A DNA stretch of 63,301 nucleotides, filler included, from Reticulomyxa filosa (taxonomy: Eukaryota > Protista > Foraminifera), in NCBI GenBank assembly GCA_000512085.1. It is 23 parts of 23 records of this genome, joined end to end, with 100 filler letters (N's around TTAATTAATTAA, not from the genome) between each part and the next. Parts side by side here need not be neighbours in the genome. Positions count along the whole stretch, not along the records: positions 46,248 to 48,334 come from ASPP01034040.1; 22 more parts are not named here. One strand, given 5' to 3'. The notes under the pieces are model-generated. The model was not told the origin of the DNA, ran no database searches, and saw nothing but the letters and a program-made list of their open reading frames with translations. The stretch's first letter is position 1, and the number at the start of each line of letters is the position of its first letter. Of the stretch, positions 1 through 63,301 are shown in pieces. Position numbers and translations under genes: made by a program.

Positions 1-1621
1 GCTCTTATTCTCTATGTCTACTTCTTGATGCTATACATTTCACATTAATCATGAGATATTTTCTTGTAACTAAAGAGAAAACCGATAAAAAAAAACAAAT
101 GATTTTTAACTTAATGACTTTGAGCAAGTTTTGTATTAACCAATTTTGATAGCACACCAATTGAATTGTGATATATCACAAATTTCATATCTTCCATCAA
201 ACCAACACGGACGTCATACCAAATTGCATCGCTGAAGTGTGTCCATACACCTCGGTGTGTGATACCAGAGACACATAGAATATCATATCATACATGAAAA
301 AAGCGACGAACACCAATATCCAATCAGTCGGATATTTTTATATAATTAATTTTGGGAGTGAAAGTTGTGTTTGACTGCAAACACATAACACTATATTACT
401 GCTTGTGTTCCTCGTTTCCATGTATAGCACCTCCAAGAAATGTATTCTGTTGGTCCTCTTCATTCGCATTGCCTCTGTGTAGGCGTGGACAAATGCCTTG
501 CTTTCACGATAGATTCATGCTCCTTTGTACTAATACGTCGTTTTTCTTTTGCACAATCATTGCTGCTTGTCGTACTGTTTGAAATAGTCCGACTATGTTT
601 ATGTTTCACTTCTTTTTTTTTTTCTTCCACTTTCATTAATTTTTTCTCTCTATCCAAAGCTAAAAGAAATGACTCCACAACGAAAGGATCCATGTTCACA
701 TTGCCTTGGCTGATACATATTTACAACCACCGACAATATGATGCAAATGACGTATAAATCCACATCGAGAGTGAAAATACGACTCTTTCATCCATTAAAT
801 GGAATTTCTATCCTTTTGCGATACCAATTTCATGAGCTTTTTTTGTAACTTGAGTAATGCAGGATCGCATGTCACAAGGGATATTTTCTGCGGAATAACG
901 ACCACTTCACTATCTCCATAATTCTTTGCTGCTGTTGTCCAATGGTAATATCATATTTACATTCACTACAATCATGGAAAGGTTTTCCCGTTCCTTTCTT
1001 TAATTGTATGGATCGATTTGTGGATTTACCACAAAGCTAATCCATTTTTGGAATGTAATTGCGATATTTACCAGAGTTGGGCAATCACACTGTCGCAAAT
1101 GTATTCAGTTAATGGATACTGATTCACATCGCCTCCTTTATTCTCGACGGCAGTGGCTTGTAACACGTTTACACTTATGACAGTTGATGTGACCATGGCT
1201 TTCTCACTGTGGTAACACAAATTTAGAAGCAATCAGTTTGAGCATAGCCATTGCCAGAGGTACCCAAGTATCTGCAACAGCACTTAATACCAATGCTTAC
1301 GACCAAAGCCACAATGTTCAATGGAATACTTATTACATATGCTGACACGCTGCTTTGAATCACTTGTACAATCGCTGAAGCTTTCACCTGGGTCTCAATG
1401 TTTCAATTGGATACAATTTTTTTGATTGTCGTCTTCTGTATTGTTATTCGAATATACAGCCGCAGGAAAAGCCAATCAATGATACGTCGATTACTTTTCC
1501 GTACATGTCAATTATAATGACGACCACCTCCATTGCGCTGATAGATAAAATAGTCCATATTCGATATTATCGTATTGCACAGCCCATCACTGCCTCGAAT
1601 AACTTGGTTGTGCACATTGCA

Positions 1622-1721
1622 NNNNNNNNNNNNNNNNNNNNNNNNNNNNNNNNNNNNNNNNNNNNTTAATTAATTAANNNNNNNNNNNNNNNNNNNNNNN
1701 NNNNNNNNNNNNNNNNNNNNN
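1622..1721. other. Artificial contig linker (first of 22): N44-TTAATTAATTAA-N44
   Basis: Identical 100-nt spacer with stops in all six frames at 1622, 3742, 5512, 6612, 11375, 13243, 14479, 18913, 30613, 32801, 34588, 38332, 42127, 43323, 46148, 48335, 49726, 52574, 53851, 55239, 56836 and 62140. Composition changes abruptly across some of them (e.g. 3742, 5512). Confidence 0.98.
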
Positions 1722-1803
1722 ATATATATATAACGTATACGTATACGAATCATTATCATTGTTGTTGCCAACAGTAAAAAGAAAAGAAAATGTATTGACT
1801 TAC

Positions 1804-3660
1804 CGAATCTGCAATTGGAATTTGATTTAACAATACAATGGTGGATCAGCGGTCTTCCATTCTTGGACCAAAAAAAATTCCTCTGTGCCTTTTGCCTCCT
1901 GCAAACTGTCTTCGGAATCATGGTCTTTGCGTTCGATGTACATATTGCACGCGATGGATTGCGAGGACTTGGTAAGGGACGATACGATCATTTGATGCAA
2001 TGGAATGATTTGCTGCTGCACAACGGGCACGTTGGCGTTTCGAGTGTATATAAAGTTGTACACTTGCACCAACTGGCGATACATAAATTGAAGAAGGACT
2101 TTAATTGAACCAATGAATTGAGTGCTATTTTGTTGTTGTGAAAATACGTAAAGACAAGAATATGTACAAATCAAGAAACAAAGTAAAAAAAAAAAAAAAA
2201 ACCCCTACTGGGACAGTATTGCCTCATCAATTCTTCCATTCTGGCACGGTTGATGTCTTCATTGTCTTGATAGTTCCAATCTGGACTGTGATCGTCTCTG
2301 TTCTTCAATTCTCCTCTTTGCAAAGCATCCAAATATTTGAGCACAAATTGCTCTTTTTCATTTAAATTGAGAGTGTTCTTACGCACTCGATTTGGATACA
2401 AGGGCTTGGCCTCACGAAGCTCGTCCAGCACTTCACAAAATGAAATGGCCAATTCATTGATGCGCTCTCCGAAAAAGTGGAACCATTTCAACACATCCGA
2501 CAACCTCGTTGGCTTGTGAGTCTTGCAGAGTTGGGTGGGCAATTCCACCAAAATCGCATGGTTTCTGCGAATTGAAAAACTTTGACCATTTGACGCAATC
2601 AAATACCGAAGCACCAATAATTGGAACATCAGCGTGTTCACATCGGTGCCTGCTTGACTTGAGATATTGATGTGGAACATCTAACATATATTGTATGCAT
2701 AGGATTTTACACAAAATACATATGCCAACATATACATGTGTGTGTGTGTGTGTAATGTTACAATAAAGCATACCATCAACTCATCTGTCACAGGGGCCGT
2801 AGCGAACTGGTCCACAATGAAGTCTCGATCCACCACTGAGGTGTTGATAGGAATGTGAACAAAGTGCTTTGGTTTGATCTGCAACTTCTTTTGGATCGAA
2901 CTGATCAAATAGGACTTGCCAACACATTCATGTTGCGATAAAAACACTTGCACAAATGGAGAGTGGTTCTTTCTCTTTTCGAAATCCTCCAAACTTCCAC
3001 ACATCACGGAGCTGTAGAACATTCTGCTCTCATTCAGGGCCAACAACAGAGCGTCCATGTCACGAAATACGGTAAAAGTCTGAGGCACAATCGACTTTCC
3101 ATCGGTCGTGATTATGGCCAACAAGCACGTGGGCTTATGCATGTATTTGGGAAGGAGGGTTACCAATGCTTGTTGCAACGGTCGTGGCAGTAATTCTGGC
3201 TGGATCAAACAGTGTAAATGTGTCAACAAGCTGCTACTGGCACGGAGCAAGAAGCATTCCAATTGTTCGATGTTGGTCGAATAATCACAAAAGAAGACCT
3301 TTTTTTTTTTTTTGTTTAAGTATATATGTACATAGTTACATACGTATACATACATATGTACATATACATATACGTATATGTACATATAAGAAGGGCGGAG
3401 AAAAACAAAACTCTTTTGTTGACTCAAAACACTGTATCAAAGAGACACCTAACTCGACTGGCTACGGGTCTTTGATTTTGGGTAAGATATAGTTTCACGC
3501 AATAGGACAGCACTTGAGCCTCCCTGCACCAATAGATGTGTGGTCTTCCGGGCATCAGCACCTTCGTCGGATGAGTCAAATTGGGCGATTCAATCGTTTG
3601 ACGACGAAGGCCAGCCAAAAGTGAGTTTAAAAACTCTCCCAATTGTATTAGTTCATCTCC
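1804..3660 (-). CDS. RNF213: RNF213 (mysterin)-like AAA+ ATPase/E3 ligase, internal multi-exon fragment (AAA1-AAA2 region)
   Basis: ORFs 3424-3642, 2681-3427, 2171-2680 and 1827-2174 give collinear matches to RNF213 as recalled: PGRPHIYWC~VGQPNLVVC; FFCDYSTNIEQLECFLLRA~LLCTPATTFEEVALLLRRC; HECVGKSYLI~RAGVGKSLYV (Walker A-like); HINISSQAGTDVNTLMFQLLVLRYLIASNGQ~HLDVTSSVQTGIWVFLFKLLILQYLMDINGK; FFLVQEWKTADPP~FSLRKRWESEPHP. A probable homopolymer indel near 1836 would restore PFVLLNQ. Truncated by both contig ends. Confidence 0.85.
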
Positions 3661-3841
3661 TTTCCAATTCCAATTCTTTTGTTTTGTTTTGATTTTGTTT
3701 TTTCTCTCTCTCTCTTTGTTCCATTCTAATCTTTTTTAATTNNNNNNNNNNNNNNNNNNNNNNNNNNNNNNNNNNNNNNNNNNNNTTAATTAATTAANNN
3801 NNNNNNNNNNNNNNNNNNNNNNNNNNNNNNNNNNNNNNNNN

Positions 3842-4056
3842 GCCAAGTCTGACTGGCTGAATGCCTGCTGATCGGCTTTGCCTTTGGCTTGTTCTTTCTC
3901 TTGGGCCTCTTTCACACCGCTTACTGCTTTCAGCGTTTCAGGCTTGATGGTCGCCGCAGAATCGCCATCCTTGGATAGCTGTTGCGGTAACTCCGCCTGT
4001 TGCCGGGCAGTCAGGCCCAGAGGTTGAAAAGCCCCTGTTACTGATCCGATTTGCAT
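3842..4056 (-). CDS. flaG: FlaG-family flagellar protein, N-terminal part (bacterial, 3'-truncated)
   Basis: ATG with GAGG RBS directly downstream of flagellin. Ala/Gln/Lys-rich N-terminus. The call rests mostly on fliC-flaG synteny because the conserved C-terminal domain is cut off. Confidence 0.65.
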
Positions 4057-4068
4057 GATAAGTACCTC

Positions 4069-4115
4069 ATAAAAAAGGACTCCCCCCTACAGCATAATCC
4101 AGTCCATAGGGGGGA
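4069..4115 (-). terminator. Hairpin + U-tract between flagellin and flaG (terminator/attenuator)
   Basis: Inverted repeat TCCCCCCTA (4081-4089) / TAGGGGGGA (4107-4115), followed on the minus strand by GTCCTTTTTT. Confidence 0.6.
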
Positions 4116-4131
4116 AACCACTTTTCTCACC

Positions 4132-4970
4132 TTAGCGCAGCAGCGACAGCGCGGCTTGCGGCACGGTGTTGGCCTGACCCAGAATGGCAGTACCCGCTTG
4201 CTGCAGGATCTGGTTACGGGTCAACGAGGCGGTTTCAGAGGCGAAGTCGGTATCCATGATACGGCTCTTCGACGCACTGAGGTTTTCCACGTAGGCCTGG
4301 GTGTTGGCAATCACGGCTTCGAAACGGTTCTGGATCGAACCGAAGGTGGCACGGGTATTGGTCACGGTGCGGATGGCAGCGTCCATCGAAGCAATGGCAG
4401 CCGAAGCAGCACCGGACGAGGACACGTTAACGGTACCGGTAGCCGTCAGCGAACCGCTATAGGCGGAAATGCCGGACAGTTCGACACCACTGGTGGTCAC
4501 TTGGTTATCGGTAGAACCGGACGAACCAACCTGGAAGGTCAGGCCGGAACCACCGGTCAACAGTTTGGACCGTTGAAGTTGGTGGTCTGCACGATACGCG
4601 ACACTTCCTGCGTCAGCTGATCCACTTCTTTCTGCAGCTGCGAACGGTTGTCATCGGAGATGGAACCGTTGGCGGCTTGTACCGAGATTTCACGGATACG
4701 CTGCAGGTTGTTACCTACCTGGCCCAAGGCACTTTCTGCCGTCTGGGCTACCGAAATGCCGTCGTAGGCGTTACGGATACCCTGGCTGTTACCACGGATT
4801 TGCGAAGAAAGGCCTTCGGAGACGGCCAGACCAGCGGCGTCATCCTTGGCAGAGTTCACGCGCAAGCCGGAAGACAGCTTTTGCAGAGAAGAAGCCAGTG
4901 CCGAGTTGGACTGGTTCAAGTTGCGCTGCGCATTGAGCGAGGCAATGTTGCTGTTTACGATGATAGGCAT
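4132..4970 (-). CDS. fliC: Flagellin (~279 aa, short type) split by a 1-nt deletion at 4568/4569
   Basis: N-terminal flagellin motifs (VNSNIASLNAQRNL, LSSGLRVNSAKDDAAGLAV, AQTAESALG) and C-terminal motifs (RATFGSIQNRFE, SASKSRIMDTDFASETA, QILQQAG, LSLLR). Adding one base gives NFNGTKLLTGG. RBS GGAG at 4977-4980. Confidence 0.97.
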
Positions 4971-5045
4971 TTTAAACTCCGTTATTATGGCGACTTGGCT
5001 CGGAAGCGAACTCCCCCGGGTTTTGATACCAATCGCTCTAACGCT

Positions 5046-5072
5046 CTATCGTCAGTTCTTTAGTGCTCTTGA
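5046..5072 (-). promoter_or_regulatory. Sigma-28 (FliA) promoter of the flagellin gene
   Basis: Minus strand reads TCAAG-N14-GACGATAG, matching the FliA consensus (TAAAG/TCAAG-N14-GCCGATAA), about 75 nt upstream of the ATG, with an A-tract further upstream. Confidence 0.8.
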
Positions 5073-5102
5073 GGGCTTTTTTTTAAATTTCTAAAAAAAT
5101 CC

Positions 5103-5133
5103 CAAAAAAAATCCCTGGCAGTGACGCCAGGGA
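5103..5133 (-). terminator. Rho-independent terminator of the upstream flagellin
   Basis: Perfect 8-bp stem TCCCTGGC/GCCAGGGA with a 6-nt loop, followed by a T run on the minus strand. Confidence 0.85.
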
Positions 5134-5175
5134 CAGAGGTACCAATTAGTTGGTGTATATCGTTGTTAACTAACC

Positions 5176-5511
5176 TTAGCCACGCAGCAGGGAGAGGGCT
5201 GCCTGCGGTACCTGGTTAGCCTGCCCCAGGATGGAGGTGCCAGCCTGTTGCAGAATCTGGTTACGGGTCAGCTGCGCCGTCTCGGAGGCGAAGTCGGCAT
5301 CCATGATGCGGCTGCGGGAAGCCGACAGATTTTCAGTGAAGGCCTGCATGTTGGCGATTACCGCTTCGAAACGGTTTTGTACCGAACCGAACGTGGCGCG
5401 CGTGTTGGTCACGGTGCGGATGGAGGCATCCATCGACGCGATCGCAGCCGAGGCGGCACCGGACGAGGACACGTTTACGGTACCGGTGGCGGTCAGCGAA
5501 CCGCTGTAACC
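5176..5511 (-). CDS. fliC: Second flagellin paralogue, C-terminal part (5'-truncated)
   Basis: RATFGSVQNRFE...SASRSRIMDADFASETAQLTRNQILQQAG...LSLLRG; near-identical to the downstream copy. Confidence 0.95.
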   Translation of the reverse strand, partial: GYSGSLTATGTVNVSSSGAASAAIASMDASIRTVTNTRATFGSVQNRFEAVIANMQAFTENLSASRSRIMDADFASETAQLTRNQILQQAGTSILGQANQVPQAALSLLRG

Positions 5512-6755
5512 NNNNNNNNNNNNNNNNNNNNNNNNNNNNNNNNNNNNNNNNNNNNTTAATTAATTAANNNNNNNNNNNNNNNNNNNNNNNNNNNNNNNNN
5601 NNNNNNNNNNNAGCCAAGATATTAAAACTGGAAAAATTATATAAGCAAACAGAGACAAATGCTTTTCAAATCAAACAAAAAAACTGGATTGTCCGACTAG
5701 TAGAACATTTGTTCTGGTGATAACAAAAGTAATTTTAATTGCAATCCAGTTTGCTTGCAAGTGTAAGAAATAGAATCAAGCAAGTAACAATTGTATCACA
5801 CCTGTTAAATTATATATTTCCATATGAAGGACATCGTTATGTTCCAATTGGTTATTGTGTGACCGTTCAGCATATTTGCCACATTCCTGGAAGTAGCAAT
5901 TCAAAATGTTTGTCTTTAAATGTTATTTCCGATATTTCCTTGATGAAAGTGATCAAAGTTAAATTGTTGGTTCATTTTATTTAGTTTAGTTTCAATTATA
6001 TTTGTATTGGATTTGTTTCGAAAGAAATACACATAAATTATTGTAGCAATTTCAGATGGATAAATCTTGTAAAAGACGAATGGAGGTAAGATGATGAGAA
6101 TGGTAGTATTATAAAATAGTATATAGACATGAAGATCAGTTGGAAGGATACTTAATGTAAGTTGGAGATCCCAAAATGAGTATCAAGTCGATTCCAAACT
6201 AGCAACGGATAAAATGAAGTGATAAAATGTGATATCGAATACAAAGGCAAATACAATGACAAGATCATCAATAGCAGAGTTAACACTACACATATATATA
6301 TACAGCATACTGTAACCTCTTTTACGCTGCATTTTTTTTTCAAATAAAAAATAGATATATATATGTATATTAGATAAGAGTAGCATGAATAAACAATTAT
6401 ATAAATAAATACATTCATCTTGCTTGAATGGAAGAGAACTAGTTTGAATAGTGTTCATTGTAACAACTGACTGTTGACACAGTTGCCTTCTTTGATTTAT
6501 ATGCTAAGGAAATCTATGGATTGATTGTAAGATTAATCAGCATCCAGATAATGAAATTGGGTGGACAGGTAAGGCCTTGTGCCTTTTACTTTACAGATTT
6601 GTGTAATGAAANNNNNNNNNNNNNNNNNNNNNNNNNNNNNNNNNNNNNNNNNNNNTTAATTAATTAANNNNNNNNNNNNNNNNNNNNNNNNNNNNNNNNN
6701 NNNNNNNNNNNCAGCTGACGTCCTACAAGTTAAAAAATAGAAACACCAATTGGAC

Positions 6756-7634
6756 TTAGGAGCCTCTCAGACGTGACAGAAGATGAACCGTGGATGCTGT
6801 TTGAATTTTGTAGTTTTGTAAAGGCTGGCCCATATCCAATTGCATTCCGGAAAATACAATTCTTTGCCTGCATTGTGAAATATGCTTCCTCATCCAAATG
6901 GTAAACATTAAATCTTCCGTTAACATCTGGGATGAAACCGAAACAGTGATGGTGTGCCCGTCAAACATTTTGACAAATATTTGAAATTCGCCTTTTCTGT
7001 CGTATTTACGAGTGAGGGTCACACCAATCGTGGAAGTCAAATCCTCTCCGTCCTTGTAGGTGTTCTGTCTCAGCACAATTTCGGAACTATAAACATTGCA
7101 TGCATCTGCAATCAGGTAGTGCAATTCATTCCAGCCATCTGTTTTAAACCATTCGACTGTTATCGCAGAACTTGTCGATTTTCCTGGTTTACAAAAAAAA
7201 TAGCGACAAAGTGCAATTGCGTATATGTGAGCAAAAACAAAATAGATCAAAAAAGTTATTGCTATTAAAACAAAATAATATTAACCAAGTTCATTTTCGG
7301 TCACTTCAATCTTAACAGTTCTACTGATTTCAACTGCAATATCCAACTCGTCCCACTCTTTACCATGCTTGACGAGACTCAAACTGTGAGTCAAGTCGTT
7401 GACGAAATCAAGAAGTTGCAATGTGTGTGGATCGTCATGAGGGGGCAAAATTAATGCAACTGTCTTATTTGAAAGCTTTGCCTTCAACTTCTCTGGAATT
7501 TCTTTTTGTTTCTTCAACTCGCTCACCACGTCATCCAAGAACCTACCAAAGTCCTTTTGGAGTGGCACTTCTATTTTGCACTTATTATACCTGAGTTGCA
7601 AATTTTTTGGGATTACTTCGGGATTCTTTGACAT
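6756..7634 (-). CDS. Two-exon protein with a C-terminal ubiquitin-like domain ending RLRGS
   Basis: Exons 7634-7286 and 7183-6756 join in frame across a GT..AG intron. C-terminus FQIFVKMFDGHTITVSV...QRIVFSGMQLDMGQPLQNYKIQTASTVHLLSRLRGS is clearly ubiquitin-like. Confidence 0.85.
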
Positions 7635-8298
7635 TGAAAAATGTGTTTATGCAATAAACAAAGTTTGAAAAGTTTTACGAAAAAAGAGTTTTTGTAAAAT
7701 TAACCTGTGAGTGAACGGACAAACGTTGTTTCACACTAACGGCAATAAGTTTGTTTTTATGATTTTATTGATTTTACTTGTCCAAAGTAAATAAGAAATT
7801 GTTTTGGTTATTAAATGTTCGTATGTATACTTCATTACTTGAGAGTGAGGATAGCCGTAATTTATTAATTGTTTTTGTGCAATGAACATTGTTTCACAAA
7901 ATTCTTTTTTTCATTTGGCGAGTAGAAACATTCGTAAGGCGGTGGAATAACAATTTTGTGAAAACAATGTGTTTTTACCAAGCATTGGCAACTTAGCCAT
8001 CTGCCCACATAAGAGGTTAAACAAATAGTAGGTAATAAAAGTGATGCCATCGTTATGATTGATAATAAAAATGAGCAACTTTTCTTTCTAACAATATTTC
8101 TTTATCTTTTTTTGAGATGTGACTGATCGTACGCCTTTTTTTTTCGGGACTGTAAAGTTAAAAACTTTAAATTTACAAAATATACAATGCCTTACAACAA
8201 GAAAAAAAAAATAACACATCTGTGTTTGAAGTGGTAGTTTCGGGTCCTCCACGTTTTAGACCAAAACAGCATCTTTGACAAACTTATAAATAGTTTCA

Positions 8299-9723
8299 AT
8301 GAAGCCGTCATCCCCAACAAAGAATGTGTTGGGTCAAGTGGCATTTGTTGTTCTTATTGTACAAACAACAGCAACAGTGTTAATGACACGTTATAGTCGA
8401 ATGCGAGAAAAAAACGCAATTTAAATGAGCCAATTTTTGCGACCACCAGCGCGGTGGCGATAGCAGAATTTTTAAAAATGTGGGTGGGCATAATATATGT
8501 GCTAGTAGATTTGATATGGTAAAAAAAGTGCACGACCCGTGGACAAACTTGATGAATCAATTGGTGGGAAGCGACTTGTTTAGCTTTGTGAAAATGTCAA
8601 TCCCGGCCACAACATATGCAATCCAAAACAACCTGCTGTTCATTGCACTGCACCATTTGGATAGTGCAATCTATCAAGTGTGTTATCAATTGAAAACATT
8701 TACTGCCGCGGTGTTTGCAATAATTATGTTGCACAAGAGTTACACCAAGTTGCAATGGTTTTCATTTCTTTTGTTGGCATTGGGCGCTATTTTTGCTAAC
8801 CTATCCATTGTCGACAGTGACAATGCAAGCCACTCGTCCTCCCCGAATAGCAAGAGCGCCCCTGCCAACGACCCCCAAAAGTTACACCTACAGATGAACA
8901 AGGCCAAACAAATAAATCAAAATAAAATTAAATTTTATTTATTTATTGATTTATTTGTTTATTTTTTTTTTATTTTTTTTTTTTTTTGCACGCATATCGC
9001 ATATGTGCATATGCATATAATGTAGCATGAACACATCACATGGACTATGTGATGATCACACATATACATATATGTATATATATATGTATATATATATGTA
9101 TACATATACTACATAGGGATGAACGTAATGTGTGGATAGGTATAACCTGCGTGCTGATGGCAGCAGTAACGAGTGGCTTCAGTGGTGTGTTTGTGGAGAG
9201 AGAGTTTAAGTCCTCTTCCTTATGGATTCGCAACATCCAACTGGGCTTGTTTGGCTGCATATCCACGCTGGCCAACAGCTACTTCTTTGGAGACTGGGAT
9301 CAAGTGATCAGCAAATATGGCTTTCTACATGCGTTCACCTTCAGCACTTGGGTTGTGGTTGCTTTGAATGTCTTTGGCGGGTACTTAGTCGCTGTGCTGA
9401 TTAAGGAAGCAAGCAATCAGGCCAAAGCCTTTGCTGCTGGCATTGCCATTGTTTTAATCGTTTTTTTGAGCAAATTCTTCTTTCAAAGCCAATTGACTTT
9501 CCTTTTTTTTGTCGGACTTTTTTTTACTTTGGCCGCCAATTATGTCTACTTCAAAGAAGGAGAAAGACTGACCAAACCCAATCCTACGTTTGCTCCTGTC
9601 CCTGATAAGAATTCTCGTGCTCATTCTAAACACAATACCAAGGATCGAGATGGTCATGACTCTTCTGATGATGGATTGGAATTAGGATTGCGCAATACCA
9701 AATCCTTTACACACAAAGTCTAA
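8299..9723 (+). CDS. SLC35A: SLC35A-family nucleotide-sugar transporter (UDP-Gal/UDP-GlcNAc/CMP-Sia type)
   Basis: Motifs LIVQTTATVLMTRYSR, FATTSAVAIAEFLK, IPATTYAIQNNL, YQVCYQLKTFTAAVF, TSGFSGVFVE, SLWIRNIQL, GGYLVAVLIK. Two apparent homopolymer frameshifts (~8410, ~8510) and an intron ending about 9116. Confidence 0.9.
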
Positions 9724-10151
9724 AAATCATGTGGACAATTAATTCGAGTTTCTTGTCCATTTAAGATATTTTTCTACTTTTTTTTTTTTTTTTTTTTTTT
9801 TGGAAACATAAAACAAAAATTCAAATTAATAAAACTTATTGTCAATTTGATAATGTTTTGTTATTTATTTTTGTTTTACCTTTTTAAAGAAAATTAAAAA
9901 CACCACCTTTATTTTAATTGCCACGTTTCACAAAGTCATTTGTTTTAAATTTTCGGAATTTTTAGGTATGTGCTTTTCGTCATTGTGCACTTCGATAAAC
10001 TAATTGTGTTGGCATACTCACAACAAGTTTTACTATTGTTTCAAGTTTTTTCGATCAAAAATGCACAACAAGTAAGACCAAGATTTTTCCTTTACGACTT
10101 TTGTTCTTTGCGTGCATCCCAAATTTTTTAAATAGTAGATTGAGTGCATCC

Positions 10152-10430
10152 ATGTCTACAGCATTACCAAAAACAGTCCCTACAAAAAGTAAGGATTCAG
10201 ATTCTGACGACTCGGCAGATTCCAGAGAGGAAACGACAAAAACTAAAGCAGCGGAACCGAAAGACACCACAAAATGTTGGATATGTCAGACCAATGCGAT
10301 TGAATATGCTTGTTCTCCATGCATGTGTCCTATATTATGCAAAAAGTGTGCCATGAAAATGGCAACAGGTGGAAAATGCCGAAAGTGTGGAAGTCTGTTT
10401 GCAGAATGTCGAAAACTTCCGAAAAAGTGA
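10152..10430 (+). CDS. Small RING-like zinc-finger protein (92 aa)
   Basis: CWIC...ACSPCMCPILCKKC...KCRKC resembles a C3HC4_3/IAP-type RING, with Cys in place of the usual PCGH His. Acidic, disordered N-terminus. Confidence 0.7.
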   Translation: MSTALPKTVPTKSKDSDSDDSADSREETTKTKAAEPKDTTKCWICQTNAIEYACSPCMCPILCKKCAMKMATGGKCRKCGSLFAECRKLPKK

Positions 10431-10808
10431 CTTTTTTCTCCAAAGGAAGAAAACAATGTTCATTTCTGACAATTTTTCTGTTTGCAAACACGGGGATCAT
10501 CACTCAAATGCGCAAATCAAGACCATTAACCCAATTTCAGTCGGAATTTTAATATGAGCAAAGGTTTCACCTTTGGGATTGTACACAAAAAAAATTTCCT
10601 TGATTTGTTTTTTTAATTCTTTAATGGTTAAATTGAACATGTTTACTTTTCAACACAGCTTTGCCGCTTATTCATTTGAGAGAATAAAAAACAAAGATCT
10701 GTATGTTAATCTCTTATGGAACAGAACACTGAACAAGGTGTTTTTTTGAAGAATGAAAAAGGGGTCAGTTATAATAAAAAAAATTATTGAAAAAAAAAAT
10801 CCTTCAAT

Positions 10809-11200
10809 ATGGCTAAAACTTGCGCAGCTTCAATTTCATTGGCCATTGGGTTCATAATTTTGGGCATATTAGTATTAGGGTGGTATATAGGTTTGTCAAT
10901 CTGGTGGAAACTGAGTTGTGATTCGTATGCAAAATCGCACACAAATGTATTTTTGGAATGTGGATCTATGGCGATGTTTATTTGTGCAGGTTGGGCACCA
11001 ACGTTGGTATTTATTTGGATATCATTAATGACGACAAAGTATTTATATAAGCAATCCCAAAGTGCCATAAAGGTAGTAGGAAGCGCACGGGCATGGTTAT
11101 ATTCATTTGTAACAGGATTGGCAATGATTTTGTTTTTCATTCATTTTTGTTATCAAATTTACATGCTTGTGGAAATACAAAATCATGATTCCTGCAAACG
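10809..11200 (+). CDS. Multi-pass membrane protein, 5' exon (unknown family)
   Basis: ATG-initiated ORF with three hydrophobic segments. It runs into T-rich intron-like sequence and then the contig end. Confidence 0.55.
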
Positions 11201-11339
11201 TTCCGCTACTTATCTCTCATCACTTTTTTTTTTTTTTTTTTTTTTGATAAATAACAAGCCTTTTAGTTTGCCGGGGTTTAAAGCCTAAAAAAAAAAAAAA
11301 AAAGGAAACGGATAGAGTGATAAATAAAAATTAAAACAA

Positions 11340-11374
<35 letters not shown>

Positions 11375-12112
11375 NNNNNNNNNNNNNNNNNNNNNNNNNN
11401 NNNNNNNNNNNNNNNNNNTTAATTAATTAANNNNNNNNNNNNNNNNNNNNNNNNNNNNNNNNNNNNNNNNNNNNTTTTTTTTTTTTGGAATTGCTGTGTT
11501 TTACAAAAAGTGCAAGCAAAACTAACTTATTTAGCCAAAAGTTTGCAACGAACGCTGTCACCCCTGTTTCTCTTATACTCACTGAGCTATTCACTTCCCC
11601 GGCAACTATTTCTGCTCTTTCTATCATTGCTTAATTTTATTTTTTGAAATACTGGAAACACCGCTACTCTATTTTGTTTAATGAATTTTTGTTATGTCCC
11701 TCCGAATTTTCTTCAAAGTTTTGACTATCATGTTCACAGCGCACAAGTTTCGCAACTCGTAGCCAGAAGAATTGAAATTCAATTTTTATATGAAAAAATT
11801 GGAGTGTGTAACAAATTTATTTTATATTAACAACATTTTATGGAGCATCAAATTCTCAAATGTTAAAATTATTTGGATTTTTCCAATAAATCTAAGCAAA
11901 ACGTTTTAATGTGGACTATCCACTTTAAAAAAATTGTAAGGCATTTACAACAAATGGCGTGAGTGAAAGTTTTCAAAAATAAAAGAAAGTAACAATTTCT
12001 TATCGATATTTTTCACACAACAACAAAAGAAAAAAAAATAACAAGAAAATTTCAGCTCGAACTACGTCTTGCTTTTTGTGTTTAGAAATAAAGTTTGAAG
12101 TAGAAATGTGGT

Positions 12113-13111
12113 TTACAACAATTTCCACAAGCAGATTGTTTGATCGTAAGAAGACGACACAATCAAAGTACCATCTGGTGAAATGTCTACTCCAGTTACA
12201 CAGTCAGAGTGCCCTTCCAATTTCTGCAATTCCATTCGAATGTTCACATCCCATAACCGAATTGTCAAATCGTCAGAACACGACACAATAGTTTGTCCAT
12301 CTGAAAAGAATTGGAAATCTCTTACCACACTGGAATGTCCTTTCAATATTTCCATTCCTGCTTTTTCACTCCACGAATGAACATTGGAGCCTTTGCTGTG
12401 ATCCATAGTTGGACTATCTAGAAGAAGATGTTCTCCATTTTCTGAGGGCTCTTCTGCCTCGTTTATCTCTCTTCTTAGTTTGTTGTCCCATATTCGAATT
12501 GTTTTATCAGTTGAACAAGACACAATGAAAACATCATTGGGCGAGACTTTTGCCCTATGTACATGCCTCAAATGCCCCCGCAATTCGCCCACTTTTTCGC
12601 CGGAATTCGCATCCCATATTCCAATTGTATTGTCAAAAGAAGATGATACAATAGTCTGACAATCTGGTGAAAATTGTGCATCATTTATCACATTCGAATG
12701 ACCATGCAATATTTTTACATTACGTCCAGATTTCACATCCCACAATCGAATGGTTTGATCCCATGAACTAGACACAATTGTATTTCCATCTGATGAAAAT
12801 TGAGCACTTGTTACACAATTTGAATGTCCTTCCAATTTTTTCAATTGTTTTCCTGATCTCACGTCCCACAATCGAATTGTATTGTCTCGTGAAGCCGATA
12901 CAACCATATTACCATCTGGAGAGAATTTTGCATCATTCACCCAATTTAAATGTCCCTTCAGTTTATGAATCTCCTTTCCCAGTTCAATATCCCAGATCCT
13001 GATACTCCCATCGATGGAAGACGAAACAATTTTGCTACCATCTGGTGAAAATTTTACATTTTCCACGCCGGAATATTCATAAAATATTTTCAAAAGTTTG
13101 AAATATTTCAT
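12113..13111 (-). CDS. WD40-repeat protein
   Basis: About seven highly similar repeats GH...V...FSPDG..IVS.S.D.TIR.WD. The 5' end probably lies in a missing exon. Confidence 0.95.
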   Translation of the reverse strand: MKYFKLLKIFYEYSGVENVKFSPDGSKIVSSSIDGSIRIWDIELGKEIHKLKGHLNWVNDAKFSPDGNMVVSASRDNTIRLWDVRSGKQLKKLEGHSNCVTSAQFSSDGNTIVSSSWDQTIRLWDVKSGRNVKILHGHSNVINDAQFSPDCQTIVSSSFDNTIGIWDANSGEKVGELRGHLRHVHRAKVSPNDVFIVSCSTDKTIRIWDNKLRREINEAEEPSENGEHLLLDSPTMDHSKGSNVHSWSEKAGMEILKGHSSVVRDFQFFSDGQTIVSCSDDLTIRLWDVNIRMELQKLEGHSDCVTGVDISPDGTLIVSSSYDQTICLWKLL

Positions 13112-13342
13112 CTGTGGACAAATTATTGTTATTATTATTTTATATTTTTTATTTTTTATTTTTTTTATTTTTTTATTTTTTTATTTTTTTTTGAATGTAA
13201 TTTTGATTTAAAAATAAAAAAAAATAAAATAGTAATAATAATNNNNNNNNNNNNNNNNNNNNNNNNNNNNNNNNNNNNNNNNNNNNTTAATTAATTAANN
13301 NNNNNNNNNNNNNNNNNNNNNNNNNNNNNNNNNNNNNNNNNN

Positions 13343-13376
<34 letters not shown>

Positions 13377-13849
13377 TATATATAATTCTTATTTGAAACA
13401 AACTATCGTTATAGTCTTATGTAACTGTACATAAAAACAATTTAACTCTTAAACTTGCAAAGACTAAAAAAGTTGAAGGAATTAAAACAAAGTTTGAATA
13501 TTGCATACTGAATCTGGACTACACAACTGATCTTTTTTTTTTTTTTTGCACTGCAAAGCTTTTATATTTTAGTGCACTATATGATGAATAGTTTAGAAAA
13601 AGCAGTATTATAAAAAAAAGCTTTAATCGAGAAAATTTCATTTTTTTTTTTTTAAAAGTCTTTTTTAAATGTACTTTTATTATCAGTCTTAAACTTAATG
13701 TTTAGCATCGATTGTTTTGAATAAGTGATTGGGCATGTTTTTCCGTTCGAACTCACTCCAAAAAAAAAAAAAATGCAAGTGATAGAAATTATACGTGTAG
13801 CTGATTGGGAAAAAAAAAAAATTTGTAACAGTTGAATTTGATATAGGTT

Positions 13850-14446
13850 TTAATGAGGAGATCTGGTCAAAATGAAAGTGCAATTAGAGCCAGCAAAAAT
13901 ATCAACAACATTGTTAAAATGGACGATGCTTCTGATATTTTTTTGGACAACGAGAATAGACTCTTTTCGGTTTTGGATTTTTGGAGGCAGTTGTTGTTCG
14001 GGAGGTTTGGTATTGGGGATACATTCGCCAAAGCACAATTGTTGATAAGAGTTGTTGCCAAAGCCATAGAGCGTGTTTTGGTTGACCAGAAGAGTAGTAT
14101 GAAAGTCTCCGCAGCTAATCTTCAAGTTGTGAAAATTGAGTGGAGGATGTGGAAACACAAAAGTAATCTGAGGCGTGAATATATCTTGTTTTGTGTGGGG
14201 ACAGCAATAGTATTCACCAAACGCCCAAATTTGGAATTTGTTATCCAACACTAAATTGAATTTACAGCCCGATGTGATCTGAATGATATTGATATTATTT
14301 TCCTTGAAGAACGGGATTTCTTCAATGCCATCCGATTTGTAGCGATTTATCAATTTGCTCAGTCGACGAGCCTGTTTCTTTGGTGTCGCCATGTACTTTT
14401 CTCGAGTTTTTTCATAGTCAAAAGGTATAAGTTTTTTGCCTACCAA
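13850..14446 (-). CDS. RCC1/BLIP-II repeat protein, C-terminal exon
   Basis: IIQITSGCKFNLVLDNKFQIWAFG; KISCGDFHTTLL...LYGFGNNSYQQLCFG; VVDIFAGSNCTFIL. Confidence 0.8.
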   Translation of the reverse strand: MVGKKLIPFDYEKTREKYMATPKKQARRLSKLINRYKSDGIEEIPFFKENNINIIQITSGCKFNLVLDNKFQIWAFGEYYCCPHTKQDIFTPQITFVFPHPPLNFHNLKISCGDFHTTLLVNQNTLYGFGNNSYQQLCFGECIPNTKPPEQQLPPKIQNRKESILVVQKNIRSIVHFNNVVDIFAGSNCTFILTRSPH

Positions 14447-14578
14447 GAGATTGAGATTATTCCCAAAAAAAAAAAAAANNNNNNNNNNNNNNNNNNNNNN
14501 NNNNNNNNNNNNNNNNNNNNNNTTAATTAATTAANNNNNNNNNNNNNNNNNNNNNNNNNNNNNNNNNNNNNNNNNNNN

Positions 14579-14620
14579 TTGTGCTTGTGCTTGTGCTTGT
14601 GCTTGTGCTTGTGCTTGTGC
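14579..14620. repeat. (GCTTGT)n hexamer repeat encoding poly-AQ
   Basis: Visible tandem repeat at the contig edge. Confidence 0.9.
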
Positions 14621-15584
14621 CTTTGTTTTTATCTTGGTCTTTGTTTTTGCCTTCATCTTGATATTAGCATTGGCATTTGTCTGTTTGAATTCATTCGTGT
14701 ATACCCCTTTTTTTTTTGGCTTTTTGTTGACCCCATTTCCAATGAATCGATTGGACCATTGATAACCATTGCTATTGCTATTGTTATTGCTATTGTTATT
14801 GCTATTGCCATTGCCATTGACATTGATATTGGGATTATCATTTTGAGCTGTGAGTGGCAAGGAGTCCCACCAATGATGACGAGGGGGATGATAGTCTTCG
14901 TCTTCGTCCTCATCATTGCCATCGTCATATTCATGTCCATCTCCATGTTCATGATCATGATCATGTTCAAATTCATTGTGATCTGCATCCTCATCGTCAT
15001 TTTCGTTGACATATACGTATTTTCTTGGCAAAGGACGAAAATCGTCTTCGTAGTGTTCATTTTCAAAGCGACCCCATTGGCGATGTTGGCCATGTCTGTC
15101 CTCGACGTGGTCCATCGGATCCATTTCAAGCGGAGAAGAGTGGTAATGAGAATGGGGATGTCCCAAGTCTCGTCTCTTGTTCGTCGAATATTTTAAAACG
15201 GGGATTATTGAAAATGTGTGAGAAGGATGAGAAGAATGAGAAGGATGAGAAGGAGGAAGAGGAAGAGGACGATGTCGACGCGGATTCTGATGAAGAGGAT
15301 GATGATGAAGAGGGTGAAGAGGATGCGGATGTCGCGAAGACGGAGGGGGAGGAAGAGGAGGAAGAGGACGAGAACGAGGAACGCGCGAACGAGGACGAGG
15401 ACGAGGAAGAGGAAGAGAAGGAGAAACATGAGCCGGAATAGGATGCAAATACGATTGTTGCGATTGAAGAGGAGCAAACATCATTGGCGCCATTAGTGAC
15501 AATGACGATGGCATTATAGGAGGAACAATGTATTGACAATCCGCAGTCTCCATCCCATATGAGTGCATTTCATATCCATTATCA

Positions 15585-15643
<59 letters not shown>

Positions 15644-16054
15644 GTTATTGTTATTACCATTTTCAATTCGTCGACGTTTCACATTATTGAACATATATTC
15701 ATTGTTTCTCTCACGCATCCGTTTTTCGCGTCTTTTGTTGCTTATGGTTTTTAGTCTCTTCTCCATATCCTTTGTTCCTTCGCTTGCTAGTTCGTCTTCT
15801 TTCCGCCCTTCCGGATTGCTATTTTTGTTCTTTTCCATCACGTTTTCTTCCGTTTCTTTTTTGTCCTTTTTTTTTTTGGTTTCTGTTACTTCAAAAATTA
15901 TCACTTTTTTTCCCCCCCTTCCTCTTTCAACTGATGTGTCAGGCCCGAGAGATACCATATCCGCAGTCATCATATCTGGGTTTTCTTTTCCCAGCCCCCC
16001 CCCCATACACAGTTTACTTAAAAACAGACGAGGAAAATTATTAAAAGAAAACAA
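14579..16054 (-). CDS. Low-complexity protein (poly-Asn, Pro/His/Ser-rich, acidic His tract, AQ repeat); 3'-truncated
   Basis: Open frame of about 490 codons with basic NLS-like clusters (KRREKR, KRRR). True start uncertain. No recognisable domain. Confidence 0.6.
15586..15656. repeat. (TTA)n microsatellite encoding poly-Asn on the minus strand
   Basis: Visible tandem repeat. Similar tracts at ~18588, ~21000 and ~29790. Confidence 0.9.
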
Positions 16055-16460
16055 TAAGTTGTTCCTTTTTCAACCCTTGGGATCATTATTTTCTTCCAAA
16101 ATTTCTCCTTCTTCCAACAGCTCACAATTTGAATCCAAAGACTCCATCATGAATTCGGCAATGTGAACGAATTAGTTTTTTTTTTTCTCGAGGCTTTCTC
16201 TTCCCTTGTTTGATACTTTTCTTTTTTTGAAAAAAGCTGCTGATTGATGTTTTTAAAAATTTTTAGAAGTCACATAGGTTATACATTTACAACAGCAAGT
16301 AATTTGTGTGTCCTTCAATGGAGTAGTCACAGAAAAGGCATTGTTCTGTTGGCGCTCTTGCTAAACGACAACAAGTAATAAGTGAACTTGTTTTCTGTTT
16401 AATTTCCCCGCCAAAGTCACGCTTCTCCAAGAATACAAGAAAAAGTGTCCACAAACAAGT

Positions 16461-17772
16461 TTAAAAGTTGTTGAAATGATGGTTCATGAACAATTTGTCT
16501 GTTAAGTATTTATATCTCATGGTGTATTGTAACTCAGGTTCCCATCGATCTCCATTTGCCAAAAGTTTTTCTTTGTTATATAACAATTCCTCATGTGTTT
16601 CCGTTGCATATTCAAAGTTTGGGGTCTCGACTATGGCTCCAACAGGGCATGCCTGTATAAGTATATTTCAACCGCAAAAAAAAATGTGGAAAAATTATTT
16701 TGAGACAAACAATGTTCAAAGGGTTTAAAAAAAAAAAAAAAAAAGGGGTCCAAAAAAAAAAAGACAAAACTGATTCACAAAATCCACAGAAAATGCATTT
16801 GGTCATGTCGATATCGTATCTAGTGGTACGTCGACTGCCGTCAGCTCGTTCTTCGGCTTCAATGGTAATAGCACGCGCTGGACATACCATTTCACACAGA
16901 CGACATGCAATGCATCGTTCTTCTCCAGTGGGATATCTGCGTAAGGCATGCTCACCATGAAAGCGAGGAGAATAGGGACCCTTTTCGAAAGGATAGTTGA
17001 TCGTGACTTTCGGTTGAAACACTGTATGTCCCGTCAACATAAATGCGGTCCAATGCGAACGACCCAACCGCATCGAGCCCACACGAGCCATTTCTTTTGA
17101 GTTGTGTGTTATCGTGTGATGCATTCAATGATTGTATATACATCCCAAATATAAACAAACTATTTTTTTATTTTTTTTTTCAAAGTGTCAAAAAAAAAAA
17201 CAATTTGTTTTCAAACATAGTACTTAACTCTCCATAATGGTTTCCATATGATAAAATTCATCCGATTGTAACTCAATGTTATCTTCCCATTCCAACTCTG
17301 AGTATATATATACATATATGTATATGTATTATGTATATGCCCACACAACCAAACCGGTTTTATCATTTTAAATCTTAATTTGGAACTAGTCCCCTTTTTT
17401 TTTCCTCCCTTTTTTTTTTTTTTTTTGTTAACCTTCGTTTGGAATGTGAACTGGTTGAGGCTCTTCTGTTAAAGGTCGACCGGTATTTTCTGGCAAATGG
17501 AATTCTATCGGATTAACACCTGGTGTTTGGTACACTCCAGAGACAATTTCGTTCTTTGCGTCAACTGACACTACATCGGTTACCCGGGCTTGGGGTTGGA
17601 TTATCAGTTCACTTTCACTTTCACGCTCTTTCACTGCTGTCTTGGGCTTTGCAGTCCACGGGCCCTCTGACAACCCTGCATGACTTCGGCATTGGGTCAA
17701 ATACAGTGCTGATTTTAAGCTTTGTCGAAAAGTGGTCGATCTCTTTGTTAATAAAATCAAAGCTCTGCTCAT
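16461..17772 (-). CDS. NDUFS8: NADH:ubiquinone oxidoreductase subunit NDUFS8/TYKY (2x[4Fe-4S]), nuclear-encoded, about 4 exons
   Basis: [42 protein letters not shown]...[20 protein letters not shown]|[38 protein letters not shown]. Arg/Ser-rich mitochondrial-type presequence at 17772. Intron 16770-16653 restores the second ferredoxin motif. Confidence 0.96.
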
Positions 17773-18169
17773 GTTCAGCGTATTACGGCCTGCAAAAATG
17801 AGGTCCCTTTTTTTTTTTGCTTAAAAACTTTCTTGAGCACAGTGCAACTAAAAAAATAGGAGATCAAGTTAAAACCGTTTCAAAGTATTACAAAAATGGG
17901 AAAACTAAGAAAAAGACATTTCTAGGCATCGAAAAAATTTTTTTTAGGTGAGTGTTACAAGTCCGCAGTATAAGATTACCCAAGATTGTTTATATTTGTT
18001 AGGCTAGCTTCTATGATAAATTTTGTCCTTCAGTTACTCACCTAAAAATTTGGGGAAGGAGAAAAAAAAAAAAAAAAACGACAACCAAACAAGAAAAAAA
18101 AAACAAAAAAAAAACTAAAACAATTGATTAATTAACCTTGTATCCCATAACGACAAAAGGGTAAGAAAT

Positions 18170-18860
18170 CTAATGCGTCACAGGTTGAGACATATCAAGA
18201 CTTTCAGGACCAGATGTCAACAATTCTCCTTGAAGAGGGTTGTTGTGAGAAGTGCTTGAGATGTGGAAGGGTTTGGAATGGCGACGATAGCGACGGTGGC
18301 ATGAAGAGAGACAACGGCAGTGACATTCCTTTTGAAAGCATGCTCGGTTGCGTCCCAACATAGTAAAGGTAGTGAACACAGCAAACGTGTAATCAACAAA
18401 AGGGATGTACCAGCGGTCTTCATTTTTTTTTTTGGGCCAAAACCAAAGTGCAAAAAAAGAGACCAAAGATGCCAGAACGGATAAGATCAAGTTATAATAT
18501 AACACTTGTCGAAAATTTTTTCTTAAAAAGACGACCGTTTCACAAGCGACTTCCCTTTGAGGATATTCTGACGGATAGATAGTATTACTATTATTATTAT
18601 TATTATTATTATTGTTATTATTACTGTTATAATTGTCATGGGATACCGTCATTGTAGAATAAGAAGTGGTTGCAACGATGGTCGAAACAGCAGGGGTAGT
18701 AGTGGTAATGGATAAAACTGTTGTGGCCCGGCTCGATGAATGCTTTAAGAATTTGTACAATGGATACGCAAATACGGACGAAAAAAATATGAAAAAAATC
18801 AACTCCACCACACCACCTGCTTGGATCCAATACGAATTTTTCGTTACTCTGATTTTGCAA
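18170..18860 (-). CDS. Membrane protein, C-terminal fragment (last three TM segments; possibly 7TM-like)
   Basis: Three hydrophobic segments, a long Thr/Asn loop and a Cys-rich juxtamembrane tail (CFQKECHCRCLSSC). Family not established. Confidence 0.5.
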
Positions 18861-19095
18861 TATTTTTGCGTTATCCAAATTCCTTTTTTTTCAACTTTTT
18901 TTTTTTTTTTTTNNNNNNNNNNNNNNNNNNNNNNNNNNNNNNNNNNNNNNNNNNNNTTAATTAATTAANNNNNNNNNNNNNNNNNNNNNNNNNNNNNNNN
19001 NNNNNNNNNNNNTTTTTTTTTTTTTTTTTTTAATTTTTTTTTTTTTTTTTTTTTAATTTATTAAAAAAATTAAAAAAAAAAAAGATTCGAACACA

Positions 19096-22000
19096 GTGAC
19101 AATGGACAGCGCCGAGTATTTTTTGGCGGAATTGTTGAGCGCGTTGATATGGCATGTACATTTGCTGAGCCATGAAAACCTGATTGACAGCTTACCAGAG
19201 GAATTGAACTCGACGAACTTTGATAAGGACGCGTTGGGCAAGTCGAGTGCGAATAAAGACTCGAATGCAGGCAAACACATGGAGTATCGCAAAAGGAATG
19301 AAAACGATAACATGGAAACGGAAAGCAAACGAAAAGAGAGCAAAAACTATGGCGCCAAATTGGTCGGAATGACCAAGTCACTCGTCGGAGCGCCGTTTCG
19401 AAGCACTCCAAAAGTGTCGGTTTCGTCACCGCTCGAACCCCAGCCCATCTTCGAACGGGTGGCCCATGTGTACTTTGTCGATGATTTGAGCTTTCGCTCC
19501 TCCAAACTTTCCCAATTGGTTACCGCTCTGAAGGGATTACGCTTTCGATTCGAATCCTTTGAATTTGACCCCTTTGCTAGTATTTTTGATCTTTCTTTCA
19601 TACACACTTTTTCAAAAAAAAAAAAGAATGTTCTCTTTTTATTGTTACAAAGTCGTAATGTAAGTATGTTTGTTGACACAATAGCGAATAATAATTGGGG
19701 AAGCACTATTCCAAGTTACTTTAATTTATTTATTTTGTTGATTTGTTTTTGTCTTACACGAAAATAAACAAAACAAAATGAATCACACACACACACACAT
19801 ACAGGGAGTCGAGAAGGTGTGCAGCGAATATGCGAAGAGATCTTTGAAACGCTTTCGCAAGTGCTGAGTGAATGCGTCTTTCATTCCTCCACGCACACGT
19901 ATACAGATGCACAACGTCGAAAATTGTTTGAAAAATTTACACAGATTTCTAATTCATACACTGCCTTGAATGAGGCGAAGCTTGTCTCCAATGTGTTACG
20001 TTTTATTTTGTTTGTTTTTTTATCTCTTATACACACACATATAACATATAACATATAACATATACATATACAATATATACTCATACATATATATGTATAA
20101 ATGTATATTAGAGCACAATTGGCATTGTTATTAGACGCTTACACTCGTAGTGTAAGAAGACAAGGAAATGAAGACAATGAAATGAATCCCTTGTGGATTG
20201 TCGATGATCTTTTTCATATGAAAAAGAAATTATCTGCATTGAATTTAAATCATTTGCAGTTTCGACAGTCCTCGTGTCTGTTGTATAAAAAAAAAAAGGG
20301 GGGGGGGGGAAAAATATACGTATGAAATTGTATACGTGTGTGATCTGGGGGGGGGGGGGATTGTTAAAAAAGAAAACTCTGCCTGTTTTTCCCGGACATT
20401 TTGACGAACATGAAACACATATCATGGCTGATTCGACAGTCGGCAAAAGAAAAGAAGCCTCTGGACGATCTGAACACGACAATTTGTCAGATGCCTTTGT
20501 CTCACGCAAAGCGAATAATCGAAACGTGGCTCAAATTTATGCACGATTCCGTGAAGCCAAACGTCGTGGCGGAGCTGATCCTCTTGTACTTGGAAACATG
20601 TACGACCACGGATTTGATAAGCGGAAAGAAGCCGTACAGTTACAGCGACTATGCGAAATTCCTGGAAGAGTATATGAAGCAATCGATGGAAACCACAGTT
20701 TTGTATTTACCTTCCTCTTTCGAAACAGAGCGAATAAAAACAAATGAACCCTTGCTTGTGTTAGTACATGAAGCTGAAGGAGCTGTTCAACATAGCGGCA
20801 ATACTGGAAGGCCTAGGGTCAAGCGAGTATGGCAATGGGATGGAGTCATTTTCCAACACTCCCAAGATCGGCAGCACGGCGTCGCAGCAAAAGCCGAGAT
20901 TGTCTTCGAAACAGGCCTCTCCGGCGCTGCGGCCACAAGACTCGTCCAGCTCGCGTTTGAGTCGAGACCCTTCGGAAATGGCTTTGGACAAGCGCGACAA
21001 CAACAACAACAATAACAATAACAATAACAATAACAATAGCAACAATGTTGCCGACGAAATCAAAGAAAAAGAAAGGGGACTTGTCGAATTCTTTCGAGAA
21101 GAGAAAAACCGAAAGCAATGGTGGGAATATATCGAAGAAATTGAAATGTTGTTCCGAGATGATGCCGAAATCAGCAAAGCTTTGTGGCAAGTCGGAATTT
21201 TCAATATCATTCCTGAAGTTATTATTATTATTATTATTTATATACATACATATAAAGCAACGTATACGTTTTTGTTGTTATTATTATTTGTTTGTTTAAA
21301 AATAGATTGGGATGGAAACATTGGCAGTCCACTTTGTAACAGACGTGTCGCGAATATTGACATTGAATAGCGAGAGTTTGGACACGGCATATCGCGTGCT
21401 GTTGGCAGGGTCGTACCGTTTGCAAGTGCTGTTGCAAGGACTGTGCCAGAATTACCAAAGCTTGGAGCACGAGAAAGCGAAAGAGAACAAGAAGCAGTTG
21501 GTGCGTGGGTTTAACGACGACGAGTTGGAACTGGAGGCGATGCCATTGGTAACAGTGTCTCGACGTGGAAGTCTGAATGAAATGTTTGGCGAGAGCGCGA
21601 TATCCGAAGAGTTGCGAACGATCGGAGGATCGGTGGCACACCAAAAAGTGGATCAATTATTTACGTTTGTGCAAGTGGAGGTAAAAACACGTCTGTTGAA
21701 CTGGATGGAGAAGTCGTTGGGGCGAACCGGGGCGGCCATCGAACGAGCGGCCGAAACAGAAAAATGGAAATCGGATGTGTGTAAGTCGTTGGAAGGCAAA
21801 GACGACGACGACGACGACGATAGAATCGAGCCGACGATCAGTCCGGCGGGTAACCGAAGACAACGAAGTGAAGACGATCTGGACGACACCAAAGTCACCT
21901 GGGCGCACTTTGTCACCGACTCGTTCTTGTTCATTGACAACGAAATCTCTGCGTATTTCGCAAACATCAAAGGCTTTCCCTCCGAAGCCATGGCTACCGC

Positions 22001-24480
22001 CACGCAATTTTACCAACACTTGTTTTTTATCATTGAATATATTTTGAAGATTATCAATAACTCTTTTGCAGACATTTCAGTTCTTTTATTTATTTGTGAT
22101 TGTATTGTTTTATTTATTTCATCTCTCTCTCTCTCTCTGTCGCTCTCTTATTTCCCAAAACGTATACGTTGTTTGGTGTTTGTGACAATGTACAGACGAT
22201 CGAACAGGAACCCCGCGAAAACAATCGAAGTGCTCCGCGCTCGAGCACGACATCGACGCCTAACACGAACTCGAGTTCGAATGGCACGCCGAGCTCGAGT
22301 CACTCGAGTGACTCGTCCGCGAAAACCAATTCGAACGAGTCGACGCAAAGCAAGTCCTCGGAGCCAAAAAGCTTTTCGTCGCGAATATTTCGCAACTTTG
22401 GCAAGGGCATTGCGGAAATTGCAGACGCTAATCGACGCGCCTTTGGACTCGTGTATTCGACGCTGGAGATTGTCAATCATGGCGTGAAAGTGGTCAAAGA
22501 CGTGGCCACGACCCAACAGGAAGCCGAGGCCGATCATATCAATGAAATGCACTTGTTGACCGACGCGCAGTTCCAAAAAGAATTGATACACGTTTCCGTT
22601 AAATACTCGAGCATTTCTAGGGTCCAAGAGGTCGTCAGTGATTTGGGGCCAAAGTTGATTCGATACATTGATCAATTGGAGGAACCAAAAGAAGAGGTTT
22701 TTTTTTTAATTTATCCATTTAATTAATCTATTTATTTATTCATTTATTTATTCATTTATTTATTCATTTATTCACTTATTTATTTATTTGGTCTTTTTGT
22801 AATTTATAACGCACAACTGCATTGTATTCTTGCTTTGCTCTTGCGTCGTAGCATTTGAAAGAAAAGTACAGAAAATATCGCGAAGATTTGGTGAACTCGG
22901 CACATAAATTTGTGAAAGAGTGCAAAGAGGCGATAAGTGCGGCGTTGCGACGTGGCGCGGAGCACATTGCGCGACAATGCTTGGACGTGCAGAATCAACA
23001 CTACTTTTCATTTGAGCTGTATTCGCAAGGAAGGATCCAATCGACGACGGTACAGAAGCTTGGACTAATCGACAAAGTGTGCGAGTATTTGGAGGTATTT
23101 GAAAAGTACTTGCGTGCCAAAGATTTGAGAAACGTGTCGACGTGTTTGGCGGGCTTGTTTGGCAAACGAATGTGTCATGTGTTGATTGGACCTACTCCAC
23201 GCGTCTTTTCCTTGGGCGACAGCAAGGCCATTGAAGATGATTTCAATGCCGTCATTGGGCTGTTTGGCGAGTTCAATCCGTTGGACTTTGATGAAAAACG
23301 ATGTCCGTTGACCAATAGCGAACATCCCTTATCTACTTATTATAATGTCGTGGAATGGATGAAATTGGAGACAACCGATCTGGTGAAACAACATGTGTTG
23401 ATCATGGCCGAAAGGGTGGAAAAAGAAGAAAAGAAAGACAAAGATAGAGAAAAGAGAGAAGCGGAAGCCATTGATAAAAAATTAAAAGATGAAAAATTTT
23501 TGAAAAACCAAAATCAACAGCAGTTACAATCCAAAGCGCATGAGTATCATAAAACTTTGCGAGAGAGAAATCGTATCAAAAAAAGTCATGATCACCCAAC
23601 CTTGCATGTCTTAGCTCATCGACGTGACGAGCAAGCACATCTTTATGTTGAAAACTTTGTCCAATACTCGGATAAAAAGAGACCATTAGTTTCGTTTCTT
23701 GCCTCTTCTTTCTCTGTTCGATTTCATTTTTTAAATAGATATTTCTGTTTATTTGTTGCCACTCTTTATTGGTGTGTGCATAGCTATTCGAATTTTGTAA
23801 CATGAGCGGAATCTTGCGCGTCATTGTTCATTCCGCAAAAGATATCCCACCTGCGAGCTCACGCACCATCTCCAATCCTTGTTGAGTCTTTATCTATTGA
23901 TCAATTTGTTTATCGAAAAAAGTTCAAATAACACGTGTAAAATTGTGCTCTTGCTACTTGTCCGTTTTCAGATGTGAGGGTAACCATTCATGGAATTGTT
24001 AAAAACACTCGCGTGATTCGAAAAACTTTAACTCCAACTTGGCAACAAGCTTTAGATTTTGAATTAAATGATAATATCTTACGAGCCATTAAAAGAACTA
24101 GTTTTGTCTAATTTTCACAACATAATAAAAGCATACACACAAAAACAACTATGTAATCCTTTTTTATCGAAAAAATAGGACACTTGGTGATAAGCTTTGA
24201 GGTTATGGACTGGGATCCCATATTTAATCACGATTTAATTGGACAGCATAAAGTAAAAGTTGAAATCAATCAAGACAATATTCAACATAAATGGATCCCT
24301 TTGCTGGATCAACAATATAACGCATTTGCAAATAAAAAAGGAGATCTGCAAGTTACCATTGAACTTGAAAACATTTGGGTTGGAGTCAAAGAAATTGTTT
24401 TGGACGATGCACCGACTACCAATGCAATCACCACAACTCAAACTGTGCAAAGAAAGAAGAGTGGATTTTTTGGCTTGTAA
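19096..24480 (+). CDS. Large multi-exon Munc13/BAIAP3-like protein (helical MUN/MHD region + C-terminal C2 domain)
   Basis: Collinear plus-strand exons. AIERAAETEKWK...HFVTDSFLFI resembles MHD1. C2 domain: GILRVIVHSAKDI..SNP|YVRVTIHG..NTRVIRKTLTPTWQQALDF...FEVMDWDPIFNHDLIG...KWIPL...GDLQVTIEL. Stop at 24480; 5' end uncertain. Confidence 0.7.
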
Positions 24481-24856
24481 ATTGATACTAATCTATTTGT
24501 GTTCGTTTATCAAATTTGGCATTCCTTTTTTTTCCTCAAATAAAAATTCAGTGCTGTCAATAGTGTTTTTCTGTGTTGTCTTTTGTGAACGCGTTTGAAA
24601 ACATTAATGGTTCCTTTGAAACACTAGCATGAATCTCCTGCGTAAACACAAAAATTGATAGCTATTTGTATTTTGTTGTTGCTTTTTTACTAAGTGACTG
24701 TACAATACTTTCAAGATGTAATGATTTTTCTGTACCTTTACAAGTGGTGTACATTCTTAGAAAAATAATGCTAGTTTTTACAAATCAAAAATGCTAACAC
24801 TTGTATAAAAAAAAATTCGTGCTAAAAAAGTTTGGAGCACTTTGATTGTCGTTTTG

Positions 24857-26481
24857 TTAATTGCTTTCAACGAGTCCTGCATCAAGAAACCATTTTGTTG
24901 TGTCAGCAAGTGTTTCTTCAACAGGTCGAAATTTGAAATCTCCATAGCTTTGGATTTTGCTGTTGTCAAAGGAAAATTGAGCGTTGACATGAGTGCGTAT
25001 GACATCACGGGCACCCTTAGATTCACAACAAGCAAAACACCACAGAAAACAATAGCAACATCGACAGTTGCACGCGCAGCATGGAAAATGGGCCGCAATA
25101 TTTAAATCTGTACAAACTTTTTCTAATTCATCTTTGATATCATCAAATGACCAAACTTCCGCTGCAATTATATGTCTCCCTTTGGCTTTGGGATTCTCCA
25201 TCAGCAAAATGTGAGCACTTGCAACGTCTCTTTTTTGTTGTTGTAATCAAACCAGTACACAATATGCAAGTCTATAAACAACAAAAGCATGCATAGGCAT
25301 GTGATGAGAAAGGCAAGAAGAACCTGACATCAACAAGTCCCCAATTGAGGTTGACGCGTGCAGCGAAATTACCATTAATCATTCGCAAAAGAAATTCATT
25401 GGACTCATTTGGCGATTTAGGTGGAGGTTTTTGCAATTCTGGACCCACCACAACATAAGGATTGGCCTGTACGTTTAAATAAAAAAGTTCGCACGTAACC
25501 TTCCAACAAAGGAGGAAGACAACTATACTCAACAACAACTAAATCCCAAGTAAACTCTTTTTGATGTTTCTCCATGAAATCCCATGCTGCCCTTTCTGCT
25601 TTAACCTTATTATTATTTTTTTTGAACAAAGGCAATTAATTGGTCTTCTAAACATTTTTATCAGGAAAAAAACTTTAGAATAGTAATACGCATTTCTGTT
25701 TTCATTAGAGCGGGTGTTCCAATCATCCTCAGTATACTTCTTGTTTGGTTCATCTGTGACTGCAGCCTTTTTTTTTTTGTTTGCAAAACAGGTAATACTT
25801 GTAATGTGACACACTTTTTTTTATTACCATGGAAGATGTCACCACCACACGCTTTAATTTGCCATTGCCTTGATATTTTAAACAGCTTTCCAACACATTT
25901 AATGTGCCATTCAGCTTTTTATTTTCATATTAATTGTTGTATATGGAGAAGAAAAAAAAAAAAAGATAATATATAACTGCTGGTTCGACTAAATCTTTTT
26001 GCACGTTATTCACTGTTATCAGGTATGGCGACGCCTACGTACATAATCAGACAACATTATTTTGATCATGTACACAATCTTTTCCACCAACTACACAATA
26101 TTAATAAACAAATTTCTTTCCCCTCTCCTACTCAACAAGATGTAAAACATAGTCGGCTTGTTCAACGGCTTTGTCGAATGACCCTTTAGTTTTTTTTATT
26201 GCAAGTCTTTTTTGCTCATTTCATTTTCTATTTCCCCTTTCCCTTTGTGTTAATCTTATTTTACCATTTTCCAAAAGATCTGCTGGAAGTAGTGTGATAT
26301 TTTTTTCCTCTCTTTCATCCAAGTCAATGATCCACTTGTACTTAGGGTCGTCTGCTTTGCCTCGGATCGTGCCAATCACACGGTAATCCTTTTTACATAA
26401 TTGTTTAATCACATGGCTTGCTATGAAACCGCTTGCTCCTGTCACTACTACCGTTTTCGGCTCGTTTGACTTTAGTTCCAT
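24857..26481 (-). CDS. NAD(P)-dependent epimerase/reductase (extended SDR; aldehyde reductase/cinnamoyl-CoA reductase-like), multi-exon
   Basis: VVVTGASGFIASHVIKQL, ADLL, VVVTSS, YTEDDWN, catalytic YYYSK, AERAAW, NPYVVVGP, VDVRDVA, RPVEETLAD. Confidence 0.92.
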
Positions 26482-26951
26482 TTTTTTTTAAAGGAATTAA
26501 AAAACGCTCCGTTCAAAACTTGAAAAGGTGGAAAAGAGTTGCCAACAGCAACAATGTCGAAATTACAACAGTGTATTTCTAAAATTAATAAAAAATTATT
26601 CTTTCCAGTACAAATATTTTATTAAGGTAAAAACAGCATCTATCTTATGTTTTTATGAAGATACAACCCCAAAAAATTTGTTTGAGATATTAGTATATTT
26701 CATAAAAAAAATTTATTATTCCTTGCCTCAGCTTTGCATTTTCCCTTGTTTTTTTTGGATGGATGATAGATTGGTTCCAAAAAACCGAGCCAAAAACGGG
26801 GTGCAAAATTAAGAATTCAAAAATGGACACCAAATTTGATTTGTGTATTATTCACAACATTTTAAAAGTCGTTTCAATATTAATTTCGATTAAATTTTCA
26901 AAACCAAAGCAATAAAAGGAACAGGTTATTAAAAAATCTCTTTTTTGGATC

Positions 26952-27683
26952 TTATTTTGTGGGCCTTTTTGTAAAAATTGCCATGTTGTCATCGTCCTGC
27001 GTTTCTTGATTTTCGGACTTTTTTTCATTTTGATGTTGTTTGGTATTGAGTGGTGTATGATAATAATGCTGTGTAATGTCATCAAGAGAAAGAGGAGATT
27101 TGGGCAATGGCAACAATTTGGCGCGTTTTCTCTTGGATTCATTGTCATCACAAACATGTTTATCTTGTTCGTTTTCCTTTGCATTGCCCTTCTCACAGTG
27201 ATTGATATTGGCATTGTTGTAATTTTCGTTTCTTAACTCTTCATATTTTCGTTTTCGACCGATATGGGGTTGTTGGTCTTTATCGATGTTTTTGTCTTGA
27301 TCTTTTTCTTTTCCCTTTTTTCTTTGTCTTTCTAAAATTTCTCGACGATTTCGTCGTTGGGTTGTTAGAGGTCCATTGTCCAAGTTATTTGAAAACACCA
27401 TATTTGATTTTGACTGCTCTTGTTTTTGTTCCTCTTCTCTTTCCTTTTGTTTCTTTTGTTGTTCTTGCTCCATCTCATACCGCAAAAGCAGCTCACAGCT
27501 TCTCACAAATTTATTTTCTTGATTTAAATTTTTCAATCTGTTGGTGGCTTGTGTGCTACTGGTGCCGTTTTCGTTGAAGGGCACATACAACCTTGACCGA
27601 CTGTGGAGATCAATCGATCGCAATCGCTTTGCTGTCAAGATGCCGCATGCTGGCAGAGGCTGCAACAATGTCATTTTGTCCAT
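26952..27683 (-). CDS. Hypothetical charged, low-complexity protein
   Basis: Long open frame (probable start MDKMTLL) with basic clusters RKRK and KRKRAK. No domain recognised. Confidence 0.5.
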   Translation of the reverse strand: MDKMTLLQPLPACGILTAKRLRSIDLHSRSRLYVPFNENGTSSTQATNRLKNLNQENKFVRSCELLLRYEMEQEQQKKQKEREEEQKQEQSKSNMVFSNNLDNGPLTTQRRNRREILERQRKKGKEKDQDKNIDKDQQPHIGRKRKYEELRNENYNNANINHCEKGNAKENEQDKHVCDDNESKRKRAKLLPLPKSPLSLDDITQHYYHTPLNTKQHQNEKKSENQETQDDDNMAIFTKRPTK

Positions 27684-28234
27684 CTTTTGATCCCTCTCCT
27701 TTAGATTGGAGTACAACTTTGGAGGGGGGGGGGAGAAAAAAAATCTCAATACCTTGTTTTCAGTACCTTTCTTGTTGCGGTAATATTTGCAGTTACGGCA
27801 ATTCCTCAACCACTCTGCTGATATTTTTCACATAAGCTATTATAATCCTATATCACTATTTGAAGTGAAGAATAATTTCAAATTAATTTATTGTGTATTG
27901 TTATCATGAGGTGTAAATGTGGAACACATGAAAAGGAAATGATAAACAGACCATTAATCTCCCAAGTTTCTAAGACATTTAAAAATCGGGGCAATGTTGA
28001 ATAAAACGGTCAAAAAATGACTAGGGATATGAGAAAGAGAGAGGTCTTTCAAGACAATACACCTCACTCCAAAAAAAAACCCCAAAAACAAGCAAACAAA
28101 AAAAAAAAAGGAAACATGGGAGATACAATTGCAAGTAGAAAACATAAACTTGTAAATTTTTTTTTATTGCTTGTTTTGGCTTTATTTTCCCCCTCCCCCT
28201 CTCTTTCCTCCCCTTTTCTCAATCGTAAAAAGAT

Positions 28235-30515
28235 TTAATCTGACGAAGTATCAAGAGATTGAGAAATATCAGTTTTACAAAAAGGGCATTTGCGACTGAT
28301 TTGTAGCCATCGATCAATACATTCTTTGTGATAACGATGGAAACAAGGGATCAAACGTAATTGATCTCCCTTTTCAAACTCGACCAAACATACTGTGTAT
28401 TGTATTGTATTGTATTGTATTGTAATTTTGATGAGAATAAAAACAAAACAAAAGTTTGCAAAACTTCGACACGTTTTGTCTTCGGTAGTGTCGGATTTGT
28501 CTTTATCAGGAGTGGGATGATATTCAAAGATTGGCAGTCTATCCAAGATGCGTTTGGGCAAAGCATTTGGATTTTGGTAGGGTTGTGACGCTTGAATACG
28601 TTGCAAGAATTGAAAAAATCCAAGAGGGACTCGATCCTGACCAGGATTGAGTGGGATGTTTTCATTGCCAGGGATATCGGGAACTAGTTGACCACGAGCC
28701 AAGCTGTTTTTTTTTTTTTTTAAATTTCCATCAAAAACAAAACAAAACAAGTTATTTTCAAAAACAATATACACAAATGAAAAAGATAACCTGTCAAGGA
28801 GATCGTGTACACTTTGATGATTACCGCGAATAGGTACAACAATTTGAGTGAATTGAGGCAGATGAGGATGATGTGGCACAATGACATCCGCGATGGATTC
28901 GGAGTCATCGTTATCTTCTTCTTCTTCCTCCTCCTCCTCCTCCTCCTCTTTCCTCTCCTCATCGGATTCCTGCAATTGCAGTCTCTGCGCGAATTCCAAG
29001 TCTTGCTGTTCTTGATACTGGCGGAACTGCTCGGCGTTGAAAGACGGACGCATCTCTTCCACGTGCGTGAGAAGAGTGACCACGCCAAAGGGATACGGCC
29101 GACAGTCCATGACAATTGCACGAACCCCATTGCAAAGGACAAGCTCTTCCTTGCCTTCAACTACACGATTGCGACCTTTGAAATATGGATCCAGATACAA
29201 CTCGCGGAATCGTCGCGCCGACACTGTTTTGTGCGCCTCCGGCAATGTGTCTTGCACTACTCGTATCGACACGCTACTGAGATCTTTCAAAGGACTTCCG
29301 TTGCAATCAATTGTTGACTCGGATCGAATCATTCCATCACTGGGCTCACAGGACATTACTCGGAATTGCACGCCCTCATGTGTGAACACTTCGCCCATCA
29401 ACACATGTCTTTTTATCCATATTTGTTCGTCGTTGTTTTCACTGGTTACTATTTATATATACATAAATATAAATATAAATATATATGTATATATATGTGT
29501 ATATAAATGTATATACATATATAAATATATATACATATATAAATATAAATATACATATATGTATATATATGTATATGTGTATATGTCTACATCACAAACT
29601 TGCAACAGAATTGTCAGTTTCCACTTTTTCTTCCTGCTTTTTGTTATCATTGTCCACGTCCTGTTTCGATTCCGTTCGTTCCGACTTGTTCTCGTTTTGT
29701 TCCGCGGTAATGTCATTCTCACTTCCGCCATTGCCAATTGTGGACGGATTGCTACTTAGTATATTATTTTGATGATGATGATAATGATTATTATTATTAT
29801 TATTATTATTGTTGTTGGGGCTAGAATTGTGATAGACATCGTTGGCTTGTGCAGGCATGCAAATTTTGTTAAGGTATTTTTTTGGAGCTTTTCTGGGACT
29901 TTCAGCAATACTAGTGATTGCCTTAGTTTCTTTTCGGACGGTAGCACGTCCTCTCAAAAAATGTTTAATGTGATTGTGGAATAAGTGTTCCTCTCTCATT
30001 ACTTCTGCCATTATTGTCGTGGCAGTTCCGTCATTTTTTTCGTCACTGTTTGGCGCGGCATTTTTCTGATGTTTCAAAGACTCCATCACAGGTTGTATGC
30101 GCACACATTCGATCCAACGAAAATGCAGTTTCTTTATTTCTTTTCTCCCAGACACACTTTCATCTTCCAAATGGTATTTTGTTTCTTCGTTTATTTTACC
30201 TTTTTCAAATGTTCATATACATTTGTACGATACATATATGTACATATGTATGTATATCATTTGAAATGGGTCAAAACAAAGATCAAAGAAAGGTCAATAC
30301 ATACCCATCGGCGGATAACAATCATACGCTTTGAAATGCACATTTTTAATTTGCCAATGTATTCCACTTTTTACAATTTCTGTCGGATGACGAAGGAAAT
30401 AAGGTCTTAAATAATTGTTGATCAAGTATTCACACGACACTTCTTTCTCTTCATCGCATTCGGCCAATGACTCCTCAAATACACCTATCCACACGTGTTC
30501 CAAATGCGTCGCTCT
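28235..30515 (-). CDS. RING-H2 E3 ligase with tandem CDC48/p97 Nc-subdomain-like repeats and an MIU-like motif (5'-truncated, multi-exon)
   Basis: C-terminal C-R-I-C...PCFHRYHKECIDRWL...CPFC after splicing, preceded by ILDRLPIFEY. DLEFAQRLQLQE is MIU-like. Three N-terminal repeats carry YLRPYF / HIKHFL / YLDPYF and FKAYDCYP / FRVMSCEP / AIVMDCRP. Confidence 0.85.
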
Positions 30516-31559
30516 TTTTGTTTTTTTTAAATTTTTTTTAAAAAAAAAAAGATGTGAGTTTCCATGTCACGCTTATATGCTTGTCGCATTTTTTTTATTA
30601 AAAAAAAAAAAANNNNNNNNNNNNNNNNNNNNNNNNNNNNNNNNNNNNNNNNNNNNTTAATTAATTAANNNNNNNNNNNNNNNNNNNNNNNNNNNNNNNN
30701 NNNNNNNNNNNNGGACTTCCCCCGACCACATAAAAAAATTGTATTTATGTTTGTTTTTCTGTACAAACACATTATATAAAAAAAAAATATATGTTAAGTT
30801 GCACTACAGGAAAAAAGTCGAAATTGTAGACCGAACTACGCTCGCAAAGTTAATTGTATTCTTTTGATGTTCTTAATATATAATAGTTTTGTTTTTGTTG
30901 TGTGTGGCAGGTACAAGAAGATCAAAATATATTTGTTTTTTGAAAAAAATATTGAAAATGGGGAAGGGGAAAATATTAATAGATAAAAAGGGTGAATGGG
31001 AAAAAAAATGGATTAATAATTGAAAAAAAAAGGAAAAAAAAAGGGTGGGTGTGCAAAAAAGAAAGAATAAGGAGAAAAAATTTTTATTATGAAAGAAAAA
31101 AATAATTAATATGATAATAATGAAAAAAAAAGGATGAAAAAAAGAAAAAAAGAGAAAAAAATAAAAAAATAAAAAAAGAAAAAAAAAAGAAAGTGAAATG
31201 CTTAAAAGTTGGGGCTATGACTCCAAAAATTAATGGTGCCAGTGTGCATAAGCAAGTAGTTAAGTAAAATAAATAATTATATACATTTTTTATTTGATTT
31301 GTTTAAAATAAAAAAATAGGACTGGAAACGACGGCAGCAGTGAACAAGTTCCAACAAATAAAACTTACATTCTTCTTATTTTCATAATGTAGTTGTGTGT
31401 TTCTCACATAGATTTAATCCTCCTTCGATTCAACATTCATCATATTCTTCAACTTTTCGCGTACCATATTCTGCTGTAAAATAGGGTGTGGATTGGATTA
31501 TCATCGTGACTGTGTTGACCAAAGCCAACTGTCTCTTGCCTGATCTTTAGCGGAAAAAC

Positions 31560-32800
31560 TATTTATAATACGTTGTCTAATAACGTACATTTATTGCGCT
31601 TTATCGTGCTGCTTACCAAGACGTATACGTTCGGCAATGAAAGGCAGCAAAAAATTTTTAATTTGGTTGTTGTTTTGCGCTGCTCGACCATCCATCATAG
31701 TCCAACAAGCAAGCTTTATTGCAACATGGAATATCTGATATTGGTGCGACGATCCTTCCGGTACAAATTAGTTCGGCCACGTTCCACCACCGTATCAACC
31801 CATCAGCATTTGCGTTCCCCGACAAGAGTCCAAATTTCATACCAACACAAGGCCAAATGGTACATATCTCAATATATTCTCAACAACACATTTTACAATC
31901 TTTTTATGCATTTGTACTATAGTTTTAAAGACGATACATTGTGATAAACTATAGCGACAATGAAGAACAAAGGCGTGCAATGTCGTACAAGTGGCTTTAA
32001 ATGCCGAATGCAAATAAAATGGTGCAATAACAAAGGTCCTCGGCTACAACAAGAACAAAGGCGAAGCAATTGCAAAGTGAAGTGTTATGTATTTGGACGT
32101 AGTTGCTAACACACGGTACGGAGTTTTGCAACAATAATTATAGTATATATATCCATTAGCATTGTGAGTTGCACAGAGTTATTGCGCCGGGAGATGGTGG
32201 AAAGCTTTCAAATGAAAAGGACGAAAGGGTATTACGACCAATACACATAGACGCGCAAATCCCTTGTCCAGCAAGAGCCAGTTTGTTCTTATATGCTATA
32301 CATTACGGGTTGCAGTACCAATTCTGGAAGTTTCGGCGTGTGTTACTCTTTGTCAACATTTACCTCAAATCGAGCAAATGGTGTAAACTTTATATGTTGT
32401 TATAATACATAGTGTTGGCATGTGGACATTTAAAGTATATCATTCAGATGGAAAATCGATTATTTGGCTGCAGACATGGAACGACGCAATGTCTGGATAT
32501 TAAACATCCAAGCGTATGTCGTGTGGCGAGTGGACTTGAATATTATTGTCAAAGTTTTTGACTTGCTCGTAATTCTTTCACGTGTTGAAGAACTTGATCA
32601 CAATAATTGATCCTTCTCGAAAAGACATTGGTATCTTATTCGATTCGGGGTACTGAAGGTATTTCAAATACATTATTGGAAAGAAGTGCGTGATCGATGG
32701 AATTGAATGGCCGTAGTGCAATGTACAATGTCACCACTTGCGCATTTTCGCCATGTGCAATCGATTGTATGAAAGTGAAACAGCGATGACAATGTATCAA
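31560..32800 (+). pseudogene. Degraded coding-like sequence with multiple stops and frameshifts
   Basis: Higher GC than flanks, with protein-like fragments in shifting frames (e.g. DYLAADMERRNVWILNIQAYVVWRVDLN). Family not identified. Confidence 0.35.
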
Positions 32801-32900
32801 NNNNNNNNNNNNNNNNNNNNNNNNNNNNNNNNNNNNNNNNNNNNTTAATTAATTAANNNNNNNNNNNNNNNNNNNNNNNNNNNNNNNNNNNNNNNNNNNN

Positions 32901-34347
32901 TTTACTGAATAGTCGATATTTTTTTTTTTTATTGCCCATTTTGGCTGAGGCCAATTCCCTTTTTTCAATCTTTTTGTGTTTGCTATTTTTATTGTTGTTG
33001 TCAGCATTTTCGTGCTGTCCATCGACATCATCACGAGGCCCATTATTCGTTTGGTTCTGACTTTTCTCATCGTTTTCTTTCTTATTCTTTTCTTTACTTT
33101 CATTTTCATTGTCATTATCATTCTCATTCTCATCGTCAGTCTTCATTGCATTTATACTATTTATCTCCAAGGCCTCATAGCCAGCCACCATCATTCCATT
33201 GGTTTGTAAAGTGAGTATTTGGGCTGCTTCTCTCATCTTATCTCTTCTACTTCTTGATGTCAAAGGCATCAGCGCTGCAATCTTACCTTTGCTATTGCTA
33301 TTAGCCAGCATCTCAACACGTTTCATTTCAAGTGGAGATGGGGGTGTTATTTCATACAAGTGATTCAGCTTGTCTGTCAGCACTTGCATCATTTGCACTT
33401 GTGACAATGCCAACTTACACATGCATACATACATACAAACAACCAAACATTTAAAGTGAGTATGTGTGTGCGTGTGTGTGCGTGTGTGTGTGTGAATGTG
33501 TTGCTAAAATCCCAAGATATGAGTCTCGCTTCTTTTATTTTACTTTTTTTTTTTTAAAAAAAAATATTCAAAAAAAAAAAAAAAAAATAAGACAAAACAA
33601 AACATGATGTTTTGTTCCAAAACTGGCGATTGTGCAAGGACATGATCAAATAACATTTGTAACCGAATGGCTCGAACAGCATCGCGATATCTCACTCTTG
33701 GAGTATGCTTGCAGTCTTGATGAATACTCGACCGTCGCTGTAGCTGGTCGCAATTGTGGTGTCATATTTTTCTTTTCGAGGTTCACTTTTTTCGTTATGT
33801 CTGCTTTGAAGGATCTTGACTTTAAAAATAATTGCAAACTTTGTCGACGTTTACTCCTTTCCACTGTTGGATATTCTATAGTAGAGTTCCTTTTTTTTTT
33901 TTAATTGTATCTTTTTGACAAGAGATCATAACTTTAAAAAAAAGATGTGTTTTTGACAGGTAATTATATACGTTGTTTCCCCCCTTAGCGACTACTTTTT
34001 CATCATCGACGCAAAAAAAAAAAAAAAAAAAATTTTATTTGTCAATCCGATCCCCACACCCCTGGAATGTTTAGAAAGTATAATTTTGTCGAAATGGTAA
34101 CACGTCACTTTTTTTTAGTACTGCTGAAGATGTACATGCCAAATATCATCGTGTTGATTGTGTACACATTTACCTGTGGTTTTTTCTCTGTTTTCTCATA
34201 TTTGGTATTGAACATTTTTCCCATTGATGACAATTCCGAAAAAGAAGAATTTTTCAACTTCATCCCAAATTTAATCATTGCTAACTTTTGTATGCCTTGT
34301 TCTTCAGAATCCCTTTTCATAAGACAACAAGTGTTCTGGATAGTCAA
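32901..34347 (-). CDS. Hypothetical multi-exon protein fragment
   Basis: Collinear minus-strand ORFs (34105-34347, 33646-33864, 32901-33416) separated by intron-like A/T- and CA-repeat segments. Confidence 0.4.
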
Positions 34348-35769
34348 GGAATTGAAGTATTAGATTTGAAATGAGTTTGGTCGCAGAGGAATATGTTGGT
34401 GAAGGAACTCTTCATGTTGTATACTTTGGCTTGTTAGGCTGTTTGAAGAGAGCTAAAACCACATTCGAATGCACAAGAGAACTTTTCTAAAAAGGGAAAC
34501 TTTTTTCTTCAACAGGAAAACCGTTACTCAAAAAAAAAAAGTAATGGTTCATTCCAAAAAAACAATTTTAATTTTCAATTATCTGTANNNNNNNNNNNNN
34601 NNNNNNNNNNNNNNNNNNNNNNNNNNNNNNNTTAATTAATTAANNNNNNNNNNNNNNNNNNNNNNNNNNNNNNNNNNNNNNNNNNNNTTTGTTTTTTTTA
34701 TACCACTATGGAAACGTTTTAACAAGGAAAAACAAAGCCATGCCAATATTGTCACGAATTTGAAGAAACTTGAGGCTACTCAAATTTTTTCAATTTGTTT
34801 GATAAGTATATCCTTGTAAATTTCACATTTTTTCTTTTTTGTTTTTTTTTTGCTTTTTTGCTTTTTTTTAGCGTGTGTGCACCCTCTCCATCTTCATTTT
34901 TTAAATACTCACAAACAAGACACTCCCACTTGAGATAAAACTCAAAGCCATTTTTACTAGGCGTCATAACAACAGAACCTGCGTTTCAAGCGTCTTGAAA
35001 AAGTTGAGAACATTGTGTGGGTGGATAGTTACCACTGTATTAAACACCCATTTATTACAATTTCTTTTTTAATATTTTCATTATCAAACTTAAAAGAATT
35101 ATTTAATTGATCGAAATTCAAAGTACAAATTTTTTGAATTGGCACAGGTATGTTGAACATTAAAATTGCAATGGAAGTATAACAAAGGGCATAAAGAAAA
35201 CTTTAATTAAAGCTACAAATTTAAAAAGCAAATAATGAAATGTAAAATGAACAAAAAAGTAAAATACTTGCTTGGGTTGTGTCACAGTTATATTGTTTCA
35301 TCATCTTTCAACAATTGTGTGAAGATTTTTTTGTAGACTGTCTTGTTTATAGTTAAGATTTTCCTCTTGAACGAGCGGATCACTTTGTTTGTTGGAGTAT
35401 AAGTCAATTAGCTGTTGACACTCCTTCGAAACAGTGGCACTGTTTCGTCGTTGGATGCCATCAAAACCACGTTCGATGTCTTACAAGCGTTTTTCAAGCA
35501 TAACGTGCGTCTCATTAGCATAAATATATGTCAATAGAATTCGGATGTTTTTTTTCCTTATCTCTTTCGTGCCAAAGAAAAAAGGCAAAACAATTTTTTT
35601 TTTTGGAGCAATCTCAAAACTGTTTGTATAGTCCAGTTTTGAAATTTATCCAATTTACTGCGTCTGTGACGTCTATTTTTTAAGAAAGGAGAAAGCAGCC
35701 TTTTTAAGTTCAGAACGTGAAAAACACTCGTTATTTGGAAAGAGTAAGAAATGACTAGCGTGCATGGTG

Positions 35770-37397
35770 AGATGAGTGGAAATGGTGACAACGACAAAGA
35801 TAGAAAAAAACCAAGTGGCATTATACCTACTTGGACGACTAAAACGAGTAGTCTTCGATTGGAAATGTGTGCGTATGGCCATCGTGAAATTTGGAAAATG
35901 CAATCGCAGAAATTTTTTTAAAAAGGAGACATTTATGGTGCGACAGGAACAGAAACGAGTTTGTGATGAGATTCGCATTGTGAAGATGCAATTGCAATGG
36001 TCCAAACAAACGGCCGAGTAAATGATCACATACGAGCTGAAATCACAACGCGACAAGCGAACGGGCAAGACGAAAGCCAAGAACGAACAGCAGATGAAAA
36101 ATATCTAACTAGAAGAGACTAAACTGCAACAACTCGAACTAATCAAAGCACGAAAATCAGTTTGCAACTGCAACAACGACAACAATCAAATCATGCGGAC
36201 ACAGATAGTCCTATGACAAATTGATCCAATATTGACTTCAATATTTACGATATAACTACAAATCACTCCAGTATATATTTTATCTCTTTTACAAATGCTA
36301 TGATTAAACTCGAACTCAAAGAGCATAACGAAAAAGGTTCCAAGACACATTTGCGTTTGTTCAATGATATTTTTGAATGTTCGGTCGGTACGAAGCATAA
36401 TCGATCTGACTCGACTGTCGCGAAGAAACTTGAGTCAAGTGTCGATTTATTGTATAGAACCTTTCGAGCTGTTCGAAACTTCATTGTACAAAAAACACTT
36501 CGATCGCAAATGGATTTGTTCAACTATATGGATCATTTGGCATTTGATATAATCAACAAAACAATGTATTTTGTGGACGAAATTGAATAGAATTGTAGAT
36601 CGTTGCAAAAGAACAACTGTGAACTCGTTATAGTGAAAAATTAGTATTTGTATTACGCATAATATACTTTCTCTTTGGTGTATGGGGAAAACACAAATTT
36701 TTTTTTCGCAAATAAGTAGTTGGTTTGCAATTAATGGACGAATCTATCTCTGGTCAAAGCATTCAAAATAAAGTCTTTAGATGACTTCAAGTTACATGTG
36801 ATCTTTGGACGGAGATTAATTGATGTCAATGATGATTTGACCAATTTTGATGAATGTGATGTTGTATTGTTACAGGTAATTTTAAAAACAGTCATTTTGT
36901 TCATTTAATATTTATACATTTTTTTCCTAAAAAAAACCACACAAAACACGTAACATTAAACAAACAACAATACAACATCAATATGCAAGGTTGATTATTG
37001 TTTGAAATATATGATGGACGAGAGTTTATCGCCAATAAGATTTTATTGTGATCAATTTCGTAATTGGATAATGTTTTTCGTCTTCATCAACAAACAAGTT
37101 AGCAAATTATCGCAGCTGGATTGATGAACGTGCTGGACGCTTTAATTATTGTTAATGACTGGATTATTGAAGAGAAATTATAAACTAACTTCATATAATA
37201 ACGCCACAATATCACATATAAGATCCATTCAACATAGCTATCTATCAATGACAACGTCAACAACATAATAACACAAATCGCCAAGTCAAAGTAACAACAT
37301 ATGGTCAATCACTGCATGTCAATACTGATAACACCACTTTACCACTGCAGCGACAAACATGTAGTCAATTTGAATGCTGATGACAACAGTCAACAGG
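35770..37397 (+). pseudogene. Degraded coiled-coil/helical protein gene
   Basis: Protein-like fragments (35776-36021, 36300-36590) interrupted by many in-frame stops. Confidence 0.35.
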
Positions 37398-38529
37398 TAT
37401 AAATAATTTATTTATATATATCTAAAATTGATATAGTATTTAACAAAAAAAAAGTATAGTAAATAATTTGTTTTTGGTTGATTTTAAAAAAACTAATTAA
37501 AAAAAAGTGACGTTATGATGTTAATGTGTATGATTTGATGTGTATTATTAAAAAAAATTATAGATCATTATCATTGATATAAAGTGCTAGTATTAACTCA
37601 CCGAGTACGATGGCGACGACGTGATGTCAGCGACAAATCAGGTTTATTTTTATTTTTTTTACTTAATCAAAAAATAATAATATTTGTGTGTATGTTTTTT
37701 CACAAATTCAACGCAGAAACAAAAGAAAAAGGAATATTAAGTGTAGAAGGCCACTCAATCTCAGAAAGGAGAGAAATATGTTTATTTATCTTTTTTTTTT
37801 TTAACTATATTAACTTGTTGATTGTCTTGTGATACAGTAATTCCCCCACTAAGATGCTGTCCACAAATCCAGGTACCCTTTCACAATACACACAAAAAGA
37901 TAATTGGTGTTGAACTATACTCTGTGTCCGAAAAAAGGAAAAAAGGTTTGTATATTTATATGTTTATTTTTCTATTGTTATATAATGTTCTTGATTATGT
38001 GTTATAAAATATTAATTCCCCCTGCAAAGAAAAAAAAATATTTTTTTTATTTGCAACTAATCCAAAACAAAAAAAGTTATTGTTAGGTTTTTTTAAGGAA
38101 AAAAAATGTGAATTTGCGCTCAAGCTCCATCGTCCAGGTATGTATTTTTTAAAAATTTGTTCTTGAAAAATTAAATATAACTTTGTTATATGTTTGCATA
38201 TATATATCGTACAGTGTCCAGAACGTATATATTTTTAAAAATAATTTGAAAAAAATAAGTGGAGATAGATGGAATATAACAATAATAAAAAGGATAATAA
38301 TAAAAGAAAAAGAAAAAAAGTAGATAAAAAANNNNNNNNNNNNNNNNNNNNNNNNNNNNNNNNNNNNNNNNNNNNTTAATTAATTAANNNNNNNNNNNNN
38401 NNNNNNNNNNNNNNNNNNNNNNNNNNNNNNNAATTCAAACCCTTTCGGTTCCAACAAATAAAAAATAAAAAAATATCGACTGTTTTTGTCACATTTGAAC
38501 ATTGTACATATGCGTATATGATACAACAG

Positions 38530-38929
38530 GCTGAAAGAAACGAAAAAGTATTTTCACTTGTACAATTCACTGAATGATGTTCATTCAAGCATTTCCGACG
38601 AAGTCAAATTACTTGAACAAATTCAGGAGGAATTCCCCTCTCGAGTCAAAAATGAATCTTTGCGTGTCGAATTTGTTTCCTCTCTTGACAAAATGATCTC
38701 CAATTTAGATCAAATTATATCCAATAGTGAAGGGCAACTTAATCAGGTGTTGGAACAGAAAAATAAAATCTCTCAAGATTATAATCAGGTACTTAGTGCC
38801 CAACGCAAGTATTACATGTCTGTCAAAGAGTTCCAAGACGCTTGTAATGTCAATGTCGCTTTGGCTCAAAAAATTGAAATTTTCGAAAAGAAGTTGGAAG
38901 AACTCCAGTCCCAAGACGATGCCCACTAA
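38530..38929 (+). CDS. CCDC93: CCDC93 (CCC/Commander complex) C-terminal exon
   Basis: KYFHLYNSLNDVHSSISDEVKLLEQIQEEF...QRKYYMSVKEFQDAC aligns with the recalled CCDC93 C-terminus (QFFTLYNTLDD..LEKEISLLNSIHENF...QRLYFKTVKEFKEE). CAG acceptor at ~38529. Confidence 0.8.
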
Positions 38930-41707
38930 TCGATTATCATTTTCATTTTATACATTCATTCACTCAACTAACTACTAACTACCTGTAAAGGGAGCGTAAG
39001 GTTGACAAACCTAATTATGTTTTTTATTATTAAGTAAAAACCAAATTTTTTTTATCGCATCAAATCTTGTCAAGTTTTTCTTTTTTTCCCCTTGCAAATT
39101 TCACATTATCTTCGCTCTGTTCACGAATGTGCAATTATCCTTAATTTCCTCCGCGTTTTTTCAGCAAAGGATTTGTAATATCGACATAAGCGGACGAAAT
39201 TTAATAATTCAGAGTGAAACAAAAACTGTTTTGGTGATTGCGTTCTCTAATTCATTAATTGCAACAGTTAAAAAGAAATTGTTCTTTTCAACCATCAAAT
39301 GCAATATAAAGCAAGCTGTCATCAGACAGACGCTATAAAACATTAAGGAATTATTGCCACAATTACAATAGCAATGCAAGTCATCTTTTTGCATTGCCAA
39401 AAATGGTTCATGTTCATTTTGCTAGGATATGTACATTATGCAATGATAACGACATGCTGCAGTAGATATTCATAACAAAAAACATTTTGGCTATTCAGAG
39501 TTTGTGTTTCAAATGTACTTTCCTTTAATAATATATGCAAATTCAGCAAATTATATAAGTCTTCAAAAAAAGTCTAAAAAGATGTGCGATGCATGAACTT
39601 GTTTTTGTACAGTCAGATTTTTATTTAAATAACAATAATTTTAATTTAATTGTTATTGTTTTTTTCCAACAAATTTGATCATATTATAACATGTTTTTTT
39701 ATAGCGAAAAGTGATGTTTTATAAATAGTAGAGATGCTGCATAACTTTATTCTTTTCAAACTAATATGTTGAATAAACTAAGTCATAAATGATATCAAAC
39801 ATTGTTGCTTGAATGAACTAACATTAAAATTTGCTAAAAAAATTGAAAACTTGGAAATAATAATAACTAAGTATCAATGCAATTATATTCTTGATTAATA
39901 AAAAGTGTGTTGAAATAATGTTAATTTAGTATAATGTAATATCCACATAATTCCTTTTTTTACGTAAGTATACTTTAACTAGCAAGTGTATTATTAGCAA
40001 TACATCTTTGAGATATTATCAATTTAAACAGAGAATTATAAAATATATAAAAATTTGTAAAAATGTCTTCAAATAAAATTTTTAATAAATCAATTTTGAT
40101 ATTATTTTTCTTTTTTTGATAAAAATGACTTCTTTTTTCCAGTTAAAAAGTATTTTAAATAAATTTGTTGGTTCCAAAAAAAGCACATGTATTACACTTT
40201 TTTTTTGGTAAAAATCACGTACTGTTTCTGAAAAGCATTCAAAATTACGTAAACGAACACTTTGAACGGAATTTAGATTTTAAGGAGTTTTTAGCTTGAA
40301 TGCAACAACATCTAGAACTTAGCAAAACGACTTTATGTTGCAATAGAATGTTAGCGAGAAAAAATAGTGACTATTTTTATACACGATTCTTGAATATTGT
40401 CAATACACAATAATCATGCTATTGCTTTTACAGGCAAGCTAGTCAAAATGTTTTAGCTAAACTGTATTCCTAAATCAATGTAATAAAACGTGCCTTGCAA
40501 ACCGCAATAAATGGATCCCAACAAATAATTATCGATTTGTTTATTGAAACAATAGATTGTTCAAATTGCGTAGAGGATATCTATACCTTTTTTCCTTTTT
40601 TCGCTATAAAAACTAAATCGTTTTTGGAAACATTGCGTTTTTATCTACGAAGCAAAAATCATAATTTAAATTCTGCTGATTTTTGAGCAGCATGACAACG
40701 CTTTACATTTGGTTAATATTCAAAAGGTTTCTATGTCAACCAAACATTGCTTAGTTTGAAATTAAAGTATATATCATTATTGGCCATTATGTAATCTTTT
40801 GAGTAAATTAGTAAGAGCAGACCGCTTGGAGTTATATCGTGCGATTTGTCGTGTTGTTCCAGTTCCTCTTTTTAGTACTATTTTTGTTAATACTCTCTTT
40901 TCAATGCTTTCTTATTAAATGCGTATAAAAAAATGATTAAGCTTAATTTCTTTTCTTAATTTTGTTATGAATTTGAAAGTGTCAGGCTGTTCAAAATATT
41001 CGTTGCTAACTCTCACAGTATGTCATGCTGATTTATTAGTGATTACATGTGATAATTATTGATCGATTTAAATTGTAAACAATACTACATTATAACAAAC
41101 ATTCTAATAGATGTAATGTTTCCGTTGTAATCTATAAATGAGTTTTTGCTAAGGTAAGCATATTCAATCGTAGTGAGGCGTGTAGAAATACACTAAAATG
41201 CAAAAAATTAAAATTTAAATTATGTTAATATAGATAACGATTTTTTCAATGTAACTTTAGTTATTCCTTTACTTTGTCGATAGTCTTTCACAAGTAATGT
41301 ATATTTCATAACATGTATTTAATTTTTCTTTCTGTTAAACTATAAACTTAAAAAAAAACAATGTTACACGAAGCTCAAAAGCTAGTTTTGTGGGAAACTC
41401 AGTTACTCTTAGCTTAACACAAGAAATGATGTACAACACAACGTGAGTAAGTCTTTTTTTGAACGTGACTGCCTTGTCTGGTCAGGCGAAAAAAGAGTCT
41501 GAAACAGCCTGTTAAAACAAATGAAAACATGCACAGCAATTGTGGAAATGCTGCTATCAACTTCTATAAATAAGTTTTGTAAAAACACCAAATTCCAGCA
41601 CAAATGTCAAGCATGAAATAATCCGCAATTGTTGTGCACAAACAGACTCAATCTCTGAGTTTTGTTAGATTTTAAAAAAATATAATAATATAAATTTCGA
41701 AGAAGCC

Positions 41708-41792
41708 ATGCGATCAAATCACGAACGCTTGGTGGAGTATTTCATTACTGTAGGGATAGAAGAGAACTCCATCGTCCCTATTCCAGATGACA
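41708..41792 (+). CDS. Probable first exon of a DENN-domain protein
   Basis: MRSNHERLVEYFITVG matches the typical uDENN start (RLxEYFxxVG). Followed by a GT donor; the rest is not resolved. Confidence 0.5.
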
Positions 41793-43422
41793 GTTAGCCA
41801 TGTTTGCTTAGCAAAGAGAGCAAGGAGAGAGTCAAACAAAGACTTTTTTTGTTGTTACAAGCAAACGAAAGAAACATGACATCGGACCACTCCAAACTCC
41901 TCCTCCCCTCTCCTCCTCCCCCCCCCCCATGCCCACACAACACAAATGAAAAGTATGTGCAAATCCAATCCGAGAGCTTCGAGTAGTTTCGGAAAAAGAC
42001 CTTTTGCCAGAAGAATTTGTGCGTCTTTCGACAACAATAACAGGAAAAGATGCCCATTTTAACGAAGTGATGCAATCAAAAAAAAAAAAATACTTTTTTT
42101 CGAAGGAAAAAAACAAACAGCAATAANNNNNNNNNNNNNNNNNNNNNNNNNNNNNNNNNNNNNNNNNNNNTTAATTAATTAANNNNNNNNNNNNNNNNNN
42201 NNNNNNNNNNNNNNNNNNNNNNNNNNTTACTATGGCGGAATTATACTTGTTCAAAATGTAAGTGTATCAGCGCTATTATATACTGCGAATTTTGATAAAG
42301 ATCCAACGTCTGCGATGATTTACATTAAGTTGATATCTATATTTTTTGGTCTAATCGTGTTAGTGACTCAACTAACAAGTTAATTATATTTCTTTTTTTT
42401 TCCATTTAAATATTTAATTTTTGTTTTTTTTTAGGAAGAATCATTTTGGTCAGTGAAAACCTGAATATCAATTCTAATTCTTCAAGCTCTTCTGGTTCTT
42501 CTAGCTCTTCAAACTTTTCCATCCTTTCAACTATTACAACTATTCCAACATCACTGATAACAACTTTTAGAATCAACAAGTTTTCGAGATATTAGCTAGA
42601 TGAAAAAAAATAGAACAATCACTTACAAGATTAACTAAGAACTTATGTTTTTTAATTTATTTTGAAAGAGTTGTTTTTGATTTTGTTTGTTAAGCAATTT
42701 TAATTTTGTTCTTTTTCCAAGTTCAATACGGTTTTATTGAGCCTTTTGAATTTCAACTTCATTTTTTTTCATGTCTTTTTGTTTTATATCCAAGAAAACG
42801 AAAGACATCACATTCGTTAATTTTTTTTTTAATTTCCTTGTAAAAAAAAATAGTTGGATGTTAGATGAAGAGAAGTATTAGCAGTATATAAACATAAGCG
42901 TATAAAAATTTAATAAATGTTCAAAAAAATTCTATTGCTTGTAATAATCTCTTTTTGTAAATTTTTTTATGTTTGTTTTTCTAGCGCGGTATCCTTTTTA
43001 ATCTCCTAAAGTAATACAAAAGAAATATTTCCATTCCTAAGATTACACAAACAGATTTTTTTTATCAACATGGGTAAAATATACTTTTTTGTCTGAAAAA
43101 GTATGTACAATTGTACAGAAATATTTTAAAGTTTAATAAAAAAGTACAAGGGGACATAGACAACAAAAAAAAATATCATCAACTGGGAATATTGAAACAT
43201 GTTCACTTCCAATAGGTGAGTGTATGGAATTATGACTTCTAGGGAGGGTCAAGGAGCAAAAAAAATAACAATAAAGGGGATGAGAAAACAATATCATACA
43301 CAAACACACAACAATAAAGATTNNNNNNNNNNNNNNNNNNNNNNNNNNNNNNNNNNNNNNNNNNNNTTAATTAATTAANNNNNNNNNNNNNNNNNNNNNN
43401 NNNNNNNNNNNNNNNNNNNNNN

Positions 43423-43842
43423 TAAAGACAATGATTCACAAAAAAGGATCATTTAATACCACTGAAAAAATCTTTGGAACCAATTTGAAACAAAATGTGA
43501 AAAATGGAAACAAACATTTGTGAAACCTTAATAAAGTCGATGCCAAAGAGAATACAGGCAGTTAAAAAGGCCAAAGGAGATATAACACGTTGGTAAATTT
43601 AATTAAATTTAAAAAACAAATCTTATCATACTCGGGCAACACAAAAAAATTTTTTTAAAGTAAATGTAGAATAAAATTTTTGAAAAAATTGTAAAGCTTA
43701 ATAAAAACCAAAATGATATTTAAAAACTACACGATTTGTAGATATTTTAAAAAGTTATGTCTGAATGCTGTTTTTTCATGAAGAAAATCAATTCCTCTAT
43801 AATGTGCAATTTTAGGTTTCAACTTTATTTTGCATTATACTG
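43423..43842 (+). mobile_element. Tc1/mariner element, 3' end (transposase C-terminus + putative right TIR)
   Basis: ETLIKSMPKRIQAVKKAKGDITRW* (ends ~43596) matches the Tc1 transposase C-terminal motif. The element ends ...TGCATTATACTG|TA, i.e. TA-CAGT on the reverse strand, the canonical Tc1 terminus. Confidence 0.8.
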
Positions 43843-45661
43843 TATTTGTCCTTTTTTTCCTTTGTATTATTTAGTGAAATCTCTTATTTTGGACCAGATG
43901 CTTTTTCAACTTGATTTTGTTTAAAATTTGGGTTGATGAAAGGGCTAAAAACAGTGATGAGTGGATGAAGCAATTAGTATTATGAACATTAACGCTATCA
44001 CATTGCAAAAGCTTCAAAAGAAAATGAACACATATAATTCTTTCTTATTTAATCGAATATTACGTGCTACTTAGAACAATATTGATCACAATTAAATTGT
44101 GAAAATATATAATTGTATTTAGTCAAAATTATAACAATTTAATCTTTGGCACATATAGTTAGGTTATTAGCATATTGAGCATTTTTAAGTACATTATCAC
44201 TTTGCTTCGCTTGATGTAGCAAATATAGTGATATACTTTGTGGATTGTGCTACCATATAATAATATAGCACAATATATATTATCACATGCATGTAGGGAT
44301 AAAAATCCTGATAAACTAAAATGGCATATAAAGAAAATCAATTTTCTAAGTCAAAAATAAACATTTTTAAAAATTTTTTTATTAAAAAAAAATCTAATCC
44401 TCAAGTGGTTCAAAATGCATTTCATTTTTTCTACAATTTTTTGTCAATTATGTGGTACGTCGGCTAATGATAAGAAACTACACTAAATGTAATACGAAGG
44501 TTTAATCAAAAGAGATCGGCTTTCAACAAAACAAAAGTAAATTAAATAAATAAAGATGAATAGCACAATAAAAGAAAGAAAACAAAGATTGAAGAAAAGT
44601 TGTTGGAGAAGTTTAACTCACTGGGAGCTCCTCAAATATTTCAGAGCTCAGCCATCTATAGTAGGGACTTGCACTATAATTAAACGTCCAAATTCAATGT
44701 GTATATTCGAATTCAATGTTCAATAATGACATCTATTTTTTCTAACTAATTGCAAATAAGTTGTGTTTATTTAAATTTCTTTTTGTGCGGTCTCCATAAA
44801 AATTTAATGTAAACTAGATCCAAACTTTCTAAAAACTTAAAATAAAGCTTAACAGTGGACTCAAGATAAACAATATTTTAATAAATATTTTTCGGCTGGA
44901 AATAATAATCAATTTATAATAAAAGATTTTTACATATTTTATACTAACTGTAATATTAAGGTAATATGGCTGATCATTACAAGTTAAACGCTAAACCATG
45001 TGCACTGGACAATATTATAGTCAAGTGGATCATCAATGTGGTGTCTATGCAAGAGCTTTGTGTTGCGGCACTGTGATCCCATTATATAATTGCGTATCGT
45101 GTTGCAAAGTTTATGTAAATTTATCACCATTTTTTTTTTCGGCTTATGGTTTTGTCTTTCACAAACATTATCTCCAAAAAACTTGCGAGAAAAAAATTAT
45201 CAACTGCCGTTCACACAATTAGTAAATATTAAAGTTTCTGACTTAACGTGTGCTGAATCAAATACAACGGTCAATTATAACTTCCATCCTCTGGTAGTGT
45301 TGTTCTTTGTATCCAACAAAAAGCATTGCTCAACTGATGCAAAAAAAAAGTGAAGGAAATTGCAGCAACTGTTCATAATGACAACAGAACAGATATCACT
45401 TTACATTGTTATTAGAGCAACGAAATAAATTGAAGAAATGCGTATGTAGTAAATTCTAGATTTTGAAAAGGGTCCTTGATGAACATGATTGCAAGGTTCC
45501 TCACATTGAATAAACTCAAATCATCAAAAAAACATCTGTAACTGTAATTTTGGTGAACATATTGGTTCGCTTTTACCCCAACTTCTTTGTATGTTGCCCT
45601 GCTCAATAAACAGCCCAAAACCCTGAAAACAGGAAAAAAAGGCTCCAACAAAAGGGCATTC

Positions 45662-46072
45662 TTAAAAGAGCCCTGCGTCTGCATCTGCAAATGACAATGC
45701 ATTGCTGTCTTGCTTTTGTTCTTTCGAATACTGTTCAAAATATTGAAAGATAATACTTACAGCCAACAATATTCCAGTACCGCTGCCAATAGCCCCTATT
45801 GTTAGTTACAAAGTGCAAGTGCATTTGTGAAACCCCGAGTTTTAAATACTTAAGATAAAACAAATAAATAAAAATAAAATAATGTTTCAAAATACTTTAC
45901 CCATAAAATCTGCAAATATGGACAAAACACCAATACACATCCCGCCCAGTGCAGCTGCTGTGGGAATATAGCGATATAATATTTTCACCACAGATTGCTC
46001 TTTGAAGCCTTTGATTACCAAGCCTTGCTTTTCTAATTGTTTAGCGACATCACGTGGCGATGCACCAGATAC
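45662..46072 (-). CDS. SEC61A: Sec61 alpha subunit, last two exons
   Basis: [22 protein letters not shown]...[24 protein letters not shown]|[21 protein letters not shown]. Intron 45900-45796. Not in the ORF track. Confidence 0.95.
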
Positions 46073-46261
46073 CTATTGTAAGAAAATGGTGATGTGTCAT
46101 TCGAGAATTGAAATTTAAAATGTGAATAGATAGACATATATGTATATNNNNNNNNNNNNNNNNNNNNNNNNNNNNNNNNNNNNNNNNNNNNTTAATTAAT
46201 TAANNNNNNNNNNNNNNNNNNNNNNNNNNNNNNNNNNNNNNNNNNNNAAAAAAAAAAAAAT

Positions 46262-48334
46262 TTGGAAAAAAAAAAAATAGGAGCAAAAGAAGAAGATTTA
46301 CCATTTGAACAATTGCATTCTGATGGAAACGTATATTGGTGCATTTGGGATATGGATGAGCAAGTGTCTCAAATGGAAGCAATATCTTTTTATATTAAAA
46401 TGACGGAAACAAAAGCAGACAACACTCAGGTCACATCAATAATTGACAAGAGAACGCGCACATTCCGATCGCAAGTGACAGTTATACATATCCCCGAAAA
46501 GAAAAAGCTTTCAAATTTGACTATTACTCAACAATATGAAATATATTTTTGGGCTATCTTTGAACATTTGAATTGGAGTATGAATGAAACCATTCCAGTG
46601 TCAGTGGCTCTAAATGCGATATCCGAATTTCTTCGCCATTGCAGTGATCCGAAGGAGGAACATTCCAAGATGATTCAATACGGGTCAATGATAACCACAT
46701 TATTATCATTGACAAGAGATAGTCTTAACAAAATTACACAAGATAAGGAACTGGAATGGGGACAAGTTTATCACTTTATTATTATTATTATCATTATTAT
46801 CATTATTATTAAAAAAAACAACGAAATATCCACCATTTGATATATGTATATATTTGTGATAATGTGTGTTTCCCCCCCACAATAGATGATTCGTGGCGTC
46901 TTTAGTTTCTATTTGGTTTTATGTTATTGCAATGGAAACATCAAACTGGAACAAATAATTCGTTTTTGTTTTTTTTTTGAAAAAAATAAAAAGGAGCATT
47001 AAAATGTTCGTAATCTTTTGATGCAACATTTGCAAGCGTGTGACTTGAACAATGAATTTGCACTTTCACGAAATGGTGCATTGCAAACGACTGGAACAAG
47101 AAGAAAAACCTGATGTGCAAAAGTTTGTTCAATTGTCGGAAACATTGAAAAACAAAGTGGAAAATAAAAATCTGTTGGATATACTGTTGGTTATTGCGGA
47201 GTGCAAAATGTGGACGTATTATCTGTCTCATTATATCAGTCGAACCATGACCGTTTCATATGCGTATGAAGACGAGGGAATTGAACACTCTTGGATGGAA
47301 GGCAAAGAAAAGTTCACGCAGACCTACTTGTCGGCACAAGAGTGTGGCAGTATTGGACGATTATACAGATGTGATCAAAATGGAATAACTGAAATGGAGC
47401 GGCAGATACGTCAAGGCTTGAAATATTACCTTATGGTCGAGTTATGGAGAAGAAAAGGCTCCACTGCTGCTTTGCATTTGAATGACAAAAAATTTAAGGG
47501 CTTATTTGGATTTGTGGTAGGAATTAGTGACAATCATCAACAGAGTAGCTCTATCAAAAATGTACCTCCCAATGATATCTTTCAATTATTGGAATATTGC
47601 AATAACCAAAGATTAAACAGTGCCTTCAAGGAAATGCGCTCTACTTTTTCAAAGGCTTTCATTTCCAATCAAATTGATTGGAAAAGCTTTGAACGAAAGC
47701 ACTTTATACATTTTATTGCTGGTTAACGCACACAAACTTAATTTTAAAAAAAAGATCGGAGTCTGATTATTATTTCATATTTGTTTGAATGAAACAAAAC
47801 AACAGGCATATTTACGGAATTGTATTTGAAAAACAATACAAACCATTCTGATACTATAATGCAATTTGCGAGAAGTATCAGTAAATACTCCAATAATCAT
47901 TTGCAAGGTACGCAGTCTGGACGATGTAATGATCGAATAAGCTTTTTGTTCTCACAGTTTTGTATTGCACACTTTCATTAAAATAAATTAGTCAAAATAT
48001 ACAAGTGAGGAAGGGGCAAACATATAATAGGCTGGCAATTGGTGTTTCAGAGTATTCTCCATTCAAAAATCAAAATGGCGAAGCAACATTGGAGCATGTG
48101 CAAATATATCGGTTGGCTTGGCATTTAGTTGGAGTGGTCTTATCTTTGCCACAGTCGCCTTTGAGTATTCTATTCCACAACCCAATGGCCTACGCTAGCC
48201 AATATCTGTTAGCAATGCCGGAAGATCAGAGTGCCTCGTTGCTTCGGGCGATGGCTGGATCTGGAGCCTGGCTATGTCCCAACAATCACTTGTACTTTGT
48301 AACCGATTGCACAGCAACAAACGAAAGCGCAAAG
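46262..48334 (+). CDS. RNF213: RNF213-like E3 module fragment ending in an RZ (RNF213-ZNFX1) finger, multi-exon
   Basis: RLAWHLVGVVLSLPQSPLSILFHNPMAYASQYLLAMPEDQ...WLCPNNHLYFVTDC matches recalled RNF213 EMAIHAAAVLL...PLKNLAFSPATMAHAFLPTMPED...WYTCPNGHPCSVGEC. Upstream exons are helical. Truncated at both ends. Confidence 0.82.
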
Positions 48335-49836
48335 NNNNNNNNNNNNNNNNNNNNNNNNNNNNNNNNNNNNNNNNNNNNTTAATTAATTAANNNNNNNNNN
48401 NNNNNNNNNNNNNNNNNNNNNNNNNNNNNNNNNNCTTTCTGACTACGAATGCAAATTCATCAAAAAGGATATAATAATAACTCAAAATGGAAATGAAGAG
48501 CTAATGTTGTTTCGCATTTGTTACAAAAGGAGCAACATTGTGCCAGTCGATAATTGGGTCGATGATTCAAAAATCAATCCATTATTTGACAAATCAAGAA
48601 AAAAGCATAAATATTGGCAATGTGTTGGCCCTGATGAATGGATACACGAACATCATTTTGTGTCAGCAGTCGAGTCTTCCCTCCCCCTTCCAAAGACGTA
48701 GTTGATCCTTCCACTTTCGCAACCGAGTGATTCGATTTTTTTTTTAATTAAATAATTCATAGCCATATCGACAAGTGACAAGACCGCCACTAAAAAAAAA
48801 ATGGTAGCTCTAGGGGACGAGCCTTTTCAATGATATCAAGTCCGTCAGTCGTCCTAAAATAATGGAATACTTGATTGGAACACAATAGTAATAGCAACAG
48901 CAGCAATATCAATATCGATGGTTGCAGTAGATGAAAGTAAAACTGACAATATCATTGTTGAATTGTTGCTGATGATGGAAATCATGGAAGCCTCACTACA
49001 ACACACGCATCTGTCATTTCTCCAATAAAATGTATTTGTTCATTATTGAACAAATATCTATTAGTGACGACTTGCGTCGAATGTTGATCATAGTATTGCG
49101 TTTTGAATAACGTATAATTTGGGAAAAAAAATTGGCGGTCCATATCGTGTATGTGTGGCTCATGATGGATTGAAGGTGGTGATCTGATTATTATTGTGAT
49201 TATATGTGCAACCGATATTCCAAGTTATAATGTTTTTTTTGATGTAATTGAAATATATATGATCAATACACATATATGACATAGGTCTCCAAAGAATACA
49301 GTAACTGTCTTATCGAGAAATTGGAAAGTGTTTGTGATGGTTGCGGTACCAGTAAACAAAGATAAAGTGATGAATATTCGATTGCAAGTATTTAACACTT
49401 GCCTCAAAATTTTTGATTTTTTGTGTGAATTGTATTTTTTTAATAATAATTCAATTTCTTCATCCAGCTCACCTGACATCTTTACCAAATTATGCTCATC
49501 GTAAAAAAATTTTTGAATTTTAATATTTTAAATCTTAAAGAAAGTAGAAAATGTGCAAATAAATTCGATTTGATTTTCGCTTTTGTCTTTGGAAAAAACT
49601 GACAACTGGAATTAATCGCAGGTTTTCTATGTCTAACTTTGTATCAAGAAAAAAAAACAATGCATAATCGAGAGATGTTGTAAATATTTTGCAATGCCAG
49701 TTATAACTGACCAGTCGTCATGAAANNNNNNNNNNNNNNNNNNNNNNNNNNNNNNNNNNNNNNNNNNNNTTAATTAATTAANNNNNNNNNNNNNNNNNNN
49801 NNNNNNNNNNNNNNNNNNNNNNNNNACAAACAAAAA

Positions 49837-50576
49837 TCAGTTCAAGTTATAACTTTGAGAGTGCAGCTCATTTAATAATGTTTCCCCATTGGCAGGACTG
49901 GTTGTGATCACTGCATTGTTGATGCATTGCAGTCGATGTCCTTGTGCCCCTTGCTCGGCGCACAGAGACCACAACTTGAAACAGTTGTGATGCATCATGT
50001 AATTGCGATTCGATATTGTCACATAATTTGAACCTTTTTTTTTTTTATATAAAACAAAAAAAAAAAGAGGGTACACCAATAATGAGCTTTATATAGAAAA
50101 CGACCGCAACAACAAAACGAAACTAACACTCGGTGGAGCACTAAACTGAAGGCATGAAAAATGTCAAAGGTGATGGTGCCGGCAATTCCATTGAAAGGCC
50201 TGGCTTTATATGACTGAAATACCGAAGTTGTATTGAATGGAAATTCCACGGTTAGCACTGGAGTATGTACTGCTCCGTTCATTATCATTGCCATTGTCAT
50301 TTGCTTGGCATGCTGTGGTATTGCGGAAATGGTACTTATTTCTTTGGTATCGAACATCCAACATATTGGCTCCTCATTGCTCATGTCTATTTTCTCTTTG
50401 TATTGTACTTGCCTATGTTGCTTTGTTGTTTTGTCGCTATCTCTCCATAATATCAACTCTATTGTTTGTTCTCTCTGCTTTTCCATGTTTTCAATTGCTC
50501 CAATTTTTACACATGATTTCACTACCATATATCCATTGCTCACACTTTTGCAACAAATCCATAGCACTGTCATCAT
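49837..50576 (-). CDS. Hypothetical beta-rich protein fragment
   Basis: ORFs 50019-50576 and 49837-50079 can be joined by an intron. No family recognised. Confidence 0.4.
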
Positions 50577-51947
50577 TCCATTTTATTTTTTTTTACGTAC
50601 CTAGAAAAAAAAAGGTATGTATTGTGTATTCTTTGTTTCGAAACTAAAGATAAATATTGCTGTAAAAGACGGCTGGCGGAACATCACAAATTTCAAATAT
50701 CTTCGCAAAGTGCTATTGTCTGTTTTTTACTTTTTATGCTATGCACCTTCAAACACTCGATGCCTTGGCTCGCGATTGTTGCATTTTTTCCCTGTGCCCC
50801 TTACCTGGCGCTTTCAACTATCACAACACTCTTGTTTGCCGTTTACTTGCTCAAAATGAAAATTCAAATTTAAGCTATCCACATAATTTCTTAACAGCCT
50901 GCAATTTTTCTGAAGAATGTGATACTACATCGTTGAAAGTTTGACAATGAAACTTTGAAAAGATATTCAACAGATAAGTTAGAATATTGGTGTACATATC
51001 TATTGTAGTTCATGCTAGAGCATTGATATTGAATCACATATAACAACTAATTATATCTAAGTACAATTAATAATATATAAATGGTTATTACAGCTATGAA
51101 TTTTCTTTTGATATCTTAAAAATATTATTGCCATTCTTTGTCACTCATCCAATAATTGCGCAAAATTCCCAGTGAAAATTTCAATGCAAATCTCAAAATT
51201 TTATTTACATAAAAATCACTTGCAGACAAAGTGAATAATTAAATCATTTTATAGATACTTGAAAGGGATAATTTCGATCAACATTAATTTGGGTTTTGCA
51301 AATATGTGAAAACTTACGTTTAATCTAAATAATAGCTAAATTTGTCATTATACAAATTATTGATTTTTTTACAATTATATTTTATCAGATATAATGTTAT
51401 AATGTGTAATAATTCATTCAAAAATAAGAAAAAATGCAACAAATAGAACCAAATGCCAATAAAATAATATGTAAAGATAATGAATGCAAATTGATTCACT
51501 ATCTCTTGCACATTATTCCATGGAGCCTTGGAATTTGTTACTAAAACTTCTTTTAATTCCTTTAGTTTTCTATACACATGAAAGAAAATTACCAAAAATC
51601 ATGTATATGAATTATTTTTTGAAAGTAAACATTAAAATTTTTTAATTTAATTTATTGTGTTGTAATATATTAACACTGTTTAAATTGCACTAGTTAAGTG
51701 TACGTAAAAATATAGGAAGGAAGTGTTAGCTAAGATCATTTTGAGTCTTTCTGTCTAAAAATTATGTCCAAGTTTTAGACAGATTCCATTGTCTCAATCT
51801 TTTCCGATAACATAACTTGACGCTAGTTTTAAAACGCAAAAAAAAAAGGTTGTTTTCTGACCTTCCAAGTTTGAACGTGAAGGTTTGTGTCATAATTTTT
51901 TGAAACTTACATAAGCCATCCAAGAAAATTTGCAAAGGATCAAAAAA

Positions 51948-52523
51948 ATGGATTATTCAAATATAGACGTCGAGGACTTGCAAATAGTTGAGTGAAGCGT
52001 CTCCCTCTGTTTTGTAGATGTCTCTTGCGCAACTGCATCACAAAAAAATGCTGATTGAATTAGTACGGCGATACTCCAGGAGGGGATGAAAATGGCCATG
52101 AGATAGTGAACCCACAAAATTTGCCGATGGAAAAAAAATTGCAATTAGCAGAAAGAGCTAATGAAATATATCGCGAACAGGTAACAGTTCTAATCAAACG
52201 AATCTTGTCACTAGAAGGAAGAAAAAAAAAAAAAAAAAAAAGAACTACGTATAATTTCAAACAAACCCTGCAAAGACAGCCAAAGTTAAACCAAACAAAA
52301 TGAAACTTTAAAGGTGAAATATTTGCAAGATCATTTGAATGGTATGCGTGGATTAATCCAAGAAAAGGAATACATAATAGCGAACTTGATGTTGCGTTAC
52401 GACACGGGTGTGTTGCCTGTGGAAAAAGAGAGGAGTGAATCGAGTGTAAACATTGACAGAGAACTCCGACGAAAAGCAGAAGCGTTGGCACAGCGTACAA
52501 TTTTAGAAAATTTTGAATTGAGG
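51948..52523 (+). CDS. Coiled-coil protein, 5' exons
   Basis: MDYSNIDVEDLQI|YGDTPGGDENG..KLQLAERANEIYREQ|VKYLQDHL...ELRRKAEALAQRTILENFELR with in-frame GT..AG introns. Confidence 0.6.
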
Positions 52524-52673
52524 GTTTGTAGTACTTTTTTTTTTTTTTTTTTTTTTTTCCTTCGGTTCCAATTNNNNNNNNNNNNNNNNNNNNNNNNNNN
52601 NNNNNNNNNNNNNNNNNTTAATTAATTAANNNNNNNNNNNNNNNNNNNNNNNNNNNNNNNNNNNNNNNNNNNN

Positions 52674-53072
52674 ACTATAATGATATTTGGACCAATATTC
52701 ATTAATGGTCCCAATTCGATCGCTACTTTTTTCGTTATCCGTTTCTTGCAACTCGTGTTCTGAACATGTTCTGCAACAAATCCTCGGAATTTGACAATTT
52801 AATCGCTGCGTAGAGTTGTCCTTCGGAATAAACAGCAGTGTTTCCATCGCAAAGTTGCCTTCTTCGCATACGTCGTCACACAGACAACAACGGTTCATTT
52901 GCGGCCTCGCAGACAAATACATCTTTGCCGTTTCGTTTAAACTCGGTCGTAAGTCTTTCCATTCGCTATCACTTGACGTCACTTTCAGTTTCCAGTTACT
53001 TATCCAGTGTTTCGAGGTTTTCACTCTATAGCCTGTTATATCTCCTTTTTTATATTCTTCTGGCTCTGGCAT
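52674..53072 (-). CDS. Hypothetical protein with a putative Zn-binding Cys pair (CCLC...CCRTC), 3'-truncated
   Basis: ATG-initiated ORF, head-to-head with the G-beta gene across about 260 nt. Confidence 0.55.
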
Positions 53073-53331
53073 AATTCGTCAATAACTCAACCCAATAATT
53101 TTCAATTAAAAAGTTGAACTTAAGAAAAAGACCCTGTTTACTTGTTCAAAATTATTCTCGTAAAGAAGACTCAAACACAAAAATCCTTTTGCAAACATAT
53201 AAAATAATAATAATTCTATAGACAAAAAGGGCACGTGCATTCCATTTAGGTTACTACTTTTTACAAAGCTAAAACGACAAAGGGAGAGCGCTAGCCAAAC
53301 CAAAAAAACCTAGAGTTCATCAAGGTATAGG

Positions 53332-53821
53332 ATGACCTCACAAGCCCAAAAAGATTTGCAGGAATGCGAACGTTTGTGTGAAGAATTGAAAGAGAAAATA
53401 AAGAATGTTCGACAGGGCACAAGTAAGGTCTCTTTTCAGTCGTTTTCAAACCTGTTAACAAAAAATAACATAAAAAAAACTAAAAAACAGGTCAGTTTTT
53501 ATTGACCGAAACCGCAGGAAACCCAGAAACAAAAACGTACGAGCCAAAACAAAGAAAGCTATGTACGGGTCACTTTGGCAAGATCTACGCATTGCATTGG
53601 GGCCCTGACAGTCGTCACGTGGTGACAGCCTCACAAGATGGCAAATTAATAATTTGGAATGCATTGAGCGGCAATAAGCAATTGGCAATTACACTTAATA
53701 GTGCCTGGGTCATGACCTGTGCATTTGCTCCATCATATGACTACGTTGCCAGTGGTGGTTTAGACAACACTGTTTCCATTTTTCGAACAACTCCAAGAGA
53801 TAACACCGGTCCAAATGCTGG
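53332..53821 (+). CDS. GNB1: Heterotrimeric G-protein beta subunit, 5' part
   Basis: N-terminal coiled coil ([12 protein letters not shown]), then [31 protein letters not shown]...[23 protein letters not shown]. Confidence 0.95.
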
Positions 53822-53950
53822 CAAATTTAAATCCAAAGTTTTGAATTTTCNNNNNNNNNNNNNNNNNNNNNNNNNNNNNNNNNNNNNNNNNNNNTTAATT
53901 AATTAANNNNNNNNNNNNNNNNNNNNNNNNNNNNNNNNNNNNNNNNNNNN

Positions 53951-55238
53951 CAGATGATATTGGCACTGTCTATTAGCCACATGACCCTCCACCCTCCGAT
54001 TATAGTGTGATCAAATTGTCTTTTCTTCAAATCGTAGTTGAAGGACAATCAAACACCGGGCATTGCTAGTCAATTTGTGAACAAGGCTTCCAATGTATTA
54101 ATGCCGCCGTTGTCAAGTCTGGAAATAGGTGCGAGTATATGCGCATTTCATAACGTCCAGAAAATACAAATATCCGGATCGCGCTCGACAATCTTGGAAT
54201 GGCTTTGCAGATCTATCTACTGACATATGTCAACAATTACACTGCCGACCTTAAAAGATAACCATTCCACAAGTGACCACAGTAGATGATAAATGTAACG
54301 TGCTCTATTTGAAGGTATATATTATTTATATCATATTTTTAGCTGTTGTGATAATATCTTAATCAAAACAATGTTAGCGTAGACTTTTTCATTGTAGAAT
54401 GATGTACTCCAGGTTTGTAGTAAAATCAAGAGAAAGAGGGAGAGGCAGATCGAGAAGAATAAAAAAATATTAACTTAAGGAAATGAGAAAAGAAAAAAAG
54501 ATAATCAAGAACGCCGACGAATGATTATTGTTGACAAATGAATTATTCCAATAAATATGACAATGGTGATGATTGTTATAAGATGTGTAAATGTACTTAT
54601 AGAAGGATAAAATGTGTGCGAAGATAATCAACACAATGCAATTCATAAATGACGTTTACGTGCATGTTCACCAAAGAGTATAGATGATTGTGAATAACAT
54701 TATTGAAACCAAACGCAAATGGCAATGATATGTTATCTACTTTCAAGCTCACAACAGATTGGCATGCAATATCTTCATTCGATGCACTCCAATTCATCAA
54801 TGTACAGCATTTGGTCAAATATCGATCATCGACCTGTACATTTATTTGTGATTATGCTCTTTGTTGATCCCTCCTCCACCCCCCTCCACCTGATATCGAC
54901 ACATCAACGTATTAAAACATTTACAAGATACAATTAGTATGGTCTTCGCGTTGGGTTGGCGGAATATTTTCAATCGGAGTGTGCTGTCGTCCAGTAAGAT
55001 TGCTTCATTGATTCGGATGCTTTTGGATTGCAGTTTAAAAAAAAACATTGACATTCGCATCTTTCTTTCTGGGCAATTTGGATGGATTTTTTGTTTGTTG
55101 ATTTTACAACAATTAGAGTACGATGATTCCATAAGTAGTTGGCATTGAGAAGAAGACGTACAGATATGTTGGAGCAAGTAAATCCAATACCAAATGAATT
55201 CGATCAAACGTCTAGAAGAACCAGCGTTTTTGCGGAAA
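53951..55238 (+). pseudogene. Degraded coding-like sequence
   Basis: Protein-like fragments with frequent stops and frameshifts. Family not identified. Confidence 0.3.
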
Positions 55239-55338
55239 NNNNNNNNNNNNNNNNNNNNNNNNNNNNNNNNNNNNNNNNNNNNTTAATTAATTAANNNNNN
55301 NNNNNNNNNNNNNNNNNNNNNNNNNNNNNNNNNNNNNN

Positions 55339-55856
55339 GTGGAAATGGATATACAATTTGTTCTGGATCACATGATAATACCATTCGAATATGGGATATT
55401 GAAACAACCAAACAATTTAATGTATTCAAAGGACATAAACATTGGATTATACGTGTAAAATATGGATCAAATGAATTATTGAATACAATATTATCTGGAT
55501 CTGCAGATAAAAGTGTTCGTTGTGGGATATTCAATCTGGTCACAAGTCCAAGTGTTCAATAGAAATACAAGTATTATATGATCTGTTGAATATTCACCTT
55601 TATAATAAAGTATAGCATTTGTAATTCAAATGTGATATGCTCTGGATCAATTGATAATATATTCGTTTTTGGGATATTCGATCAAATAGGAATTAATTGC
55701 ATATGATTAAAGGAGATGATGGAGATGGAGGAATAATTTTTTGGAGTCTTTATAATTAAAAAAGAATGAAAAGAAGAGAAAAATCACTGGTGATATTGGT
55801 TGTGGTATTAATTTGTTACGGTCCACATGATGGTTTTATCCGTATCTGGGGATAGT
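55339..55856 (+). pseudogene. WD40-repeat pseudogene (a second WD40 family)
   Basis: GNGYTICSGSHDNTIRIWDIETTKQFNVFKGH...ILSGSADKSVR, then several frameshifts and stops, ending GSHDGFIRIWG*. Confidence 0.85.
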
Positions 55857-57126
55857 GAAGACATCTTGTTGGATGATCAGTATTTTCATTTAAACTCTTA
55901 ATCACTGTGTTGACTATTCACTTCAAAATTGACTTTGATAATAAAATGTATTAAACAAGCTGTTGAGACAAAATCATACAACTGTGGTGTGTTATTCAAC
56001 TTCAAATACTTAAGCTTAAACAAAATACATTAGTGTCAAAATAAAATCGAACATATTTCTTATCAATTTCTTTGAAATCTTTAATAAGTTTTGGAAAGTT
56101 GGACTTATAAAAGAGATAAAAATGGACTCTTTCTGTTGAATTAAGATAAAATTGAAATAGGCTTGATTAGTGGATGCATTACGACGATGAAATGCTCCTG
56201 TTTGAATAGTATATACATTTGCTTTTGTAATAAGTGCTTGATCAAATGATATTCAATGTATACCTCTTGATATGGAATTTTCAATTGTTTCGAAAGTAAG
56301 TTCATCAATTCTGAGTGACTGGGAATATGTAGCGATTATTCTTTCTTTGCATTTGATTTACTATCACCTTTTACTTTGTTTGTACTTCCACGCATTGTAC
56401 ATTTATTTGAATTGAATGACATAGTCAATGCTTTACAATCGGTAACAAATTCCTCTCACAAAAAGAAAGACATGACTTATTGTTATCACTGCAATATAAA
56501 TGTTTCAACCTTACTATATCTAATTTGGCTATATTTTTAACATATCCTTTTAACTTTCTTCATTTTGATAAATATTTAAACAACTTCATTAAAAAAATGC
56601 AATTAAACATGAGTGCATCAAATCACTTTCATTCTTTAAAGGAGGTATATTCAATAAAACCGTTTTATCCATCGATTGTTCAACTAACCAAAACAAATTC
56701 CAATATTTTACACAAACTTAAACAAATACAAGGAGCTTTATGACCAACCACCAAATTCAACAAATTTAAAATCAAAAAATCACGAACAAATAAAAAAAAA
56801 AAAAAAGGAAAACTATGAGCCAGGCGGCACGGAGTNNNNNNNNNNNNNNNNNNNNNNNNNNNNNNNNNNNNNNNNNNNNTTAATTAATTAANNNNNNNNN
56901 NNNNNNNNNNNNNNNNNNNNNNNNNNNNNNNNNNNTTTTTAAATCTTTTTGTTTTCATTTTAGTAATCTTCAAGTCACGCAGATACTTTTAAAAAAAGAA
57001 TTAGCATCGTATCTTTCGTAATTTTTAACAAAATTTTGAATTTTTTTAAAAAATATTTTTTTATTTAAAATTTTTTTTTGTAATGTTTTTAGTATTTTGT
57101 TGATTTTCCTTGTGGCATTAGCTCAA

Positions 57127-57593
57127 CTAGAGCTTAACATAGTTTAGTGTCAGTTTTTTCAAATTTTTCACAAAGTTATTGTTTGTTGCTAATTTTTTCG
57201 CATTTATATAATTTACTTTAATTATCCACCAAGCGCTCTCAATTGGATTTAGGTTTGTTGAATTAGTAGTAAAATTTATCAGTTCTATCATTTTCTTAAA
57301 CCAATCCATTATTTTTTTAGTTTTGTGACATGATGAATCTTCTCTGACTTGCCAGATCCAGCTTTTCTTTTTACGATTCCATTACATTTATACGACGACA
57401 GCCAAATCGAAGCTATACTTATAAAAATTTCTTTGCTACAGATCAAAGCTAGCTCCACCAACCAGCATACTAACATCAACTTTTTTCTTAAAAGCAATCA
57501 AATGTTTCACCATTTTAAATATCAAAATTTTAAATGTCAATTAAAAATATCAACAATAAAGAAAATTAGCAAAAAAAATTTTAATATCTACTG
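57127..57593 (-). mobile_element. Internally deleted, degenerate Tc1-like element
   Basis: KRKAGSGK (Tc1 N-terminal RxxGSGRP linker) lies only about 100 nt from NSTNLNPIESAW (the SPDLNPIE motif). Candidate terminus TA|CAGTAG at 57595-57588. Confidence 0.7.
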
Positions 57594-57741
57594 TATAACT
57601 TCATATACCATAATTTTCTATGCACAGATAAGAGTAGTCTAAAAAAAAAGAAAAAGGGTTTTCAAAAATTTAATGCCAAAGCGTAAGCATCAATTTACCA
57701 AATTGTTGGACTTGATATCCTTATTTTTGAAAAGGGTTTTA

Positions 57742-58056
57742 TCAATGAATGGATCTGACCATTTGTAAAAAAAATAAAGTGAAGTCTATATCACCGTGGT
57801 CCTTTAATATGACAATGCCCGATCTAACTGCGGAACATCTCTTATCAATAGAGCCATCCCGAGTGAAGGTGAGTCCTCCCGTTTTAACAAGACTCGATCT
57901 TTGATCAACACGTGCTGGACTTTTTGCTAATATGCTTGCAGCAGTTGATCTTTTTGAGCTTTTTGTTGAAAAGGTTCTACTGCTAATCTTTTCCATCGCG
58001 CCTTGTAATTCCAACGTTCCACTTTCCTGAGATGCTAACACCGAATAGGATCGCAT
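57742..58056 (-). CDS. Hypothetical protein or pseudogene with tandem 20-aa repeats
   Basis: VDQRSSLVKTGGLTFTRDGS / IDKRCSAVRSGIVILKDHGD / IDF. Confidence 0.45.
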   Translation of the reverse strand: MRSYSVLASQESGTLELQGAMEKISSRTFSTKSSKRSTAASILAKSPARVDQRSSLVKTGGLTFTRDGSIDKRCSAVRSGIVILKDHGDIDFTLFFLQMVRSIH

Positions 58057-59498
58057 TGCTCTCTCATCAAATAGAGAATCGCTATTATAACAAGTATACT
58101 GAACTTGATTATCCGATTTTCATTCGGTGACAATGTCCATCTTTTGTCTTTTAGTTTTTTCGTACAAGCCGAATTGAAATACTTGTGTTTTTGTTGAGCA
58201 TGTGCTGTAACCTTGCTTCCTTTAGAATCTTGAGAAGCAGATTTCAGCGAACAGAGCAAAGAAAGAAAACTCTTTTTCAGCGGACATTGCTTTTTGGACC
58301 AAGTCAAAAAAAATCTTGTTTACATTCCTTTTTAAAACTGTTAGTGTAGCCGTTGCTGCAAAAAAGTATTTAATTTAATGACAAAATAAAATTACTGGCT
58401 AGTTTCACTGATATTCATATCATTACAAAAAGCAGCTTAAGAAAGTCAAAAAAAATTGCTTCAGTTAATGAGCAATATTGCCACTACAAGTTGAATAAGT
58501 ACAAAACAAGGTGTCAAAACAAAATATATCAACAAGCCACTCATATTTGAAGTAGCAAGTGATTGGCATTCAGTAATAAAGAAGTTGTTGAATAAACTTG
58601 CTGAAATTTTAGGAAAAAAAGAAAATCTAGAAATAGCTTTCGTTCCTGACATGGCAATGCAGAAATGAAATGCCATTGTCATATGCATGCATTGCAAAAA
58701 TGCCAAAAATATTTTTGCATAGAGTAAATTCAAGTCTGTATACACTCAAGAATTTTTTATCATTTGTTTCAGTTTTTCCCCTTAAAATTCTCTATGGTGA
58801 TACTCCTAGTCAGAGTGAAGTCATAATGACTCAAATCACTTTTTAATTTAATTTAAAGCTCGCTTTTTTTCAATAGTACTTCCAGATTCCTGTGCCTGTT
58901 ATTATTGTTTATATTTTTTTCAAAAAATTTTTACGTTGTTGGGTTGTGGCAACGTTTTTTTTGTTTTGTGGATTTTCCCTCGGCTTGGTTTTCTTGCATT
59001 AAAGAAGATTTACTCGTACTTTGTTTCAAAATTTACTTCGGATGTGAATGTTATGTCATAATTTATGGATTCTTTTCTTTTCACAAATTAACAAGTGTTT
59101 TTTACCTACGTTTCAAAAGCTTGTCTCACTTCTTGTGTTTTTTGTAGCTAATTTAGAGATAGTCTCCTCATTTAAAGGCTGTAAATAAATGTGTCTTTCA
59201 CGTTTGAAACTTTCTTACATAAAGCTTTTCTGTTATGAACCGTAAAATGAGGGGATTGTAAAGTGACAAATTAGGCATATTTTTCTTTGCAGTTGATGTA
59301 TGCAAATTCTGCTTTGATCCTGTTGCATAGTTTTGAGCATGCTTAATGGCACGAAATTTTTTATTTCAAAGACTTTTAGTTTTACCCAAGAAAGGACATT
59401 GAAAGAAAAATACTCACCATCAATTCGACCACAAAAAAAAAGCAGTCACATTCAAAAAAAGAACACTTTGACACAAAAAAAAATGTAACATTTTAATT

Positions 59499-60958
59499 TT
59501 ACTCTTCGTCTTCTTGCTTTGTTGATCCGGTGTTGTTTGCCTTCAAATTGAAGTTCTTCAAATTAAAATTTCTTGAAAGTTGATCATACGCTTGCTCTCA
59601 ACAACGTATCCACAAGATACAACAGCCAAATAGAAAATAGGTTTCATTGCAAGTGACGCACAATAATAAGGTGCCAAGCGTTTGTCAGCATTCTCAATGT
59701 AACCAGTCAAATACTGTAATTTTGTTTTTACCATTTATTGGTTTACGTATTAAAAAAAAAAATTGTCAATGTAAAAAAAAAGTATATTAACCTGATAACG
59801 AGAGTACGCGCCTGCTAAACTCAAGGCACCAACAGCGCGTGCAACCCATGCACCAAACATTTCATGGCCAAATGTAGAAGCAATATCGACGGTGCATACA
59901 TCAAAAACGATTCTTTACAATTTTCCTTTTTAATAATTGTAAAGAATGTTCTATTTTTTCCTCCCTCTTTTTTTCCCACTAGCCGATTTAAACAAAAAGA
60001 AACACAAAATTTGAGCACTGAAAGTTCGGTACCATAATTGCGCTTTTTGTGGATCAGTTCCTTGAGGATCATAGTTTGGAGCGATAATACTCAACTGGTT
60101 TTTTAATTCTCCCGCTTTGGAAATGCTACTTGCCACAACCGCAGAATGGGCCAGATATGCAACTGCAGAGAAAGTCGGAGTAGTGTAATAAATCTTCATT
60201 CTCAAACAACTGTGATGCCGCCCAACGTTCTGGTATACGTAATTATATCCGTTCATTCATACGTTGAATTATTACATACTCTGTTTTTTTTTTCAAAGGA
60301 CAAAAACAAAAAGCTATGAACACATAAAAAAAAAAAATAGGTAAACATCGACAAAACGGAATAAACACAAGTACGTACACATATATACGTTCAGTCCAGA
60401 TTTTTTCTAACTCCTCCCCCTTGCCATTTGTTTACCCATAGACTACACATATACGTACATAAAACATGTATATGTACGTAGAAGAAGAGGCCCTAACCGA
60501 TATATCCAACAGTAATAATTACTTCAACAATGTCGCTGTCAAAGCTAATACCTCGAAGTACATTTAGTGGATCCACATCCACATAGATTGCACAAACCCA
60601 TTCGCCATCTGCTAACTCAACTGTGGTTCTCGTTCCATTACCTTTTGGGTTATTTGCAAGGTTTTCCCTTGTAATGCATTATTTTATGTTTTCTTTTTTT
60701 TTAACTTGTCTCCATAAAGGGCATTTGCTGATCCCCAAAACAACTTGAATGCACCTATTCATTCGAATAAACCATCATTTTTTTGTATTGGTCATTTTTC
60801 TATTACAAAATAAAACAAGAGTGCATACTAAACAAAGGAGTCACAAGTTGCTCAATACTAAATTTAGCAATGGTGATGCTTTGACCAGAAGGTCCTAAAG
60901 GTCCCGTGGCAGTCCCTGATGTTAAGCCATAGGCTGAAGATAAATGAACAACCACCAT
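59499..60958 (-). pseudogene. Multi-exon gene copy with stops and a frameshift; possible jacalin-like N-terminal region and hydrophobic C-terminus
   Basis: Exon fragments TGPLGPSGQ, RTTVELADGEWVCAIYVDVDPLNVLRGISFDSD and MKIYYTTP. It has a 1-nt deletion at ~59597 relative to the paralogue at 61992-62139. Confidence 0.45.
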
Positions 60959-61991
60959 TTTTTAGTATGTAACAATAATACTACCAAAGACAAGAAAAGC
61001 AAAAACAACACTGAAAAAACAAGGTTTTTTGTTTTAACTAAAGACTATGATTTGTCATCTTATTTGTTCTGCTCGTATTCTCTAAAATAATGTGGCAATC
61101 ATAAAGTGATACTCGTAATTTGATATTTTTGTTTGCAATATCCATAAAGATAAGATTCTTTGATAATACTAATGTCTATAACTGTCAGTTCAGACGTCGT
61201 GTTTTATATATGAACGTTTTCAAATAGACTACAGCGCACATTAAAGTAGAGAACGGTACAGCTTCACTAAATAAAACAAATTGAATTAATAAACAAACAG
61301 AACAAAAGATTTAAATATGTCATCACAATTAATCTTTGTTTGGTGTGATATTATTAGTTTCTTCCGGAAACATGTAATAAAAAAATGATAAGAAATTTTT
61401 ATGTTTTGATTTTGGTAATTACAAATTCTTCACTATAAGCAACGGAATATTCTACTTTCACAATTTATGGGGGACAATCAAATTGACTGTTGAAAGGCTC
61501 GTAACTATCACTTATTTGTGCACGCCAATACTTATCAAATTTGTATCTAAAATGTATTAATTCATCTTTTCTAAGCGAATATACATCTCTTTTCTCTCTA
61601 CCTGAGCATGAACTGTTTTTTTCAAGAAAGTTTTTTCTTTAAACAAAATAACATACGTATGGAAGTATATATGTTGTATACGTTTTAAAAGGCTCGTGAT
61701 CGTCAATTCCTATTTCCAACCCTTTCGTGTGGACAAAAATTGAACGAGCTTTTTTCCCCCAAAAGATCTACCAAAAAGGAGAAAGAATCGTGCCATATCC
61801 AGACAAAGAATCGACTTTGTCAGGAAAAATCTTTTCCAACAACAATTTGCTCCCTTAGAAGGGACACATGACATTTAAAAAAAAGTTCTCGCAACCAATT
61901 TGACCACTCAAAAAAAAAATGATACATCCAAAAACATTGGTTGAACATTGAAACACAAAAAACAAATTTTTTCAATTACACTTATCGCCAC

Positions 61992-62139
61992 TTACTCTTC
62001 GTCTTCTTGCTTCGTGCATCTGGTGTTTTTTGCCTTTAAATTGAAGTTTAATTTCAGATTGGTGTTTCTTGAAAGTTGAGCATACGCTTGCTTCCCAACA
62101 ACGTATCCACAAGATACAACAGCCAAATAGAAAATAGGT
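61992..62139 (-). CDS. 3' end of a tandem paralogue of the 59499-60958 gene
   Basis: Near-identical to 59499-59643 and open in frame: PIFYLAVVSCGYVVGKQAYAQLSRN...KQEDEE*. Confidence 0.7.
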
Positions 62140-63301
62140 NNNNNNNNNNNNNNNNNNNNNNNNNNNNNNNNNNNNNNNNNNNNTTAATTAATTAANNNNN
62201 NNNNNNNNNNNNNNNNNNNNNNNNNNNNNNNNNNNNNNNGTGACACAATGTTTTGATTGATAATTTGATATAATTTTCATTTGATAAAACAAATCAATAA
62301 TACAATAACTAACTCAAATAATAGTTGCTGAATTGAAAAAAATAATTTTCTATTTACATGAACAAAAACAGGGTCATTTTTTAAAAATAGGTTCAAAAAA
62401 ATTAAAAAATGACCCACAAGTTCAAGAAAATGACCCACAATAGTAAATCTTCGTGAATATTCTTTTGCAACTTTTATGTACAATATAGTTGCTTTGAAAG
62501 TTGAGAAAATGACTGATTATTTTGATCTGCTTGTCATTTCTTTTTTTTGTTTTCACACGTCATCAAACAAAAAAAGGAAAAAAGTTCCTTTTTGAAAACT
62601 GTTATCAATTTTTTGATAAATTGTGAATTTTATGTATTGATTGTTTGTGCAAATCTGAAACACAAAAAACATGATTCCAATTATTAAATATTATTATTGA
62701 GCATATGAAATGTAAAAATTTGCACGATTGATATTTTTCACTTCAATAACAGACGAAAAACAATAATTCACATCAAACAATGTCTTTTGGTTTTTGTTAA
62801 TAAAAAATTCTATTAGTAACATATAGATATTTATTAAATCGATAACAGTTGAAAAATGACTATATAGAGTTAAGAAAAAGAATTGTTATTAAATAAGCAG
62901 CTACGTTGCAACATACAAATGTCAATGCCTCCATTTTTCACTTGATTATCAAAATTATTTGCGTATTCGTATGTATATTCTTTATTAATTCATTAAATGA
63001 TTTTTTATTAGTGTAAAATTACTTATGATTGGATTGCAATCTTTGAAAATCTTGTTACTTTTTCGTTGTTACAATGTATAGACACTTCTTCTTGTTAAAG
63101 TATGTCTTCTTTATCGATAGTAATCAGCTTAGACTCTCGTTTGAAATTGGTTTCGTCCAACAAATAAACTTCTTCATGTGTTTACAATACAAGTTTTTCA
63201 TTTCAATACTAAGTCAAAATAATTCATACTTTGATGCTTTTGAAATAAAGTTTTTATGTGAAATATGTTTGGAATTTGTCCTGTATCAGCACGCATGTTG
63301 A

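What the first reader, a model, noticed from the sequence alone, without database searches (positions are those of the whole stretch)
48005..48334. Protist RNF213-type RZ finger with intact catalytic-Cys spacing: candidate antibacterial, non-protein ubiquitylation system outside animals
Seen: the exon encodes LAMPEDQ...WLCPNNHLYFVTDCTATNESAK, with Cys (48275), His at +4 (48287) and Cys at +11 (48308). Established: human RNF213 has PTMPED...C4505-x3-H4509-x6-C4516, and this RZ finger mediates RING-independent ubiquitylation of bacterial LPS, with C4516 proposed as the nucleophile. The upstream helix context is RNF213-like rather than ZNFX1-like. Inference: a bacterivorous protist carries a potentially active RNF213-like ligase, pointing to ancient cell-autonomous immunity or prey/symbiont tagging. 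Testable prediction: the next codon after the contig end (Cys+9) should start a CxxC, followed by IGG and a His. AT-rich introns show the gene is host-encoded, not bacterial.
Basis: partly seen in the sequence, partly recalled or inferred. Interest (0 to 1): 0.85.

Follow-up and report, generated by a model that had tools for sequence, protein, structure and literature searches.

The report
Broken foraminiferan RNF213-like ligase copy
This is a damaged copy from a large family of foraminiferan genes related to the human antibacterial ubiquitin ligase RNF213; the family is real and probably active, databases already label its zinc finger, and nobody has tested what it does.

Summary
The motif is real. 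Cys48275, His48287 and Cys48308 match Pfam ZnF_RZ above its cut-off. The piece is the whole Reticulomyxa filosa contig ASPP01034040.1.

The family is RNF213-like, not ZNFX1-like. Relatives match RNF213 in the AAA core (E 1e-101), the pre-RZ helix plus finger (E 4e-13) and the C-terminal domain (E 1e-29). About 13 RZ loci occur in this assembly, with more in Bolivina, Nonionella and an amoebozoan. A sister contig identical over the last 252 nt continues with CxxC as predicted, but with IGN and a His four residues later than IGG-xx-H.

An N-terminal exon is fused, at a 6-nt microhomology, straight to the E3 region, so about 13 kb including the AAA core is missing. There is also a CAA-to-TAA stop (47000) and a 35-nt frameshift deletion (after 47062). 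It is most likely a recent pseudogene; an assembly chimera is not excluded.

RZ fingers outside animals are known, and UniRef already names R. filosa paralogues 'RZ-type'. No evidence here bears on LPS or any antibacterial activity. The leftover interest is the expanded family, which includes paralogues lacking the catalytic Cys.

The parts
46254..46765 (+). Exon from the far 5' (N-terminal) region of an RNF213-like gene; no Pfam domain; exact 5' boundary not fixed
   Evidence: 93% DNA identity to L010 371-1063, whose AAA Walker A lies at L010 ~8081; region collinear with the 5' end of a 4843-aa RNF213-like ORF in L004
46766..46885 (+). GT-AG intron, phase 0
   Evidence: splice sites conserved in L008 and L010
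46886..46954 (+). Next N-terminal exon, cut off in the middle by the rearrangement
   Evidence: L008 and L010 continue the exon to a donor further on; the window diverges after 46954
46949..46954 (+). Junction of the large internal deletion (about 13 kb missing, including the whole AAA core); 6-nt microhomology GAACAA shared by the L010 exon and the L006 intron
46955..46993 (+). 3' remnant of the intron that precedes the E3-region exon in intact paralogues
   Evidence: aligns to introns of L005, L006 and L007
47000..47002 (+). Premature stop TAA where L005, L006 and L007 have CAA (Gln)
47062..47063 (+). Site of a 35-nt frameshifting deletion, flanked in L006 by a TTTGCA repeat spaced 35 nt apart
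46994..47721 (+). E3-region exon upstream of the RZ finger (carries the two small lesions near its start)
   Evidence: 74-78% aa identity to paralogues, 25% to the AAA-bearing P0015 at aa 2762-2942; own profile finds no RNF213 match
47722..47805 (+). GT-AG intron
47806..47956 (+). Short E3-region exon
   Evidence: 64-73% aa identity to paralogues over its first 33 codons; 3' boundary inferred from homologues that read straight across it
47957..48030 (+).
   Evidence: conserved ends, non-triplet indels among paralogues
48031..48334 (+). Last exon on the contig: pre-RZ helices, MPED motif and N-terminal two thirds of the RZ finger
   Evidence: pairwise dN/dS 0.04-0.29 among paralogues
48242..48331 (+). 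ZnF_RZ-type (PF20173) match, profile positions 2-32 of 54, cut by the contig end
48275..48277 (+). First zinc-ligand Cys (mouse C4451, human C4505)
48287..48289 (+). Zinc-ligand His (mouse H4455, human H4509)
48308..48310 (+). Cys at the catalytic nucleophile position (mouse C4462, human C4516)
48083..48334 (+). 252 nt identical to sister contig L006 (ASPP01019988.1), which supplies the missing CxxC, IGN and His; upstream the two are only ~85% alike

Best explanation
The piece is a recently broken (pseudogenised) copy from an expanded family of RNF213-like giant AAA+/E3 ubiquitin ligases in the foraminiferan Reticulomyxa filosa. Intact members most likely work as RNF213 does. ATP binding in the AAA core switches on the E3 module, an E2~ubiquitin docks on the C-terminal domain, the RZ-finger Cys takes ubiquitin as a thioester, and a nearby His deprotonates the acceptor so that ubiquitin passes to a target, plausibly the surface of an intruding microbe or a damaged vacuole, for autophagic removal. 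Shown here: domain order (N-terminal stalk, AAA core, E3 region, RZ, CTD), conserved zinc ligands, Cys and His, purifying selection, and transcripts in other foraminifera. Inferred from mammals: catalysis, ATP control, target and defence role. This copy cannot do that in the normal way: a microhomology-flanked deletion removed about 13 kb with the AAA core, and a nonsense codon and a 35-nt frameshift interrupt the frame ahead of the RZ exon.
For: Contig identity. Family matches to RNF213 structures: AAA E 3.5e-101 for P0015 and 1.5e-18 for R. filosa P0002, pre-RZ helix plus finger E 3.6e-13 with Cys and His in register, CTD E 1.2e-29. Walker A motifs in L004 and L010. Lesions absent from three to five paralogues. 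Exon-to-intron junction with 6-nt microhomology; second deletion at a repeat spaced 35 nt apart. Private pN/pS 0.38 on the window's E3 exon against 0.18-0.34 for sisters, i.e. selected for most of its history and broken late. The deposited gene calls on this contig stop before the finger. Mechanism in mammals: PMC12075652 and 10.1101/2021.05.10.443411.
Against: No reads or transcripts were available, so the lesions are not confirmed in the genome. The assembly is very fragmented (50,809 scaffolds, N50 3.6 kb), and the 252-nt exact tail shared with L006 shows that paralogues are entangled in it. In-frame splice routes around both small lesions exist on paper. pN/pS is well below 1. No activity or substrate data exist for any non-animal member.
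Confidence: 0.68

Rival explanations
1. The contig is an assembly or library chimera stitched from pieces of several paralogues. Each underlying gene may be intact, and the RZ exon really belongs to the L006 gene.
For: Three segments with different best relatives: 93% to L010, 82-85% to L005/L006, then 100% to L006. Fragmented assembly. Low pN/pS. A 1-nt shift in an A-run in sister L005 looks like a sequencing error.
Against: Neither the 5' nor the middle segment is identical to any contig fetched, so they are not copies of those contigs. Assemblers do not join on 6-nt overlaps (inference). A C-to-T nonsense change and a second microhomology deletion within about 110 nt of the junction fit biological decay better than one mis-join.
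Confidence: 0.17
2. The locus makes a short, AAA-less RNF213 derivative (E3 region, RZ, CTD), by cryptic splicing round the lesions or from the ATG at 47052, acting as an ATP-independent ligase or a decoy.
For: In-frame donor/acceptor pairs exist, e.g. 46962 to 47100. The frame is open from 47052 through all later exons. The RZ residues are intact and pN/pS is 0.38.
Against: The ATG at 47052 comes into frame only through the deletion. The bypass sites are coding or non-splice positions in paralogues. Mammalian RNF213 needs ATP binding in the AAA core for E3 activity. No RNA evidence was listed.
Confidence: 0.08
3. The family is a real RZ ligase family but serves housekeeping or other roles (lipid droplets, membrane or organelle quality control, antiviral defence), not LPS tagging or antibacterial defence. 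This rival concerns the family's role and is compatible with the copy being broken.
For: No carbohydrate-binding CBM20 was detected in the N-terminal fragments seen. Mammalian RNF213 acts on very different targets. Nothing in the sequence specifies LPS.
Against: Strong paralogue expansion and repeated loss of the catalytic Cys are typical of defence gene families (inference). The human CBM20 was found only by cryo-EM, so a Pfam blank says little.
Confidence: 0.3
4. The finger belongs to a ZNFX1-type helicase or an unrelated protein.
For: PF20173 covers both RNF213 and ZNFX1; the E3-region exon alone gives no RNF213 match.
Against: Paralogues carry the RNF213 AAA core upstream and the RNF213 CTD downstream, which ZNFX1 lacks. 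No helicase or NFX1 domain was found in any long homologue.
Confidence: 0.01

Closest known systems
Mammalian RNF213 (mysterin; PDB 6TAX, 7OIK, 8S24, 9G08)
   Same: Family-level order of stalk, AAA core, E3 region, RZ finger and CTD; Walker A motifs GETGCGKT and GKPGSSK; CHCC zinc ligands; catalytic Cys spacing; MPED motif and preceding helices; length near 5,000 aa.
   Different: No RING detected in any long non-animal homologue (Pfam and regex). IGN plus a 4-residue insert before the His in most foraminiferan members. Many paralogues instead of one gene, some without the catalytic Cys. No CBM20 detected. The window copy lacks the AAA core and is frame-broken.
ZNFX1 (RZ-finger SF1 RNA helicase E3)
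   Same: RZ finger with the catalytic Cys/His pair; RZ known from unicellular eukaryotes.
   Different: No helicase, NFX1 fingers or Z-RING/Miz domain here; an RNF213 AAA core and CTD instead.
R. filosa 'RZ-type domain-containing proteins' (UniRef100_X6LXS4 = RFI_31005, X6NBK0, RFI_06457, RFI_38115) and X6PD77 'ring finger protein'
   Same: Direct paralogues, the closest 82-94% identical over the last exon; already named for the RZ domain in public databases.
   Different: The window's own RZ exon is not in the deposited gene calls; no functional or evolutionary description was found in the literature searched.

Membership tests
RZ finger (PF20173) | Profile match above the curated cut-off | tested here: met
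   30.5 bits against 27, E 2.7e-7 on the truncated finger; 29 of 30 homologous segments match
RZ finger (PF20173) | First Cys and His zinc ligands and catalytic Cys at +11 | tested here: met
RZ finger (PF20173) | Second zinc-ligand pair CxxC at catalytic Cys+9 | tested here: inconclusive
   beyond the contig end; present in L006, which is identical over the last 252 nt, and in all 27 homologues scored over the whole finger
RZ finger (PF20173) | General-base His after the IGG turn | tested here: inconclusive
   beyond the contig end; sister has IGN and His at +13, aligned to human H4537 across a 4-residue gap; geometry not measured
RNF213 family (gene family as a whole) | Dynein-like AAA+ core upstream of the E3 module | tested here: met
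   P0015 E 3.5e-101, P0002 E 1.5e-18, P0021 E 4e-21, P0031 E 5e-92 against RNF213 chains
RNF213 family (this copy) | Dynein-like AAA+ core upstream of the E3 module | tested here: not met
   N-terminal exon joined directly to the E3-region intron; about 13 kb missing
RNF213 family (this copy) | Continuous reading frame to the RZ finger | tested here: not met
   TAA at 47000 and 35-nt deletion after 47062; cryptic bypass only formally possible
RNF213 family (gene family as a whole) | E2-docking C-terminal domain after the RZ finger | tested here: met
   profile of downstream regions matches the RNF213 C-terminus, E 1.2e-29; off the contig for this copy
RNF213 family (gene family as a whole) | RING domain in the E3 module (present in animal RNF213, dispensable for RZ activity) | tested here: not met
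   no RING by Pfam or regex in long homologues spanning the E3 region; gene models may omit exons
RNF213 family | N-terminal CBM20 carbohydrate-binding domain | tested here: inconclusive
   no Pfam hit in P0049 or the L004 N-terminal ORFs, one of which has FN3; N-termini incomplete
RNF213 family | ATP-dependent transthiolation and lipid A ubiquitylation | not testable with these tools
   needs biochemistry
ZNFX1 family | SF1 helicase and NFX1 zinc fingers upstream of the RZ finger | tested here: not met
   absent from all long homologues

The most novel reading that the evidence does not exclude
Foraminifera carry a large, fast-turning-over repertoire of RING-less RNF213-like ligases, with catalytic members and members that keep the zinc finger but have lost the catalytic Cys. 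The repertoire works as a diversified cell-autonomous immune system that ubiquitylates non-protein surfaces of prey, parasites or endobionts. With the amoebozoan homologue, this would place RNF213-type defence near the base of eukaryotes and make the RING a later addition. The broken copy here would be a by-product of that birth-and-death process.
Probability: 0.3. Interest if true: 0.7.

Novelty: new member of a known kind. Interest (0 to 1): 0.36.

Why it matters
RNF213 papers in the searchable library treat it as a mammalian or animal immune factor; none holds both RNF213 and Reticulomyxa. Full-architecture homologues in Rhizaria and Amoebozoa suggest a deep origin, unless transfer explains them. 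They also offer natural variants (no RING detected, shifted His, Cys-less paralogues) for testing what the RZ mechanism needs and how targets are chosen. The copy in this window is the wrong one to study, because it is broken; intact paralogues should be used.

Tried and rejected
Single-exon phmmer against the PDB found nothing, and a length-limited homologue search with the last exon found nothing; both were superseded. No sequencing run was listed, so read laying could not be used. AlphaFold of the closest paralogue's RZ region (mean pLDDT 71, about 85-94 over the finger) gave no significant Foldseek or VIA match, so this is uninformative. A profile of the E3-region exon found no RNF213 match. 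The Atlas gave only PF20173 leads below 0.9 for the last exon and nothing for the first. No relative was found in viral, prokaryotic or JGI metagenome contigs by pattern scan (low sensitivity); a prokaryotic origin is rejected on introns and provenance. The R. filosa genome paper and Otten et al. 2021 are not held. The idea that the first exon is an unrelated gene was set aside because its relatives lie collinearly at the 5' end of AAA-bearing loci, although one continuous transcript is not shown.

Full report
Provenance and observation. The 2,087-nt piece is identical to the whole Reticulomyxa filosa contig ASPP01034040.1 of GCA_000512085.1. The last exon matches Pfam PF20173 ZnF_RZ-type at E 2.7e-7, above the gathering score, over profile positions 2-32 of 54. 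In mouse RNF213 the zinc ligands are C4451, H4455, C4471 and C4474, the nucleophile is C4462 (human C4516) and H4483 is the proposed general base (10.1101/2021.05.10.443411; PMC12075652). The spacing here is the same, and the contig stops one codon before the third ligand. The exon most probably starts at 48031, not 48005: the AG at 48029-48030 and the donor at 47957 are conserved, the DNA between them has non-triplet indels among paralogues, and homologues read straight across that junction.

What family it belongs to. An exhaustive phmmer search with the last exon gave 36 relatives. The best are R. filosa paralogues; others come from transcriptomes of the foraminifera Bolivina argentea and Nonionella stella, from the amoebozoan Clydonella, and from metagenomes. 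With and sister contig L006, about 12 further RZ-bearing loci are seen in this assembly; some may be alleles. Long members match solved RNF213 chains in the AAA core: P0015 E 3.5e-101, Clydonella P0031 E 5e-92, Nonionella P0021 E 4e-21, R. filosa P0002 E 1.5e-18. A profile of the finger region aligns to human RNF213 from the preceding helix through the His (E 3.6e-13). A profile of the downstream region matches the RNF213 C-terminal domain (E 1.2e-29), which ZNFX1 lacks. No helicase, NFX1 or RING domain appears in any long homologue. One metagenomic contig holds a called 4,843-aa product with AAA and RZ hits, and R. filosa contig L002 carries stalk, AAA, E3 region and RZ in order, split over four gene calls. 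The family is therefore RNF213-like in overall architecture.

L006 is identical to the last 252 nt of the window and continues with C-P-T-C, then G-Y-A-I-G-N, and a His at second-Cys+13. CxxC is thus confirmed by proxy. IGG is replaced by IGN, and most foraminiferan members have a four-residue insert before the His, which HMMER still aligns with human H4537. Among 27 distinct homologues that span the finger, 22 keep the catalytic Cys and 21 of those keep a His at +9 or +13. Five have lost the Cys but keep the zinc ligands, and three of those five have also lost the His. Two of the three are sisters in the tree, so this is about two independent co-losses: suggestive of a Cys/His pair, not proof. 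Selection on the RZ exon is strongly purifying (pairwise dN/dS 0.04-0.29).

Positions 46254-46954 are 93% identical to the far 5' end of locus L010, whose AAA Walker A lies about 7 kb further on; positions 46950-48334 are 82-85% identical to the E3/RZ part of L005 and L006. The two halves meet inside an exon on the left and inside an intron on the right, sharing only GAACAA. Distances in L010 and L002 put the missing DNA at about 13 kb, including the whole AAA core. That the left exon belongs to the same kind of gene is inferred from collinearity with L010 and L004 and from the intron-like gap after the first L010 gene call. Just downstream, TAA at 47000 replaces the CAA of L005, L006 and L007, and 35 nt present in all five paralogues examined are missing after 47062; in L006 that stretch is bounded by a TTTGCA repeat spaced 35 nt apart. 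Substitutions private to the window's E3 exon are 10 synonymous and 16 non-synonymous (pN/pS 0.38, sisters 0.18-0.34), so the copy was under selection for most of its history and broke recently. The deposited annotation splits the contig into a 162-aa and a 309-aa call that ends before the finger. In-frame cryptic splice routes round the two small lesions exist, but the product would still lack the AAA core, whose ATP binding activates mammalian RNF213. No reads were listed, and the assembly is fragmented (N50 3.6 kb, PMC13746701), so a chimera remains possible. The 252-nt exact tail is either gene conversion or a collapsed repeat.

Mechanism. For intact family members the best model is RNF213-type transthiolation: ATP-gated AAA core, E2~Ub docked on the CTD, ubiquitin transfer to the RZ Cys, His-assisted transfer to an amine or hydroxyl acceptor. 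Domain order, residues, selection and transcripts in other foraminifera are shown; activity, ATP control, target and a defence role are inferred from mammals. Nothing here points to LPS. No CBM20 was detected in the N-terminal fragments, but the human one was found only by cryo-EM (PMC11549300). That R. filosa eats bacteria among other food is from my own knowledge, not tested here.

Novelty. RZ fingers outside animals are known: the ZNFX1 RZ is traced to choanoflagellates (10.1101/2025.10.14.682297), and UniRef already names R. filosa paralogues RZ-type domain-containing proteins. I found no paper that describes RNF213-type AAA-RZ-CTD proteins in Rhizaria or Amoebozoa, but the library lacks most subscription journals, including Otten et al. 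2021. From my own knowledge, domain databases list non-animal RNF213-family proteins. Verdict: new member of a known kind, and a defective one; interest 0.36. The expansion in foraminifera, with RING-less and Cys-less paralogues, is the part worth pursuing.

Steps left out. No step needed referral.

Noticed in passing
Homologues P0006, P0007 (R. filosa), P0011, P0017 (Bolivina), P0015 (metagenome): RZ fingers that keep the CHCC zinc ligands but lack the catalytic Cys; three also lack the His. Candidate pseudo-ligases, lost several times in the tree.
   Followed up: partly
L004:1-20533 (ENA ERZ23488602, scaffold of 49.8 kb): Two divergently oriented RNF213-like genes (ORFs of 4,843 and 3,510 aa) with long unbroken frames; an FN3-domain ORF lies just upstream of one and may be its N-terminus; FHA and BRCT genes nearby suggest a eukaryote. 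Source organism not identified.
   Followed up: partly
L002:1-12861 (ASPP01047817.1): A near-complete R. filosa RNF213-like gene split into four gene calls (2155, 506, 1534 and 736 aa); a good candidate for an intact paralogue, though the contig ends soon after the RZ finger.
   Followed up: partly
L005:~1915-1935: One-base frameshift in an A-run in the short E3 exon of the closest annotated paralogue; sequencing error or another decaying copy.
   Followed up: no
L007 3' end and L001 5' end: These two contigs translate identically across the short E3 exon and probably overlap as parts of one gene (RFI_26849 plus RFI_31005).
   Followed up: no
L012 (ASPP01001449.1): A divergent R. filosa RNF213-like gene (AAA call followed by RZ call ETO35632) on a long branch apart from the expanded clade, with His at +9 as in animals and a longer CxxxxC loop.
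   Followed up: partly
P0031 (Clydonella sp. ATCC 50884 transcriptome): Amoebozoan RNF213-like protein with AAA match E 5e-92 and a canonical IGG-xx-H RZ finger; no RING detected.
   Followed up: partly
L006:4057-4511: An intact RZ finger that is not covered by the deposited gene call (RFI_22838 ends before it).
   Followed up: yes
window:46776-46812: ATT/ATC triplet microsatellite in the first intron, longer than in L010.
   Followed up: no
P0022 (ENA, contigs of 214 and 889 kb): A 676-aa hit with eight short matched stretches at 29% identity; possibly a repeat protein unrelated to the family.
   Followed up: no
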